From positions 7,098-71,097 of the forward strand of contig JAQBNI010000024.1 in the NCBI GenBank assembly GCA_028288625.1: a stretch of 64,000 bases of DNA. Direction: 5' to 3'. A program made the position numbers and the translations under genes. Positions 1-64,000 of the stretch are shown here, in pieces (within the stretch, counting starts at the first letter, position 1; each line of letters starts with the position of its first letter). Under the pieces are notes generated by a model. The model was not told the DNA's origin, ran no database searches, and saw only the letters and a list, made by a program, of their open reading frames with translations. The DNA is from Bacteroidota bacterium. GTDB taxonomy: Bacteria > Bacteroidota > Bacteroidia > Chitinophagales > JADIYW01.

Positions 1-2
1 AA

Positions 3-629
3 AGATCCGACATCGTTACACTCCACGTTCCCGGCACACCGCAAACAAAAAACATGATCGGCGAAAAAGAATTTGCGATGATGAAAGATGGCGTAATTTT
101 TCAGAATTTATCACGCGGGACAATTGTAGATATCGATGCGCTAAAAAAAGCATACGACAGCGGAAAAGTTTCCGGCGCTGCAATAGATGTTTTTCCTGTT
201 GAACCGAAACAAAAAGGTCCGGGATTTGTAAGTTCGCTGCAGGGATTGGAAAATATTATCCTTACGCCGCATATCGGCGGAAGCACGCAGGAAGCCCAGG
301 AAAATATAGGCATAGAAGTTTCTGTGAAACTGACAGGATATATAGATACCGGCGCAACGCTGGGCTCGAAGACGGTTCCTGAACTGAGTCTGCCGCTGCA
401 GCAAAACACACGCCGTGTATTGCACATTCATCATAATGTTCCAGGCGTCTTAAGCGAGATCAACTCCATTTTATCTAAACACGAAGTGAATATCCTCGCG
501 CAATATTTAAAAACCAACGAAACCATCGGTTATGTGGTACTGGATGTTGACGCGAATGCCGCGGATATCGAAATGATGGAAGATCTGAAAAAAGTAAAGC
601 ATACGATTAAGGCTAGAATATTGTATTAG
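3..629 (+). CDS. serA: D-3-phosphoglycerate dehydrogenase, 5'-partial (C-terminal ACT domain)
   Basis: Frame is open from the window edge (SDIVTLHVP...). Motifs NLSRGTIVD, AAIDVFPVEP, LTPHIGGSTQEAQ and an ACT domain (HHNVPGVL...GYVVLDV). Confidence 0.93.
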   Translation, partial: RSDIVTLHVPGTPQTKNMIGEKEFAMMKDGVIFQNLSRGTIVDIDALKKAYDSGKVSGAAIDVFPVEPKQKGPGFVSSLQGLENIILTPHIGGSTQEAQENIGIEVSVKLTGYIDTGATLGSKTVPELSLPLQQNTRRVLHIHHNVPGVLSEINSILSKHEVNILAQYLKTNETIGYVVLDVDANAADIEMMEDLKKVKHTIKARILY

Positions 630-697
630 AGATGATTTGAGAATTGGGATTTGAGAATTAAAAAGTTTCCTTAGTTAAACAGTTAGCATAAATTTAC

Positions 698-1222
698 ATG
701 ACTAGACTACTTATCATATTAACAGTGTTAACTTTCGTATCGTGCGGCCAGACAAACAAAAAATCAGGAGACACAAACAGTTCTGTGGATACTAAAAACG
801 TAGACTTAAATATTAAACCATTTGAATTGATAGTTTACGATGCTGACTATTCTATGGCTTACACTCTTCAATACATATTAACAGACAAAGACCTTAAAAT
901 TATTTTTAAAGGAGACCTTCAAGGAGAAAAAGATTCTACTCTTTTCAAAACTACCTTACAGCCAAATGAGGCTTTAAACAAATTATCAAATATCAATATT
1001 GACAGTTTGAAAGAGAGTTATTCTAATCCTTGCATAATGGATGGTTCACAAGTGACAGTTAAACTAAATAAAGACCATAAAAGCAAAACAGTTCATTTAA
1101 GCAATTACTATCAAACTGACATTGGGCTGGCTATTGAATTAATTAATAGTTTGACACCGAAAGAATATAAAATATGGTACGACAAGGCTAAATTACTTGA
1201 AGACCAAGAAAATTGTAAATAG
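698..1222 (+). CDS. hypothetical lipoprotein, compositionally foreign
   Basis: 174-aa ORF with hydrophobic N-terminus and lipobox-like FVSC; AT-rich. Confidence 0.7.
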   Translation: MTRLLIILTVLTFVSCGQTNKKSGDTNSSVDTKNVDLNIKPFELIVYDADYSMAYTLQYILTDKDLKIIFKGDLQGEKDSTLFKTTLQPNEALNKLSNINIDSLKESYSNPCIMDGSQVTVKLNKDHKSKTVHLSNYYQTDIGLAIELINSLTPKEYKIWYDKAKLLEDQENCK

Positions 1223-1254
1223 ATCTAAATCAGAAATCAGTTAAGTCTTAAATT

Positions 1255-1272
1255 GGTTGGTCGGGCGACCAA
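1255..1272. repeat. short GC-rich hairpin between convergent genes (terminator or REP remnant)
   Basis: GTTGGTC-GGGC-GACCAAC inverted repeat. Confidence 0.45.
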
Positions 1273-1324
1273 CAACGGCAGCAGAATTATAAGGATCTCT
1301 TAATTCAACATTTAAAATTCAAAA

Positions 1325-2146
1325 TTACTTATGATAAACCATCAGCGGCACCTGTGTATGCAGCGCCATCATTTTTGTATTGCTGGAAGAAAATATTCTT
1401 TCCATCAAAGATTTTTTATGCGTGTACATCACGACGAGATCGATCTTGTGGTCCTGCAAATAACTATCAATTCCTTCTTTTAAATTATCCGCAACAACAA
1501 AAGTAATTTTCAATTTATCATATCCGAAAACTTTTTGCAGACGAGCCGCTAATTCCTGCGTCACCGGTTCATAATGCGAGGAAGTATTGATGTTTATAAT
1601 ATTCACATTATCGGCGCCGATCTTTTCTGCAAAATCAAAAACCTGTCTCAGCACATCTGTATCATCTTCGTGCAAACTATCCGCATAAACGATTTCATGA
1701 ATGCCATTAAACCTGTAATCTTTCGGTACCAGAATAATCGGCTTATCCGTTTTCTGCATCACGTTGGATGCGTTGCTGCCGATCAGCTTATCCAGCACGC
1801 CGTCGGAACCGGTAGTGCCCATCACGATGAGGTCTGCATTTATTTTTTTTGAAAGATCGACAATCTCATCCGTCACCATTCCCATTTCAACCGTAGTATT
1901 TACCTGCAAACCTTCCCTACTTAATTCATCTTTTAATTTTGCCATCCCCGTATTTGCAGCTTTACGGATCTCTTCCATGATATCGGCAGGCATAGCAACA
2001 TCGGGATAAGAATAATCCGCAATAGGAATAGAATAAAAATTAGCTAAATGAATTTTCGATCCGGTAGTTTTTGCAATATCCTTCGCAATCATTAACGCTT
2101 TATCCGCTGTTGCTGAAAAATCTGTCGGAACTAATATGGTTTGCAT
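1325..2146 (-). CDS. universal stress protein (tandem Usp domains)
   Basis: ILVPTDFS N-terminus, ADLIVMGTTG...IGSNASNVM, second domain ending DLVVM...PLMVYH. Confidence 0.92.
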   Translation of the reverse strand: MQTILVPTDFSATADKALMIAKDIAKTTGSKIHLANFYSIPIADYSYPDVAMPADIMEEIRKAANTGMAKLKDELSREGLQVNTTVEMGMVTDEIVDLSKKINADLIVMGTTGSDGVLDKLIGSNASNVMQKTDKPIILVPKDYRFNGIHEIVYADSLHEDDTDVLRQVFDFAEKIGADNVNIININTSSHYEPVTQELAARLQKVFGYDKLKITFVVADNLKEGIDSYLQDHKIDLVVMYTHKKSLMERIFSSSNTKMMALHTQVPLMVYHK

Positions 2147-2291
2147 AAATGTGGTTTATGGATGAAAGTTATCTATAATTTTCAATTTACATCAATTTAA
2201 TAATACAAATAATTGATGTTCAACCTCTACAACGCTTTCTTCTAAAAACAATTCTTAATCTTAACGAAATAACTACTATTTTGGTTTTAGC

Positions 2292-2299
2292 TATCTTTG
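2292..2299 (+). promoter_or_regulatory. Bacteroidota -7 promoter element upstream of adk
   Basis: TATCTTTG matches TAnnTTTG, about 22 nt before the ATG. Confidence 0.5.
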
Positions 2300-2321
2300 A
2301 GACTCACAATTTTAACTAAAA

Positions 2322-2903
2322 ATGATAAACCTGATTTTGTTTGGTCCTCCCGGAAGCGGTAAAGGCACACAAGCAGCAAAACTTGCCCAGGAATTTAATT
2401 TACTCCACATTTCTACCGGCGACTTATTTCGTTCAGAATTAAAGAACGAAACTCCGCTTGGCGTTGAAGCGAGAAAATATATGGACAAAGGCGAACTTGT
2501 TCCGGATGAAGTAACGATCGGAATGCTTTCCAACAAACTCGATGAGTATGCAGGAAAAGTAGATGGGTTTATTTTCGATGGTTTTCCGCGCACACAACCG
2601 CAGGCGGAAGCGCTGGATAAATTACTGGATCTGAAAAATACAGGCATCTCTCTCGTACTTGCATTGGAAGTTCCGGAAGATGAAATTGTAACACGCATTA
2701 TCGAGCGCAGCAAAACTTCTGAGAGAGCTGATGATAAAGACCCGGAAATTATCCGCAACCGTTTCCGCGTATATCTCAAAGAAACCGCGCAAGTGGCAGA
2801 TCATTATAAAAAATCAAACAAGGTGGTGTCGTTAAACGGCGTCGGAACTATAGACGAGATCTTTGGTGCATTAAGATCAGAAGTAAGCAAATTAAAAAAG
2901 TAG
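2322..2903 (+). CDS. adk: adenylate kinase (short-LID type)
   Basis: GPPGSGKGTQA, HISTGDLFR, GELVPDE, FDGFPRT and RADD motifs. Confidence 0.97.
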   Translation: MINLILFGPPGSGKGTQAAKLAQEFNLLHISTGDLFRSELKNETPLGVEARKYMDKGELVPDEVTIGMLSNKLDEYAGKVDGFIFDGFPRTQPQAEALDKLLDLKNTGISLVLALEVPEDEIVTRIIERSKTSERADDKDPEIIRNRFRVYLKETAQVADHYKKSNKVVSLNGVGTIDEIFGALRSEVSKLKK

Positions 2904-2919
2904 CAGCGCAAAGAAGGTT

Positions 2920-2955
2920 CATTGCGGTGAACTGTGAACTGTCAACAGTGAACTC
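2920..2955. repeat. heptamer (GTGAACT)n repeat remnant between adk and obgE
   Basis: cattgcggtgaactgtgaactgt (2920-2942) is identical over 23 nt to 34983-35005. Confidence 0.8.
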
Positions 2956-2957
2956 CC

Positions 2958-3950
2958 ATGGAAGTAAATAATTTCATTGATTACGTAAAAATATTTGTGC
3001 GTTCAGGTAACGGCGGCGGTGGCTCTGTGCATTTTCGCAGGGAGAAATATGTACCGATGGGCGGACCCGATGGCGGGGATGGAGGAAGAGGTGGTCATAT
3101 TATTTTAAAAGGCAACAAGCAACTGTGGACCTTGCTACACTTAAAATATAAAAAACACATTCATGCAGATAACGGCAATAGCGGCGAAGGCGGCTTGCGA
3201 AGCGGCAAAATGGGTGAGGATATAATTATTGAAGTTCCTTTAGGCACTATTGTGAAAGATGGAGAAACGGGAGAAAAAGAAATTGAAATCTTAGAAGACG
3301 GGCAGGAAGTGATCTGGATGAAGGGCGGCAGAGGCGGACAGGGAAATAACCATTTTAAAACAGCAACGAAACAAGCGCCGCGCTATGCGCAGTCGGGCGA
3401 AGCAGGACAGGAAGGCTGGAAAATTTTGGAATTAAAAGTGCTGGCGGATGTTGGATTGGTGGGCTTTCCGAATGCGGGGAAATCTACCTTGCTGTCGGTG
3501 GTGAGTGCAGCAAAACCTGAGATTGCAGACTATGCATTCACTACACTGGTGCCGAACTTAGGAGTGGTCGCATATCGCGATAACCGTTCATTTATCATGG
3601 CGGATATACCAGGCATTATTGAAGGAGCGCATGAAGGCAAAGGATTGGGCGTGCGTTTTCTTCGTCATATTGAACGCAACTCCTGTTTGCTGTTTTTAAT
3701 TCCCGCAGACAGTGAAGACATTAAAAAAGAATACAAGATCCTCGACAAAGAACTTAAATCATACAATAAAGAATTGGCACACAAGCCACGGATCATCGGC
3801 ATTTCAAAATCGGATTTACTGGATGATGAATTGAAAAAAATGCTGCAAAAGGAATTGCCGAAAAAAATTCCGAATATATTTTTCTCTTCTATTACCGGTG
3901 AAAATCTTCCTGTATTGAAAGACATGCTATGGAAGATGATGAATGAATAA
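2958..3950 (+). CDS. obgE: GTPase ObgE/CgtA
   Basis: [58 protein letters not shown]. Confidence 0.97.
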
Positions 3951-4028
3951 CGGTTGCGTATAGACACAGGCGCTAAAACACAACTATCCAATATACAATT
4001 TTTAGCACGAGAGTTTTATGCGCTGTTA

Positions 4029-4541
4029 TCAGTTGTTGCGTTTGTTCTTATTCTCAACACTCCTTATAAAATCACTTTTGGCATTGGCGTAGCTGTTTCC
4101 AGAATCCCACTCTTGTTTTGTAAGTTTTATTTTTAATTCTTGATATTGTTCTCGAACCTTTATATTCTCGAGAAGTTGATTCCGAAAAAAAAGATGTCTG
4201 ATCCAAAAGTCGGAATTGATTTCCGTCATATGAATATGATAAGTTCTTATTGAATTTATGTTTTTTATAAAAAAGCGTCTTTCTGGTATAATTTTATTAT
4301 ATTCTTCTATGTATTCGTAGTTTAATTTTTCTAAATAATTTACTACCGAGATTTCTGTTGATAGAGAAGGAACACCAAGTAATATATCGATGATTGGTTT
4401 TGCAATTAAACTCGGAATAGCTGTACTACCGATGTGTTCTATCAAAGATTCTTTTACTGGAAAATTCTTCAAAACCAATTGTTTTTCACTAAAAAACATT
4501 GATGCCCAGTTTGGATTATATTCTGAAAGTTTAATTGTCAT
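4029..4541 (-). CDS. GrpB/UPF0157 family nucleotidyltransferase-like protein
   Basis: YNPNW...F..EK, IEHIGSTAIP..IAKPIIDI, HIH, HLFFRNQL, Y..AKS.FI. Start placed at ATG 4541 rather than 4616. Confidence 0.88.
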   Translation of the reverse strand: MTIKLSEYNPNWASMFFSEKQLVLKNFPVKESLIEHIGSTAIPSLIAKPIIDILLGVPSLSTEISVVNYLEKLNYEYIEEYNKIIPERRFFIKNINSIRTYHIHMTEINSDFWIRHLFFRNQLLENIKVREQYQELKIKLTKQEWDSGNSYANAKSDFIRSVENKNKRNN

Positions 4542-4636
4542 ACAGCAATCACTGCTTACTATTGTTATATCGTTTCGTTTTTTTATCAGAAGGTTAATCT
4601 CGTTTTTTAAAGACACCTAAATGGCAACTCCTACTG

Positions 4637-4707
4637 ACCTCTTCCCTAGCCCCTCTCTTTAATAAGGAGAGGGGAAATAATCCCGCACGCGGATTATGGG
4701 GTGAGGT
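4637..4707. repeat. ~70-bp REP-like palindromic element, copy 1
   Basis: CCCCTCTC..GAGAGGGG hairpin plus ATAATCC..GGATTAT hairpin; an inverted near-copy lies at 42765-42834. Confidence 0.85.
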
Positions 4708-4717
4708 TAGAAAAAAT

Positions 4718-5515
4718 TTATTCTATTATCTCATCTTTTTTATTCTGTATCTCTACAGTGTCTTCCTTCTCAATAATTTTATCATCCCGCTCCTTATTTA
4801 AAATAATTTCTTCTTCTTTTTCCTGCGTAGAAATAATTTCTTCATCGCTTTTCAAAGCTTCTCCGTTTGTAATAATAAATTCAATTTTATTTTTTTGTCT
4901 TTCTTCTTTTGAAATATAATCTTCTCCATATTTTTCTTTCAGGATTTCTTCTTTAAACTCCTTCCTGTTTTCTCTCCTGTTTTCAACAAATTCTTTTTTC
5001 TTTTCTTTCCATTCTTCCTTCCTTTGTTTTCTCAAAAGCTTTTCTTCTTCCGTTTCATCTTTTATAATTTTTAATTTGCTTGGATGAATTTCAAAAAGAT
5101 CATTGACAGGAATTTCAAATGTCCACCACAATAATTTTATTTTTGCGGAGCCTACACTTTGCATGGAAATATTCTGCATCAGCAAAGTTGACAGAGCCTG
5201 GAAGAGAGAAGTGATAATGCTTATTTCAGAAGTCGTGGTTAAGATCCGGTCGCTGTTCCCTTTTATTTTTTGCGCGCTTTCAAAATTCATTCTGCCGACT
5301 TTCAAACCATCCCGGTTGAGCAGAGCGGTCTTGATCCAAACAATGGTGATCGGGAAGAAAAATGTATTCCTGATGCGGATGTCCGTTTCAGTGATCACTG
5401 ATGTGAGCCGCAGTTCCTTTGTGCGTACTTCAACAATGTCAACCATATTTCCTGAAGCTGCCTTGCTGAAAACAATTGTCTTTATTTTTTCTTTTATCTT
5501 TTGGATGATGCCCAT
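4718..5515 (-). CDS. hypothetical protein, LEA_2/WHy-like domain with a highly charged K/E/R-rich tail
   Basis: Beta-rich region around IRIRNTFFFPI resembles LEA type 2; long K/E-rich C-terminus. Confidence 0.55.
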   Translation of the reverse strand: MGIIQKIKEKIKTIVFSKAASGNMVDIVEVRTKELRLTSVITETDIRIRNTFFFPITIVWIKTALLNRDGLKVGRMNFESAQKIKGNSDRILTTTSEISIITSLFQALSTLLMQNISMQSVGSAKIKLLWWTFEIPVNDLFEIHPSKLKIIKDETEEEKLLRKQRKEEWKEKKKEFVENRRENRKEFKEEILKEKYGEDYISKEERQKNKIEFIITNGEALKSDEEIISTQEKEEEIILNKERDDKIIEKEDTVEIQNKKDEIIE

Positions 5516-5605
5516 ATTTTCACTTGCTTAAAGTATTGTTAAATTATATAAATACATTCATAGTTGTTCTCCGCGTTAATAAATTTAATTGTAAATTGAA
5601 GTATC

Positions 5606-6868
5606 ATGAGTGGAAATCTTACAATTGTTATCGCAACCCCCGTTTTTTTAGTAATGGTCTTGCTTGAATATTTTGCCATGCGCAAAAAGAATAAGGATTA
5701 TTATCACCTGAACGATGCGATCACGAATTTAAATATCGGCGTTGGACATGTCGTATCAAAAGTAGTTGTCGGTGTTTTTCTCGTGTGGATGTATCACCTC
5801 GTTTACGAACACGCACGCTTGTTTACAATTCCTTCAGGTGTTCTTTCTTTTATTTTTTGCCTTGTCGCTTATGATTTCTTTTTTTACTGGGCGCATCGCT
5901 TGGGGCATAGAATGAATATTTTCTGGGGCGCTCATGGTGTACATCATCAAAGTGAGTATTATAATCTTGCAGTTGCACTTCGTCAATCGTGGGTGCACGC
6001 GGCGCTGGCATTTGTAATTTTTCTGCCGATACCGTTTCTCGGTGTTGACCCAGTTACATTCTTCAGCATTCTCAGTATAAATTCCTTTTATCAATTCTGG
6101 ATCCACACAGATGTAATTAATCGTATGCCGAAATGGTTCGAAGCAATTTTCAATTCTCCTACACACCACCGCGTGCATCATGGACGTGATGAAAAATATA
6201 TCGACAAGAATCACGCAGGCATGTTTATCGTTTTTGATAAATGGTTCGGTACTTTCCAGGAAGAAGAAGAGACACCGAATTACGGCGTTACAAAACCGAT
6301 CAACAGCTGGAACCCGGTTTGGGCAAATGTAGAATACTATGTGAATATGGTGCAGACTGGAAAAAAATTCAGCAGCTGGAAGGACAAATTAAAATATATC
6401 GTAGCGAAACCAGGGTGGCAGCCTGATGAATTAGGTGGAGAAATCCCGATCCCGAAAGTAGAACAGGAATATAAAAGATTTAATTCTGCTCCAACAAACA
6501 CAGGATTGAGTATTTATGTGCTCGTACAATTTGCGTTTATAGTGATCGGCTTGGTTTCTTATTTATATCACTATGATAAATTACCTGTGTTTTATAAGGT
6601 ATTAGGTTTCTGGCTGGTGATGCTGTCGACCGTTATCTGCGGCGCGATCATGGAACAAAAAAAATGGGTGAAATATGCAGAGTACGGAAGGTTACTTCTT
6701 ATTTTATTTGGACTGAATACTTTGTATTACCTCAATTTCAATAGCTGGTTTTATGTAATGCTAATACCATCCGTCATATTAGGCGCTTACTTCTTAACAT
6801 GGTTCACGCTGAACATCAATAACAAGTTCGTGTTTAAGAACATGGCGGTAAACCGGATAGAAAAATAA
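5606..6868 (+). CDS. sterol desaturase/fatty acid hydroxylase family membrane protein (alkylglycerol monooxygenase-like)
   Basis: His boxes HRLGH, HGVHHQSE and HHRVHHG; YQFWIHT, DKNHAG..FDKWFGTF; multi-TM C-terminal extension. Confidence 0.9.
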   Translation: MSGNLTIVIATPVFLVMVLLEYFAMRKKNKDYYHLNDAITNLNIGVGHVVSKVVVGVFLVWMYHLVYEHARLFTIPSGVLSFIFCLVAYDFFFYWAHRLGHRMNIFWGAHGVHHQSEYYNLAVALRQSWVHAALAFVIFLPIPFLGVDPVTFFSILSINSFYQFWIHTDVINRMPKWFEAIFNSPTHHRVHHGRDEKYIDKNHAGMFIVFDKWFGTFQEEEETPNYGVTKPINSWNPVWANVEYYVNMVQTGKKFSSWKDKLKYIVAKPGWQPDELGGEIPIPKVEQEYKRFNSAPTNTGLSIYVLVQFAFIVIGLVSYLYHYDKLPVFYKVLGFWLVMLSTVICGAIMEQKKWVKYAEYGRLLLILFGLNTLYYLNFNSWFYVMLIPSVILGAYFLTWFTLNINNKFVFKNMAVNRIEK

Positions 6869-6959
6869 TTCCTTTCTAAATTATTATCATAAAAATTTTT
6901 ATACGATCTGTTAATTGCATGACCGCAGCAAATTATTTATATTTATGTAAATCTTCAGA

Positions 6960-8624
6960 ATGAAAAAGATCTTTACAAATTTTCTCTTCCTGTTGCTATT
7001 TATTTTTGAATCAGATGGATTTGCACAGCAAGTCATCCGCGGACCGTATCTCCAGGAACCTACACCGACCAGCATGATCGTTAAATGGAGAACAGATTCT
7101 ATTACGGACGGCAAAGTCTATTACGGGACTGATATCAATAATTTATCTCTTTCCGTTACAGAAAATAAAGACACCATCAACCATACCGTAAAAGTTTCAG
7201 GATTATCTCCGTTTACAAAATATTTTTATGCTGTGGGTTCATCCACTGCAATCGTTGCAGGCGCGGAAGAAATGCAATTTTTTGTTACCTCTCCTCTTCC
7301 CGATGCTATACAGCCGATTCGCCTTTGGGCTATCGGTGATTTTGGGAAAGGCTCTCCTGCGCAAAAAATAGTGCGGGATGCATACGTAAATTATACCGGC
7401 TCAACACATACGGATCTATGGCTGTGGTTAGGAGATAATGTTTATTCGGAGGGCACGGATCTGCAATTTCAGCAAAAAGTATTCGACAGCATAACAGGTT
7501 ATCACAAGCTCTTTAAATATATCCCGTTTATGCCGTGCCCGGGCAACCACGATTATGAAAGTGTTTGTCCTATCGTATGTAATTTTGATCCCAAATTTCA
7601 CAAAGGTCCTTATTACGATATAGTGGATGTTCCAACAGAAGGAGAAGCCGGCGGCGTACCTTCGCATACTGAATTATATTATTCATTTGATTATGGCAAT
7701 ATTCATTTTATCTCGCTCAATTCGGAATTAGGTTCTTTCTTCGGTCCGTATGATTACAACGGCGTATTTACGAACGGGAATGTGAATTCACCTGTAACCG
7801 AATGGTTAAAGGCAGATCTTGCAGCAACAACCAAAACATGGAAGATCGCATTCTGGCATCAGCTTCCATACAGCGGACAGGATCTGAATTCAGATGATTT
7901 CTGGGAAGTGTACATGCATGCCATGCGCGATCATTTCAATCCAATACTGGAGCAATACGGCGTTGATCTTGTTTTGTGCGGACATGATCATTGCTACCAG
8001 CGATCATATTTGATTAATGGACTTTATGGAAATTCCAGCACATTCGACAGCGCAAGAAATATTATTAACGGCACAAGTGGCAACGACGCGCTTGGCGAAG
8101 CTTATATAAAATACACAAGCGGTCCGAAAGCCGGTGTTGGGGCTGTATATGTTTGTTCAGGTAATGCAGGTGCAGGAAATCCTGATAAACCCGTGGTGCA
8201 TCCTGAATTATATGGCGGAGAAGGATGTGATACGTGTATCGGGTCTTTTGTAGTAGATATTAACAGCAACAGGCTCGATGCAAAATATTTGAAAGGCAAC
8301 GGTACGATCGCGGATCAGTTTACGATCCTGAAAGAAATACCGACAAGCGTAAAAAATAAAAATTATTTGCAGGATAAATTAAAAGCCTATCCCAATCCTT
8401 TTTCAAAAATAACACAGGTTGATTTTTACGCGAACGCTTCAGAAACTTATTTAGTAGAGATCAAAGATATCACCGGAAAAATGGTTTGGGCGAATCAGGT
8501 AAAGCCTACTTCAAATGGTATTCAATCTATTCCAATAAATTTATCTGCGGCTGCAAACGGAACATATATAGTAAGTGTTACAGGTAAGGATGCCTCTGCA
8601 CAAACCTCGATCATAAAGTTTTAG
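6960..8624 (+). CDS. secreted purple-acid-phosphatase-like metallophosphoesterase with T9SS type A C-terminal domain
   Basis: Signal peptide, RGPYLQ FN3-like N-domain, GDFG/GDNVY/GNHD/GHDH motifs, CTD with YPNPF...GTYIV...IIKF. Confidence 0.9.
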   Translation: MKKIFTNFLFLLLFIFESDGFAQQVIRGPYLQEPTPTSMIVKWRTDSITDGKVYYGTDINNLSLSVTENKDTINHTVKVSGLSPFTKYFYAVGSSTAIVAGAEEMQFFVTSPLPDAIQPIRLWAIGDFGKGSPAQKIVRDAYVNYTGSTHTDLWLWLGDNVYSEGTDLQFQQKVFDSITGYHKLFKYIPFMPCPGNHDYESVCPIVCNFDPKFHKGPYYDIVDVPTEGEAGGVPSHTELYYSFDYGNIHFISLNSELGSFFGPYDYNGVFTNGNVNSPVTEWLKADLAATTKTWKIAFWHQLPYSGQDLNSDDFWEVYMHAMRDHFNPILEQYGVDLVLCGHDHCYQRSYLINGLYGNSSTFDSARNIINGTSGNDALGEAYIKYTSGPKAGVGAVYVCSGNAGAGNPDKPVVHPELYGGEGCDTCIGSFVVDINSNRLDAKYLKGNGTIADQFTILKEIPTSVKNKNYLQDKLKAYPNPFSKITQVDFYANASETYLVEIKDITGKMVWANQVKPTSNGIQSIPINLSAAANGTYIVSVTGKDASAQTSIIKF

Positions 8625-8645
8625 AAAACAATCTAAGCAGATAAA

Positions 8646-9050
8646 TCAGTGGTCCTCTTTCTGGCATAATTCCACCAAAACACCATTCGTACTTTTCGGA
8701 TGAAAAAAACAAACTAATTTATTTAACGCTCCAACATATGGTGTTTCAGTCAATGGCTGAAAGCCTTCATTTTTTAAGCGTTCCATTTCTGCATGAATAT
8801 CCTCCACTTCAAACGCAACATGATGTATGCCTTCACCTTTTAATAATAAAAATTTGTGAATGGCGCTTTCTTCAGATTGCGGCTCCAGCAATTCTACCTT
8901 TGTATCTCCAAGTTCAAAAAAAGAAACATTCAGATGCTGGCTGTCGAGAGATTCGCGATGAAACGGATCTTTATTAAACAGCTTTGAAAATAAATTATCC
9001 GACTGTTCTAAATTTTTTACTGCAACGCCAATGTGATCGATCTTTTTCAT
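8646..9050 (-). CDS. mce: methylmalonyl-CoA epimerase
   Basis: IDHIGVAV, KVELLEP, GEGIHHVAFEV, FFHPKSTNGVLVELCQ. Confidence 0.93.
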   Translation of the reverse strand: MKKIDHIGVAVKNLEQSDNLFSKLFNKDPFHRESLDSQHLNVSFFELGDTKVELLEPQSEESAIHKFLLLKGEGIHHVAFEVEDIHAEMERLKNEGFQPLTETPYVGALNKLVCFFHPKSTNGVLVELCQKEDH

Positions 9051-9117
9051 GTACCTGATTTGTACAAAAATAAACTAATTTTGTTTGCAAGTGAATATTC
9101 CAACCACATATTGATCA

Positions 9118-10251
9118 ATGGCTGCAGACTATATATACCTGGATTATAACGCCACGACGCCGGTTGATGAGAAAGTATTACAGGAAATGCTTCCCTATTT
9201 TTCTGTGAAGTTCGGGAATGCAGCCAGCTCTACACATTTGTACGGCGCTGCAGCTAAAACTGCTGTGGAGGCAGCAAGAGCAGAAATTGCGAAAACCGTC
9301 AAAAGCGAGGAACAGGAAATTATATTTACATCCGGCGCTACAGAAGCGATCAATCTCGCCATAAAAGGAATTTACGATCTTTATCACTCTAAAGGAAACC
9401 ATATTGTTACAGTTTCAACTGAACACAAAGCCGTCCTGGACACGTGTAAATTTCTCGAAAAAAAAGGCGCGCAAGTAACTTACCTTGCTGTTGATGAAAA
9501 TGGAAAGATAGATCTCTCTGAACTTGAGCATGCAATCTCAGATAAAACAATTTTAGTGAGCGTGATATATGCAAACAACGAAACAGGAGTCATCCAGGAC
9601 ATCAAAGAGATCGCAAAAATAGTACATGCAAAAAATAGCATTTTCTTTTGCGATGCAACACAAGCGATAGGAAAAATTCATGTGGATGTAAATACAGATA
9701 GAATAGATGTGATGTGTATGTCGGCGCATAAACTATATGGTCCAAAGGGCGTTGGTGCATTATATATCAGGCGGAAAGACCCGCGCGTTAGCCTGCAGCC
9801 GCTGATACACGGTGGTGGGCACGAGCGCGGCTTAAGAAGCGGAACCCTCAACGTTCCGGGCATTGTTGGCTTCGGTAAAGCTTGTGAGATCATTAGCTTC
9901 AATAACGATGTACAAAATCTGAGAGATCATTTCGAAAACGCATTGAATGAAAAATTTTCCGGTGCCATTCACATCAATGGAAAAAATGCAATTCGATTAC
10001 CGAATACTTCCAATATTACTTTTCCTTTTAAAGCAGTCGACTTCATTCGGCATACGAAAAACCAATTAGCCGTGGCAACCGGTTCAGCATGCACTTCAGC
10101 AGAAAATTCTCCATCGCATGTTTTAACAGCCATGGGTTTAAGTAAGGAAGAAGCAGAACGCTCTGTTCGTTTTAGTTTTGGAAAATATTCCACGCAGGAA
10201 GAAGTAGAGCGGGTTATACAAATGATCGCTTCACTAATGGAAAAACCTTAA
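9118..10251 (+). CDS. iscS: cysteine desulfurase (IscS/NifS group I)
   Basis: YLDYNATTP, FTSGATE, ANNETG, PLP lysine motif SAHKLYGPKG, RSGTLNV, catalytic GSACTS. Confidence 0.9.
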   Translation: MAADYIYLDYNATTPVDEKVLQEMLPYFSVKFGNAASSTHLYGAAAKTAVEAARAEIAKTVKSEEQEIIFTSGATEAINLAIKGIYDLYHSKGNHIVTVSTEHKAVLDTCKFLEKKGAQVTYLAVDENGKIDLSELEHAISDKTILVSVIYANNETGVIQDIKEIAKIVHAKNSIFFCDATQAIGKIHVDVNTDRIDVMCMSAHKLYGPKGVGALYIRRKDPRVSLQPLIHGGGHERGLRSGTLNVPGIVGFGKACEIISFNNDVQNLRDHFENALNEKFSGAIHINGKNAIRLPNTSNITFPFKAVDFIRHTKNQLAVATGSACTSAENSPSHVLTAMGLSKEEAERSVRFSFGKYSTQEEVERVIQMIASLMEKP

Positions 10252-10689
10252 TTATTTTTTCGTACGGGTATATTTTTCTGTCTGCAGCTCCAGGTATTTC
10301 CAGCTGATCGTAAGTGTGTCATTGTTGTCAGATAAAAAATATCTTGCCGGGCGTTCATCATTGAATTGTATCATATCCGATACATCGCTTTTAGATAATG
10401 ATAAGATTCCGCTCCTAGGAAGTGCATTTACTTTAGTGTGGATCTCCATAAAAGTATTATCACTCTTCAATTCAAGTGCTATATTATCTCCGGTGCTTAA
10501 TGGTGTCGAAATCCCGTGTCTTATTCCACAGCAATCTGTTTCGATCCATTCCCATTCCCCGTAAATGCTTTTGGGCTTGGCAGTCTCTATCCATTGACCT
10601 TTTTTGGGTTTAGGCAATTTCGGTGGTTTCTCTGAAAAAGTCACCAGGGCAAAAACGGAAAACATGGAGAGAATGAATACTTTTTTCAT
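10252..10689 (-). CDS. hypothetical exported protein (lipocalin-like beta-barrel possible)
   Basis: Signal peptide; IYGEWEW motif and a terminal Y.R typical of lipocalin-like Bacteroidota proteins. Confidence 0.6.
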   Translation of the reverse strand: MKKVFILSMFSVFALVTFSEKPPKLPKPKKGQWIETAKPKSIYGEWEWIETDCCGIRHGISTPLSTGDNIALELKSDNTFMEIHTKVNALPRSGILSLSKSDVSDMIQFNDERPARYFLSDNNDTLTISWKYLELQTEKYTRTKK

Positions 10690-10815
10690 TTTTATTATTT
10701 GATCTTTTATTCAAAATAATGGCAAAATTATAAATTTTACCCTGTATATCTTTTTAATATTGTGACTCAGATTAAATTTAGCTATAAAAGCTACCTATTG
10801 CAAATTCCTTACCAA

Positions 10816-11202
10816 ATGGCAGAAACAGAAAAAATAAGGATTGATAAATGGCTATACGCCGTGCGGCTGTATAAAACCAGGACTTTAGCAGCCGATGCAT
10901 GCGCAGCAGGAAAAATTAAGATCGAAGGAGAAACCATCAAAGCTTCGCATTTGCTTAAGATTGGACAAACCGTTCAAATTACAAAACAAGGTGAAAAACA
11001 GATCGTAAAATGCCTGAAATTGATCGAAAAACGGGTGGGCGCCCCTCTCGCAGCTGAATGTTACGAAGACCTCACACCGCCTGAAGAAAAAAACAAGCTC
11101 AGCTTTCCCGCTTCATTTTTCGAAGTACGTGACAAAGGCACAGGAAGACCCACGAAAAAAGATCGCCGCGACATAGGGAAATTTAAGGATAAGGATGATT
11201 AA
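10816..11202 (+). CDS. hslR: ribosome-associated heat shock protein Hsp15 (S4 domain)
   Basis: RIDKWLYAVRLYKTRTLA, KRVGA, GRPTKKDRR. Start moved to ATG 10816. Confidence 0.9.
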   Translation: MAETEKIRIDKWLYAVRLYKTRTLAADACAAGKIKIEGETIKASHLLKIGQTVQITKQGEKQIVKCLKLIEKRVGAPLAAECYEDLTPPEEKNKLSFPASFFEVRDKGTGRPTKKDRRDIGKFKDKDD

Positions 11203-11333
11203 AATCAATGTCTTATCTTACAGGTGGATTTCCCGCTTAAACCGGAATTTCTTTAAATATTAATAACAAACTAACCGTTCAAAAACCGCCGTTTAACCTT
11301 AAAAAGTAGTATTTTTGTATCAAAATCACTCTT

Positions 11334-11540
11334 ATGTTTGGAATGCACGGACCGGAACTTTGGTTCATCTTAGCGATCGTTGTCTTACTTTTTGGTGGAA
11401 AGAAAATTCCTGAATTAATGCGTGGCGTTGGTAAGGGCATTCGCGAATTTAATGCTGCTAAAGCTAATCTGCAGGATGAATTTGAAAAAGGCATTAAGGA
11501 AGACGATACTCAAAAGTTATCGGAAAAAAAGGAAGCCTAA
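11334..11540 (+). CDS. tatA: twin-arginine translocase TatA/E
   Basis: TM helix then [22 protein letters not shown]. Confidence 0.95.
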
Positions 11541-11551
11541 ATTCATTAAAA

Positions 11552-12973
11552 TTGGAAGTGTACAGATCTCTCAGGAAGCTGCAAGAAGATTTGCGTGAAA
11601 AAAGAACTACAGCGAGAGAAATCACACTACAATATATTTCCCGGATCGATTCGAATAAAGATCTGAATGCTTTTTTAGAAGTGTTTGAGGAAAGTGCTTT
11701 GTCCGCTGCGCAAAAAATTGATCATAAGATCGCTTCCAACCAACCCTTAGGAAAATTATTCGGAATGGTGATCGCCATCAAGGATAACATCTTATATAAA
11801 GGGCATACCTCCACTGCCTCTTCCAAAATTTTAACCGGTTTTATTTCGCCTTACTCCGCAACGGTAATTGAAAAGCTGATCGCAGAAGATGCGATCATTA
11901 TCGGTCGCACGAATTGTGATGAATTTGCCATGGGCGGCAGCAATGAAAATTCTTACTTCGGTCCCGTAAAAAATCCGTTCGATGCAACAAGGGTTTCAGG
12001 TGGTTCATCCGGTGGCTCAGCGGCAGCAGTTGCTGCAGACTTATGTTTCGCGGCGCTCGGCTCCGATACAGGCGGATCGATCCGGCAACCCGCAGCATTT
12101 TGTGGCGTCACCGGCTTAAAGCCTACGTACGGAAGAGTATCCCGGTACGGCTTAATTGCTTATGGTTCTTCATTCGACCAGATCGGTTCGTTTACAAATA
12201 ATGTGGAAGATGCGGCGCTTATTCTTGAAGTTATTTCGGGAGGTGATGAATACGATGCCACTTGCTCACAAAGATCAATCCCTTCTTATGCTGCAAAATT
12301 ACAGGAAGATAAAAAATACAAAATTGCTTATTATAAAAATGCCATAGAGCACGAAGGTGTAGATACTGAAGTTCAGCAGGCAACATTAAATACGATCGAG
12401 CTTTTAAAAAAACGCGGACATGAAATAGTTGGAATTGATTTTCCTGAATTGGATTATATCGTTCCGGCATATTATGTGTTAACTACCGCGGAAGCGTCTT
12501 CTAATTTATCGCGTTTTGATGGGGTGAAATATGGCTATCATGCAAAAGAAGCGAAAGACCTTGAATCCACTTACAAACTAACGAGATCACAGGGTTTTGG
12601 AAAGGAAGTGCAGCGACGTATCATGAGCGGTGCCTTTGTGCTGAGCGCCGGATACTACGATGCCTATTATTCAAAGGCGCAAAAGGTAAGGCGTATCGTT
12701 TCAGAAAAAACGAGGCAAACCCTGGAAGAATACGATTTCATTCTTTGTCCAACCGCACCAACCCCCGCTTATCTCATAGGCGAAGTATCAGACCCTGTAA
12801 CTTCATTCCTCGGAGATATTTTTACAGTTCAGGCAAATATTGCCGGAATACCCGGCATTTCGCTTCCTTTACACAATACAGCTTCAGGCTTGCCAATCGG
12901 CATCCAGTTTATGGCAGGAAGATGGCAGGAAGAAAAGCTGCTTGCCTTTTCCCATTCACTGATGAATTCTTAG
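11552..12973 (+). CDS. gatA: Asp/Glu-tRNA amidotransferase subunit A
   Basis: Amidase signature GGSSGGSAAAV, GSDTGGSIRQPA, EASSNLSRFDG, GFGKEVQRRIM, SAGYYDAYY; TTG start. Confidence 0.96.
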   Translation: MEVYRSLRKLQEDLREKRTTAREITLQYISRIDSNKDLNAFLEVFEESALSAAQKIDHKIASNQPLGKLFGMVIAIKDNILYKGHTSTASSKILTGFISPYSATVIEKLIAEDAIIIGRTNCDEFAMGGSNENSYFGPVKNPFDATRVSGGSSGGSAAAVAADLCFAALGSDTGGSIRQPAAFCGVTGLKPTYGRVSRYGLIAYGSSFDQIGSFTNNVEDAALILEVISGGDEYDATCSQRSIPSYAAKLQEDKKYKIAYYKNAIEHEGVDTEVQQATLNTIELLKKRGHEIVGIDFPELDYIVPAYYVLTTAEASSNLSRFDGVKYGYHAKEAKDLESTYKLTRSQGFGKEVQRRIMSGAFVLSAGYYDAYYSKAQKVRRIVSEKTRQTLEEYDFILCPTAPTPAYLIGEVSDPVTSFLGDIFTVQANIAGIPGISLPLHNTASGLPIGIQFMAGRWQEEKLLAFSHSLMNS

Positions 12974-13075
12974 GTTGATATTGACTATCAATGTCTTAAG
13001 TTTACAGTATCCTAAAAAAATCCTAAAAAACAGGTATGCAACCGAAAAAAAGGTCATTTTCCCTATCTTGCGAAA

Positions 13076-15016
13076 ATGAGATGGAGATTCCTCGTCATTT
13101 TTATACTTGTTTTTAGTTTTTCCCACAAATCTGCAGCACAAACTGCCGTTCCTTCCGAATATAAGGATGTCTCCAGCGAGCTTGAAATTCCAACTGAGGC
13201 TGAATTATTCAAAGATGATCCTGATCCGGTGGTAATGAGTGCCCAGATCGCGGTGCGGCTCAAGAAGATCCAGCATTCCATCTCGCTGGATTACAATGAA
13301 CACGTACAGAAATACATTTCATACAATACAAATCCGAAGCGCCAGGTGTTGATCTCAAAAGTCCTCGGTCGCGCAAAAAAATTCTTCCCGGTGTTTGAGC
13401 CGATATTTGCGCAGTACGGCGTCCCTGATGAAATGAAGTACCTCGCCGTGGTGGAATCCGCACTTAACCCATTTGCCGTTTCGCCGAAAGGTGCAAGCGG
13501 TGTCTGGCAATTTATGTACAGTACGGGTTTGCGGTACGATCTGAATATTTCCAGGAAGGTTGATGAGCGACGTGATCCTTATAAAGCCTTCGATGCCGCC
13601 GCGCGTTACCTGAAAGAAATGTATAACCTGTATGGCAACTGGCAACTGGCGATCGCTTCTTATAACTGTGGCGCCGGCAACGTGAACCGGGCTATTAAAA
13701 AGGCGGGGGGAAGCACCAATTTTTGGGATATCCGCCCTTATTTACCTTCCGAAACCCAGGCTTATGTACCTACATTTATTGCCATGGTATATGCCATGAA
13801 GTACGCAAAGCAATATGGAATTTCTCCCAACTCTTTTGAAAGGGAAACGACGCAGCGCGTAGCTGTAAAAGAAAAGATCACCGTAAACGACCTTGAAAGC
13901 TTGTTGGGCATTCCGCGACAGATCATTATTGATGAAAATCCATCACTGTTAACCACGTTGATCCCCGCGGATTTTACATTAAATCTTCCGGCTTCAAAAG
14001 TGACCGCGTTTACACAATTCCAGGATTCACTGTATGCAAAAGCAGAAGATATTACTACCGCACAAAAACTGGTGGTTCCGAAGGTAGTGAAACCCGAAAG
14101 TTCGCCGAAAGAATTGTCGTCTGCCGAATGTAATGATCCTGTAGCTTCAAAGGAAGATTTTTCTACCAAGCCTGTGGTAAAAGAAAAAAATACCGCGCAA
14201 AAAACGGAAACAAAAAATGCAGATGAAGATATTTCCTTCCTTCAAAAAATAAAAAATAAATTGAAGCCTAAAAAACAGGAAGAAACAGAACCGGTAGCGC
14301 AAAAAACAAACACGGGAAAGAAAAATAATCAATCAAAAAAAGAAACACCGGAACCGGAAAAAAATTCAAAGAAGGAAAGTAAAAAATCCAAAGAACAAAA
14401 AATCAGTGCCGGAAAATCAAACCAAAAAAATCCGCGTGATAAAAAAGAAGAAGCTGTCTCAAAGAATGCAAAAGGAAATACAATTGTTATTTCTGAAAAC
14501 TATAAAGAAGATAATGATAAGTACAAGATAGTAGCATACACAGTGAAAGACGGCGATAATCTTGGATATATCTCATCATGGTTTCACTGCAAGGTTAAAG
14601 AGATCAGGAGATGGAATGAAATAAATGGAAATTGTATTGTTGTAGGTGATGAGCTGCTGATCTACGTTCATGAAAATGATCTGAAGAAATTTGTACGGTT
14701 CAATTATTTAAGCAATCGTGTTAAAGATCTGTTGAGGGGTAAAATTCAGACGCAGGAAGAAACGGATGCACTGCTCGCAAAAAAAGAACAAAAAGATACT
14801 GCCCGCCTGATAGATAAAATAAATCCTGTTAAGATATTTTCGAGGAACGAATGTTTTGAAATGCATACCATAAGAGCCGGAGAAAATTTGTGGACCATTG
14901 CTCAAAAATATGACGATGTTACTGTGCAGGATCTGATGAAATGGAATGGTTACAAAAAAACGCCGGTGCTTCACCGCCATGACGAAATAAAAGTCCGCAA
15001 GATCGCATGTAAATAA
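13076..15016 (+). CDS. MltD-like lytic transglycosylase with LysM domains and a K/E-rich linker
   Basis: VVESALNP (catalytic Glu), GASGVWQFM, ASYNCGAGNV, LPSETQAYVP; LysM motifs YTVKDGDNL and HTIRAGENLWTIA. Confidence 0.9.
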   Translation: MRWRFLVIFILVFSFSHKSAAQTAVPSEYKDVSSELEIPTEAELFKDDPDPVVMSAQIAVRLKKIQHSISLDYNEHVQKYISYNTNPKRQVLISKVLGRAKKFFPVFEPIFAQYGVPDEMKYLAVVESALNPFAVSPKGASGVWQFMYSTGLRYDLNISRKVDERRDPYKAFDAAARYLKEMYNLYGNWQLAIASYNCGAGNVNRAIKKAGGSTNFWDIRPYLPSETQAYVPTFIAMVYAMKYAKQYGISPNSFERETTQRVAVKEKITVNDLESLLGIPRQIIIDENPSLLTTLIPADFTLNLPASKVTAFTQFQDSLYAKAEDITTAQKLVVPKVVKPESSPKELSSAECNDPVASKEDFSTKPVVKEKNTAQKTETKNADEDISFLQKIKNKLKPKKQEETEPVAQKTNTGKKNNQSKKETPEPEKNSKKESKKSKEQKISAGKSNQKNPRDKKEEAVSKNAKGNTIVISENYKEDNDKYKIVAYTVKDGDNLGYISSWFHCKVKEIRRWNEINGNCIVVGDELLIYVHENDLKKFVRFNYLSNRVKDLLRGKIQTQEETDALLAKKEQKDTARLIDKINPVKIFSRNECFEMHTIRAGENLWTIAQKYDDVTVQDLMKWNGYKKTPVLHRHDEIKVRKIACK

Positions 15017-15110
15017 TCATCATGTTTTAAATAAAAGAATGCAACTCTTGTCGTAACATCCTTCCCTCTTTATTCCTATAATTCTTAAATTAAAATGTGG
15101 TTTATTTTTG

Positions 15111-15118
15111 TATTTTTG
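15111..15118 (+). promoter_or_regulatory. Bacteroidota -7 promoter element upstream of ruvA
   Basis: TATTTTTG about 35 nt before ATG 15154. Confidence 0.4.
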
Positions 15119-15153
15119 CCGATCAAGCGCAAAGTGCATATCAACCAGAATTT

Positions 15154-15747
15154 ATGTTCGCATATATAACCGGAAAAATCACATACAAAACACCTACCCA
15201 CGTTTATTTAGACTGCAATGGAATTGCCTATTTTGTCAACATCTCCTTAACAACTTACTCGCAGATTCAAGATTCTGAAAACGTAAAATTGTATACGCAT
15301 CTGGTCGTACGTGAAGATGCCCATATTTTGTACGGTTTTTTTACCGAAGATGAAAAGAATATGTTCCTCCACCTGGTGTCAGTATCCGGAGTAGGTCCGA
15401 ATACAGCCCGGCTGGTGTTATCTTCTATGACGACAAACGACTTCGAAAAGGCAATAATTCATGAAGATGTGCGTTTAATACAATCAATAAAGGGCATTGG
15501 ACCCAAGTCGGCACAACGATTGATTTTAGAACTGAAAGACAAACTGAAAAAGACATCCTCACAGGAAGGAGTGGATACCTTACAACGTGGAAGTTATTCT
15601 GTTATGACTGACGAAGCGCTTGCAGCTTTAAATATGCTGGGCTTTCAGAAGGTGCAGGCTGAAAGGGCTATTCAAAAGGCACTGAAGGAAAATCACCAAA
15701 TACAGTCAGTTGAGGATTTAATTAAATTGAGCTTGAAAAATTTGTAA
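15154..15747 (+). CDS. ruvA: Holliday junction branch migration protein RuvA
   Basis: LYTHLVVRED..LYGF, VSGVGPNTA, IKGIGPKSAQRLILELKDK. Start moved to ATG 15154. Confidence 0.96.
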   Translation: MFAYITGKITYKTPTHVYLDCNGIAYFVNISLTTYSQIQDSENVKLYTHLVVREDAHILYGFFTEDEKNMFLHLVSVSGVGPNTARLVLSSMTTNDFEKAIIHEDVRLIQSIKGIGPKSAQRLILELKDKLKKTSSQEGVDTLQRGSYSVMTDEALAALNMLGFQKVQAERAIQKALKENHQIQSVEDLIKLSLKNL

Positions 15748-15773
15748 ATTTGTAGCACACGTTATATTTTTTA

Positions 15774-18700
15774 GTGAGAAAAAATATCTATACTTCCATA
15801 AGTACTCTCCTATTTTTTGCTATTTTATGTAGTGTGCAGTATAGCATTGCCCAAACTGACACGTCTCACTTACGATATCCCATCCAGGACCGGAATACAG
15901 ATTTCCTCCTCACACAGCCAAGCACTAACGTTGATCTGAAAGATCCGAAGATCGTAGATAAGAAAGTTGAATACGATCCGAAGACAAATAAGTTTGTTGT
16001 GTACGAAAAGATCGGCAACAATTACTACAAGACGCCGACGTACATGACGTACGATGAATTCCTTGAATACTCCAGCCGCGAATCAGAACAAAACTATTTT
16101 CAGCAGCGCTCCCGCGCCATCGATCTGGCAGAAAGAAAAAGCAAGCAGCCGTTCCTTTACCAGGGACCGGAATTATTCAATCGCTTTTTGGGAGGAACGA
16201 AAATTGAAATTAAGCCGCAGGGAAGTGTGGATGTTACCATCGGCGTAAATTCACAGCGGATCGATAATCCTGTTTTACTTCAGAACCAGCGCCGCAACAT
16301 TAACTTTGATTTCGACATGAATATCCAGCTCGGATTGCAGGCATCCATCGGCGATAAATTAAAACTGGGCATCAGCTACAATACCAAATCGGGTTTCGCT
16401 TTTGAGAACCAATTAAAGTTAGCTTATAAAGGAAAGGAAGATGATATCATACAGGCATTGGAATTTGGTAACGTAAGTCTTCCGCTGCGAAGTGCATTGA
16501 TCAAGGGTCCGCAGAATTTATTCGGTGTGAAAACGCAATTGAAATTTGGACGGTTGATGATCACGAATATTTTATCGCAACAAAAATCTAAAACTGAAAA
16601 TGTAAGAATTGAAAACGGTGCACAAACAAAAAAATTCGAGATCAAGGCGGATGAGTATGAAGACAACAGGCACTTTTTTATCACACAGTATTTCAGGGAT
16701 ACTTATGAAAAGAATTTACAGCGCCTGCCATTTGTAGCTTCACAGGTGGTGATCAATAAAATAGAAGTTTGGGTAACCAACAAAACGCGTCAAACAGAAG
16801 AAGTTCGTGAAATTGTAGCTTTCCAGGATCTTGGAGAAAACACGAAGTTGTATAATCCTGCATGGCTCAACGGAACTACAAGCGCATATCCCGATAACAC
16901 ATCCAACAATTTATACAACATCATTACAAGAAGTCCAAACGCAGCAAATTTCCGCGATCCAAGCAGGGCGATCAGCTTTCTCGAAGGCAACGGCATGCAG
17001 GCAGTTGATGATTTTGAAAAAACAAGCGCGCGCAAGTTAGCGACTACAGAATATACTTTTAACGCACAGCTCGGTTATGTGTCATTAAACCAGCAACTAA
17101 GACCGGATGAAGTTCTGGGTGTTGCAATTCAGTATACGGTGAATGGAAAATTATTCCAGGTGGGTGAGTTTGCTACAGATCTTCCGCCGTTGGCAGATAC
17201 TACAAAAACAAAGGACCAGGTACTCGCGCTGAAATTATTAAAAGCAACTTCGGTCAGAACTCAGGAGCCGATATGGGACTTGATGATGAAGAACGTTTAT
17301 TCCCTGAATGCTTACAACGTGAGCCCCGAGCAATTCTATTTCGATATTTATTATATCGATCCGGGCGGCGGACAAAAGCGTTACCTGCCGGATGCAGGAA
17401 ATATTTCGGGAATACAATTATTAAAAGTACTTAATCTCGACAATGTAAATAACCAACTCGATCCTCAGCCGGACGGGCGTTTTGATTTTATACCCGGCGT
17501 TACGATCAACCCGAGAAATGGAAAGATCTACTTCCCCGTTCTGGAACCGTTCGGTAGCGCATTGGTCAATGCAATCGGAAACACTTCCAAATCTGACTTA
17601 TATGCCTACCGGTATTTATACGATACTACAAAAACGGCGGCGCAGCAATTTCCTGAATTCAACCGCTTCGTTTTAAAAGGCTCATACCGCGGAACGGATA
17701 ACAGTACATTCAGATTGCCGGGCGCATTCAATTTACCGCAAGGTTCTGTAAGTGTAAGTGCGGGAGGAAATTTATTGAAAGAGAATGTTGATTACACCGT
17801 GAATTATGGCATCGGCGAAGTCATCATTATTAACCAGGGCGTTCTCAATTCAGGAATTCCTATCGACATAAAATTTGAAAATAATATCCTCTTCGGCGTC
17901 GTCAATAAATCGCTCCTCGGAACAAGACTTGATTACACCGTAAATAAAAACTTCACGATCGGCTTAACGCATTTACGTCTTGCGGAAAAACCATTTACAC
18001 AAAAAGTAAATTTTAATGACGATCCCGTAAAAAATAATATTATCGGTCTTGATGTCAACTATTCCACAGAATCAAAAGGATTGACAAGAGTATTCAATAA
18101 AATTACTTCGCAGGATACAAAGGCTGCTTCTAAAGTCTCCGTATCTGCAGAAGCGGCAAGGTTTATTCCGGGTCACGCAAAAGCAATTAATATTGATGAT
18201 GCAGGAACAGTTTATGTGGATGACTTTGAAGGAGCAAGTACAACTTTCGATCTGAAGGGAAGTTTTCTTTCGTGGTCGTTAGCATCCGCACCTAAGGGTA
18301 TGCCAAATACGTTCGGCGCAGAAAAATTTCCTGAAGCACGCATCAGCGACAGCCTTGTTTACGGATATAACCGGGCAAAGCTTTCTTGGTATTCACTCGA
18401 TCCTGTTTTCCAGGAAGACGGAAATAACAACCCGTTGGATCCTGTAATAAAGCAACAAACAAAAGAGAATATTTATACGCGCCAGTTTTTTGAACAGGAT
18501 GTTTTCCGCAACCGTGAAAACGCTACGATCACAAATCCTCCATTGTATACTTTGGATCTTTCTTATTTTCCTGATGAAAGAGGTCCATACAATTATGAAA
18601 CTACGCCAACACCATATTCAAGAGGTGTGAACGCAAGCGGAAGATTAAATAATCCTGAAACAAGATGGGGCGGTATCATGCGAACCATTGACGGGACAAG

Positions 18701-21700
18701 CGATTTCGAAGCCGCTAATATTGAGTTTGTACAATTCTGGGTGTTGGATCCTTTTGCAGCTGTTCCGGGTGGTGACCGGAAAGGAAATTTATATCTTCAA
18801 CTGGGTACGATCTCCGAGGATATCCTTAAAGACGGCAGGAAACAATACGAGAACGGGTTGCCGCGTCCGAATGCAGCAACAACGGTAGATACATCTGTTT
18901 GGGGGAAAACCCCAACGATAACTAACGCTTTAACAAACGCCTTCGATGCAGATCCCGATGTTATTAAAAAACAAGACGTAGGATTAGACGGGTTAGATGA
19001 TAATGAGGAAAAAGGTTATTTCAGCAATTATCTTTCAAAACTACCTACAGTAGTAACAGCTCCTGATGTTTTGACGAAAGCAAATGCAGATCCATCCGGC
19101 GACGATTACGTATTCAGCAGGGATGCACGTTTTGGCGGAAATATTGGCGTCATCGATCGCTACAAAGATTTTGCAAACACACAAGGCAACTCTTCCAATA
19201 ATTTAAGCGGCGGAAATGTAAACGGCAATTCAAAAACACAGCCGGATAACGAAGACTTAAACAATGATAATACTCTGAATGAAACGGAAGAATATTTTCA
19301 ATATAAAGTTCCATTCGATCTAAATTCATTAGCAACTTCTTCCTTCATTGCAGATAAAGTTGGTGTGCCTTGCGCTACTTGCCCGAATGATACCGGTTAT
19401 TGGTACCAGGTAAAAATTCCCATCAAGGAATTTGAATCACGGGTTGGAAATATTTCTGATTTCCGTTCTATTCGTTTTGTGAGAATGATGCTTACAGATT
19501 TTGATCAGCCTGTAACGTTGCGTTTTGCCCAGTTTGGTTTAGTAAGAAATCAATGGAGAAAATATGATCTGTCATTATCCAATCCGGGAGAGCAATTGCC
19601 GGGAGATATTGGCAAGATAACAGATTTCAATGTTACTTCCGTAAGTGTGGAAGAAAACACACAGCGCGTTCCTATTCCTTACGCAACGCCTCCGGGCATC
19701 AACCGTGAGCAAAATATCAGCGGGTACAACAATGCCCTGCAAAACGAGCAATCCATGAGCTTGCAGGTATGCGAACTCGAAGACGGTGATGCGCGCGCGG
19801 TGTTCAAAGTAACAAACCTCGATCTCCGGAATTACAAGCGTCTGAAAATGTTTACACACGCGGAAAATTTTCCCGGCGACAGAGGCTCCATGTTCCCCAT
19901 AAAGGACAATGATATTCACGCTTTCATTCGTATAGGTTCGGATTTTACGGACAACTATTATGAGTATGAAATTCCTTTAAAGGTGACGCTCCCGGGAAGC
20001 TATGATCCCAACAGCGACAGGGACCGCAGTATTATCTGGCCCGATTCTAACCAGATGAACGTTTCACTCGACAGCTTAACAAAAGTAAAACAGCTGCGTA
20101 ATCAAAGTAATGTTTCGCAAATACTTCCTTTTGATGTAACGATGGCAAACGGCGCAAGGATCAGCATTAAAGGAAATCCCGACCTTGGTGTCGCATCCGT
20201 TTTTATGATCGGTGTAAGAAATCCAAAGCGAATTGTGGGTGAGAATGATGCAACTGATGACGGGCAATCGAAGTGCGCAGAAATATGGGTGAATGAATTG
20301 CGGATGGCAGGATTCGACGAGCAGGGCGGCTGGGCGGCTTTAGGCAGGGTTGATCTGCAGTTGGGAAATCTCGGTAATATCATCCTCGCCGGAAATATTC
20401 ATACTATAGGTTTCGGTGATCTTGAACAGCGGTTGAACCAGCGCTATCGCGATAATTATTACCAGTACGATGTTGCCGCAAATTTGCAATTGGGAAATTT
20501 ACTTCCTGAAAAAGTCGGTCTGAAAATTCCGTTGTACACACAGTTCTCTCAAACCATCAGTACGCCTCAATATGATCCGTATGAATTGGATGTAAAACTG
20601 AAAGATAAATTCAGCGTGATCGATGCCGATCCGAATTTATCAAAGTCAGATAAAAAAAGCTTAAAAGATTCTATCAAGCATGTTGCACAGGACGTAACGA
20701 CGATCAAAAGTATTAACGTAACCAATCTTCAAAAAGTAAGGACGAATCCGAATAAAGAGCCTCGCGTGTATGACGTGGAAAATTTTAATTTCACTTACGC
20801 ATTTACACAAACTACTAAGCACAACCCGATCATTGAGCGCGAAGTGATCACGAAGCACCGCGGTTCGATCGCATGGAATTTCGCACCGAAATCATTGTAC
20901 TGGCAGCCGTTCAAAAAATTAAAAAACAACAGCATCCATTTAAAACCTGTAAAGGAATTCAATATCAATTTAAAACCAAACAACATTGCATTCCGCACAG
21001 ACATCAACAGGCAATATGGTTCAACAAAGATCCGTGATATCGGGAATGATGGATTGAAAATTGACCCGACGTACGATAAATATTTCACATGGGATCGTTT
21101 CTGGAGTATAAAATACAGCTTAACAAAATCTATCAACCTCGATTTTACTGCAACCAATCATGCACGCATCGATGAGCCGGAAGGGGCATTGGATACGAAA
21201 GCAAAACGCGATACAGTGCGCCGCAATTTCTGGAGGTTCGGAAGAAATACAAGTTATGATCATATTTTCAACGCATCGTATAATCTTCCTTTCCAGTTGT
21301 TCCCTTCGCTCGATTGGATAAATGTAAAAGCACGTTACAGCGCTACGTATTCATGGCTCGCCGCTCCTCTTGCGCTCGAAAGCCTTGGAAACACTATAAG
21401 AAACGGACAGGATTACCAGATCACTGCGGATGTGAATTTTAAAAGCCTCTACCAGAAATCTAAATTTTTAAAGCCTTACACGCAGCCTGAAAACAGGAAA
21501 ACAAAACAGGAATATGCGGATGACTTTTCGAAATACCAGGCGTTGAACGACCAGGCGAAAACGAGGATCATACAAAAGAAAGAAGACATACAAAGAAAAA
21601 TTGACGAGATAGAAGTAGCGGAAAAAGATACTTCAAAAACGAAGGAAGAAATTAAGCAGCTGGTCAACGATAAGAAACAATTAAAGAACGATCTCCGCCA

Positions 21701-23162
21701 GTTGAAAGTAGATAAGCGCAGATTGCTGGAACCGGGAAATCCGAAGATCGATCCGATTATCCGCCCTGCCATGATGCTGCAAAGAGCTTCTTTCAGCTAT
21801 GATGTAAAACGTACAACGATCTTACCGGGTTTTATGCCGTCGCCGCTTTTATTTGGTGAAAGCTTTAGGCAACATGCTCCGGGCGCGGGATTTTTATTCG
21901 GCGGACAAAAAGACACGAACTGGCTGAATTCCGTGGCATCTCGAGGCTTGATATCAAGAGATACAACTTTAAATTACCAGTTCATACAAACCAAGCAGAA
22001 GACGTATAATTTAAAAGTTTCCCTGGAACCGTATAGAGATGTTCGCATCGATATCACTTTACAAAAAACGCAGGGAGAAAACTACAGTGAATTTTTTAAA
22101 ACAACTACCGCAAATGGCGTGTTCCAGCATTTAACGCCGCAGGTGAGTGGAAATATGTCAATGTCCTTCCTTATGGTGCGAACGATCTTTGGGAAAGTTG
22201 ACCAAAATAATTTCAGCGGTGCATTTTACAAATTCCAGGAACTGCGTGCTTTATATTCTCAAAAATTTGGCGAACAAAATCCGAATTCCATCGGCATTTT
22301 TAATCCGAATGATTCCACTTCGCTTCCAAACTTTAAAGAAGGATACGGTCCGTTTTCGCAGGATGTATTAGTGCCCGCATTAATTGCCGCCTACACCGGA
22401 AGAAATCCAAATAAAGTAAGGTTGAATCCTTTGAAACTATTCCCGTTGCCAAACTGGCGCATCACTTATAACGGTATCGCTAAAACGAAATGGGGAAAGA
22501 AATTATTTACGTCGTTCAATCTAACGCATGCATATAATGGAACCTTCAGCATCGGTTCGTATGTAACGAATTTAAATTATCTCAACACACCCGGATATTT
22601 TAATGAAGACCTGTATTATGTGCCTCAGCGAGTCGATTCGCTTTCCGGGAATTTTTATTCTTTATATTCTATACCACAGGTAAATATTGTAGAACAGTTT
22701 GCTCCATTGATTGGTGTGGAGGTCACATGGAAGAACAGCCTGATCACAAATTTCGAATTTAAAAAATCGCGTATGCTCGGGTTAAGCTTGCTGGATTACC
22801 GCTTAACGGAAACGCGCTCTACGGAATACGTTGCCGCTGTCGGTTATAAGCTCGCGAAATTTAAATTTCCTTTTAAAATAAAGGGAAAGCGGATCACACT
22901 GAATAATGATGTCAATTTACGCGCCGACTTTTCTTACCGCGACGACAAGACTGTGAATTACCGCTTAGACCAGAATATTGCGGAGCCTACGCGCGGACAA
23001 AAAACAATTTCGCTTGCAGCTACGATAGATTATATCGTGAACAATAAATTCAATGTGCGCGTCTTCTACGATTTCAGAAGAACAACGCCTGCAACACTTG
23101 CCTCTTACCCTACACGAACCCACCGCGGCGGTATTACCTTCAGGTTCTCCCTGACTCCATAA
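15774..23162 (+). CDS. sprA: type IX secretion system translocon SprA
   Basis: 2462 aa with signal peptide, directly after ruvA and before gcvH (conserved Bacteroidota synteny); motifs WDLMMKNVY, YVDDFEG, WGGIMR, EIWVNELR, EQFAPLIG. Confidence 0.95.
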   Translation: MRKNIYTSISTLLFFAILCSVQYSIAQTDTSHLRYPIQDRNTDFLLTQPSTNVDLKDPKIVDKKVEYDPKTNKFVVYEKIGNNYYKTPTYMTYDEFLEYSSRESEQNYFQQRSRAIDLAERKSKQPFLYQGPELFNRFLGGTKIEIKPQGSVDVTIGVNSQRIDNPVLLQNQRRNINFDFDMNIQLGLQASIGDKLKLGISYNTKSGFAFENQLKLAYKGKEDDIIQALEFGNVSLPLRSALIKGPQNLFGVKTQLKFGRLMITNILSQQKSKTENVRIENGAQTKKFEIKADEYEDNRHFFITQYFRDTYEKNLQRLPFVASQVVINKIEVWVTNKTRQTEEVREIVAFQDLGENTKLYNPAWLNGTTSAYPDNTSNNLYNIITRSPNAANFRDPSRAISFLEGNGMQAVDDFEKTSARKLATTEYTFNAQLGYVSLNQQLRPDEVLGVAIQYTVNGKLFQVGEFATDLPPLADTTKTKDQVLALKLLKATSVRTQEPIWDLMMKNVYSLNAYNVSPEQFYFDIYYIDPGGGQKRYLPDAGNISGIQLLKVLNLDNVNNQLDPQPDGRFDFIPGVTINPRNGKIYFPVLEPFGSALVNAIGNTSKSDLYAYRYLYDTTKTAAQQFPEFNRFVLKGSYRGTDNSTFRLPGAFNLPQGSVSVSAGGNLLKENVDYTVNYGIGEVIIINQGVLNSGIPIDIKFENNILFGVVNKSLLGTRLDYTVNKNFTIGLTHLRLAEKPFTQKVNFNDDPVKNNIIGLDVNYSTESKGLTRVFNKITSQDTKAASKVSVSAEAARFIPGHAKAINIDDAGTVYVDDFEGASTTFDLKGSFLSWSLASAPKGMPNTFGAEKFPEARISDSLVYGYNRAKLSWYSLDPVFQEDGNNNPLDPVIKQQTKENIYTRQFFEQDVFRNRENATITNPPLYTLDLSYFPDERGPYNYETTPTPYSRGVNASGRLNNPETRWGGIMRTIDGTSDFEAANIEFVQFWVLDPFAAVPGGDRKGNLYLQLGTISEDILKDGRKQYENGLPRPNAATTVDTSVWGKTPTITNALTNAFDADPDVIKKQDVGLDGLDDNEEKGYFSNYLSKLPTVVTAPDVLTKANADPSGDDYVFSRDARFGGNIGVIDRYKDFANTQGNSSNNLSGGNVNGNSKTQPDNEDLNNDNTLNETEEYFQYKVPFDLNSLATSSFIADKVGVPCATCPNDTGYWYQVKIPIKEFESRVGNISDFRSIRFVRMMLTDFDQPVTLRFAQFGLVRNQWRKYDLSLSNPGEQLPGDIGKITDFNVTSVSVEENTQRVPIPYATPPGINREQNISGYNNALQNEQSMSLQVCELEDGDARAVFKVTNLDLRNYKRLKMFTHAENFPGDRGSMFPIKDNDIHAFIRIGSDFTDNYYEYEIPLKVTLPGSYDPNSDRDRSIIWPDSNQMNVSLDSLTKVKQLRNQSNVSQILPFDVTMANGARISIKGNPDLGVASVFMIGVRNPKRIVGENDATDDGQSKCAEIWVNELRMAGFDEQGGWAALGRVDLQLGNLGNIILAGNIHTIGFGDLEQRLNQRYRDNYYQYDVAANLQLGNLLPEKVGLKIPLYTQFSQTISTPQYDPYELDVKLKDKFSVIDADPNLSKSDKKSLKDSIKHVAQDVTTIKSINVTNLQKVRTNPNKEPRVYDVENFNFTYAFTQTTKHNPIIEREVITKHRGSIAWNFAPKSLYWQPFKKLKNNSIHLKPVKEFNINLKPNNIAFRTDINRQYGSTKIRDIGNDGLKIDPTYDKYFTWDRFWSIKYSLTKSINLDFTATNHARIDEPEGALDTKAKRDTVRRNFWRFGRNTSYDHIFNASYNLPFQLFPSLDWINVKARYSATYSWLAAPLALESLGNTIRNGQDYQITADVNFKSLYQKSKFLKPYTQPENRKTKQEYADDFSKYQALNDQAKTRIIQKKEDIQRKIDEIEVAEKDTSKTKEEIKQLVNDKKQLKNDLRQLKVDKRRLLEPGNPKIDPIIRPAMMLQRASFSYDVKRTTILPGFMPSPLLFGESFRQHAPGAGFLFGGQKDTNWLNSVASRGLISRDTTLNYQFIQTKQKTYNLKVSLEPYRDVRIDITLQKTQGENYSEFFKTTTANGVFQHLTPQVSGNMSMSFLMVRTIFGKVDQNNFSGAFYKFQELRALYSQKFGEQNPNSIGIFNPNDSTSLPNFKEGYGPFSQDVLVPALIAAYTGRNPNKVRLNPLKLFPLPNWRITYNGIAKTKWGKKLFTSFNLTHAYNGTFSIGSYVTNLNYLNTPGYFNEDLYYVPQRVDSLSGNFYSLYSIPQVNIVEQFAPLIGVEVTWKNSLITNFEFKKSRMLGLSLLDYRLTETRSTEYVAAVGYKLAKFKFPFKIKGKRITLNNDVNLRADFSYRDDKTVNYRLDQNIAEPTRGQKTISLAATIDYIVNNKFNVRVFYDFRRTTPATLASYPTRTHRGGITFRFSLTP

Positions 23163-23241
23163 GGAAAACTTAGCGTCTTAATTTCTTTGCGCCTTTGCGT
23201 GAAATAAAAATAAAACATTACTTTCGTAGAAAATAAACACC

Positions 23242-23619
23242 ATGAATATTCCAGGCGATTTAAAATACTCTAAAGAACATGAATGGCTTCGGGTAGAAGG
23301 CGATACTGCAACGATCGGCATCTCTGAATTTGCACAAAAAGAATTAGGCGATATTATTTATGTAGATATAGATTCCACAGGAGAAACGATTGCAAAAGAT
23401 GGCGTCTTCGGAACGGTTGAAGCAGTAAAAACAGTATCTGACCTTTTTATGCCTGTTGGCGGAGAAGTGCTCGAATTTAACGAAGAATTGAAGAGCAAAC
23501 CTGAACTTGTGAATTCCGATCCTTACGGACAAGGATGGATGATCAAAATAAAAATTACAGATCCCGGTGAAATTTCACAACTCATGGATGGAGCTGCTTA
23601 CCAATCATTGATCGGCTGA
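23242..23619 (+). CDS. gcvH: glycine cleavage system H protein
   Basis: YSKEHEW, lipoyl-lysine motif [19 protein letters not shown]. Confidence 0.97.
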
Positions 23620-23623
23620 TCCG

Positions 23624-24016
23624 GTGAAGAATTCTTCTAACCTTTATTATAATATTCTAAAATATATTCCCGCCGTTTTATGGTCGGGAATTATTTTTAT
23701 TGTGTGCTTATTGCCGGGAAGCTCGCTCCCGAAGAATCCGTTTTTAGAGAAGATCCATTTCGATAAAATTGTACACTTCATCGTTTATCTACTGTTGTTT
23801 ATCCTTTTGATGTATGGATTGAAACAACAATTCCAAAAGAGAAAACAAATTTATATCGCTTCTCTTATTTGTGTCTCCCAGGGAATTATTATTGAATTTC
23901 TTCAAGGCTCACCACTTGTAAAAGGCAGAAGCTTTGAATTACTGGACATTGCTGCAAATGTAGCAGGAGTTATTGCGGGCATTATGCTGACTTCATGGAA
24001 ACATAAGACTAATTAA
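23624..24016 (+). CDS. VanZ family membrane protein
   Basis: DKIVHF, IEFLQ, GRSFELLDIAANVAG; follows gcvH. Confidence 0.85.
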   Translation: MKNSSNLYYNILKYIPAVLWSGIIFIVCLLPGSSLPKNPFLEKIHFDKIVHFIVYLLLFILLMYGLKQQFQKRKQIYIASLICVSQGIIIEFLQGSPLVKGRSFELLDIAANVAGVIAGIMLTSWKHKTN

Positions 24017-24052
24017 CTTTATTTTCTGCCCTATTTTTAATATGTTTAGTGT

Positions 24053-25855
24053 GTGAAGAAAATCCTGTTTATCCTTTCCTTATTCTTTTTCGTTTCGGCA
24101 AATGCGCAGGACGGAGACTATGATGCTTTTTTAGCGCGCCAGTTCTTACAAAATGGCGAACTGGAAAAAGCGGCAGAATATTATGAAGGCTTGTTTAACC
24201 AGCATCCGCAGGAATATTATGAAGAGTATTTAAAAGTGCTTGTACAATTAAAGCAATTTGATAAAGCCGAAAAAGTTATCAAAACTTTATACAAAGAAAG
24301 CAGCGATCCATTGTATTTACTCGATCTGGCGGATCTTTATTTACAGCAGAACCGGGAGAGTGATGCGGAAAAACAATTCAATAAAACGATCAAGGAATTA
24401 AAGCCCGATAAATATAATATCAACCAGGTTGCGCAGAAATTTATTAAGCTCAAGCAACTCGATTACGCGCAGAAAACTTATACACGAGGGAAAGAAATTT
24501 TAAAAGACAGGAACGCTTTTAATTTAGAGATCGCAAATCTTTATTTACTGAAGAATGATTTCCTGAGTATGATCAATGCTTACCTCGATGAAGCGCCGTA
24601 CCAATCCAATGATCTTACAGTAATTGAAAACGGATTGCAAAAAGGATTGATTGAAGAAAAAGAAAAAGATGCGTTAGAAAAAGAATTACTGAAAAGAATA
24701 CAGTCGGATAAATCTCAATTTGTTTACCAGGATATTTTAGTGTGGCTGTATATGCAGCGCAACGATTTCGACGGCGCGGTGCTGCAGGCAAAATCACTGG
24801 ACATGCTACGCAATGAAGACGGTGAAAATGTGATGCGTATATCAAAGACTGCTGCCGAGCAAAAAGATTTCGATGCCGCGATCAGAGGCTATCAATATGT
24901 GATCGATAAAGGATCAAAATATTCGTGGTATGTAACAGCAAACCTTGAAATGATCAATGTAAAACGTGACAAGCTCGTCAATTCTCCGAATTATAACAGG
25001 GAACAATTGTTGTCTTTAAAAGATACATACAAAGCGTTTATTCAAAATTATAATAACGATTATACGGTAACAAATGCGATCATAGAATTAGCGCAGCTCG
25101 AAGCGTTGTATATTCACGAGATCGATTCCGCTATTGAGTTGTTGATACCGATCACGGAAAACAACCGGCTTGCAAAAGATCTTTTGGCAAAATCAAAATT
25201 ATATCTTGGCGATTATTATTTGATAGCAGACCAGCCCTGGGAAAGTATTTTGTTGTATACGCAGGTGGAGAAAGAGCAGAAAGGAAATCCCGTAAGTGAA
25301 GAGGCGATGTTCAGAAATGCAAAACTGTCTTATTACAAGGGAGATTTTGAATGGGCACAAACACAGTTAAAAATTATCAAAGCTTCTACATCTGAATTAA
25401 TTTCAAATGATGCAATCGATCTTTCGGTTTTTATTTTAGACAACCTGAACAGCGATACAATAGATTATGCACTGCTGAAATTTGCAAAAGCGGATCTGCT
25501 GCGATACCAGAATAAGCTGGATGAGGCAGAAGATACGTTAAATGAGATCACTCAGAATTATAAGAGTTCCGCGCTTACTGATGACATCCTCTATATAAAA
25601 TACAAGATCGAAAAAGACCGTCAGCATTATGATAAGGCTGCCGGTTACCTTCAGCAAATTGCGGATAATTTTTCCACTGATATCTTAGGAGATAATGCCG
25701 TATTCTATTTGGGAGATCTCTATCAGAATTTTTTAAAAGACGATGAAAAAGCAAAAGGCTATTATGAAAAATTGATCCTCGATTATAAGGACAGCACTTT
25801 TGCCATTGAAGCACGTAAGCGCTACCGCAAGCTGCGAGGCGAGAATGTGAACTAG
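24053..25855 (+). CDS. exported tetratricopeptide repeat protein
   Basis: Signal peptide (ANA|Q), repeated TPR-like helices, conserved-looking C-terminus ISNDAIDLS...EARKRYRKLRG. Confidence 0.85.
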   Translation: MKKILFILSLFFFVSANAQDGDYDAFLARQFLQNGELEKAAEYYEGLFNQHPQEYYEEYLKVLVQLKQFDKAEKVIKTLYKESSDPLYLLDLADLYLQQNRESDAEKQFNKTIKELKPDKYNINQVAQKFIKLKQLDYAQKTYTRGKEILKDRNAFNLEIANLYLLKNDFLSMINAYLDEAPYQSNDLTVIENGLQKGLIEEKEKDALEKELLKRIQSDKSQFVYQDILVWLYMQRNDFDGAVLQAKSLDMLRNEDGENVMRISKTAAEQKDFDAAIRGYQYVIDKGSKYSWYVTANLEMINVKRDKLVNSPNYNREQLLSLKDTYKAFIQNYNNDYTVTNAIIELAQLEALYIHEIDSAIELLIPITENNRLAKDLLAKSKLYLGDYYLIADQPWESILLYTQVEKEQKGNPVSEEAMFRNAKLSYYKGDFEWAQTQLKIIKASTSELISNDAIDLSVFILDNLNSDTIDYALLKFAKADLLRYQNKLDEAEDTLNEITQNYKSSALTDDILYIKYKIEKDRQHYDKAAGYLQQIADNFSTDILGDNAVFYLGDLYQNFLKDDEKAKGYYEKLILDYKDSTFAIEARKRYRKLRGENVN

Positions 25856-25911
25856 TGTACCTCACATTCATTTCTATATTCTTCATATAATTGCTTATTT
25901 TTATCAGGAAG

Positions 25912-26457
25912 ATGGATTATAAAAACTGGTACCTCGTCCGCTTATTTCGTCAAAATAAGATCCTCTTTATTTTTGTTCTCCTGTTCATTTTTTTTCAGCT
26001 TTATTTCAATCAGAAACGCATTCATTCATTTCCATGGTTTGTATGGGATATGTATTCGCGCGAAGAATCTATGCCTGATACGGTTACGCAAACCGAAGTT
26101 TTTATTGATGGCAAACGGCTTGATGTAACACACATTCCTATCTGGCAGGAAGCAACCATTTTGCATACATACAAAATGTACAATTGGCAAAAGATGAACG
26201 GGGACAATGATCCCATAAATGATGAAGTAAAAAAACGCACGCGTTATTTTCCTGAAAGAGTTTATCATTTCGTTGCCTATAAGATCAACAACCATCCCGA
26301 AGAATCACAACAATACCCGGCATGGTTGAAAAACTATTTGGAAAAAAGATTGCATCAAAAAATTAATCATGTAGAGCTTAAAGATGTGCAGTATAAATAT
26401 GAAGGTGGAAAATTTAGGCAGGTAAATGCGTGGACCGTTTTAAAAATTGACAATTGA
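25912..26457 (+). CDS. hypothetical single-TM protein with FPWFVWDMYS motif
   Basis: Likely start ATG 25912; one TM helix; overlaps the next gene by 4 nt. Confidence 0.7.
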   Translation: MDYKNWYLVRLFRQNKILFIFVLLFIFFQLYFNQKRIHSFPWFVWDMYSREESMPDTVTQTEVFIDGKRLDVTHIPIWQEATILHTYKMYNWQKMNGDNDPINDEVKKRTRYFPERVYHFVAYKINNHPEESQQYPAWLKNYLEKRLHQKINHVELKDVQYKYEGGKFRQVNAWTVLKIDN

Positions 26458-27296
26458 AATTCTTCGATTTCCATATCAATAACAGGAATACTTACGCAAG
26501 ATGGGTATTTGGATTTTTCCTTTTGCTATTAATATATAGATGGCATAGTTCTACATTCTTGATCTATGCTTACGGCGCGCCAATGAAAGGTCCCGAAATG
26601 GATTATGCTTATTGGATAACTTTGTGCACAGGGCTTCCGCATTTCATCATACAGCATTATTGGGCGTGTCTATTTATAGATGTTGCAGTAGTGGCTTGCT
26701 CTATAGGTTGTTTTATTTCGGAGAAACATAGGCATGTTTTCTGCACGCTGCTGATCTTATTTTTTTTTATACAGCGCGTAACCATAGAAACATTTTCATG
26801 CTCTCACTCAAAAAGTATAAGCTGTGTATTTGTTGCGTTGCTGCCGTTTTGTTTTAAAAGTGATAAGAACTTTATGCTTGTACTTGAAGCGGGGCGATAT
26901 TTTTTAATTTATGTGATGGTTGCTTCCGCAATTCACAAGCTAACTAACGGTGCGCTAACCCATCCGTATAATTTTTCTACCGTTCTAATTAATCAGCATG
27001 TTGATCTTGCCACTTTAAATCCAAATCACATTTGTTATAGGATCGCTTCGAAATTAATTCAACATCCTGCATGGGCAGCGGCATCCTATATCATGCTTTT
27101 CATTTCACAAATAATTTTTATCGTTGGATTTTTTACAAAGCAATCTGACAGGTTACTTTTTATTTTCCTGTTCGCATTTGCAGTGACCACTTATTATATC
27201 ATGCGCATTTATAACTTTGATATCCTGATGCTCGGTTTTACCTTATTGTATTTTCCCGCGAGACATGGAACTTCTGTTAAACGATCTGCGTTCTGA
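26454..27296 (+). CDS. polytopic membrane protein, possibly HTTM/SdpB-like
   Basis: About 7 hydrophobic segments; Y-V-M-V-A-S-A-I-H-K-L resembles the HTTM YxxAGxxKL motif; TTG start coupled to the upstream stop. Confidence 0.55.
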   Translation: MKFFDFHINNRNTYARWVFGFFLLLLIYRWHSSTFLIYAYGAPMKGPEMDYAYWITLCTGLPHFIIQHYWACLFIDVAVVACSIGCFISEKHRHVFCTLLILFFFIQRVTIETFSCSHSKSISCVFVALLPFCFKSDKNFMLVLEAGRYFLIYVMVASAIHKLTNGALTHPYNFSTVLINQHVDLATLNPNHICYRIASKLIQHPAWAAASYIMLFISQIIFIVGFFTKQSDRLLFIFLFAFAVTTYYIMRIYNFDILMLGFTLLYFPARHGTSVKRSAF

Positions 27297-27348
27297 TATG
27301 GAATTATAAATGATAACTTTAGCGATTAATAATAAATAAGTAAAAAAA

Positions 27349-28041
27349 ATGAATGGAGTATATCTGATATCAATTATTATCATGGGCGTAAGCTGGTTTG
27401 TAAGCTTTACGATGCAGCGAAGATTTAAGCAATACGCACAAATACCAATAAAATTATCGGGGAAAGAAGTAGCGGATAAAATGCTGCGTGATAACGGCAT
27501 ATATGACGTGCAAGTTGTTTCGGTACCGGGCGCGTTGACAGATCACTACGACCCGATCAAGAAAACAGTCAATTTAAGCGATTGGGTTTACGCTCAGTCT
27601 AACGTTGCAGCTGCCGCAGTTGCCGCCCACGAATGCGGACACGCCGTACAGCATTCCGCAGCTTACACCTGGCTGAACCTTCGTTCTAAATTAGTTCCGG
27701 TTGTACAGGTAAGCTCAAATATGGTTCAATGGATCATTATGGGAGGATTTCTGGTATTGATTATCACTAAGGGTGCAATTCCCTGGATCCTGTTATTAGG
27801 TATTATCTTGTTTGCTATGACCACGATATTCAGTTTTATTACGCTACCCGTGGAATTTGATGCCTCCCGACGCGCATTAAACTGGATCGAATCCACTAAC
27901 TTATTACAGCCGGATCAATACGATAAAGCTAAGAACGCTTTAAAATGGGCTGCTTCCACCTATGTTGTAGCTGCATTGGGCTCGCTCGTTACCTTATTAT
28001 ATTATATATCGATCTTCTCAGGAGCCAGAAGACGAAATTAA
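27349..28041 (+). CDS. membrane zinc metallopeptidase (YugP/Zn_peptidase_2 family)
   Basis: LTDHYDP, AAHECGHAVQH (HExxH), LPVEFDASRRA, WAASTYV. Confidence 0.93.
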   Translation: MNGVYLISIIIMGVSWFVSFTMQRRFKQYAQIPIKLSGKEVADKMLRDNGIYDVQVVSVPGALTDHYDPIKKTVNLSDWVYAQSNVAAAAVAAHECGHAVQHSAAYTWLNLRSKLVPVVQVSSNMVQWIIMGGFLVLIITKGAIPWILLLGIILFAMTTIFSFITLPVEFDASRRALNWIESTNLLQPDQYDKAKNALKWAASTYVVAALGSLVTLLYYISIFSGARRRN

Positions 28042-28048
28042 TGCAGTT

Positions 28049-28081
28049 ACAGATTCCATCGCTTGAAGCGATGGAATCTGT
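28049..28081. repeat. 16-bp-arm palindrome with CCATCGCTT(G)AAGCGATGG core; may act as a terminator
   Basis: ACAGATTCCATCGCTT-G-AAGCGATGGAATCTGT; the same core occurs at 51624-51657. Confidence 0.8.
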
Positions 28082-28186
28082 CATCTATAAAAAAAGTTTG
28101 TCCATCCATAACCTCATCCTCAATGAGTTGTGTTAGATCAATATAAAATTTTCTCTCCGAAAGTTGGTAATTTGTTTTAAAAAAAC

Positions 28187-28194
28187 TACTTTTG
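28187..28194 (+). promoter_or_regulatory. Bacteroidota -7 promoter element of the rplM operon
   Basis: TACTTTTG about 38 nt upstream of the GTG start at 28233. Confidence 0.55.
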
Positions 28195-28232
28195 CAGTCC
28201 AATTTTTCAGGAAAACAAGAAAATTTTATATC

Positions 28233-28682
28233 GTGAACACATTATCTTACAGAACCAAAACCGTATCGCCGAAGGAAGTAAAGCGTAAATGGTACATTGT
28301 AGATGCGGAAAACCAGACTTTAGGACGTATCTCATCTGAGATCGCAAAGATCCTGCAAGGCAAAAACAAGCCCACTTATACTCCAAACATCGATACAGGA
28401 GATCATGTCGTGATCATCAATGCAGAAAAAGTAGCACTATCAGGAAAGAAATTAACCGATAAAGTTTACATCCGTCACACGGGTTACCCGGGCGGACAGC
28501 GCTTTATGACACCAAAAGAAGCATTCGCGAAAAAGCCTGAATTCGTTCTGGAAAACGCGATCAGCCACATGCTGCCGCGCACACGTCTTGGAAGAGCGAT
28601 GTTTAAAAAATTACATGTTTATGCAGGAACGGAACACGATCATGCAGCACAGAAACCGGAAGTTTTAAAATTCAACAAATAA
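28233..28682 (+). CDS. rplM: 50S ribosomal protein L13
   Basis: WYIVDAE...[28 protein letters not shown] start at 28233. Confidence 0.97.
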
Positions 28683-28686
28683 TAAA

Positions 28687-29082
28687 ATGGCAAAAGAAAT
28701 TATCAACGGATTAGGTCGTCGTAAAACTGCAGTAGCGCGTGTTTACTTAAAAACAGGCGGCAAAGGCGTTTTTATCGTAAACGGAAAAGATATAAAAGAT
28801 TATATCGCTTTAAAACAATTACTGGATCGTGCTTTGAAACCATTGCACATGCTGGAAGCAATTTCAAAGTTTGATGTAACCGTAAATGTAAAAGGCGGTG
28901 GCATTAAAGGACAGGCAGAAGCGATCTCTTTAGGCATCGCGCGTGCATTAGTGAAAAATGATGAAACAGTGAAGCCTCTGCTAAAAACAGAGAACCTGTT
29001 AACGCGTGATTCAAGAATGGTAGAGCGTAAGAAATTCGGTAAGAAAAAAGCGCGTAAAAGCTTTCAGTTCAGTAAACGTTAA
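28687..29082 (+). CDS. rpsI: 30S ribosomal protein S9
   Basis: GRRKTAVARV, GGGIKGQAEA, RDSRMVERKK, QFSKR. Confidence 0.98.
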   Translation: MAKEIINGLGRRKTAVARVYLKTGGKGVFIVNGKDIKDYIALKQLLDRALKPLHMLEAISKFDVTVNVKGGGIKGQAEAISLGIARALVKNDETVKPLLKTENLLTRDSRMVERKKFGKKKARKSFQFSKR

Positions 29083-29106
29083 TCTCAAAAAAATTATAAG
29101 AATAAT

Positions 29107-29880
29107 ATGGCTAATAAATTATCTCAGCAGGAAATGTTGGATGCCGGAGTTCACTTCGGTCACTTAAAAAAGAAATGGAATCCGAAAATGTTACCGTATA
29201 TATTTATGGAACGCAAAGGGATCCACATCATTGACTTAAACAAAACGCAGGAAAAACTGGAAGAAGCTGCATCTGCACTTCGCTCTATTGCAAAGTCCGG
29301 CAGAAAAATATTATTTGTTGCAACGAAGAAACAAGCGAAAGAAATTGTTCAGGAAGCAGCAAAGCAAGTAAACATGCCCTTCGTTACCGAGCGTTGGTTA
29401 GGTGGAATGTTGACGAACTTCGTTACGATCCGAAAATCTATCAAGAAAAAACAAAACATCGAAAAGATGTTGGGTGATGGCGCATTGAATAATATCACTA
29501 AAAAAGAAAGGTTGATGTTAGGTCGTCAGCAGCAAAAACTGGATAAGGTGCTCGGTGGTATCGAAAATCTTCCGCGTATTCCTGCAGCTTTGTTTTTGGT
29601 AGATATCACACACGAGCATATCGCATTATCAGAAGCGAAAAACTTAGGCATCAAAACGATCGGCGTTGTGGATACCAACAGCGATCCTACAAAAGTAGAT
29701 TTCGCAATTCCTGCAAATGATGATGCGACAAAGTCGATCCAGCTGATCACTAACTATTTAATGGAAGCGATCAAGGAAGGATTGGCAGAGCGTAAGAAAG
29801 ATAAGGAAGAAGCTGAAACAAAAACAGAAACCGATGTTAAAGCAAGTGCTGAAGCCGGTGAGTACGATCAGCCGAAATAA
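29107..29880 (+). CDS. rpsB: 30S ribosomal protein S2
   Basis: AGVHFGH, WNPKM, RWLGGMLTNF, DTNSDP, PANDDA. Confidence 0.98.
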   Translation: MANKLSQQEMLDAGVHFGHLKKKWNPKMLPYIFMERKGIHIIDLNKTQEKLEEAASALRSIAKSGRKILFVATKKQAKEIVQEAAKQVNMPFVTERWLGGMLTNFVTIRKSIKKKQNIEKMLGDGALNNITKKERLMLGRQQQKLDKVLGGIENLPRIPAALFLVDITHEHIALSEAKNLGIKTIGVVDTNSDPTKVDFAIPANDDATKSIQLITNYLMEAIKEGLAERKKDKEEAETKTETDVKASAEAGEYDQPK

Positions 29881-29904
29881 TAGCAGCGGAATAATACAAG
29901 GGTA

Positions 29905-29938
29905 TTTTCAAATTTACTCATTTTCAAATTTTCAAATT
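29905..29938. repeat. octamer (TTTTCAAA)n repeat between rpsB and tsf
   Basis: TTTTCAAA TTTACTCA TTTTCAAA TTTTCAAA; close reverse complement of 42682-42712. Confidence 0.65.
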
Positions 29939-29944
29939 AATAAC

Positions 29945-30784
29945 ATGTCAACTGTAACTATAACAGCAGCAGAAGTAAATAAATTACGCCAGGAGACCGG
30001 CGCAGGTATCATGGATTGCAAAAAAGCATTGATTGAAACAAGCGGTGACTTTGAATCAGCAATTGATTACTTAAGAAAAAAAGGCGCGAAAATCGCAGCA
30101 AACCGCTCGGATCGTGAAGCAAATGAAGGCGTAGTGATCTCTTTAACAAGTGAGGATGGCAAATTCGGCTGTGCAGTAAACTTAAGTTCTGAAACGGATT
30201 TCGTTGCAAAGAACGAAGACTTCATTAACCTTGCAAAATCTATTGCGGATGTTGCATTGAAGAACAGGATCAAAACTTTAGACGAGCTTTTAAATGCAGA
30301 TTTAGGCGGCGTTCCGATCAAGGATAAGTTATTGGATACTGTAGCAAAGATCGGAGAAAAAATAGAAGTGAAAAAATACGCAGTGCTGGAAGGTGAAGGC
30401 GTGGTATCTTATATTCACATGGGATACAGAATGGGTGTTTTGGTTCAATTGAATAAATCATTGAACGATGCAATCAGTGTAGCGGGCAAAGATGTCGCGA
30501 TGCAAATTGCTGCGATGAATCCTGTGGCTGTTGATGCGAGCGGTGTGTCTGATGAAATGAAATCAAGAGAAAAAGATATCGCTCGTGAAAAAGCGATCGC
30601 GGCTGGAAAGCCTGAAAACATTTTAGATAAGATCGCTGAAGGAGCGGTAAATACCATGCTGAAAGAAAATACATTGCTGCCGCAACCTTTTGTAAAGGAC
30701 GGAAGCAAAACAGTGGATCAGTATTTAAGATCTGCAGATAAAGATCTGACGGTAGTAGCTTTTAAGCGAATCACGTTATCATAA
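29945..30784 (+). CDS. tsf: elongation factor Ts
   Basis: LRQETGAGIMDCKKAL, SETDFVAKN, AMQIAAMNP. Start moved to ATG 29945. Confidence 0.97.
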   Translation: MSTVTITAAEVNKLRQETGAGIMDCKKALIETSGDFESAIDYLRKKGAKIAANRSDREANEGVVISLTSEDGKFGCAVNLSSETDFVAKNEDFINLAKSIADVALKNRIKTLDELLNADLGGVPIKDKLLDTVAKIGEKIEVKKYAVLEGEGVVSYIHMGYRMGVLVQLNKSLNDAISVAGKDVAMQIAAMNPVAVDASGVSDEMKSREKDIAREKAIAAGKPENILDKIAEGAVNTMLKENTLLPQPFVKDGSKTVDQYLRSADKDLTVVAFKRITLS

Positions 30785-30789
30785 ATTTT

Positions 30790-30821
30790 AAAGAGAGAAC
30801 ATTTAGTTCTCTCTTTTTTTT
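30790..30821 (+). terminator. intrinsic terminator after tsf
   Basis: AAAGAGAGAAC-ATTTA-GTTCTCTCTTT followed by a T-run. Confidence 0.8.
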
Positions 30822-30853
30822 GCCTATTTTTATCCATTATAGAAAATCAAGCA

Positions 30854-31564
30854 ATGAAAAAACCGGTCAAACGCATTCTACTAAAACTCAGCGGGGAAGC
30901 ATTAATGGGCGATCAGCAATTCGGCATCCAGGCGGAAACACTCGGACTTTTCGCTGATGAAATTGTGCAAGTCATTAAAGCCGGCTACCAGGTTGGCGTT
31001 GTGATCGGCGGCGGAAATATTTTCCGCGGTTTACAAGCCGGCACTATTGGCATAGAGCGTTCGCAGGGAGATTACATGGGTATGCTCGCCACCATCATCA
31101 ATGGTATGGCATTACAAGGTGCAATCGAATCGCGCGGCATCTATACACGGTTATTATCGGCATTGAATATTTCGCAGGTATGTGAGCCCTATATACGCAG
31201 GAGAGCCGTACGACATTTGGAAAAAGGAAGATGCATCATTATGGCGGCAGGCACCGGAAATCCATATTTTACTACTGACACCGCCGCAGCTTTGCGTGCA
31301 AACGAAATTGAAGCGGATGTTATTTTAAAAGGCACGAGCGTAGACGGCATTTATTCCGCCGATCCGAAAAAAGATCCGAAAGCTACTAAGTTTGAAACCA
31401 TTTCTTTTGATGAAGTGCTGATCAAAAATCTCCGTATCATGGATCAGACCGCATTCGCTTTATGCAAGGAAAATAAAATGCCAATCATTGTTTTTAATAT
31501 TAAGGAACGCGGTAATATCCTGCGTATTCTCGAGGGAGAAAAGTTGGGTACTCTGGTAAGTTAA
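30854..31564 (+). CDS. pyrH: UMP kinase
   Basis: [44 protein letters not shown]. Confidence 0.97.
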
Positions 31565-31630
31565 TTGTCACTTAAAATTTATTAAATTATTTTTTTTATA
31601 TTTGAATAAATCAATTCAAAAACCAATCCT

Positions 31631-32218
31631 ATGAAAAAATCATTCACACTTATCCTTGCGGCATTTATTATATGCTCGGCAATATCATGTAAGAAAAAAA
31701 GCAGCAATTCACTTGGCGCATGCTCTGACGGCAGTGCAAACTTTACGCACCTGGGAATCGGACACGAATTAGTGTACGCATTCTATGGCTTCTCAGATGA
31801 TACGATGATCGTCAGGAATCTTTCTACGACATCTGCAGGTACATATAAGTCTACGATAACCTTTGAGCCGTCCGGCACTGCACAGGATATTTATTATACA
31901 GCTTGCGGAAAGGACCTTTACACTTCTTTAAACGGAGACTATACGCAATACGGACACTACTGGCTTTCTCTGGATGCAAATGTCGGCGATTCATGGACGC
32001 GTACATTAAACGGCAGCGTTTATAATTATAAATTGTATTCCAAGGATGCAACGGTGACTACCCCGTTTCTTGGGAACACATATACGAATTGCTACAAATT
32101 TTCATACCGCTCTAATACCGGCTTCTTTACCGACACGATCTATTTCAAACCTGACATGGGAATTGTTTTTTATGATGGATTTTCTGCAAGCTACGAGCTC
32201 GTAAGAAAAAACTTTTAA
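31631..32218 (+). CDS. hypothetical lipoprotein
   Basis: Lipobox AISC followed by KKK; beta-rich with VGDSW, VTTP, YF...GIV motifs typical of Bacteroidota DUF3108-like lipoproteins. Confidence 0.75.
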   Translation: MKKSFTLILAAFIICSAISCKKKSSNSLGACSDGSANFTHLGIGHELVYAFYGFSDDTMIVRNLSTTSAGTYKSTITFEPSGTAQDIYYTACGKDLYTSLNGDYTQYGHYWLSLDANVGDSWTRTLNGSVYNYKLYSKDATVTTPFLGNTYTNCYKFSYRSNTGFFTDTIYFKPDMGIVFYDGFSASYELVRKNF

Positions 32219-32232
32219 GAAAGATTGTAAGG

Positions 32233-34212
32233 TTAATGAATTACCTGGAACTTCTTCGTTTCAGAAGTTTTATCATTTTGAATGTTCAATAAATATAATC
32301 CGGTTGGAAAGCTGCTTACATCAATAGTTGTTTCCTTATCTCTTATTTTATTCCTGCCAATTATTTTTCCGGAGATATCGTATAAAATATAAGAAGCATT
32401 TTTAAATTCAGTTTCATTCAACTTTAAATTCAGTGTAGACGAAGAAGGGTTTGGAAATAAAGTAAAACTATTTTCTTCTGCTACAGTATTTCTTACACTA
32501 ATAATGTTTTCACGCAATTTGTAAATAGCTATATCAGCTTCTGAAGAATCGGAGAGGCAGAGATTGCTTTCCTGTGAAATAAGAGTAAGAGCATTATCCT
32601 GCATGTTTAAAAAATAAAACGCTACCGGTAAATTTCCATTCCTTGTAAAATTGATGTGTTCATCCATAGCACTGATCCGTGATACTTCACCGATAGAGCT
32701 TGAAACAAAAAAATACATTGGCTTGGCATAATACGGATTAATCGTATCCATATAACTCACATTCACAATAAACTTGTCATTGTAATTAACCGTGTAGTAA
32801 TAGGTAATACTGCTTGCCGGAAAATATAAGGCACTATCAATAATAACGGTATCAGGCAATGCGGTATTCCACATAGTAATTCCGCTCGTATCTATTTTGG
32901 TAATTCTGTTACTATGCCGTAATCCGAATCCTGCAAAATAAGAGCTGTCCGGGTTGAGAAAAAAACCATCACTTAAATTTCGTGCGCCTTCAAGGTCTTC
33001 TGACGGTTTCATCCATAAAGTATCCCCAGATTCCAGGTTGAGTTTCATTAAATAATATTTGTTTTCCTGACTTCCCATACTGAAAGTTTCCCGGTAGAAT
33101 AAATAAGGCAAATGGGGGTCATCATTAGGAGAATTCATAAAAGGAAAATTCACATCACTATATCCATACGTAATCAAGCCATTTGCATCTTCCGCACCTG
33201 AAATAGAATGCATTTCATGAAGAGTAAAACTCATATCCGAAGAATTAATGATATACCATACGACATGACTTGCATCCGATGAACCCGAATCTGATAAATA
33301 ACCACCTAAAAATATTTTTCCATCGGGCAGCCATTTGTGGAGATATAACTGCGGTCTTTTGCCTGCAATGCTGAACGATAGCGGTACAACATTTCCGCTG
33401 TTTGTAATCTTTGCAAAATAATATGCCGTATCACTGATATCATAATAACCTTGCTCGATATAAAAACTGCTGCCTGAATTTAATACACTTAAATAACCTC
33501 CGGCAATTATATTTTTTGATACGGTTTTGCGGTTTACGTTTACTGTGTATACAGCAGTATAGGTAGTTCCCACCGGTTCAAACACATACATTTGTGTTAT
33601 TGCATATTGAAATACAAATTGATAGATACTATCGTTTAATTTTATAGACGACATAGAATTCGTGGTGATATTGGAATCCGTTTGAATAGTATCCACGTGA
33701 AAGGGAATGGTCTTATAGGTTCCATCAATATTTAAAATTCCAAAGTCGATCATAAAATTGCGCTGTACCAAATTCCCGGAAGATATTTTTTCAAGGCTAT
33801 CGATATAGGTATAACTTAAAAGTATTTCATTGCCTGCTCTTGTATAGATTGAATAATTATAGTCAAATGAAGGGAATGGTATCTGACCAAGTACGCCCGG
33901 AAAATAATGAACGTAGTATGCATCCTGTGTATTTGCAATCATTCTCTTCCAGATCGTATCGCCGCCTGAATTCATTAACAACAACCAGTTATTTGAAAAA
34001 AGATTGAATGAATCTGCCGCATTAGCATTCCTGGTAAACTCGTGTGTATAAGAGGCGGAACGTATATTCATTAAAAAAGAAGAAGTCGAAACAGTGTCCA
34101 GGGATGTAACAAAATCATTTTTCTCACCCTCGAAACATTTCACCCTTTCAAGTATTTGAGCCTGTGAAAAATGAGTCGTGAAAAATGAAATAACAATCAG
34201 AAAAAGCCGCAT
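32233..34212 (-). CDS. T9SS type A sorting domain protein, probably beta-propeller-like
   Basis: Signal peptide (SQA|Q), repeated GDT.W motifs, CTD LFPNPS...IDVSSFPTGLYLL...KKF. Confidence 0.82.
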   Translation of the reverse strand: MRLFLIVISFFTTHFSQAQILERVKCFEGEKNDFVTSLDTVSTSSFLMNIRSASYTHEFTRNANAADSFNLFSNNWLLLMNSGGDTIWKRMIANTQDAYYVHYFPGVLGQIPFPSFDYNYSIYTRAGNEILLSYTYIDSLEKISSGNLVQRNFMIDFGILNIDGTYKTIPFHVDTIQTDSNITTNSMSSIKLNDSIYQFVFQYAITQMYVFEPVGTTYTAVYTVNVNRKTVSKNIIAGGYLSVLNSGSSFYIEQGYYDISDTAYYFAKITNSGNVVPLSFSIAGKRPQLYLHKWLPDGKIFLGGYLSDSGSSDASHVVWYIINSSDMSFTLHEMHSISGAEDANGLITYGYSDVNFPFMNSPNDDPHLPYLFYRETFSMGSQENKYYLMKLNLESGDTLWMKPSEDLEGARNLSDGFFLNPDSSYFAGFGLRHSNRITKIDTSGITMWNTALPDTVIIDSALYFPASSITYYYTVNYNDKFIVNVSYMDTINPYYAKPMYFFVSSSIGEVSRISAMDEHINFTRNGNLPVAFYFLNMQDNALTLISQESNLCLSDSSEADIAIYKLRENIISVRNTVAEENSFTLFPNPSSSTLNLKLNETEFKNASYILYDISGKIIGRNKIRDKETTIDVSSFPTGLYLLNIQNDKTSETKKFQVIH

Positions 34213-34287
34213 ATCGTCTGTTTAATCAAATATAAATAAAATCCTAATGAAAACACTCGTTTAACATGCGAAAATTGCCAACTGATA

Positions 34288-34319
34288 TTTGTCAACTGCA
34301 AACTATTCCTTTATATTTG
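34288..34319 (+). promoter_or_regulatory. Bacteroidota housekeeping promoter of frr (-33/-7)
   Basis: TTTG (34288-34291) and TATATTTG (34312-34319) with a 20-nt spacer. Confidence 0.6.
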
Positions 34320-34338
34320 TTTACGATAAATCACAAAG

Positions 34339-34902
34339 ATGGAAGAAGACGTACAAATGATCCTTGATGAAACAAAGGATTCCATGTTTAAGGCAATAAA
34401 GCATCTTGAAGAAGAATTGCGAAAGGTGCGTGCAGGAAAGGCAAGTCCTGATATGGTGCAGGGCATCAACGTAGAATATTACGGAATACCTACTCCTATC
34501 AACCAGATTGCAAGCATTAAATTACTCGATGCGAGAACACTGGTGATCGTTCCGTTTGAAAGAAAAATTATCGGCGATGTGGAACGTGCGATCTTTCAAA
34601 GCAACATGGGTATCACTCCACAAAATGACGGTGAAAATATCCGCTTGTCTGTTCCCCCGATGACTGAAGAACGCAGACGCGAATTAGTGAAGCAATCTAA
34701 GAACCACGGCGAGCAAACAAAGATCGTTATCCGCAATGCACGCAAAGATGGAAATGAAATGGTAAAGAGTTTGATTAAGGATGGCTTAAGCGAAGACCTC
34801 GGAAAGAATGCGGAAGATGCGATTCAACACCTCACTAACGATTATATTACTAAGGTGGATAAGATGCTCGTTGAGAAAGAGCAGGAAGTAATGACTATTT
34901 AG
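34339..34902 (+). CDS. frr: ribosome recycling factor
   Basis: VRAGKASP, VEYYG, PQNDG, PPMTEERRRELVK, IRNARKD. Confidence 0.97.
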   Translation: MEEDVQMILDETKDSMFKAIKHLEEELRKVRAGKASPDMVQGINVEYYGIPTPINQIASIKLLDARTLVIVPFERKIIGDVERAIFQSNMGITPQNDGENIRLSVPPMTEERRRELVKQSKNHGEQTKIVIRNARKDGNEMVKSLIKDGLSEDLGKNAEDAIQHLTNDYITKVDKMLVEKEQEVMTI

Positions 34903-35023
34903 ATCACGTTATCAGATCACGGATCACAGTATTCCTAAATCGAACGAATCTTCTTAATGATACGACATTAATTTCCTGATAACATTGCGGTGAACTGTGA
35001 ACTGTGAACCGCGAACCGTGAAC
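34901..35023. repeat. inverted heptamer-array element, left copy (TCAC-type arm ... GTGAAC-type arm)
   Basis: agatcac..agatcacggatcacag followed by gtgaactgtgaactgtgaaccgcgaaccgtgaac. Confidence 0.8.
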
Positions 35024-35062
35024 AACTATTGATCTTTCCCTCACACTTTCGTAAATTTAAAT

Positions 35063-35377
35063 ATGAAACCTGCAAAGGTCATATTAGCAATCATTATTCT
35101 CATCGTCATTTTCCTTACCTCATGTATCAAGGATGACTATCCTGCGAAAGGCTTTCTCGTCAGATATGATCCAAGGGATTGTGCTTGCTGCGGTGGATTA
35201 TTCGTAAACCTCAATAATGTTGATACCGTAAACACAAGTACAAAACTCGTAAATAGTTTACCGGTGGATTTTGTTTTTGATCAGAGTGAATTACCGTTAA
35301 AGGTTCAGTTTGCCTGGCAAAACGGTGGCGGCTGTATGGCAAATAATATAATTATCACGAAGATTAAGCGAAGATAA
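35063..35377 (+). CDS. small hypothetical lipoprotein with CACCGG motif
   Basis: Lipobox LTSC; D.R.CACCGG motif; 104 aa. Confidence 0.72.
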   Translation: MKPAKVILAIIILIVIFLTSCIKDDYPAKGFLVRYDPRDCACCGGLFVNLNNVDTVNTSTKLVNSLPVDFVFDQSELPLKVQFAWQNGGGCMANNIIITKIKRR

Positions 35378-35468
35378 GGTTCACAGTTCGCGGTTCACAG
35401 TTCACAGAAAATATAATTACTCATTTAAGAAGATATGGCAGTGATCCGTGAACTATCAGCTGTGAACT
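35378..35468. repeat. inverted heptamer-array element, right copy
   Basis: 35379-35407 is the reverse complement of 34995-35023 at 28/29 nt; outer arm cagtgatccgtgaact..ctgtgaact. Confidence 0.8.
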
Positions 35469-35469
35469 A

Positions 35470-35853
35470 CTACAAGAAATTAGCGGATCGCAATAAAGAA
35501 ACAGTGATCACTAAATAAGGAAAACTAAAAGCCGACAAAAACAAAATAAGATATTTATCTCTTCGGCGCATATCATTCACACTTACATATTCAATGGCAT
35601 GATGTATTTCACTCCTGTATTTTCTATTGATGAAATTAAAATTCAGAAATGCAAAGATCCCGAATACCATCCAGCACAAAACTTTAAATTCAAGCAACCC
35701 TGTAAGTTTTAACAGCATCGCAAGAACAGGCGTGCAATAAAGGAAAGCAACCATCGCCAGCAATGCGATCACCGTGTCAGCTGTGTATGTGTCCTTGTTT
35801 TCAAGACTGTATTTGCGGTAAAGAAAAAAGACTTTGTATCTTACTATTTTCAT
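35470..35853 (-). CDS. hypothetical small membrane protein (3 TM)
   Basis: 127-aa ORF with three hydrophobic segments. Confidence 0.6.
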   Translation of the reverse strand: MKIVRYKVFFLYRKYSLENKDTYTADTVIALLAMVAFLYCTPVLAMLLKLTGLLEFKVLCWMVFGIFAFLNFNFINRKYRSEIHHAIEYVSVNDMRRRDKYLILFLSAFSFPYLVITVSLLRSANFL

Positions 35854-35959
35854 AACGTATCAATTAATAAATAAAAATTTCGATTACAACAGTAGCATTG
35901 TTGTACTATAAAAATAGTAAATTCTTTGATTGCCTTCGCTCTTTATTCTTAATTTATTA

Positions 35960-37501
35960 TTAAGCCTTTATACCTTCCTTTGTCACGAGCTTATACTCGC
36001 CTAAATGAAGAGAGGAATCCTGAACGAGGCGGATCCATTTTTTTGTTTTGGAAAACCAGTTCATCCGGAAGGAGAATGTATCTTTTTTCAGGTAAGCATA
36101 TATAAATGGATGTACATATAACAAAAAGTTACTCGACTCATGCGTTTTTAAATGGTTTAATTCCGATTGGATATTATCTATGATCTGCAGCGGCTGATCT
36201 ACCTTGTACTTACTGTTTACATGCAGCAAGGGCTCGCGCGTATCCACACTGATCTGATCCTTCATCCGCTGGCGTGTAATTTCCATCAACCCGAATTTAC
36301 TTATGGGAAGAATGACATGCTTAGCTTTATCAGGTTTCATCGCATTCATCATGGCTTCATACAGCTTATGCTTGTATTCCGCAGCACGCATATCAATAAA
36401 ATCAATTACAATTATTCCACCGATATCCCGCAGCCTTAACTGACGCGCAATTTCCTGTGCAGCCTCCACGTTGATATTAAATGCAAGCGTATCCTGCGCG
36501 ATATCTCTTTTTACTTTCGGTCCGCTATTCACATCTATTACATGCAATGCTTCCGTGTGCTCGAGGATCACGTAAGCGCCGCTTTTCAGCGTTACCGTTT
36601 TACCGAATGCAGTTTTTACCTGGCGACTAACATCATACGATTCAAATAGCGGCGTATGACCTGTATATTTATTTAAGATAGATGCTTGTTCAGGAGCGTG
36701 TTCCTTGATATATGCTTTTAAGTCGCCATGCAAAGTTGGATTATCGGTAATGATCTTAGAGAAACTATCGTTCATCATATCTCTCACGATCGAGAAAGTC
36801 TTGCTCATTTCTTTCAGCAATAGCTTTGGAGGCGGCTGATACTTCGCATTATCACTCATCACCTTCCACTTATGCAGCAGGTTTTCTACATCATGCGTCA
36901 ACTCATCCTGTCCGATGCCTTCCGCATTTGTACGAACAACGAAACCAAAATTCTTCCGCTTGATCTTGTGCATCACATCCAGTAACCGCTGTCTTTCTTC
37001 AGGGTTATCGATCTTTTTAGAAATACCAATGGAGTTTGTGAACGGAACGAGCACCACATACCTTCCGGGAATGGAAAGCTCGCAGGTCAGGCGCGGACCT
37101 TTCGTGGAAATTGCCTCTTTCGAGATCTGGAAAACGAGGATATCTCCTTTTTCCAAAACATCAACCATCTGACCATCCTTTTGAATGTATGGCTCAAAAT
37201 CAAATTTATCCAATAAGTGTGATTGCTCTCCTTTAAACGCTTCCGAACTGTATCTCTTGATTGTCCGGATGTAAGGACTTAAATCTGAATAGTGTATAAA
37301 AGCATCTTTTTCATGTCCGACATCTACGAAGGCTGCATTTAATCCCGGATTTATCTTTTTTACTTTTCCTAAGTAAATATCACCGGCTGAAAAACCTTCC
37401 TTATCGTACGCGTCAAGATGATATTCAACTAATTTTTTGTCTTCAAGAAGCGCTATCTCAACACCTTTGGAATTAGTGTGTATTACTAATTCTTTTATCA
37501 T
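35960..37501 (-). CDS. rng: ribonuclease E/G family
   Basis: GDIYLGKV..PGLNAAFVD, KEAISTKGPRLT, IDVNSG, RQLRLRDIGGIIVIDFIDM. Confidence 0.93.
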   Translation of the reverse strand: MIKELVIHTNSKGVEIALLEDKKLVEYHLDAYDKEGFSAGDIYLGKVKKINPGLNAAFVDVGHEKDAFIHYSDLSPYIRTIKRYSSEAFKGEQSHLLDKFDFEPYIQKDGQMVDVLEKGDILVFQISKEAISTKGPRLTCELSIPGRYVVLVPFTNSIGISKKIDNPEERQRLLDVMHKIKRKNFGFVVRTNAEGIGQDELTHDVENLLHKWKVMSDNAKYQPPPKLLLKEMSKTFSIVRDMMNDSFSKIITDNPTLHGDLKAYIKEHAPEQASILNKYTGHTPLFESYDVSRQVKTAFGKTVTLKSGAYVILEHTEALHVIDVNSGPKVKRDIAQDTLAFNINVEAAQEIARQLRLRDIGGIIVIDFIDMRAAEYKHKLYEAMMNAMKPDKAKHVILPISKFGLMEITRQRMKDQISVDTREPLLHVNSKYKVDQPLQIIDNIQSELNHLKTHESSNFLLYVHPFIYAYLKKDTFSFRMNWFSKTKKWIRLVQDSSLHLGEYKLVTKEGIKA

Positions 37502-37509
37502 GTGTTTTT

Positions 37510-37539
37510 AGTTGTAAGTCGTAAGTTGTAAGTCGTAAG
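37510..37539. repeat. heptamer tandem repeat (AGTYGTA)x4
   Basis: AGTTGTA AGTCGTA AGTTGTA AGTCGTA AG immediately upstream of the rng start. Confidence 0.8.
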
Positions 37540-37568
37540 ATATTTGCGGCTTATTCCTTAGGACCAGG

Positions 37569-37658
37569 TTACTTCTTCTTGTGTCTGTTTTTTCTGAGAC
37601 GTTTTTTACGTTTGTGCGTCGCAATCTTGTGACGTTTTCTTTTTTTTCCGCAAGGCAT
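37569..37658 (-). CDS. 30S ribosomal protein bS22 (29 aa; absent from the ORF track)
   Basis: Manual translation MPCGKKRKRHKIATHKRKKRLRKNRHKKK*; matches the Bacteroidia bS22 pattern MPxGKKRKRHKxATHKRKKR. Confidence 0.9.
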   Translation of the reverse strand: MPCGKKRKRHKIATHKRKKRLRKNRHKKK

Positions 37659-37660
37659 AA

Positions 37661-38494
37661 TTAAACTTTTTTACTTTTTAAACTTTTGATTATATCATCA
37701 ATTTCTTTATCGAAATCTTTGTTTCCAACTAATAATTTGCACATTTCAAACAGGCGGATGGCTTCCTCGGTATGTCCGGATTGTGCTTCCGTTATTGCCA
37801 TAAAATAAAGTGCTTCCGTATTCTGTGGCTCCAGCTTTAAAACTTTCTGCAGCCGCTCCTTCGCTTTATCCAGTTGACCCGATTGAATGGATAACCTTCC
37901 CAAAGCCAGCAACACCGGAATATTATCGGGAAGGCTGTCTGCTAATTGCCGCAAAATGCCTATTCCCTTCATCGGTTCCTGCGAAGCCTGAACGTATACT
38001 TCTGCCAGTTTTATCTTCAGCTCTACATCATTTCCACGCTGTAAAGCATTTTCATAAGAACGGAGCGCAAAGGTAACCAATTTATCTGAAATAATTGAGT
38101 CTGAACCGCTTTTAAATGCGTTAACGAGCACGTCACCGGCATTGGAAAACGCTGTTTTGGTGCCTTCGATCTCTGCAAACTTGTATACATAGTAAGAAGC
38201 AAGGGATTGGTTGCCGAGATTGGTCCAGAATTGCGATGCCTGAAGGTATAATTTCTTTAAGGAGGCGGTATCTTCCTTTGATGTATTACTGATAGCAGAA
38301 GTGATGGCATTTAACTGCGCTTTTTCAGGCGGCAATAATTTTGCGGTCTGCTGCTGATCAAATTGTTCAAAAGAGTAACGCTCAACAGGCGCGGCTGTCG
38401 CTTTGTCTTTTTTTGGAATAGTTCTTCCTCCGAAATAAAGTGCTAATGCTAAAATTACTGTGCCAACACCCAATACTATCTGTCCCTTCTGCAC
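37661..38494 (-). CDS. membrane-anchored TPR protein
   Basis: N-terminal TM helix; PMKGIGIL and LGRLSIQSGQLDKA TPR helices; lies between HU and bS22/rng. Confidence 0.85.
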   Translation of the reverse strand: MQKGQIVLGVGTVILALALYFGGRTIPKKDKATAAPVERYSFEQFDQQQTAKLLPPEKAQLNAITSAISNTSKEDTASLKKLYLQASQFWTNLGNQSLASYYVYKFAEIEGTKTAFSNAGDVLVNAFKSGSDSIISDKLVTFALRSYENALQRGNDVELKIKLAEVYVQASQEPMKGIGILRQLADSLPDNIPVLLALGRLSIQSGQLDKAKERLQKVLKLEPQNTEALYFMAITEAQSGHTEEAIRLFEMCKLLVGNKDFDKEIDDIIKSLKSKKV

Positions 38495-38502
38495 TCTAAC
38501 AA

Positions 38503-38811
38503 TTATTTGGGTGCAGCTGCCTGCTTCTTAAAGCTGGATTCCTTGATTTGTTCAACAAATACTTTGGAAGGCTTAAATGCGGGAATTTGGTGTTCAGGAA
38601 TTTCTATGGCAATATTCTTTTTAATATTACGACCGATCTTTGCCTTACGGGTTTTAACGATAAAACTTCCGAAGCCGCGAACATACAGATTCTCACCATC
38701 AGCTAAAGTATCTTTAACTTCCTTGAAGAAAGCTTCCATGGCTACTAATACGTCTACTTTTGGAACGCCTGTTTTTTCTGAAATAGTGGTAATGATGTCT
38801 GCTTTTCTCAT
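38503..38811 (-). CDS. HU/IHF family DNA-binding protein
   Basis: MRKADII, YVRGFGSF, RKAKIGRNI, IPAFKPSK. Confidence 0.95.
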   Translation of the reverse strand: MRKADIITTISEKTGVPKVDVLVAMEAFFKEVKDTLADGENLYVRGFGSFIVKTRKAKIGRNIKKNIAIEIPEHQIPAFKPSKVFVEQIKESSFKKQAAAPK

Positions 38812-39058
38812 GGTGGTTGTTTAATTGATAATGCAAAAATGCAAAATATTTTTTACTAACTTACTAATATACACGAAATTAGAGTTTTTTTAATATTTGC
38901 GCATATCTATCAATGAAAAAATTGAAAATAAAGTGAAAATTATTTTTTCATAATATTTTAAAAAGCAAAACAAAAAGCATATACTGATAATTGTGTGATG
39001 ACGAAAAATTCAATTTGCAGAATCTTTATTAATTTTGATAATTATTATTTAGCTATTC

Positions 39059-40123
39059 ATGTCATTTTCTTTCTCTAAAATATTGATGGAATGGTACGAT
39101 CCAACAACCAGGAATCTTCCATGGAAACAAACCGGTGACGCCTATAAAATATGGCTGTCTGAAATTATTATGCAGCAAACACGCGTTGAGCAGGGCACAC
39201 CATATTATTTGTCTTTTGTAAAACAATATCCCACAGTAAAAAAACTGGCTGCTGCGCCTTTAGATGAAGTTTTAAAATTATGGGAGGGATTGGGTTATTA
39301 CTCGCGCGCAAGAAACCTGCATTATGCAGCAAAGCAGGTAATGACAGAACACAAAGGAAAATTCCCTTCAACACATAAAGAAATATTGAAATTAAAAGGG
39401 ATCGGTAGTTACACTGCTGCTGCCATTTCTTCCTTTGCTTACAACTTGCCTCACGCGGTCCTGGATGGAAATGTTTTTCGCTTTCTCTCAAGAGTATATG
39501 GTATTGAAACACCTGTCGACTCAACAGCCGGCAAGAAACAATTTGAAAACCTCGCGACTCAGCTGCTCAACAAAAAAGATCCGGCATTATACAACCAGGC
39601 GATCATGGATTTCGGTTCGCTCGTATGCAAACCCAAAAATCCCTTGTGCACTGCATGTCCTTTCAGCAGTCATTGCAAGGCGTTGGAATTAAATAAAGTG
39701 CAGCTTCTCCCTGTTAAAGGAAAAAAACTCATCAAAACGGAAAGGCATTTTCATTACCTCGTTTTATTTGATGCGAAGCATATCTATATAAAGCAAAGGG
39801 AAGCAAATGATATCTGGAAAGGATTGTTTGAATTTCCGATGGTTGAGGAGGTCGACAGTCCACGGGCGACAGTCCACAGTAATATTTTCAAAAACATGGA
39901 TGGGGTTCCAAACCGTGGACTGTGGACTGTGGACCATCGACTTTCCTACAGACAAACCCTCACCCACCAACTCATCAACGGTCATTTTTATGAGCTAAAA
40001 ACCAAAAAGTTACTTGCTGCAAATACAGGTTACCTTAAGATCTCAAAAGATTCCATCAGTAATTATGCGTTTCCAAAAATTGTCCGCACTTATTTGCAGG
40101 ACAGATTAAATTTTTTATCTTAG
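39059..40123 (+). CDS. mutY: A/G-specific adenine glycosylase MutY with an in-frame repeat-derived segment
   Basis: WLSEIIMQQTRV, WEGLGYYSRARNLH, HhH LKGIGSYTA, LDGNV, Fe-S cluster C..C..C..C, WKGLFEFP. Confidence 0.96.
   Translation: MSFSFSKILMEWYDPTTRNLPWKQTGDAYKIWLSEIIMQQTRVEQGTPYYLSFVKQYPTVKKLAAAPLDEVLKLWEGLGYYSRARNLHYAAKQVMTEHKGKFPSTHKEILKLKGIGSYTAAAISSFAYNLPHAVLDGNVFRFLSRVYGIETPVDSTAGKKQFENLATQLLNKKDPALYNQAIMDFGSLVCKPKNPLCTACPFSSHCKALELNKVQLLPVKGKKLIKTERHFHYLVLFDAKHIYIKQREANDIWKGLFEFPMVEEVDSPRATVHSNIFKNMDGVPNRGLWTVDHRLSYRQTLTHQLINGHFYELKTKKLLAANTGYLKISKDSISNYAFPKIVRTYLQDRLNFLS
39851..39941. repeat. inverted heptamer-array element (AGTCCAC / GTGGACT) inside mutY
   Basis: Arms 39851-39879 and 39913-39941 are reverse complements at 23/29 nt. 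Confidence 0.82.
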
Positions 40124-40182
40124 TTAGGAAATAATTTGACAAACATCAAATTATCTATATTTGTAACCGTAATGATAAAACT

Positions 40183-40623
40183 ATGAGTGTTAATAAAGCA
40201 ATCCTGATCGGACGTTTAGGTAAGGACCCTGAAGTAAGAAAGGTTAACGCAACAACTACGGTTTGTAATTTCCCGCTCGCAACAAATGAATCTTATAAAA
40301 ACCAGGACGGCACATACACCGAACAAACCGAATGGCATAATATTGTGATGTGGCGTGGAGTAGCGGAAAGGGCGGAACGCATTTTAAAAAAAGGAAATAC
40401 TGTTTATGTAGAAGGAAAATTGCGCACGCGCTCCTGGGAAGACAAGGAAGGCACTAAAAGATATACAACGGAGATCGTAGTAGAAAATTTCCAGCTTCTT
40501 GAAAAAAGAGAATCGACCGGTGCGCCCGGAAATAATACTTCTGAAAATAAAACGGGATCAGAAACAAGTACATCATCAGAAACAGTTTCAGAACCAACCT
40601 TTGATGATGATCTGCCATTTTAA
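40183..40623 (+). CDS. ssb: single-stranded DNA-binding protein
   Basis: VNKAILIGRLGKDPE, TEWHNIV, VEGKLRTRSW, C-terminal DDLPF. Confidence 0.97.
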   Translation: MSVNKAILIGRLGKDPEVRKVNATTTVCNFPLATNESYKNQDGTYTEQTEWHNIVMWRGVAERAERILKKGNTVYVEGKLRTRSWEDKEGTKRYTTEIVVENFQLLEKRESTGAPGNNTSENKTGSETSTSSETVSEPTFDDDLPF

Positions 40624-40641
40624 TGGTTAAAAATTAACGAA

Positions 40642-42000
40642 TTGGACGACGGCATACCCATACCCTTCTTATGTAATTTCCTGCTTGCAATTTCCTGGAA
40701 TGAGATATTCAATCCTTTCGATATAACTTATGTTTATGAGATTGCGGGAATTGTGGTGCTCTTATTTCTTACGGGGATGATGAGCAGTACGGAAGTTGCA
40801 CTTTTCTCTTTGGATTATCAGCAGATACAGGCGCTCGAAAATACAAGCGACAAAACCGATAAGCTCATTCTCGATTTTATCAATAAGCCGCGAAGACTAC
40901 TTGCAACGATCTTACTTGCCATCACTTTATTCAGCTTAAGTATTGTTTTATTATTTGAATCGCTGACAGCATTGTGGATCAAGCGCGAATTTTTAGAACG
41001 TCACAAGACGCTTGAATTTATTGCAAAGGTTTGCTTCGAAACTTTTATTATCGTTTTGTTTGCAGAAGTGATTCCGAAAATTTATGCATCGCAGCATAAC
41101 CTCAAAGTTGCGCGGATATTGATCTTTCCCGTGCGTTTTTTCAATACCATTTTCAAGCCGTTTGTGAAAGCGCTCATTTCAATTTCCAATTTTTTTGAAA
41201 AGCGTTTGGAAGGATCACACAGAAATGTTTCCGCAGAAGATATAGATGCAGCTATTGATATTGCTACAGCACAGGACACGAATGATACGGAACGGAACGA
41301 TACAAAAATTCTGAAAGGAATTGTAAAGTTCGGCAATATTGCAGTTACACAAATTATGCGTTCGAGGATGGATGTGGTGGCGATAGAAAAGAATGCAAAC
41401 TTTGAAGAACTGCTCAACCTTGTTCGCGAATCGGGTTATTCAAGAATTCCTGTTGTGGAAGATAATTTTGATAAGGTAGATGGAATTGTTTATGTAAAAG
41501 ATCTATTAAAATATCTCGATGCCGGAAAGGATTTTCATTGGCAGCAGCTGATAAAGCCTGCCTTGTATGTTCCGGAATCTAAAAAAATAGATGACCTTCT
41601 CGAAGACTTCCAGGCAAAGCGCGTGCATATGGCGATCGTGGTGGATGAATACGGCGGAAGCTCAGGAATTGTTACACTTGAGGACGTACTGGAAGAAGTG
41701 ATCGGAGATATAAAGGATGAGTTTGATGATGCTTCAGAAATAGATTTTAAAAAACTGGATAATCACAATTTTATTTTTGAGGGAAGAACGGCGCTCAATG
41801 ATGTATGCAAAGTTTTGGAACTTCCGTCCGATGCATTTGATGAAGTGCGTGGCGAAGCGGATTCGCTTGCTGGATTGATGCTCGAATTAAATTCCGAGAT
41901 CCCGATTGAAGGCGATGAATTGCGCTACCAGAACTTTACGTTTATTATTTTAGAAGCAGATAAGACGAGGGTGATAAGAGTTAAAGTGACGTTGAATTAA
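40642..42000 (+). CDS. gldE: gliding motility-associated hemolysin/CNNM-CBS-CorC protein GldE
   Basis: DUF21 TM domain (SSTEVALFSL, EVIPKIYA), CBS pair (GYSRIPV, VVDEYGG), CorC domain; ssb-gldE-gldD synteny. Confidence 0.88.
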   Translation: MDDGIPIPFLCNFLLAISWNEIFNPFDITYVYEIAGIVVLLFLTGMMSSTEVALFSLDYQQIQALENTSDKTDKLILDFINKPRRLLATILLAITLFSLSIVLLFESLTALWIKREFLERHKTLEFIAKVCFETFIIVLFAEVIPKIYASQHNLKVARILIFPVRFFNTIFKPFVKALISISNFFEKRLEGSHRNVSAEDIDAAIDIATAQDTNDTERNDTKILKGIVKFGNIAVTQIMRSRMDVVAIEKNANFEELLNLVRESGYSRIPVVEDNFDKVDGIVYVKDLLKYLDAGKDFHWQQLIKPALYVPESKKIDDLLEDFQAKRVHMAIVVDEYGGSSGIVTLEDVLEEVIGDIKDEFDDASEIDFKKLDNHNFIFEGRTALNDVCKVLELPSDAFDEVRGEADSLAGLMLELNSEIPIEGDELRYQNFTFIILEADKTRVIRVKVTLN

Positions 42001-42003
42001 AAA

Positions 42004-42131
42004 AAGGTGTAAGGTATAAGTAGTAAGTAATAAGAAAAGTTGAATAGAAAAGAACTACACATGAAAACAAAAAAAAGTTACTTACACCTTATTACTTACA
42101 CCTTATTACTTTTCTATTTCACCTTACTACT
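42004..42131. repeat. inverted heptamer-array element (AAGGTGT/AAGTAAT ... ACACCTT/ATTACTT) overlapping the gldD start
   Basis: Left arm AAGGTGT AAGGTAT AAGTAGT AAGTAAT; right arm TTACTT ACACCTT ATTACTT ACACCTT ATTACTT. Confidence 0.8.
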
Positions 42132-42681
42132 CGTTTCCTGCAACGAAACCTACACCCCAAAACGTCCCGGGTATTTCCGGATTGATTTTCCGAAGGAAAG
42201 AAAATTCACGGTTTACAATAATGATGTTTGTCCTTTCACATTTGAATATCCAACTTATGGAATGATCCAAAAAGATTCCGGTGACCTACAGGAAATGCAC
42301 GAGCATCCGTGCTGGTTTAATGTGATCTTCCCGGAATACAAAGGAAAAATTTATTTAAGCTATACAAAGATTGATGCGACAAATACGCTCGATAAATTAG
42401 TGCACGACAGTTACAAGCTCACCTTCAAGCATACCATAAAAGCGGATTACATCGATGAAACAATTGTACAAGGCAGCAACCCGCACGTCACAGGAATTTT
42501 ATATGATGTTGGCGGAAATGCCGCAAGCGGCGTACAGTTTTATGTCACCGACAGCACGCAGCATTTCCTGCGCGGTTCGCTTTATTTCTTTGCTCCGCCG
42601 AATTCAGATTCCCTCTCTCCTGTTATCGCTTACTTCAGGAAAGATGTAGAGCACCTGATCAATACACTACAGTGGAAATAG
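42061..42681 (+). CDS. gldD: gliding motility lipoprotein GldD
   Basis: LVSC lipobox, YTPKRPGYFRIDFP, CPFTFEYP, KHTIKA, GNAASGVQFYVTDSTQHFLRGSLYF. Confidence 0.93.
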   Translation: MKTKKSYLHLITYTLLLFYFTLLLVSCNETYTPKRPGYFRIDFPKERKFTVYNNDVCPFTFEYPTYGMIQKDSGDLQEMHEHPCWFNVIFPEYKGKIYLSYTKIDATNTLDKLVHDSYKLTFKHTIKADYIDETIVQGSNPHVTGILYDVGGNAASGVQFYVTDSTQHFLRGSLYFFAPPNSDSLSPVIAYFRKDVEHLINTLQWK

Positions 42682-42913
42682 TTGATTTGAAAATTTGAAA
42701 ATGAGATAATTTACGAACTCCTTTTTGATTTAAAATATTGAGTAAATGAGATATTCACAATCGTACCACACCCCATAATCCGCTCGCGGATTATTTCCCC
42801 TCTCCTTATTAAGGAGAGGGGTCAGGGGTGAGGTAACAAGGATAACAATACTTTCCAACTGTTTGATGTGATTTAGCCCATTTTCAAACTTCAAATTATC
42901 ACATTTTACAAAT
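42682..42913. repeat. inverted octamer-array (TTTGAAAA ... TTTTCAAA) element enclosing a REP-like palindrome
   Basis: Left arm ttgatttgaaaatttgaaaatgagataattt; right arm attttcaaacttcaaattatcacattttacaaat. Confidence 0.6.
42765..42834. repeat. ~70-bp REP-like palindromic element, copy 2
   Basis: ccccataatccgctcgcggattatttcccctctccttattaaggagaggggtcaggggtgaggt; near reverse complement of 4637-4707. Confidence 0.85.
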
Positions 42914-42974
42914 GGTGTTTATTTTTTTTAATGGTGTTTGTGAATGCTAACGCATTTCAAATTACCTTTATGCA

Positions 42975-45092
42975 ATGCAGTCTGCATCCGCCAGAACTTT
43001 TCTTGCAACTCCAATTGAATTCCTGAAAGGCGTTGGTCCCGACCGTGCGGAAATTCTAAAAAAAGAAGCGCAGATATTTACTTTCGGCGATCTGCTGAAA
43101 CTATATCCATACCGTTATATCGACCGCACACAATTTTATACGGTAAAGCAGATAGACAACACACAAACATTTATCCAGCTCAAAGGAAAAATTAAAAATA
43201 TACGGGAGATCGGCGAAGGAAGAGGACGAAGACTGACCGCTGTTTTTTATGATGAAACCGGGCAAATAGAATTGGTGTGGTTCCAGGGAATAAAATGGAT
43301 CCTTAAAACTTTGAATACTCGTGATCTCTATGTATTATACGGCAAGCCAAGCTTGTTCAGCAGCAAATTAAATATCACGCATCCCGATCTTGAACCTGTG
43401 AATGAAAACAGAAGTACGCCGGAAAAAGGATACCGCGCACTGTACAATACTTCCGAAAAAATGAAAGTGAAAAGCCTCGACAGCAAGGGCATTTCAAAAT
43501 TGATGAAAACATTGCTGGAGCAATTAAAACCCGAACACATTATTGAAAATCTTCCGCAGGATATTTTATCGAAATACAAATTGGTGGATCGTTACAACGC
43601 GGTAAAAAATATTCATTTACCTGCGTCGTTATCGTTACAGGAGCAAGCTGTGAAGCGATTGAAATTTGAAGAGCTGTTCATGATACAATTGAATTTACTG
43701 CAATTAAAAATTATCCGTCAGCGTGAAAAAGGAATTGTATTTGAAAAAGTAGATGATAAATTTCATCGTTTCTATCACGAAGCATTGCCCTTCGAATTAA
43801 CGAATGCACAAAAGCGTGTATTGAAAGAAATACGAAGAGATACATTAGCGGGCATCCAGATGAACCGCTTGCTGCAGGGCGATGTCGGCAGCGGAAAAAC
43901 AATTGTGTCGCTCCTTGCGATGCTAATGGGCATTAACAACGGTTACCAGGCGGCATTGATGGCGCCGACGGAAATATTAGCGCAACAGCATTATATCGGC
44001 TTAAAAGAAATGACAGATAAGATCGGGATAAAGATGGCGATCCTTACCGGTTCTTCCCGATCTAAGGAGCGCAAAAATATTTTAAAAGGAATTGAAACCG
44101 GTGAGATCGATCTGTTGCTGGGCACACATGCATTATTGGAAGATGATGTGAAGTTTAAAAATCTCGGCATCGTGGTGATCGATGAGCAGCATCGTTTTGG
44201 TGTAGCGCAGCGTGCAAAACTTTGGAAGAAAAACACAACCGCGCCGCATATTCTCGTAATGACTGCAACACCCATTCCGCGCACTTTAGCCATGACATTA
44301 TACGGCGACCTTGATGTTTCAGTATTGGATGAATTGCCGCCGGGAAGAAAGCCGATCAAGACCGTTCACCGTTTTGAATCGCAGCGCATTGGTGTGTTTG
44401 ATTTTATACGGGAGGAAATAAAAAAAGAAAGACAAATATATATTGTGTATCCACTGATAGAAGAAAGTGAAAAGCTCGATCTCGTGGACCTGCAAAATGG
44501 ATTTGAAAGTATTTCGCGCTCGTTCCCGCTGCCGGAATATAATGTGAGCATCCTGCACGGAAGAATGAAATCAGAAGCGAAGGATTATGAGATGGCGCGT
44601 TTTGTAAAAGGCGAAACGCAGATCATGGTTGCGACCACGGTGATCGAAGTCGGCGTAAATGTTCCGAACGCCAGCGTCATGATCATTGAGAATGCAGAGC
44701 GTTTCGGCTTATCACAGCTGCACCAGCTGCGCGGGCGTGTGGGTCGCGGCGCGGAACAATCGTTTTGTATATTGATGTCAAGTTTTAAATTATCGAATGA
44801 AGCAAAAACGCGTATCAAAACGATGACAGAAACCAACGACGGTTTTAAAATTGCGGAAGTGGATCTGCAGCTGCGCGGTCCGGGCGATATGGAAGGCACG
44901 CAGCAAAGCGGTACCATCGATCTGAAGATCGCCAACCTTGCCACAGACGGACCGATCATCGAAGAAGCGCGTAAGGCAGCGATTGCTTTACTCGAAGCCG
45001 ATACCAATTTAGAAAGCGAAGAAAACAGCGGTTTGAAATATTTCCTGCAGCATCAAAAAGCAGGCAGCAGTTTTTGGAGGAAGATCAGTTAG
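42975..45092 (+). CDS. recG: ATP-dependent DNA helicase RecG
   Basis: RLKFEE, MNRLLQGDVGSGKT, DEQHRFG, MTATPIPRTL, QLHQLRGRVGRG, DLQLRGPG. Confidence 0.98.
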   Translation: MQSASARTFLATPIEFLKGVGPDRAEILKKEAQIFTFGDLLKLYPYRYIDRTQFYTVKQIDNTQTFIQLKGKIKNIREIGEGRGRRLTAVFYDETGQIELVWFQGIKWILKTLNTRDLYVLYGKPSLFSSKLNITHPDLEPVNENRSTPEKGYRALYNTSEKMKVKSLDSKGISKLMKTLLEQLKPEHIIENLPQDILSKYKLVDRYNAVKNIHLPASLSLQEQAVKRLKFEELFMIQLNLLQLKIIRQREKGIVFEKVDDKFHRFYHEALPFELTNAQKRVLKEIRRDTLAGIQMNRLLQGDVGSGKTIVSLLAMLMGINNGYQAALMAPTEILAQQHYIGLKEMTDKIGIKMAILTGSSRSKERKNILKGIETGEIDLLLGTHALLEDDVKFKNLGIVVIDEQHRFGVAQRAKLWKKNTTAPHILVMTATPIPRTLAMTLYGDLDVSVLDELPPGRKPIKTVHRFESQRIGVFDFIREEIKKERQIYIVYPLIEESEKLDLVDLQNGFESISRSFPLPEYNVSILHGRMKSEAKDYEMARFVKGETQIMVATTVIEVGVNVPNASVMIIENAERFGLSQLHQLRGRVGRGAEQSFCILMSSFKLSNEAKTRIKTMTETNDGFKIAEVDLQLRGPGDMEGTQQSGTIDLKIANLATDGPIIEEARKAAIALLEADTNLESEENSGLKYFLQHQKAGSSFWRKIS

Positions 45093-45098
45093 GATTAA

Positions 45099-45255
45099 CA
45101 GGCCGCTCCTACGGAGCTTTGCTTCTTATTTATTCTATATTCTATAAATAGAATGACCCGACGGCACTATGGATTATATTCAAGAGCTCCGTAGGAGCGA
45201 CCTATTTATAGTCCAATACATTTTAATTGTAAAGCCTCGTAGGGGCGACCTGATA
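45099..45255. repeat. REP-like hairpin cluster left of the Y1 transposase (4 units)
   Basis: Units at 45105, 45155 (degenerate), 45186 and 45234; consensus GCTCC-GTA-GGAGC-GACCT; two reverse then two forward. Confidence 0.88.
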
Positions 45256-45301
45256 TTTAGAGAAATACACCTGAAACCCTTATTTTAGCACTAACGAGAA
45301 A

Positions 45302-45763
45302 ATGGCAAATACCTATACACAAATATATATTCAAATTGTTTTTTGTGTGAGCAGAAGACAAAGCCTCATTTCTAAAGACAATAAAGAAGAATTGCATAAA
45401 TATATTACCGGTATTATCCAAAACAGAAATACAAAATTATTAGCCATTCATTGCATGCCTGATCATATACATATTTTGATCGGAATGAAACCAACCATCT
45501 TGCTCTCTGATCTTGTAAGAGATATAAAGGCTGGATCATCAAAATTTATTAATGATAGTAAATGGATAAAAGGAAAATTCAGCTGGCAGGAAGGCTACGG
45601 TGCATTTTCATATTCTCATTCACAATTAAACAATGTGATCAACTATATTAATACGCAGGAAGATCATCACCAAAAAAACTCATTCAAAGAAGAATATTTG
45701 GATTTACTGCAAAAATTCGATGTCCAATACAACGATGAATATTTATTTGAATGGATAGAATAA
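45302..45763 (+). mobile_element. tnpA: IS200/IS605-family Y1 (HUH) transposase TnpA, no tnpB, REP-associated
   Basis: HUH motif PDHIHIL, K..SS, WQEGYGAFS, catalytic YxxxQ (YINTQEDHH); intact 153-aa ORF. Confidence 0.9.
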
Positions 45764-45769
45764 CAAGAC

Positions 45770-46122
45770 CTATAAACAAACGTCTCTACGAGACACACCG
45801 GAATTCGTAAGATTATCAGACCGCTCCTATGGAGCTTGTTTTTCTATTTATATTTATCTATAACAGAATGTCCCTATGGGACTATGACGTTCAGAAATAA
45901 ACTATATCCAATGTAATGAGCTCCGTTGGAGCGATTCGATTACATTACAAGTAGGGGATTGAGATTACATTACAAGTAGAGGGATTGTATAATTACAAAT
46001 TGAGCTCCGTAGGAGCGACCCGACTATAGCAATAATATAATTACAATTTTTGCTCCATAGGAGCAACCTATTTATAGCATATCCGGAATTTAATAATAAA
46101 GCCCTGTAGGGGCGACCTGATT
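45770..46122. repeat. REP-like hairpin cluster right of the Y1 transposase (7 units)
   Basis: Units at 45782, 45823, 45870 (reverse) and 45920, 46004, 46052, 46101 (forward); internal tandem duplication of gattacattacaagtag at 45938 and 45963. Confidence 0.88.
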
Positions 46123-46173
46123 TATACAACATAAGATCTTATCGCATGCAATATTTTTTGTATTTTGTCATTT

Positions 46174-47010
46174 ATGAGTGATCATTGGTCATCTGAAGAA
46201 GTCAATTTAATAATTACAGATTATTTTTCTATGCTTTCAGATGAACTAGTAGGTAACCCAATTAATAAAACATTCCATCGAAATGCATTAAAGTCATTAT
46301 TAAGAAATAGATCCGATGGATCAATTGAATTTAAGCATCAGAATATTAGTGCTGTATTGATCAAGCTCGGATTACCTTATATTAAAGGATATAAACCAAA
46401 ATGGAATTACCAACAAATTCTTGAAGAAAATATAATTTCATTCATTGCACATCACAAATCAACGCTTGAATTAAAATTCATTCAATTTTCTGAAATAACT
46501 TCCGTTCACTTTGAGAATATCGATTTTAATCTGATTATTGAAGCACCACCTGAAAAGCAATTTGTATTTTCAGAGCCTGAAAACCAATATCAAAAAAAAC
46601 CTATTAAAATTAATTATTTAGAACGCGAGCAGAATAATATTTCATTAGGAACAAAAGGTGAAGAACTTATTATGGCTTATGAAAAATGGAGGCTAATTAC
46701 TCTTGGGAAAGAATCATTGGGGGATGCAATAGAATGGATTTCTAAATCAGATGATGGCGCAGGCTTTGATATTTTATCAAAAAATGAAAATGGAACAGAT
46801 CGTTACATAGAAGTAAAAACAACAAAACTTAGTAAAGACTCGCCAATATTTTTTTCAAAAAATGAATACGAATTTTCAAAGTATAAATCTAACGACTATT
46901 ACTTGTACAGGGTGTTTAACTTTGATCAAACACCTAAAATGTTTAATTTAAAAGGAAACTTCGATGATTTCTGTTTTAAAGAAGCTATACAATATAAAGG
47001 TCATTTTTAA
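46174..47010 (+). CDS. DUF3883 (NO VEIN C-terminal)-like PD-(D/E)xK nuclease domain protein
   Basis: C-terminal G.KGEE...YE, DDGAGFDILS, YIEVKTT, NEYEF, YLYRVFNF; N-terminal RSDGSIEFKHQNISAVL domain; AT-rich. Start ATG 46174. Confidence 0.82.
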   Translation: MSDHWSSEEVNLIITDYFSMLSDELVGNPINKTFHRNALKSLLRNRSDGSIEFKHQNISAVLIKLGLPYIKGYKPKWNYQQILEENIISFIAHHKSTLELKFIQFSEITSVHFENIDFNLIIEAPPEKQFVFSEPENQYQKKPIKINYLEREQNNISLGTKGEELIMAYEKWRLITLGKESLGDAIEWISKSDDGAGFDILSKNENGTDRYIEVKTTKLSKDSPIFFSKNEYEFSKYKSNDYYLYRVFNFDQTPKMFNLKGNFDDFCFKEAIQYKGHF

Positions 47011-47054
47011 TATTACTCTAAAACCATCCCTCCCCTTTTCTCGTTTATATATTC

Positions 47055-47624
47055 ATGAAACACACAATCTTCCTTTTCTTATTAATCATATCAGCGCTCG
47101 TTAGCTGCAGGAACACCACGCAAAATTCAACATCCACCACTGCAGCCAAATCCACTCCGTCTGCTACGCCATCAAAAACAGATCCGGCGCATCCTAAAAA
47201 TCCATACTATTCCCGCACAGACACAAAGCCATTAAAATTGTCCGATGCGGAATGGAAAAAAATATTACCTGCCGATGTTTATGAAACTGCGCGCCATGCG
47301 GAAACGGAACGCGCGTTTACCGGCAAGTACTGGGATTACGCAGGCATGGGCACCTATTACTGCGCGGCATGCGGTAATGCCCTCTTCCGCTCCGATTCAA
47401 AATTTGCAAGCACGTGCGGATGGCCGAGCTTCTTTGAAACGATCCGCAAGAACAGCGTGATCTACAAGCCGGATAATGAATACGGCATGGAAAGAACAGA
47501 AGTACTCTGCGGAAGATGCGGCGCACACCTCGGTCATTTATTCGACGATGGTCCGCCGCCAACCTATAAAAGATTTTGCATGAATTCTATCGTGCTGGAT
47601 TTTGAGCCTGATAAGAAAAAATAA
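47055..47624 (+). CDS. msrB: peptide-methionine (R)-S-oxide reductase with lipoprotein signal
   Basis: TERAFTG, CAAC and CGRC zinc pairs, KFASTCGWPSF, HLGHLFDDGP, RFCMNS; LVSC lipobox. Confidence 0.95.
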   Translation: MKHTIFLFLLIISALVSCRNTTQNSTSTTAAKSTPSATPSKTDPAHPKNPYYSRTDTKPLKLSDAEWKKILPADVYETARHAETERAFTGKYWDYAGMGTYYCAACGNALFRSDSKFASTCGWPSFFETIRKNSVIYKPDNEYGMERTEVLCGRCGAHLGHLFDDGPPPTYKRFCMNSIVLDFEPDKKK

Positions 47625-47628
47625 ATAA

Positions 47629-47811
47629 TTTAACCACATAGATCATATTAACCACATAGATCATATAGTTTCATAGAAAAAGAACCTGTACCACGTTAAA
47701 AGAAAACATAAGTTATTCATCTTTGATGAATCTATGTGAAACTAATTACGCGAATAAGATTCCAGTTGCGGAGATTCTTACTATTTATTTCTATGTTTCT
47801 ATGTGGTTAAA
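47629..47811. repeat. MITE-like non-coding element with TTTAACCACATAGA terminal inverted repeats
   Basis: 14-bp TIR (47629-47642 / 47798-47811); 18-bp tandem duplication TTAACCACATAGATCATA at the left end. Confidence 0.7.
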
Positions 47812-47837
47812 AAATATTCCTGATGTAGCGAGTACAT

Positions 47838-48632
47838 TTAATACTCCAGCCTGATCTTTCTTTTAAATGAAATGTAGCCGGTATCTCTGATTTTTGCTAT
47901 CAGCAAGGCTTCAGATAAACGCGAATGGGTATCCGCAGTATAAGTATAATCGATCTGCAGAGCGCCATTGATCAGCTTTAACGGAAGTTTGGAAGGATAG
48001 TTTGAAACCGGAAGCGCGCGCAGCATCATCGGAATACTTCCGCAACCTAGTTCCACATCAGCAAACAACAACCACGACAGCGAAATACTCATATCATAAT
48101 AAGAATCGATGATGGTATCGTTTATATAACAGTGATCGTACGGATGAGCTTTATAAATAAACGACGTGTCATTTTTATAAGTATAGGCTCTTGACATATC
48201 ATTTACAGGATCCGTTATCGTTGTATATCCTGTTAACCTGTTACCATCGTATTGCAATCTCCTGCTCGTGCTGGAAGCGGGAGTCGGTTGAATGTCATTG
48301 TATTCTCTGAGTGTATAATAACTGGAATCAAAAATAATTTCCTGGTATGGAAGAGAGCCGTTCAAATAATTCAACAGGATCGCATGTCCCGAATTAAAAA
48401 TCGAATAATCAAATTTGTAAGAAGTGCCTCCAAGAATGATGCTGTCGAATTGCCCTGAATTTTCATTATAAAAAAGATCCATTTCGTATTGCAGGGTTTC
48501 CGCTTGTGTTGCCGGATCTACTGAAAATATTGATATTTTAGAAGGTAGTTGCCTGTATGTGATCCTGGGTGTATTATTATTCTTCTTGCATGCAAAAAGA
48601 AGGATCGCCATCACCCAGATATATTTCTTCAT
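47838..48632 (-). CDS. hypothetical lipoprotein
   Basis: LFAC lipobox followed by KK; Tyr-rich beta repeats. Confidence 0.72.
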   Translation of the reverse strand: MKKYIWVMAILLFACKKNNNTPRITYRQLPSKISIFSVDPATQAETLQYEMDLFYNENSGQFDSIILGGTSYKFDYSIFNSGHAILLNYLNGSLPYQEIIFDSSYYTLREYNDIQPTPASSTSRRLQYDGNRLTGYTTITDPVNDMSRAYTYKNDTSFIYKAHPYDHCYINDTIIDSYYDMSISLSWLLFADVELGCGSIPMMLRALPVSNYPSKLPLKLINGALQIDYTYTADTHSRLSEALLIAKIRDTGYISFKRKIRLEY

Positions 48633-48646
48633 GAAAGTTTGGATTA

Positions 48647-48862
48647 TTATTGAGGAACTACACCATTGCCAACTACCTTTGGCTTCCCCTTACCGCGCTT
48701 CTGCGGGTTGCCGGGACTCTTGGTTTGCTGCTTGCGCGATGCTTCGATTTTTTTCCAGTCGTTGTATTGGTCGGCAGGACAACCTACGCCCTTGTGACAT
48801 GACATTAAGATCACTGAAATAAAAAAGATCAGTATTACGCGGTGCAAATTATTTTTAAACAT
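48647..48862 (-). CDS. small hypothetical lipoprotein
   Basis: Likely start ATG 48862; LMSCHKGVGCP followed by a basic tail. Confidence 0.6.
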   Translation of the reverse strand: MFKNNLHRVILIFFISVILMSCHKGVGCPADQYNDWKKIEASRKQQTKSPGNPQKRGKGKPKVVGNGVVPQ

Positions 48863-48898
48863 GGAAATAAAGATATAAAACTCCGGCATAAAAACAAA

Positions 48899-49285
48899 CT
48901 ACGTATGCACGATAGCCGTGCATTCGATTTCCACGAGCATATCTTCCGTGATCAGCTTTGAGATCTGGTACATCCCGGTAGCGGGTTTTATCAGGCTGAA
49001 AAATTCACCGTGCGCGCGCGCAATATCTTCCCATTTGGAAATGTCGGTACAAAAAATACGCGTCCTCGTTACGTTCTTCATCCCTGCGCCGAATATATTT
49101 AATATCTTTTCAAATTTTTCAAGGATACATTTTGTCTGTGCATACGGATCATCCTTTCCCACGATCTTACCGTCAACCACAGCAGTCGTACCGGAAATTT
49201 CTATCGTGTTCCCCACCTTCACAGCACGCGCATATCCCACAATAGGCTCCCACGGTGTTCCTTCAATATATGTATGTCTTTCCAT
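48899..49285 (-). CDS. RidA/Rid family protein
   Basis: WEPIVGYARAVKVG, ISGTT, RTRIF, HGEFF, VEIEC. Confidence 0.92.
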   Translation of the reverse strand: MERHTYIEGTPWEPIVGYARAVKVGNTIEISGTTAVVDGKIVGKDDPYAQTKCILEKFEKILNIFGAGMKNVTRTRIFCTDISKWEDIARAHGEFFSLIKPATGMYQISKLITEDMLVEIECTAIVHT

Positions 49286-49326
49286 TTAAACTGATTAAGC
49301 TTCGCAGTACAATATATAAAACCTTT

Positions 49327-49821
49327 TCAGAAAGAAATAGTTTTTAATACTTCTGCTATGAGGTCGGGTTCATAACCTTTCTGAAGTGCGAACCGGATGA
49401 GCTTTTGTCTTTGCTTGATAGCATCGGCTTCGCGTATCGATCTTAATTTTTTTTCGAGCACATCCTGTAAGCGCAGAAAATACATGCCCTCATCAATTTC
49501 TCTTATGATCGGCAATATCTTTTTTTCATCGATGTGTCTTCGCTTTAATTCATCAACGATCTTTCGCTTGCCCCAGTTTTTTATATTGAATTTGCCGCGC
49601 GCGAAAGCTGTAATAAACCGGTCCTCATCTAAAAAATTATTTGCTTTTAAATAGTTTAAGTAAAAGTCAACGTCTTTCTGATCTACGGCAAGCAGATACA
49701 TTTTCTGTTTTACTTCGTATTCGCAGCGCTCGCGGTAAGCGCAATAATTTTCAAGCTTCTGGATGGTTTGCTCCTTCGTGAGTTCTTCCGACAGCTCCTT
49801 TTTAAATTTGATATTTTGCAT
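49327..49821 (-). CDS. recX: regulatory protein RecX
   Basis: YCAYRERCEYEV, FLDEDRF, KNWGKRKI, LQKGYE. Confidence 0.92.
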   Translation of the reverse strand: MQNIKFKKELSEELTKEQTIQKLENYCAYRERCEYEVKQKMYLLAVDQKDVDFYLNYLKANNFLDEDRFITAFARGKFNIKNWGKRKIVDELKRRHIDEKKILPIIREIDEGMYFLRLQDVLEKKLRSIREADAIKQRQKLIRFALQKGYEPDLIAEVLKTISF

Positions 49822-49831
49822 CTTTCACTAT

Positions 49832-50080
49832 TTAAATATCCCAAACCGGGTTGCGCTTGGTTTTGATCATAAATCGAAGATTAAGGACAAAAGTGAGGAT
49901 CAAATAAATGATGATGGGGGAACCTAATGCGATGAACGAAGCGTAGATAAAAAACAGGCGGACCTTCTTTGAAGGCATGGATAGCTTTCTTCCCAAATAG
50001 GAACAGACGCCATAAATGCTCATTTCAAAAATGTCGCGCGGTGAACGGAATTGCAGTATTTTCAGCGGCTTTTCCAGCAT
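49832..50080 (-). CDS. PspC domain protein
   Basis: YGVCSYLG...VRLFFIYASF..GSP..IYL. Confidence 0.88.
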   Translation of the reverse strand: MLEKPLKILQFRSPRDIFEMSIYGVCSYLGRKLSMPSKKVRLFFIYASFIALGSPIIIYLILTFVLNLRFMIKTKRNPVWDI

Positions 50081-50306
50081 GTACTAAAGTTAAAAAATTA
50101 TTTTTAAGGGTGAGAATTTTTGACACATATAATAAGGCTTTACAGACAAAAAAAATTCGATTTATAACCTTAAAACGTGCAATTCTTTATTAACCAAAGT
50201 AAGCGCGAAACAGATCGGGATCTTTCGCTTTGCTCAAGATGACGGCGCTCGTGACGCCCGATCGGTACAATGACGGCGCTCATAACATGTGAGGAAATTC
50301 TCATAA

Positions 50307-51560
50307 TTATATGGTTGATCTTAGAATTTTATGACCGATCGCGCATTCCAGGCAGCGTTTTTTTGTGCAGTAACTGTCGTACAGCTCAATCAATGCCTGG
50401 CTGTTAAACGCATTGTTCTGTTGCCATTCTGTTACATCGAAGATTCTTGTCTTATTATTTTCTTCTCCATGCATTCCATACAACAAACTGAATGCACGAT
50501 CGATATACTTTTCTGTTCCGGAAAATATTCCATAAGCATACAGCAACGGCGCTGTTACATTGATCTGCAATGTTGTTCTGAATTCATCACCAAGCATTTT
50601 ATTTTTTATTTTCACGGGCTTGTCGAAAATGTAATGCTCCTTCCAGTAATCTGAAACTTTTATGTCATCAAATATTTTTGCAGGATCATCGAGCGATATC
50701 ATTTTATTAAAGAAGGGCATTTGTTTCAGCAGCTGCGCGAACCATGCAATGCGGATTGTCGGGAATGATGCAGGTCGCATGCGAAGGAATTGCCATTGGT
50801 GTTCCTGCATTTGCTTTACGTGATATTTGTGTTTCAGGAAATCATATTCTTTCTTTAACCGCAGAGGATATTTCTCCGAAAATTCTTTCTCTAAGAAACC
50901 CGCAGATCCAAACAATAATGCTTCAAGGCGAAAAGAATCATTGGTATATTTCAACAATAATTTATAATCCAGAAATCTCGTGAGCAGTTCGAAAGGCTCT
51001 TTATTTACAGGGCTTCCGAAGTACTTACCGCATAGCTCATAGCAAGTTTTTTCCCAGTCGTTTTTATTTACTGCAAGTCTTGAAAGTATCTCTTTTGATT
51101 TTCTTTCCAGTCGTTCTATCACTAATCTTTCTTTCCAGTTCTCGATGGTAAACTGATCAATTCCCTGCGATAAATTCTGACAGATAAGATCCTGCCGCGA
51201 CAGCATCATGGATTCATATTTCTCCAGCAAGATGGAAGAGATGCGCCCGTTCAATTCCAGCGTAGGCAGAGCCGCATACGACTCATCATTAAATAAAACA
51301 ACATGCAGAATTACATTGTCATATTTTTTATCGCGGTGGTGCCGGTGCAGCTTCCAGTCGGATGCGTGAATATGCAATTCAATATTGCCAATGAAAATAA
51401 TATCTTCTATTTTTATTTTCGCATTCCAGAAATCGGGACCTCCGTCTTTATTGTATTTCCCAAAATCCAAAATTTGCAGATCAATGCCTGAACTTGTTTT
51501 AAGGTCCTTCGTATTGAATAATCTGTTTTGCCAGATGAAATGCAGCAGGTGTTCTTTCAT
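50307..51560 (-). CDS. DUF2851 family protein
   Basis: MKEHLLHFIWQ, GPDFWNAKI, GNIELH..SDW..H.H, FLRMRPASFPTIR, C...CLECAIG. Start moved to ATG 51560. Confidence 0.9.
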   Translation of the reverse strand: MKEHLLHFIWQNRLFNTKDLKTSSGIDLQILDFGKYNKDGGPDFWNAKIKIEDIIFIGNIELHIHASDWKLHRHHRDKKYDNVILHVVLFNDESYAALPTLELNGRISSILLEKYESMMLSRQDLICQNLSQGIDQFTIENWKERLVIERLERKSKEILSRLAVNKNDWEKTCYELCGKYFGSPVNKEPFELLTRFLDYKLLLKYTNDSFRLEALLFGSAGFLEKEFSEKYPLRLKKEYDFLKHKYHVKQMQEHQWQFLRMRPASFPTIRIAWFAQLLKQMPFFNKMISLDDPAKIFDDIKVSDYWKEHYIFDKPVKIKNKMLGDEFRTTLQINVTAPLLYAYGIFSGTEKYIDRAFSLLYGMHGEENNKTRIFDVTEWQQNNAFNSQALIELYDSYCTKKRCLECAIGHKILRSTI

Positions 51561-51623
51561 AACTCTCTTTTCTATTGAGAGACAAGAAGAGATCAAATTC
51601 CATAAATCCTGCTTAATTTTTTT

Positions 51624-51657
51624 TAGGGATGCCATCGCTTAAGCGATGGCATCCCTA
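51624..51657. repeat. perfect 34-bp loopless palindrome
   Basis: TAGGGATGCCATCGCTT|AAGCGATGGCATCCCTA; shares its core with 28049-28081. Confidence 0.85.
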
Positions 51658-51670
51658 TAGCGATAGAAAT

Positions 51671-51699
51671 AAAAAAAGCTGCCTCCTTAGAAGCAGCTT
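51671..51699 (-). terminator. intrinsic terminator after the OmpA-family gene
   Basis: Minus strand AAGCTGCTTC-TAAG-GAGGCAGCTT followed by a T-run. Confidence 0.75.
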
Positions 51700-51725
51700 A
51701 TAAAATAATCCAGTTGATTTTATTT

Positions 51726-54104
51726 TTAGAATGGGCAAACCTTACACGGATCTACCTGCATATCGAAGCGTTCCAGTGATTTGATATCCATATCGCCACC
51801 GACTACTCTGAATTCCGTACGACGGTTTCTCTGGTGTTCGTATTCCGTACAAGGTACATTATCCGTACAACCATTTCGCGGTTTGCTTTCACCATATCCC
51901 TTCGGTTTAAGGCGTTTCTTTGGAATGCCGCGCGCTACTAACCAGTCTACAACAGATTGTGCACGTCGCTGAGATAAGCGGATGTTATAATCAAATGGTG
52001 CACGCGCATCTGTGTGTGAAGATATTTCCACGATGGTTGCTGCATTTTCCTGCATGAAACCTAAGAGCTTATTTAATTCAGGCTCACTTTCTTTACGGAT
52101 ATACCATTTATCGAAGTCATAATAAATATCTTTTAATTCCACTGCCTGTCCTGTATCACCAGGGATCTTGTCGAGGATCACTTCCACTTCTCTCGGGTTC
52201 ACACCGCAAGTCCTGTCTATTAAACAAAGACTGTCATTTCTTGAAGCTGTTACACTTCCCGGTAAATATCCAGGTGCATTTGCCACAACGATATAATCGC
52301 AATCACAGCGTACTACTTCGCATATTTTTCCGCTGTCGTCTGTTGTGAATGCTTTTGTCCAACCTTCACACTGGCTGGATAATAATATTTTTGCATTTGC
52401 CAAAGGCTGTAATCCTCTTTTCGCAAAATCACCTAACATTGTATCTGTAGTAGCTTTTAATGTTTTACCCAATACCCAAACGCGCATAGCGTATTGACGC
52501 GATGGCATCAACGGTATTCTTACAAATACTTTTCCGCCTGCAGTAACGCCTCTTGTAGTTGCCGTTACGGAATCATTAGGTGCATATCCATCAGCGCTGG
52601 CATTGAAAGCATAATCCGTATTTCTTACTACATTGAATTCAAATTTACCGTCACACTCTGTTGTCGTTCTGCCACGCTCAGACATATCCGCTTTAGATTT
52701 CATCACCACCTTGCTGGTGCAGATAGGCTTGCCTGTGATCGCATCTACCACGATACCTTCAAGATCAATTCCTTCATCCGTGAATGTATAAATATCATCT
52801 ATACCTTTAGTGTCTCCGCGGTTTGTACTAAAATATCCATAGCTTCTGTCTTTTCCGTAATGCAAACTAAAGTCATCATAAGAACTGTTGATCGGCGCAC
52901 CGATGTTCTTGATCTTTCCCCATTTACCTGTCGTTTCATTATATTTTACGCGGAAGATATCCAATCCACCTAATCCGCCATGAGCATCTGATGCAAAGAA
53001 TAATTCTCCTGTGCTGTCAACCCATGGAAACATTTCTCTTCCTTCCGTATTAATTTCCGGTCCGAGATTTTTTGGTGTTCCCCATTCTCCGCCGCCGCTG
53101 CTGTCTTTTTTAGTTACATAAATATCCATCATGCCATAGCCTCCCGGCATATCGCTGACGAAATACATTGTATTTCCATCGGCAGTTAATGCAGGGTGAC
53201 CCACACTATACTCGTCGTTATTATAAGCAAACGGCTTATCATTCTTCCATGTTCTTCCATCCACTTCTGAATAGTAAATTTTCAGCTTGATGATCTTATC
53301 GGAACTGGCTTTTGTTTTTCCGTTTTCGTAATTATTTCTCGTGAAATAAACATGAGATTTATCCGGTGTGAATGACAATGTTCCTTCGTGGTATTTTGTC
53401 GCAGCATCGCCCTTCATTCTTTCAGGTTTTCCAAACTGGTCCTTATCTCCTTTCACAAACCACATGTCAAAGAATTCGGTACCCGTCCATGTTGAAATTC
53501 TGCTGATTGCTTTTGCACTATCGCGTGAAGAAGAGTATACCAATCCGTCGTTAAATAAAGCGGAAGCAAAATCGTATCCGGTACTGTTGAATGAAAGATC
53601 TTTTACTGTATAGCGATCACGGGTTAAAAGGAACTGACCATAATCGGAGCAGGCTTTCATTTCCATTGCAGACCGCCTGTCTTCAGGTACTTCCTCTTTA
53701 TATTTTGCATAGTATTTTGCAGCCTCTTCATATTTTCCATCTGCCTGTAACATTTGTGCGAGGTACAATTTATATTTCGGTTCTACTCCACCTTTAGCTA
53801 CTGCCTTGCTGTACCAGTATTCTGCCTTATCGAAACGCGAGGTCTGGCGGTAACAATCGCCGAGATGTGCCATCGCGGTTGCATTACTATCGTGTTTCTG
53901 GAGATAGCTCTCAAACACAGGTATAGCTTCGAAATAAGAAAGATCATTGTACAATTTCTCAGCTTTACTGACGCCACCCGGAATGGGTCCTTTGACACCA
54001 CCGCCTTCGATATCCTGGGCTTTTGCGGGTCGAATAGTCAATAGCAACAATAATATCGCTACTATTAACTTGCTGATCTGAACTGATGTTTGTTTGGTAT
54101 TCAT
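51726..54104 (-). CDS. OmpA family protein with TPR, PD40 propeller and carboxypeptidase-regulatory-like domains (PorE-like)
   Basis: TPR helices, PD40 repeats (YFVSDMPGGYG, NLGPEINTEGREMFP, GLGGLDIF), OmpA domain (IYYDFDK, SHTDAR, LSQRRA, NRRTEF). Confidence 0.92.
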   Translation of the reverse strand: MNTKQTSVQISKLIVAILLLLLTIRPAKAQDIEGGGVKGPIPGGVSKAEKLYNDLSYFEAIPVFESYLQKHDSNATAMAHLGDCYRQTSRFDKAEYWYSKAVAKGGVEPKYKLYLAQMLQADGKYEEAAKYYAKYKEEVPEDRRSAMEMKACSDYGQFLLTRDRYTVKDLSFNSTGYDFASALFNDGLVYSSSRDSAKAISRISTWTGTEFFDMWFVKGDKDQFGKPERMKGDAATKYHEGTLSFTPDKSHVYFTRNNYENGKTKASSDKIIKLKIYYSEVDGRTWKNDKPFAYNNDEYSVGHPALTADGNTMYFVSDMPGGYGMMDIYVTKKDSSGGGEWGTPKNLGPEINTEGREMFPWVDSTGELFFASDAHGGLGGLDIFRVKYNETTGKWGKIKNIGAPINSSYDDFSLHYGKDRSYGYFSTNRGDTKGIDDIYTFTDEGIDLEGIVVDAITGKPICTSKVVMKSKADMSERGRTTTECDGKFEFNVVRNTDYAFNASADGYAPNDSVTATTRGVTAGGKVFVRIPLMPSRQYAMRVWVLGKTLKATTDTMLGDFAKRGLQPLANAKILLSSQCEGWTKAFTTDDSGKICEVVRCDCDYIVVANAPGYLPGSVTASRNDSLCLIDRTCGVNPREVEVILDKIPGDTGQAVELKDIYYDFDKWYIRKESEPELNKLLGFMQENAATIVEISSHTDARAPFDYNIRLSQRRAQSVVDWLVARGIPKKRLKPKGYGESKPRNGCTDNVPCTEYEHQRNRRTEFRVVGGDMDIKSLERFDMQVDPCKVCPF

Positions 54105-54164
54105 AACTTAGCAATATCTTTTTGTGGTTTAGGTATCTTTTGTGTTTCCAGTTTAGATTCTTTA

Positions 54165-55172
54165 TTAGAAATATCTTGGTGTAATTACTCTTTTCTTTTC
54201 GAATGCAAAATCATAACCGAGAATGATCTCATGGCTACCGCGATTGTAATTTCCCAACTTGGTTAATATATAGTCATACGAATAGCCGATCATCAATTGT
54301 TTTGTAGGCCATACTTCAAGCATAACATCAAAGCTATCACCGCCTGTCAGTTTCACATCATTGTTTTTATTTGCTACTGAAGTACGGTATGATCCCCCGA
54401 TGTTAACACGGTTATAGATCAATAAGCTCAGGTTAAAATCGAGTGTGTGCGGAATTCGCTGATCAGCGCTTCCAAGATAACGGTACATCATCTGTGGTCT
54501 TATCATCAATACTTTTCCCGCAGGGATAACACCACCCACCATTGCATTAAAATGCGCTGTAAGTTTTGCATCCGATCCGTTCGTATTTTTTGCATTAAGA
54601 TCTCCTTTTATAAAATTAGGAACTCCAAATCCAAAATAAAAATAAGGGTGATAGATATATATCCCTGCTCCTACATGCGGAAGTACACGGCTCACATTTT
54701 GATTCAATGCAAGATCTCCTGCAGTACCATCAGTAGTAATAGAACCTGCAAGGTTTGCTTTATACCACATCATACCGGCGTTTATTCCCAAACTCAGTTT
54801 CACTTTCTTACCCAAGGCGAGCCTGTAAGCAAAAATTCCGTCAAACGAGTTCGTTTGTGTGATCCCTAAACGGTCATTTACAAAGTTAAATCCAAGTGCA
54901 AAATGATCGTTTTTCAGTGGACTGTGAATACTGAATACTGCTGTTTGCGGCGATCCGGGAATTCCTCCCCCCTTGTTACCTGCCCATTGCAACCTGTAGG
55001 ATGCGCGTATACTTAAAACTTCCCTTGATCCGGCGTAGGCAGGATTTGCAGGCAATTTATTGTACATGAACTGCGTATATTGCGGGTCCTGTTGTGCTTT
55101 CGCAGCCAGTATGCTTCCTATCAGTAAGATGATAGTCGCAATAATCTTTGTTCTTAGTAGATAGTTTATCAT
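54165..55172 (-). CDS. type IX secretion PorP/SprF family beta-barrel
   Basis: AQQDPQYTQFMYN..NPAYAG, YRLQW, GYSYD, GSHEI, C-terminal PRYF; downstream of a type B CTD protein. Confidence 0.94.
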   Translation of the reverse strand: MINYLLRTKIIATIILLIGSILAAKAQQDPQYTQFMYNKLPANPAYAGSREVLSIRASYRLQWAGNKGGGIPGSPQTAVFSIHSPLKNDHFALGFNFVNDRLGITQTNSFDGIFAYRLALGKKVKLSLGINAGMMWYKANLAGSITTDGTAGDLALNQNVSRVLPHVGAGIYIYHPYFYFGFGVPNFIKGDLNAKNTNGSDAKLTAHFNAMVGGVIPAGKVLMIRPQMMYRYLGSADQRIPHTLDFNLSLLIYNRVNIGGSYRTSVANKNNDVKLTGGDSFDVMLEVWPTKQLMIGYSYDYILTKLGNYNRGSHEIILGYDFAFEKKRVITPRYF

Positions 55173-55205
55173 TGCTTATAATTTATTTTTTATGATTTGG
55201 TGATG

Positions 55206-55226
55206 CGGGGCAGAAAATCTGCCCCG
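55206..55226. promoter_or_regulatory. GC-rich hairpin between the giant substrate gene and the porP-like gene
   Basis: CGGGGCAGA-AAA-TCTGCCCCG with no adjacent U-tract on the minus strand; mRNA stabiliser or weak terminator. Confidence 0.5.
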
Positions 55227-55240
55227 ATCTCCATTTTGTT

Positions 55241-58200
55241 TTATCTGTGTAATGTAATAAATCCTGCTCTGTTAATGTCTTCGTTGTTGGTCGTGATATA
55301 CTTCAGCACGTAGTAATATGTACCATCCGGAAGTGGTGCACCCTTGTATTTACCATCCCAATCATTCAGGTATGCATCATTCCTGTACACTTCAATACCC
55401 CATCTGTTGTATACACTGAATTCAATAGGTCCGCTAAAGCAAGGTATCTTGAAGTAATCGTTGATACCATCACCATTTGGTGAGAATGCATTCGGTATTT
55501 CACAATTATCTTGCTTAATCGTGATGAACACCCATGCAGTATCACATCCTTCTGCTCCCGGAGGATCACAGATCTGGTACTGGAAGCTATCAACGCCGGT
55601 GTAACCATTTGCAGGTGTGTACGTGATCGTACCATCCCCGTTATCTGCTGCCGTACCATGTGTCGGTTGTGTAACCACTCCACCTGTAGTAGGTAATGCT
55701 AACGGATCCTGGTCGTATGATGTATCGTTAACCAATACGTGTACTACTACCGGTGTATTAATAGTCGTTATTGTTGTATCGTTCACTGCAACAGGAGGGA
55801 ATCCTGTGAGTGTAATGAAGATTGACGTCGTTGCATCTGTGTGTGTTACTGTATCAGTTGCCTTTATACAGAATGCATCAAAGTATACATACCATAATGA
55901 ATCAGCTGTAGGTAAACCCGGGATCGATGCACTATCACTTAATGTATGAAGTGAGTCTGCATGAGGAGTTTTGATTGGACCTGCATGGTATATAAAGCAT
56001 CCGTTTACAATCGACCATGTTCCATATGGACTTGTTCCGCTTGTTGCACCATCACACGAAGTATATACAGTATTAGTTGTAGTTGCCGATGGATTTGCAA
56101 TATTACAGTGAATCGTATCCGTCTTAATAGGTATCGTATCAATGATGTCGACATGTAAAGGAGGACAATCACCGAATCGAACATTCAATCTCAGAACACT
56201 ATCACATGCCAGTGGATTATTCGGATTAGATATGTTAATGAAGTACACTCCAGCTGTATATACGCTATCACGGAATATAACTGTTTGCTGGTTACAAGCT
56301 ATCACTGCTTCCATAGGAACAGTATCCAGACTATTCACCGTCAGGTGCAATAACAATGTATCCCTGCAAACATTAACCGGGTAAATGATCTGGTACGTTC
56401 CTGTTGCAGTAAATGTTTGTCCTGCAAATGTTACTGATTTACCAAAACATACAGCGGTATCTAAAGTTGTTTTTGTTCCGCCTATTGACACGTCTAAATG
56501 TAAGTTAATGATACTATCGCAACCAACAGAGTTTTGAACAATTACTGTATAATCTCCTGTAGTATTGAACGTCTGACCGCCTACCACTATCGCCTGACCG
56601 TCACAAATTGTTTCATTCAGCGTTGTCTTAGACACCGCACGTGTAACAAGTACTAACTTAATAATAGAAGGACAATTGCCATTCACAACCGGGATAAAGA
56701 ATGTACCCGCAGATGAGAATACCTGTCCGCCTACTGTGATGCTGTCACTTGAACAGATTGTTTGATTCAACAGTGTAGTATCTCCATTCAATACTGTTAA
56801 GTTCAAAGTAACTATACTATCGCAACCTTTTGAATTGGTTAATGTAACAAGGTGAGTACCGGTCGTAAAGAATACATCCGCCCCTATCATGACCGATTGA
56901 CCGTTGCATATAGCAGTGTCTATTGTTTTGCGCGATATTGGATTTACAAACACTCTCAACGCATATATGCTATCGCAGCCCAATGAGTTTATTGTTGTAA
57001 TTGTATACAAACCTGCCTGGCTGTATATCTGTCCGTTCACCGTTACGAATCCACCCTCGCATATGTTTGCAACGACCGTTGCACCTTCAGTTCCGTCATT
57101 GACGATGAGGTTCAATTTAACGACACCCAAACACTGTCCGTTCTGGAACGGTATGTAATACGTTCCTGCCTGGGTGAATATATGTCCTCCGATATCAACG
57201 AAGTCTCCTGCGCAGATCTTACGGTCTGTTACAATCGTATCTTGTTTTAAGAATACAAGGTTCAGCTTAATGATACTGTCGCATCCTTCAGATGATTGCA
57301 GTACAATTATTGAATCCGTTACGCTTGTTGTGAATACCTGTCCTCCTGCGAGCACCTGTTGTCCATCACACAATACTGCATCAATATTAGTGTGTTTAAC
57401 CGGTCGGACGATGAGATTCAGATGTACTGTGCTATCGCAGTATAATCCTGTAGTATCCCTGATGACAACAGTATAATATCCTGTCAGGCTAAATGTATTA
57501 CCACCTACAACTACACTTCCGCCTTCACAGATGTTTCGTTCTATAGTGAAATCAATCTTGTCATCCACGATCAGGTTCAGCAATAACGTATCTCTACATA
57601 CATCCACCGGATAAATGATCTGGTATGTACCTGTTGAGCTGAATGTTTGTCCTGCAAATGTCAGGCTGTGACCGAAGCAAATGGTTGTATCGAGACTTGA
57701 CTTAGTTCCGCCTATAGATACATTCAGGTTTAAGGTGATCAAGCTATCACAACCTGCAGAATTTTGCAATGTGATCGCATACGTACCCGTAGTTGTAAAT
57801 GTTTGTCCGCCTATCACTACTGCCTGACCTTCGCATATCGCTTTGTCTATAGTTACTTTTGAAACGCCACGTACATCCAGCACTAATTTTATCACTGAAT
57901 TACATACTCCATTTACAACAGGTATAAAATATGTACCTGCCGAGCTGAATACTTGTCCGCCAATTGTAATACTGTCATCTGAACAGATCGACTGATTCAG
58001 CGTAGTAGTATCTCCGCTCAATACAGAGAGGTTTAGTGTAACGATGCTATCGCATCCTGTTGCACCCACCAGTGTAACTACGTGGGTTCCGCTTGTATTG
58101 AATATCTGCGCACCTACTGCAAATGTCTGACCGCTGCATATAGCAGTATCTATAGTAGTATGTGCTGTCGGAGTTACCGTAAGGTTCAATGCAATGGTGC

Positions 58201-61200
58201 TATCGCAACCAAATGCATTTGGCACTGTGATTGAGTAAACACCGGCTGCACTGTATATATGCCCTGCCACTACCACAAATCCACCTTCACAAATTGTTTG
58301 ATTTAATGTGGTTATTGCAGATGGCTGGTTAACCGTTAAGTTTAACTGAACGGTTCCTGTACATTGTCCGTTGGTAAACGTAATGTAGTAAGTTCCTGTA
58401 GTTGTAAAGATATGTCCGCCGATATCTACAAAGTCTCCCTGGCAGATCGTACGGTTTGTTACAGTGGTATCGAAATCAAGCACCACTATATTCACCGTAA
58501 TGATACTATCGCAACCTTCAGATGTTTGAAGCGTAATAATATGGTTACTGATGCTATGTGTGAATACCTGTCCGCCTACTACCACTTGTTCACCATCGCA
58601 CAACACCGCATCAACATTTGTATGTTTAACCGGTCTCACTATCAGGTGAAGATGAACTGTACTGTCGCAACCTGTAGCATTATGTATGAGTACGGTATAA
58701 TCGCCTGTCAGGTTAAAGACATAACCACCCAGTGTTACGCTGTTGCCTTCGCAGATGTTGCGTTCTATAGTTATCTCAATTTTCGGATTAACTACCAGAT
58801 TCAGCAATAAAGTATCTCTACATACATTTACCGGATAAATGATCTGGTATGTACCTGTAGTACTGAATGTCTGACCTGCAAATGTCACCTTGCCGCCGAA
58901 GCAAATAGTTGTATCCAATTGTGTTTTCGTACCACCGGTTGATATATCAATATTCAAAGTAATGGTACTATCACATCCAACAGAATTTGTTGTTTTGATC
59001 GTATATGTACCCGATTGGTTATACGTATTTCCTGCTACCACGATCGCTTGCCCATCGCATAAGAATGCATTGATAGTCGTATCTGTTGGTTTATTCACGT
59101 TTAACAATACTAACAGTGTGCCCTGGCATGTGCCGTTGTTTACCAGGAAGGTATATACACTCGGTACTGTCAGCACTGTTCCCTGTATTACAACACTGTC
59201 GCCTTCGCAGATGGTTTGAGTCATGAATGTAACTTGATTGTCTGTAATTACAGTGAGGTTCAATGTAACGATGCTGTCGCAACCTGTAGCTGCCGATGTT
59301 AGTGACACCGTGTAAGAACCAGTCGCACCAAATGTTTGTCCGCCAATCGTAACAGTATGACCTGTACATATAGTAGAATCGATCACTGTGTACTGTTTCG
59401 GTGTTACCGTCACTCTCACAATGATGATGCTATCACAACCCATTGAATTCGGCACTACCACTGTATAGAAACCGGCAGCATTGAATATATGACCTTCTAC
59501 AACTGTGAAATCACCATCACAAATAGTCCTATTTATTCTTGTTACCGAAGGCAGATTCACTGTTAAGTTCAATTGTACAATTCCAGTACACTGATTATTC
59601 TGGAATGGAATATAATATGTTCCCGCCTGGGTGAATATATGTCCGCCGATATCAACAAAATCTTCATCGCAGATCGTACGGTTTGTTACAATCGTATCTT
59701 GTTTTAAGAATACGAGATTTATTGTGAGGATACTATCGCAGCCTTGAGCTGTTTGCAATACGATCACAGAATCCGTTACGTTGGTTGTAAATACCTGTCC
59801 GCCTGCAAGCACTTGCTCTCCTGAACAAAGTACAGCATCAATATTAGTATGTTTAACCGGGCGTACGATCAGGTGTAAATGTATAGTGCTGTCGCATCCC
59901 GTTGCATTAGAAATCTGTACGGTATAATCGCCGGTTAAGTTGAATGAATAACCGCCAATTGCAACACTGCTTCCTTCACAAATATTGCGCTCGATCGTAA
60001 TCTCGATCTTAGGATTCACAACAAGGTTAAGCAATAAAGTATCTCTGCATGCACCTGAAGGGAATATGATCTGGTAAGATCCGGTTGTACTGAATGTCTG
60101 TCCGGCAAATGTAACACTGCCGCCGAAACAAATAGTTGTATCCAGTGAACGGAATGTTCCGCCTTGTGATACATCAAGCACCAATGTAACAATGCTATCA
60201 CAACCTACAGAGTTCTGTAAAGTAACTACATGCGTTCCTGCAGTCGTAAATGTTTGTGATCCGACAACTACCGCTTGTCCTTCGCAGATCGATCTGAATA
60301 TTGTTGAATCTGATACCGGTCGTACAGTTAATACTAACTGTATGATGTTTGTACATCTTCCGTTTAATGATTGTATGAAATAAGTTCCTGCAGTCGTAAA
60401 ATGTTGTCCGTTTACAGTTGCAGTATCTCCCTGGCAAATGGATTGAGGAACTATAGTGGTATCTCCGCTGCTCAACACGATAAGGTTCAGCGTTATCATA
60501 CTATCGCATCCCTGAGAAGTTGCTAATGTTACCTGGTATGTTCCGGTAGTTGTAAACACTAGTGTTCCCACAGTAATGCTTTCACCCCTGCATATTGCAG
60601 TATCTATAGTTGTACTCTTTTTAGGATTTACAGTCAGAATTAATGTGATCACACTATCGCATCCGAGAGAGTTGCGAACAATCACAGGATAAGTTCCGCT
60701 TGTATTAAAGATATGACCTCCGACCACTGCAATACTACCTTCGCAAATTGATGCTCTGATCGTAGTATCTGTCGGTTGATTTACTTTAACAATCAATCTT
60801 ACAATACCTGTACACTGATTATTTGAGAAAGGAACATAGTATGTACCTGCTGCTGTATATGTGCTGTCTCCGATCTGTACTACATCTCCCGAACATATTG
60901 TACGAGGCATCGTGATCGTGTCTTGCTGCAATACGACGAGGTTTAAAGTAATGATACTATCACAACCTTTAGATGTATTTAATACGATCACAGAATCCGT
61001 AACACTTGTACTGAATACTTGTCCTCCCACGGTAATATGCTCACCGAAACAAATCACTGAACGCACATCAGTATGCTTAACAGGATTAACTGTAAGGTTA
61101 AGATGTACAGTACTGTCGCATCCTTTTGAGCTTATCAATGTGATTGTGTAATTACCGCTTAATGTGAACGCATTGCTTCCAAGTGTTACACTGCTGCCTT

Positions 61201-64000
61201 CGCAAATAGTACTGTCAATAGTAACCTCGATCTTAGGATTTACTACGAGATTTAATAACAGTGTATCACGGCATATTCCTGACGGGAATATGATCTGGTA
61301 AGATCCTGTTGTACTGAATGTCTGACCGGCATAAGTGACACTTGTGCCGAAACAGATCGTTGTATCCAGTGAATTCTTCACTCCACCCTGTGATACATCA
61401 AGTACTAATTTGATCATACTATCGCAACCTACTGAATTCAGCACGTGAACAGTATATGTACCTGTTTGTGTAAATGTTTGTCCGCCTATTACTATAGCAT
61501 CTCCTCTACAGATTGCCTTATTAATTGTAGTGTCGGATTTCGGACGGACGGTCAAATTGAGCTGAATAATGTTTATACATCGTCCGTTCAGTGACTGGAT
61601 ATAATAGGTTCCGGCAACTTTAAATACCTGCGTGCCAACTGTGGTGCTATCACCATTACATATAGACTGATTTACCACCGTTGTATCGCCTGCCGTATTT
61701 ACAATTAAATGTAATGTTACCAAGCTATCGCAACCTTTAGTGGTTTGTAAGAATACCTGGAATGTTCCGGTAGTTGAGAATACCTGTGTTCCTATAGTAA
61801 CCGATTCTCCACGGCATATCGCGCTATCGATGGTTACATTTTTCTTAGGATTTACAGATAAGCTTAACGTGATGATACTATCGCATCCTTTTGAATTCGC
61901 AATAACGATCCTGTATGTGCCGGCAGTATTAAATACTTGTCCGCCTACAACCGTAACTCCTCCTTCGCATATTTCTCTTGAAACTCTTGATAAAGTAGAG
62001 TCATTCACTACCAATATCAGTTTAACAATACCGGTACATTGATTATTTCTGAATGGAATATAATATGTGCCTGCTTTGCTATAGGTGCTGTCGCCAATTT
62101 GTACAACTTGTCCCTGGCAAATAGTACGGTTTGTAACCGTAGTATCTTGTTGTAATACCTGCAGGTTTACAGTAATCACACTATCGCAACCTTTAGATGT
62201 TCGCAATATGATGATTGAATCTGTTACACTTGTGCTGAATATTTGTCCACCCACAGTAATGTGTTCGCCGAAGCAAATCACAGAACGTACATCCGTAAAT
62301 TTCTTTGGATTTACAGTAAGGTTAAGATGAATAATGCTATCACAACCTAACGTTGTATGTAAGTTGATGATATAGTTTCCACTTAATGTATACGTATTCC
62401 CGCCCATGGTTACGCTGCTGCCTTCGCAGATCGTAGAATCCACAATGATATTTCCATAAGATGGATTTACTGTAACTCTAACACAGTTTGAAGTGTCATT
62501 ACAGCTATGATTTGCATTAGTCACCACCACTACATAAGTAGTAGTAGATCCCGGGGTTACAGTAAGTGTGTTACCAGTTCCCAAGCTAGGTCCGACAGGT
62601 ATGCAACTACCTTCAATTATTGCCTGGAACCAACCAATAACAATTACACCCGGTGTTCCAGTAAAGCTTAATATACTTGATTGTCCCTGGCAAATCGTAG
62701 AAGGACTTGCAGATGCAGTTACAAAAGGACAGCAAGTATGAGGCGGCTGATTATACGGATCAGAGATACAACCCTTGGAATCCGTAACCGTTACTGTAGT
62801 GCCCAATCCACTTGGAATTCCCGATACAGTTAAAATATTTCCCACAACAGTAGCTGTGCCTGCCGTTGCAGTTGCCGTAAATGGTCCTGTTCCCAAGCCA
62901 ATCGATAAAGTTATAGAGTAAGATGATTGTGTTGCATCACAAACCGGTTCTCCTATTAAAGTAAGGGTAGGTCTTGGATTTACTGTTACTGTAACACAAT
63001 TTGATGTATCGTTACAGCTATTGTTTGAATTTGAAACGATAACTACATAAGATGTAGTAGTAGACGGGCTAACCAGAAGTGTATTGCCCCTGCCTAAATT
63101 TTGTCCAACAGGAATACAGCCATTCGCTGTTAATGCCTGGAACCATCCAACAACAACTACGCCTGGTGTTCCTGTAAAACTCAATGTACTTGAAAATCCC
63201 TGGCAAATAACCGAAGGGCTTGCAGACGCTGTAACAAAAGGACAGCAAGTATGCGGTGCCTGGTTATAAGGATCGGATATACATCCGTTCGCATCTCTAG
63301 CTGTTACTACAGTTCCTAATCCGCTTGGAATATTTGTAACAGTTACTAAGTTTCCGACAACAGTAGTTGTACCAACTGATGCTGTAGCCGTAAATGGTGA
63401 GGCTCCTGAACCACCAATAACTAAATTAATTGTATAAAAAGATTGCGTTACATCGCATATTGGTTGTCCTACTAAAGTAAGCGTAGGTCTTGGATTTACT
63501 GTAAGTGTTACACAGTTCGAAGTATCATTACAGCTACGATCTGCATTCGCTACCACAACTACATAAGAAGTTGTTGTAGCCGGACTAACGACAAGCGTAT
63601 TTCCCGTACCAAGATTAGCTCCGGTTGCAACACATCCACCAACAGCATTTGCTTTAAACCAACCCACAACTATTACGTTTGGTGTTCCTGTAAAGCTTAA
63701 TGTGCTTGATGCTCCAGCGCAAATCACTGCAGGAGAAGCAGATGCCGTAACAAACGGGCAACAAGTATGTGGTGCCTGATTGTATGGATCAGAGACGCAT
63801 CCATTCGCATCAGTTACTTTTACTATCGTTCCGAAGCCGCTTGGAATGCCTGACACTGTTAATGTATTACCTACAACAGTTGCAGTTCCGGCGGTTGCAG
63901 TTGCCGTAAACGGTCCAACTCCTCCACCTATCGCTAAAGTAATTGAATATGATGTTTGCGTATTATCACAAATTGGTCCGCTGGTTAAAGTAAGTGTTGG
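55241..64000 (-). CDS. giant T9SS type B (gliding-motility CTD) surface protein with Cys-paired repeats, 5'-partial
   Basis: Frame is open to the window edge (PTLTLTSGPICD...), at least 2919 aa. C-terminal IPNAFSPNGDGINDYF..YNRWG..WDG..LPDGTYYY..GFITLHR, preceded by an Ig-like AVND...YTP domain and about 40 GCDS-type repeats. Confidence 0.93.
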   Translation of the reverse strand, partial: PTLTLTSGPICDNTQTSYSITLAIGGGVGPFTATATAGTATVVGNTLTVSGIPSGFGTIVKVTDANGCVSDPYNQAPHTCCPFVTASASPAVICAGASSTLSFTGTPNVIVVGWFKANAVGGCVATGANLGTGNTLVVSPATTTSYVVVVANADRSCNDTSNCVTLTVNPRPTLTLVGQPICDVTQSFYTINLVIGGSGASPFTATASVGTTTVVGNLVTVTNIPSGLGTVVTARDANGCISDPYNQAPHTCCPFVTASASPSVICQGFSSTLSFTGTPGVVVVGWFQALTANGCIPVGQNLGRGNTLLVSPSTTTSYVVIVSNSNNSCNDTSNCVTVTVNPRPTLTLIGEPVCDATQSSYSITLSIGLGTGPFTATATAGTATVVGNILTVSGIPSGLGTTVTVTDSKGCISDPYNQPPHTCCPFVTASASPSTICQGQSSILSFTGTPGVIVIGWFQAIIEGSCIPVGPSLGTGNTLTVTPGSTTTYVVVVTNANHSCNDTSNCVRVTVNPSYGNIIVDSTICEGSSVTMGGNTYTLSGNYIINLHTTLGCDSIIHLNLTVNPKKFTDVRSVICFGEHITVGGQIFSTSVTDSIIILRTSKGCDSVITVNLQVLQQDTTVTNRTICQGQVVQIGDSTYSKAGTYYIPFRNNQCTGIVKLILVVNDSTLSRVSREICEGGVTVVGGQVFNTAGTYRIVIANSKGCDSIITLSLSVNPKKNVTIDSAICRGESVTIGTQVFSTTGTFQVFLQTTKGCDSLVTLHLIVNTAGDTTVVNQSICNGDSTTVGTQVFKVAGTYYIQSLNGRCINIIQLNLTVRPKSDTTINKAICRGDAIVIGGQTFTQTGTYTVHVLNSVGCDSMIKLVLDVSQGGVKNSLDTTICFGTSVTYAGQTFSTTGSYQIIFPSGICRDTLLLNLVVNPKIEVTIDSTICEGSSVTLGSNAFTLSGNYTITLISSKGCDSTVHLNLTVNPVKHTDVRSVICFGEHITVGGQVFSTSVTDSVIVLNTSKGCDSIITLNLVVLQQDTITMPRTICSGDVVQIGDSTYTAAGTYYVPFSNNQCTGIVRLIVKVNQPTDTTIRASICEGSIAVVGGHIFNTSGTYPVIVRNSLGCDSVITLILTVNPKKSTTIDTAICRGESITVGTLVFTTTGTYQVTLATSQGCDSMITLNLIVLSSGDTTIVPQSICQGDTATVNGQHFTTAGTYFIQSLNGRCTNIIQLVLTVRPVSDSTIFRSICEGQAVVVGSQTFTTAGTHVVTLQNSVGCDSIVTLVLDVSQGGTFRSLDTTICFGGSVTFAGQTFSTTGSYQIIFPSGACRDTLLLNLVVNPKIEITIERNICEGSSVAIGGYSFNLTGDYTVQISNATGCDSTIHLHLIVRPVKHTNIDAVLCSGEQVLAGGQVFTTNVTDSVIVLQTAQGCDSILTINLVFLKQDTIVTNRTICDEDFVDIGGHIFTQAGTYYIPFQNNQCTGIVQLNLTVNLPSVTRINRTICDGDFTVVEGHIFNAAGFYTVVVPNSMGCDSIIIVRVTVTPKQYTVIDSTICTGHTVTIGGQTFGATGSYTVSLTSAATGCDSIVTLNLTVITDNQVTFMTQTICEGDSVVIQGTVLTVPSVYTFLVNNGTCQGTLLVLLNVNKPTDTTINAFLCDGQAIVVAGNTYNQSGTYTIKTTNSVGCDSTITLNIDISTGGTKTQLDTTICFGGKVTFAGQTFSTTGTYQIIYPVNVCRDTLLLNLVVNPKIEITIERNICEGNSVTLGGYVFNLTGDYTVLIHNATGCDSTVHLHLIVRPVKHTNVDAVLCDGEQVVVGGQVFTHSISNHIITLQTSEGCDSIITVNIVVLDFDTTVTNRTICQGDFVDIGGHIFTTTGTYYITFTNGQCTGTVQLNLTVNQPSAITTLNQTICEGGFVVVAGHIYSAAGVYSITVPNAFGCDSTIALNLTVTPTAHTTIDTAICSGQTFAVGAQIFNTSGTHVVTLVGATGCDSIVTLNLSVLSGDTTTLNQSICSDDSITIGGQVFSSAGTYFIPVVNGVCNSVIKLVLDVRGVSKVTIDKAICEGQAVVIGGQTFTTTGTYAITLQNSAGCDSLITLNLNVSIGGTKSSLDTTICFGHSLTFAGQTFSSTGTYQIIYPVDVCRDTLLLNLIVDDKIDFTIERNICEGGSVVVGGNTFSLTGYYTVVIRDTTGLYCDSTVHLNLIVRPVKHTNIDAVLCDGQQVLAGGQVFTTSVTDSIIVLQSSEGCDSIIKLNLVFLKQDTIVTDRKICAGDFVDIGGHIFTQAGTYYIPFQNGQCLGVVKLNLIVNDGTEGATVVANICEGGFVTVNGQIYSQAGLYTITTINSLGCDSIYALRVFVNPISRKTIDTAICNGQSVMIGADVFFTTGTHLVTLTNSKGCDSIVTLNLTVLNGDTTLLNQTICSSDSITVGGQVFSSAGTFFIPVVNGNCPSIIKLVLVTRAVSKTTLNETICDGQAIVVGGQTFNTTGDYTVIVQNSVGCDSIINLHLDVSIGGTKTTLDTAVCFGKSVTFAGQTFTATGTYQIIYPVNVCRDTLLLHLTVNSLDTVPMEAVIACNQQTVIFRDSVYTAGVYFINISNPNNPLACDSVLRLNVRFGDCPPLHVDIIDTIPIKTDTIHCNIANPSATTTNTVYTSCDGATSGTSPYGTWSIVNGCFIYHAGPIKTPHADSLHTLSDSASIPGLPTADSLWYVYFDAFCIKATDTVTHTDATTSIFITLTGFPPVAVNDTTITTINTPVVVHVLVNDTSYDQDPLALPTTGGVVTQPTHGTAADNGDGTITYTPANGYTGVDSFQYQICDPPGAEGCDTAWVFITIKQDNCEIPNAFSPNGDGINDYFKIPCFSGPIEFSVYNRWGIEVYRNDAYLNDWDGKYKGAPLPDGTYYYVLKYITTNNEDINRAGFITLHR

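Follow-up and report, generated by a model that had tools for sequence, protein, structure and literature searches.

Inverted heptamer-repeat arms read in frame within a mutY gene of a Bacteroidota bacterium

Heptamer repeats have long been known in bacteria and are still unexplained; in cyanobacteria they are called STRR. Heptanucleotide arrays are described with the units GGGAATC in Xanthomonas and GGGGA(C/T)T in Nostoc, with a preference for four units, with convergent inverted pairs (70–75 in xanthomonads) and with 7–11% of the arrays there inside genes (PMC4692102). TAACTGA arrays are described from Beggiatoaceae, Cyanobacteria and Bacteroidetes, before start codons and in few cases inside ORFs, with 10 interior sets in Maribeggiatoa (PMC4679880). 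Rickettsia palindromic elements (RPEs) are given as inserts of about 150 bp that encode a conserved peptide (PMC10969869). Hairpins and heptamers also meet in two RNA settings. The 23S rRNA intervening sequence with an S23p/PF05635 ORF has terminal inverted repeats, a 28-bp stem and tandem heptamers upstream of the ORF (PMC4990558), and in the P6b loop of the Nostoc tRNA-Leu intron degenerate heptamers pair as a hairpin and two repeat classes have been exchanged at one position (PMC3488679). An Avd pentamer has been shown on an RNA stem-loop (10.1101/2023.10.23.563531). In a literature search with most subscription journals outside reach, neither same-site turnover of heptamer arms in proteins nor a PF05635–heptamer system outside rRNA was found.

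The DNA analysed (the window) is a stretch of 64,000 nt from contig JAQBNI010000024.1 of assembly GCA_028288625.1. It contains mutY on the plus strand at 39059–40123, encoding an A/G-specific adenine glycosylase of 354 amino acids, and the ORF is unbroken throughout, arm region included. Pfam matches to HhH-GPD, HHH and NUDIX_4 were obtained. Residues E35 and D136 and cysteines C190, C197, C200 and C206 are conserved in a 50-sequence alignment; in MutY the first two are catalytic and the cysteines are those of the Fe-S cluster. As judged from sequence, HhH-GPD domain, Fe-S cysteines, C-terminal NUDIX-like domain and intact frame place the protein in the MutY class. Its homologues carry the label Chitinophagales in their source records. 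An AlphaFold model computed from the 50-sequence alignment (pLDDT 88; TM 0.89 to the solved MutY 6u7t) was used, and a single-sequence model (pLDDT 38) was discarded. The modelled protein has a loop at 265–271, a helix at 272–279, a loop at 280–291 and a strand at 292–300, with pLDDT 53–66 for residues 261–290.

An inverted pair inside mutY had been described in an earlier note at 39851–39879 and 39913–39941, with 23 of 29 positions complementary, a 33-nt spacer and an open frame, and all these figures were reproduced exactly. A second measurement gave 39851–39880 and 39912–39941 with 80% complementarity. In register with the arm models, the arms lie at 39850–39879 and 39913–39942, each of four heptamers and two bases. 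The left arm (plus strand) consists of the family-C heptamers GGTCGAC, AGTCCAC, GGGCGAC and AGTCCAC, followed by AG, and occupies codons 264–274, that is, the predicted loop and the first turn of helix 272–279. The right arm consists of four family-C heptamers and GG read on the minus strand and occupies codons 285–295. It ends 16 nt before the L-T-H motif, where the best score was also located in 10 of 14 arm-bearing genes. The 33-nt spacer (39880–39912, plus strand) is non-repetitive host coding DNA with no four-helix-bundle ORF, and it encodes residues 274–285, predicted as most of the helix and part of the next loop. In the structure model, then, the arms would cover mainly two loops and the spacer would code for most of the helix between them; its length and position suggest descent from the ancestral helix. 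The arm region translates as VDSPRATVHSNIFKNMDGVPNRGLWTVDHR.

In 150 codon shuffles of mutY, the best inverted pair reached only 17–20 of 29, compared with 23 of 29 in the real gene. The predicted RNA fold had an energy of -48.6 kcal/mol (z = -5.6), and none of 200 shuffles was as good. The two arms were no more alike than random arms from their subfamily. Rfam covariance models gave no match at E ≤ 1 between 34800 and 40300, and no target-site duplication was found at the mutY arms. The repeat feature in mutY is real and non-random.

Lengths were compared for the MutY segment bounded by the EFP motif and L-[TS]-H. Loci were obtained for 30 of 61 genomes (its own, 28 of the genus and one of the family), and 160 further mutY loci gave 103 other distinct Bacteroidota segments after 54 were not parsed and three proved duplicates. 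The segment measures 40 aa here, 25–41 aa across the 30 genes and 40–41 aa in 71 of the 103. A period-7 array within it was absent from 101 of the 103, and the two holders were the closest hits. Because the arms came with no net gain in length, replacement is favoured over invasion: the data favour two 30-nt arms having overwritten the loops on either side of the predicted helix, with MutY not lengthened. The earlier note had proposed that a non-coding repeat element invaded or replaced a variable region of the NUDIX-like domain and created new protein sequence. Replacement and the creation of new sequence from a non-coding repeat family are supported and invasion is not, the segment having the modal length. 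The non-homologous stretch of about 30 aa that an alignment was expected to reveal proved to be overwritten loops and not an insertion. Nor is there a single element of about 90 nt, since each arm is a module in its own right and the DNA between the two encodes predicted helix.

The parallel with RPEs that was drawn at the same time holds for the outcome, palindromic repeat DNA read in frame in unrelated housekeeping genes and making new peptide. It is limited to the outcome because of the missing length gain, the independence of the arms and the lack of a target-site duplication. In anatomy the two differ: here, host sequence has given way to two separate 30-nt arms on either side of a host-derived spacer, with varied peptides and phases, and at mutY net insertion, target-site duplication and a conserved element or peptide are all lacking. 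The mutY arms belong to the known class of heptamer arrays, with an RPE-like outcome and a different anatomy.

Across this genome, 218 period-7 arrays were counted, compared with 2–26 for each of the periods 5, 6, 8, 9, 10, 11 and 13. Three modelled families comprise 274 arms (A, 121; B, 46; C, 107). Among the family-C arms, 74 of 107 have four units plus NG with sharp ends, and G stands at positions 2, 9, 16, 23 and 30 in 91–100%. Exact heptamer runs of three, four, five and six units numbered 25, 61, 5 and 1. All 74 four-unit C arms are distinct and are mosaics of few alleles per position. Among 65 cases of neighbouring arms within 200 nt, the order was left-to-right in 53 and right-to-left in three. 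The 13 pairs of four-unit C arms were matched in subfamily without exception, with 6.6 mismatches per 28 positions to the own partner and 6.1 to other arms. Spacers, measured between four-unit cores, ranged from 1 to 142 nt with no evident common sequence. Target duplications at 45 arm pairs (none in 30; 2 nt in nine; 3 nt in three; 4 nt in three) resembled the control (32.8, 7.8, 3.1 and 0.6), and no G-U strand bias was found genome-wide (36 vs 39, in 31 of the 45 pairs).

Left arms tend to follow a stop codon (108 vs 13), right arms to precede a start (52 vs 8). No partner was detected for 132 of the 274 arms, and the polarity persists in these (50 vs 8 after stops; 32 vs 5 before starts). 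Of 286 arrays, 225 are intergenic or at gene edges. Family C departs from this pattern with 45 of 107 arms interior, followed by A with 11 of 121 and B with 1 of 46; these 57 arms well inside 38 ORFs are approximate counts, as the genes were defined with a simple script for ORFs. They are the many further cases that were returned by the genome scan for in-frame arrays proposed in the earlier note. The interior counts match the open-frame content of the families, as expected of a stop filter; family C alone is open in both orientations. Excess of period 7, four-unit preference, left-to-right order and intergenic or gene-edge position are STRR-like. With the published heptamer arrays, the arms have in common the 7-nt unit, the four-unit preference, convergent pairs, the position at gene ends, a minority in ORFs and an orientation filter by stop codons. 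They differ in that several unit families occur per genome, that these are mostly not G-quadruplex-like and that about 40% of one family lies in ORFs. Same-site unit turnover and the link to PF05635, described below, were not found in the parts of those accounts examined. Family-A units were also compared with the integron core-site consensus; the likeness was dropped, polarity being opposite and the other families not fitting.

Near mutY, an intergenic left arm (34901–34929, plus strand, read directly) starts in the stop codon of an upstream 187-aa gene and has one unit of 6 nt. Arm models and reading further located a right arm of the TTCAC subfamily upstream of a 104-aa ORF (34990–35024, minus strand), a left arm right after the stop of that ORF (35378–35412, plus strand) and a right arm that closes a second hairpin (35441–35468, minus strand). 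The 104-aa ORF (35063–35377) has a lipoprotein-like N-terminus, is set between two complete heptamer hairpins and had no Pfam or NCBIfam match at the thresholds used. Further single intergenic arms of families C and B lie at 2927–2954 and 37510–37539. The kinship of the mutY units to intergenic GTGAACT arrays was borne out: those arrays (for example 2927–2954 and 34990–35024) form the TTCAC subfamily within the family of the mutY arms.

The 30 mutY genes were scored with a profile of the other arms of the genome. Both arms were detected in 14 (7–45 bits, the best background score being -6.7), and the remaining 16 had neither. An assembly artefact, which had been named as a way in which the feature could fail, is refuted because 13 other genomes have arms at this mutY site. 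The distance from the right-arm end to L-[TS]-H is 16 nt in ten of the 14 genes, 22 nt in two and 12 nt in two. The left arm has its start at 8 or 11 nt in genes with phase 2 and at 9 or 15 nt in those with phase 0. The units vary by lineage (GTCCAC, GTCGAC, GTCAAT, GACGAT). Among database homologues, 20 of 44 distinct segments beat all 100 controls for both arms, and 19 remained after one (P0007) was discounted because both its arm scores fall on one stretch; one homologue fits the third reading phase, as read from protein sequence. Anchors at third codon positions were kept in 9/9, 9/9, 10/11, 9/11, 10/11 and 9/11 genes (82–100%; gene-wide mean 0.66), in a test that leans towards this result because genes and registers were chosen with the same model, and with one of these anchors mostly within a Trp codon. 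Arm peptides are 35–50% identical, compared with 76% for the whole protein.

A tree of masked MutY sequences unites the arm-bearing genes in a single, weakly supported clade (0.77), together with the arm-free gene of genome G005. A single arm-bearing clade makes one old origin with later turnover the simplest history of the mutY site. The arm region of mutY folds strongly in the genome under study (G000) and in G012, G019, G025, G028 and G024, with z from -3.2 to -6.6. Folding is absent in G004, G027, G023 and G006, whose z values lie between -0.9 and +0.6; the right arm in G004 is locally homogenised. Covariation of the two arms was not significant over 11 genomes (18.2 pairs with the own and 17.1 with cross arms, p = 0.06; p = 0.24 with G-U counted), and a conserved mRNA hairpin was rejected on the absence of covariation and of a G-U bias. 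Presence of mutY arms was not related to the array count of the genome (p = 0.56). The Nostoc intron resembles the mutY case in that hairpin-forming heptamers sit at a tolerant site; it differs in its non-coding host and variable repeat number, the arms here keeping four units and a fixed register. Two homologues (P0027 and P0037) have a quite different, G/P-rich and palindrome-like peptide at the arm site, which, from the protein sequence, suggests that this place in MutY has also been used by a different kind of repeat.

Arms were also located in other protein genes. With looser settings, 61 arrays, some of them weak, were found in 45 ORFs; of the 32 of these ORFs that were searched with NCBIfam, 29 matched families, which include ValRS, IleRS, CysRS, NadE, NadD, Fmt, PyrD, PrmC, PriA, SucB, IcmF and GldA and are functionally unrelated. 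Site 1 of ValRS is a true in-frame insertion, with 29 aa here and 13–14 aa in 18 of the 29 rows that remained after a truncated one was set aside; arm-derived gains, some from other unit families, occur there in G025, G005, G030, G031 and G021. At site 2 of ValRS, length is kept (29–35 aa in 29 of 30 rows), with at least three unit families recognised by eye. The PyrD site has 45 aa here, 46 in G011 and 39–40 in five genomes that carry other units. In 16 of 30 genomes it has 31 aa, and many of these 16 show an AAATCTC-like run. The PrmC site has 48 aa here, 44 in nine genomes with a non-repeat insert and 29–34 in 19 of 29 (one fragment dropped), five of these 19 with a single family-B arm. At the PyrD, PrmC and ValRS sites, the unit family thus varies from genome to genome. 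The PrmC hits of G002, G020 and G022 that looked split proved to be unbroken ORFs, and on these the idea of host genes split at the arm site by a cargo cassette was rejected; the ValRS hit of G028 comes in two pieces. The SucB linker (L054, G000:C131:7511-8905) holds about five heptamer arms, one left arm being near-duplicated. Two related ORFs at the contig ends of C76 and C133 (L044 and L055) have no family hits, an identical ending and different arm families at one site. ValRS of G019 (L143) has two long non-heptamer insertions at both sites where other genomes have arms.

The four-helix-bundle family PF05635 was matched eight times in this genome. Among the seven matches listed, six are bracketed by inverted heptamer arms (three by arm models on both sides plus the gene on C149, and two by eye). 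The rRNA intervening sequence has the same layout; here the cassettes lie between protein genes, and the mutY copy is cargo-free and in a coding frame. One PF05635 protein of the genome matches PDB entry 2RLD, which has five chains. Among 120 genomes of the order, arrays (six or more hits) were present in 72 of 100 with PF05635 and in 2 of 20 without, as counted with a degenerate four-unit pattern that takes only B/C-like units, misses family A, counts overlapping matches and gave a high reversed-pattern control in some of the genomes, and with kin that are not independent. The pattern had 154 non-overlapping hits in the real and 3 in the shuffled genome G000. In genomes of up to 3.1 Mb, the numbers were 21 of 34 and 1 of 16, and five of the six genera that hold both states go the same way, the sixth being set apart by G090. 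Fewer than six hits were obtained in 28 of the 100 PF05635-positive genomes. The array-bearing, PF05635-negative G090 has a TIGR02436 hit above cut-off, and G123 has arrays with neither a PF05635 nor a TIGR02436 hit. Arrays in other genomes are long, not of four units. In G123, clusters of GTTAAT[GT] arrays lie a few hundred bases apart on contigs C185, C205 and C41. A PF05635 gene with an internal TGA (G000:C35:35474-35779) still lies between intact family-B arms. Of four GxxExxY/PF13366 genes (L160–L163), one has a modelled arm nearby; by eye, each appears to lie at a junction of co-directional genes with inverted or short-repeat flanks, mostly outside the modelled heptamer families.

The reading put forward here, with confidence evenly balanced, is that the mutY arm pair replaces two predicted surface loops and was written and rewritten by templated copying from the arm pool of the genome, probably as a side effect of a selfish system made up of a gene and repeats. 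Other arms of the genome would serve as templates, and the mutY arms would have been written and later re-written unit by unit in a gene-conversion-like step. The four-helix-bundle gene would be the typical cargo of the system and intragenic arms its by-product, with rewriting tolerated in flexible loops. Templated rewriting would explain the fixed-length mosaics, the subfamily-matched but non-mirror partners, the length-neutral overwriting and the unit switching at orthologous sites. Intragenic arms appear to persist only where a unit can be read through in frame and the loop is tolerant of change. We infer the copying step, the role of the pentamer and near-neutrality for MutY. Against templated copying, no copying event, donor–recipient pair or enzyme was found in this genome; for reverse transcriptase, which a DGR, retron or telomerase-like writer would need, the one profile PF00078 (RVT_1) had no match in its 161 contigs, 100% complete by markers. 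The weakly supported single clade means that one old origin with slow concerted drift also fits the mutY site. Fold-back copying of the first arm into the second was unsupported, partners being no closer than other arms.

As a tentative extension of templated rewriting, a pentameric, Avd-like PF05635 protein might, as part of a widespread selfish system, read the five anchors, 7 nt apart on the 30-nt arm, and promote the writing and swapping of arms at gene ends and in tolerant loops. If true, this would explain bacterial heptamer repeats, would give the orphan S23/IVP family a function and would mean that arm writing steadily supplies new peptide to essential enzymes, MutY and ValRS among them.

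Selection for functional RNA is an unlikely explanation. The arms would then be five-anchor binding sites, either single-stranded or folded as a stem-loop, of a pentameric PF05635 protein that tunes translation or decay of mRNAs, that of mutY included. The five conserved G anchors per arm would suit such a protein, as would the match of a four-helix-bundle protein of G000 to the five-chain 2RLD and the related Avd pentamer, which touches its RNA stem-loop with all five protomers (10.1101/2023.10.23.563531). Partnerless arms are still gene-oriented (50 vs 8; 32 vs 5), but left arms of families A and B hold stop codons, so that stops alone can place them at gene ends. The strong mutY hairpin (z = -5.6) points the same way as the anchors; against a functional RNA stand the lack of significant covariation (p = 0.06; p = 0.24 with G-U) and of a genome-wide G-U bias, the loss of the fold in G004, G027, G023 and G006 and the armless G005 within the clade. 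The host genes, moreover, are functionally unrelated.

Ordinary heptamer microsatellites, arising by polymerase slippage and drifting neutrally under a filter of stops and protein tolerance, are a further doubtful account. Among the long simple repeats of bacteria, heptamers are the most frequent, and an origin by slippage has been proposed (Mrazek 2007, as summarised in PMC4679880 and PMC4692102); some arms are locally homogenised, such as the right arm of G004, and long pure arrays occur in other genomes. Slippage does not, however, predict the four-unit peak, the left–right polarity, subfamily-matched partners that are not copies or a vocabulary shared by unrelated loci.

A MITE of the RPE type, one element of about 90 bp inserted in frame by a transposase, is very improbable and for mutY is largely refuted. 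It would account for the inverted ends and for the true in-frame gains at ValRS site 1, PyrD and PrmC, but MutY gained no length, target duplication did not exceed the control at the 45 pairs, spacers vary from 1 to 142 nt, the four-unit C arms all differ, 132 of 274 arms are partnerless and no peptide is conserved. An artefact of assembly or chance has a negligible probability: orthologues refute the former, shuffles never reached the observed match, and arms can be fitted at this site in 13 other genomes and in 19 of the 44 distinct segments from database homologues.

The effect of the arms on MutY itself is probably small. The genus offers a tractable natural experiment on heptamer repeats, with fixed-length, polar arms swapped at orthologous sites of essential genes and with PF05635 as a candidate partner that tracks the repeats. 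Should the copying model be right, core enzymes would have whole loops exchanged at once and not altered by point mutation. Arm-bearing loops mislead protein alignments and trees.

A link to REP/RAYT systems was rejected, as none of the four Y1-transposase (PF01797) hits of the genome had a heptamer arm within 300 nt. The Y1 transposase gene of the window (45314–45658; L156 with flanks), with repeats at 45938–46079, has short flanking palindromes of the GAGCTCCGTAGGAGC type; it resembles a RAYT accompanied by REPs of its own and seems to have no connection with the heptamer arms.
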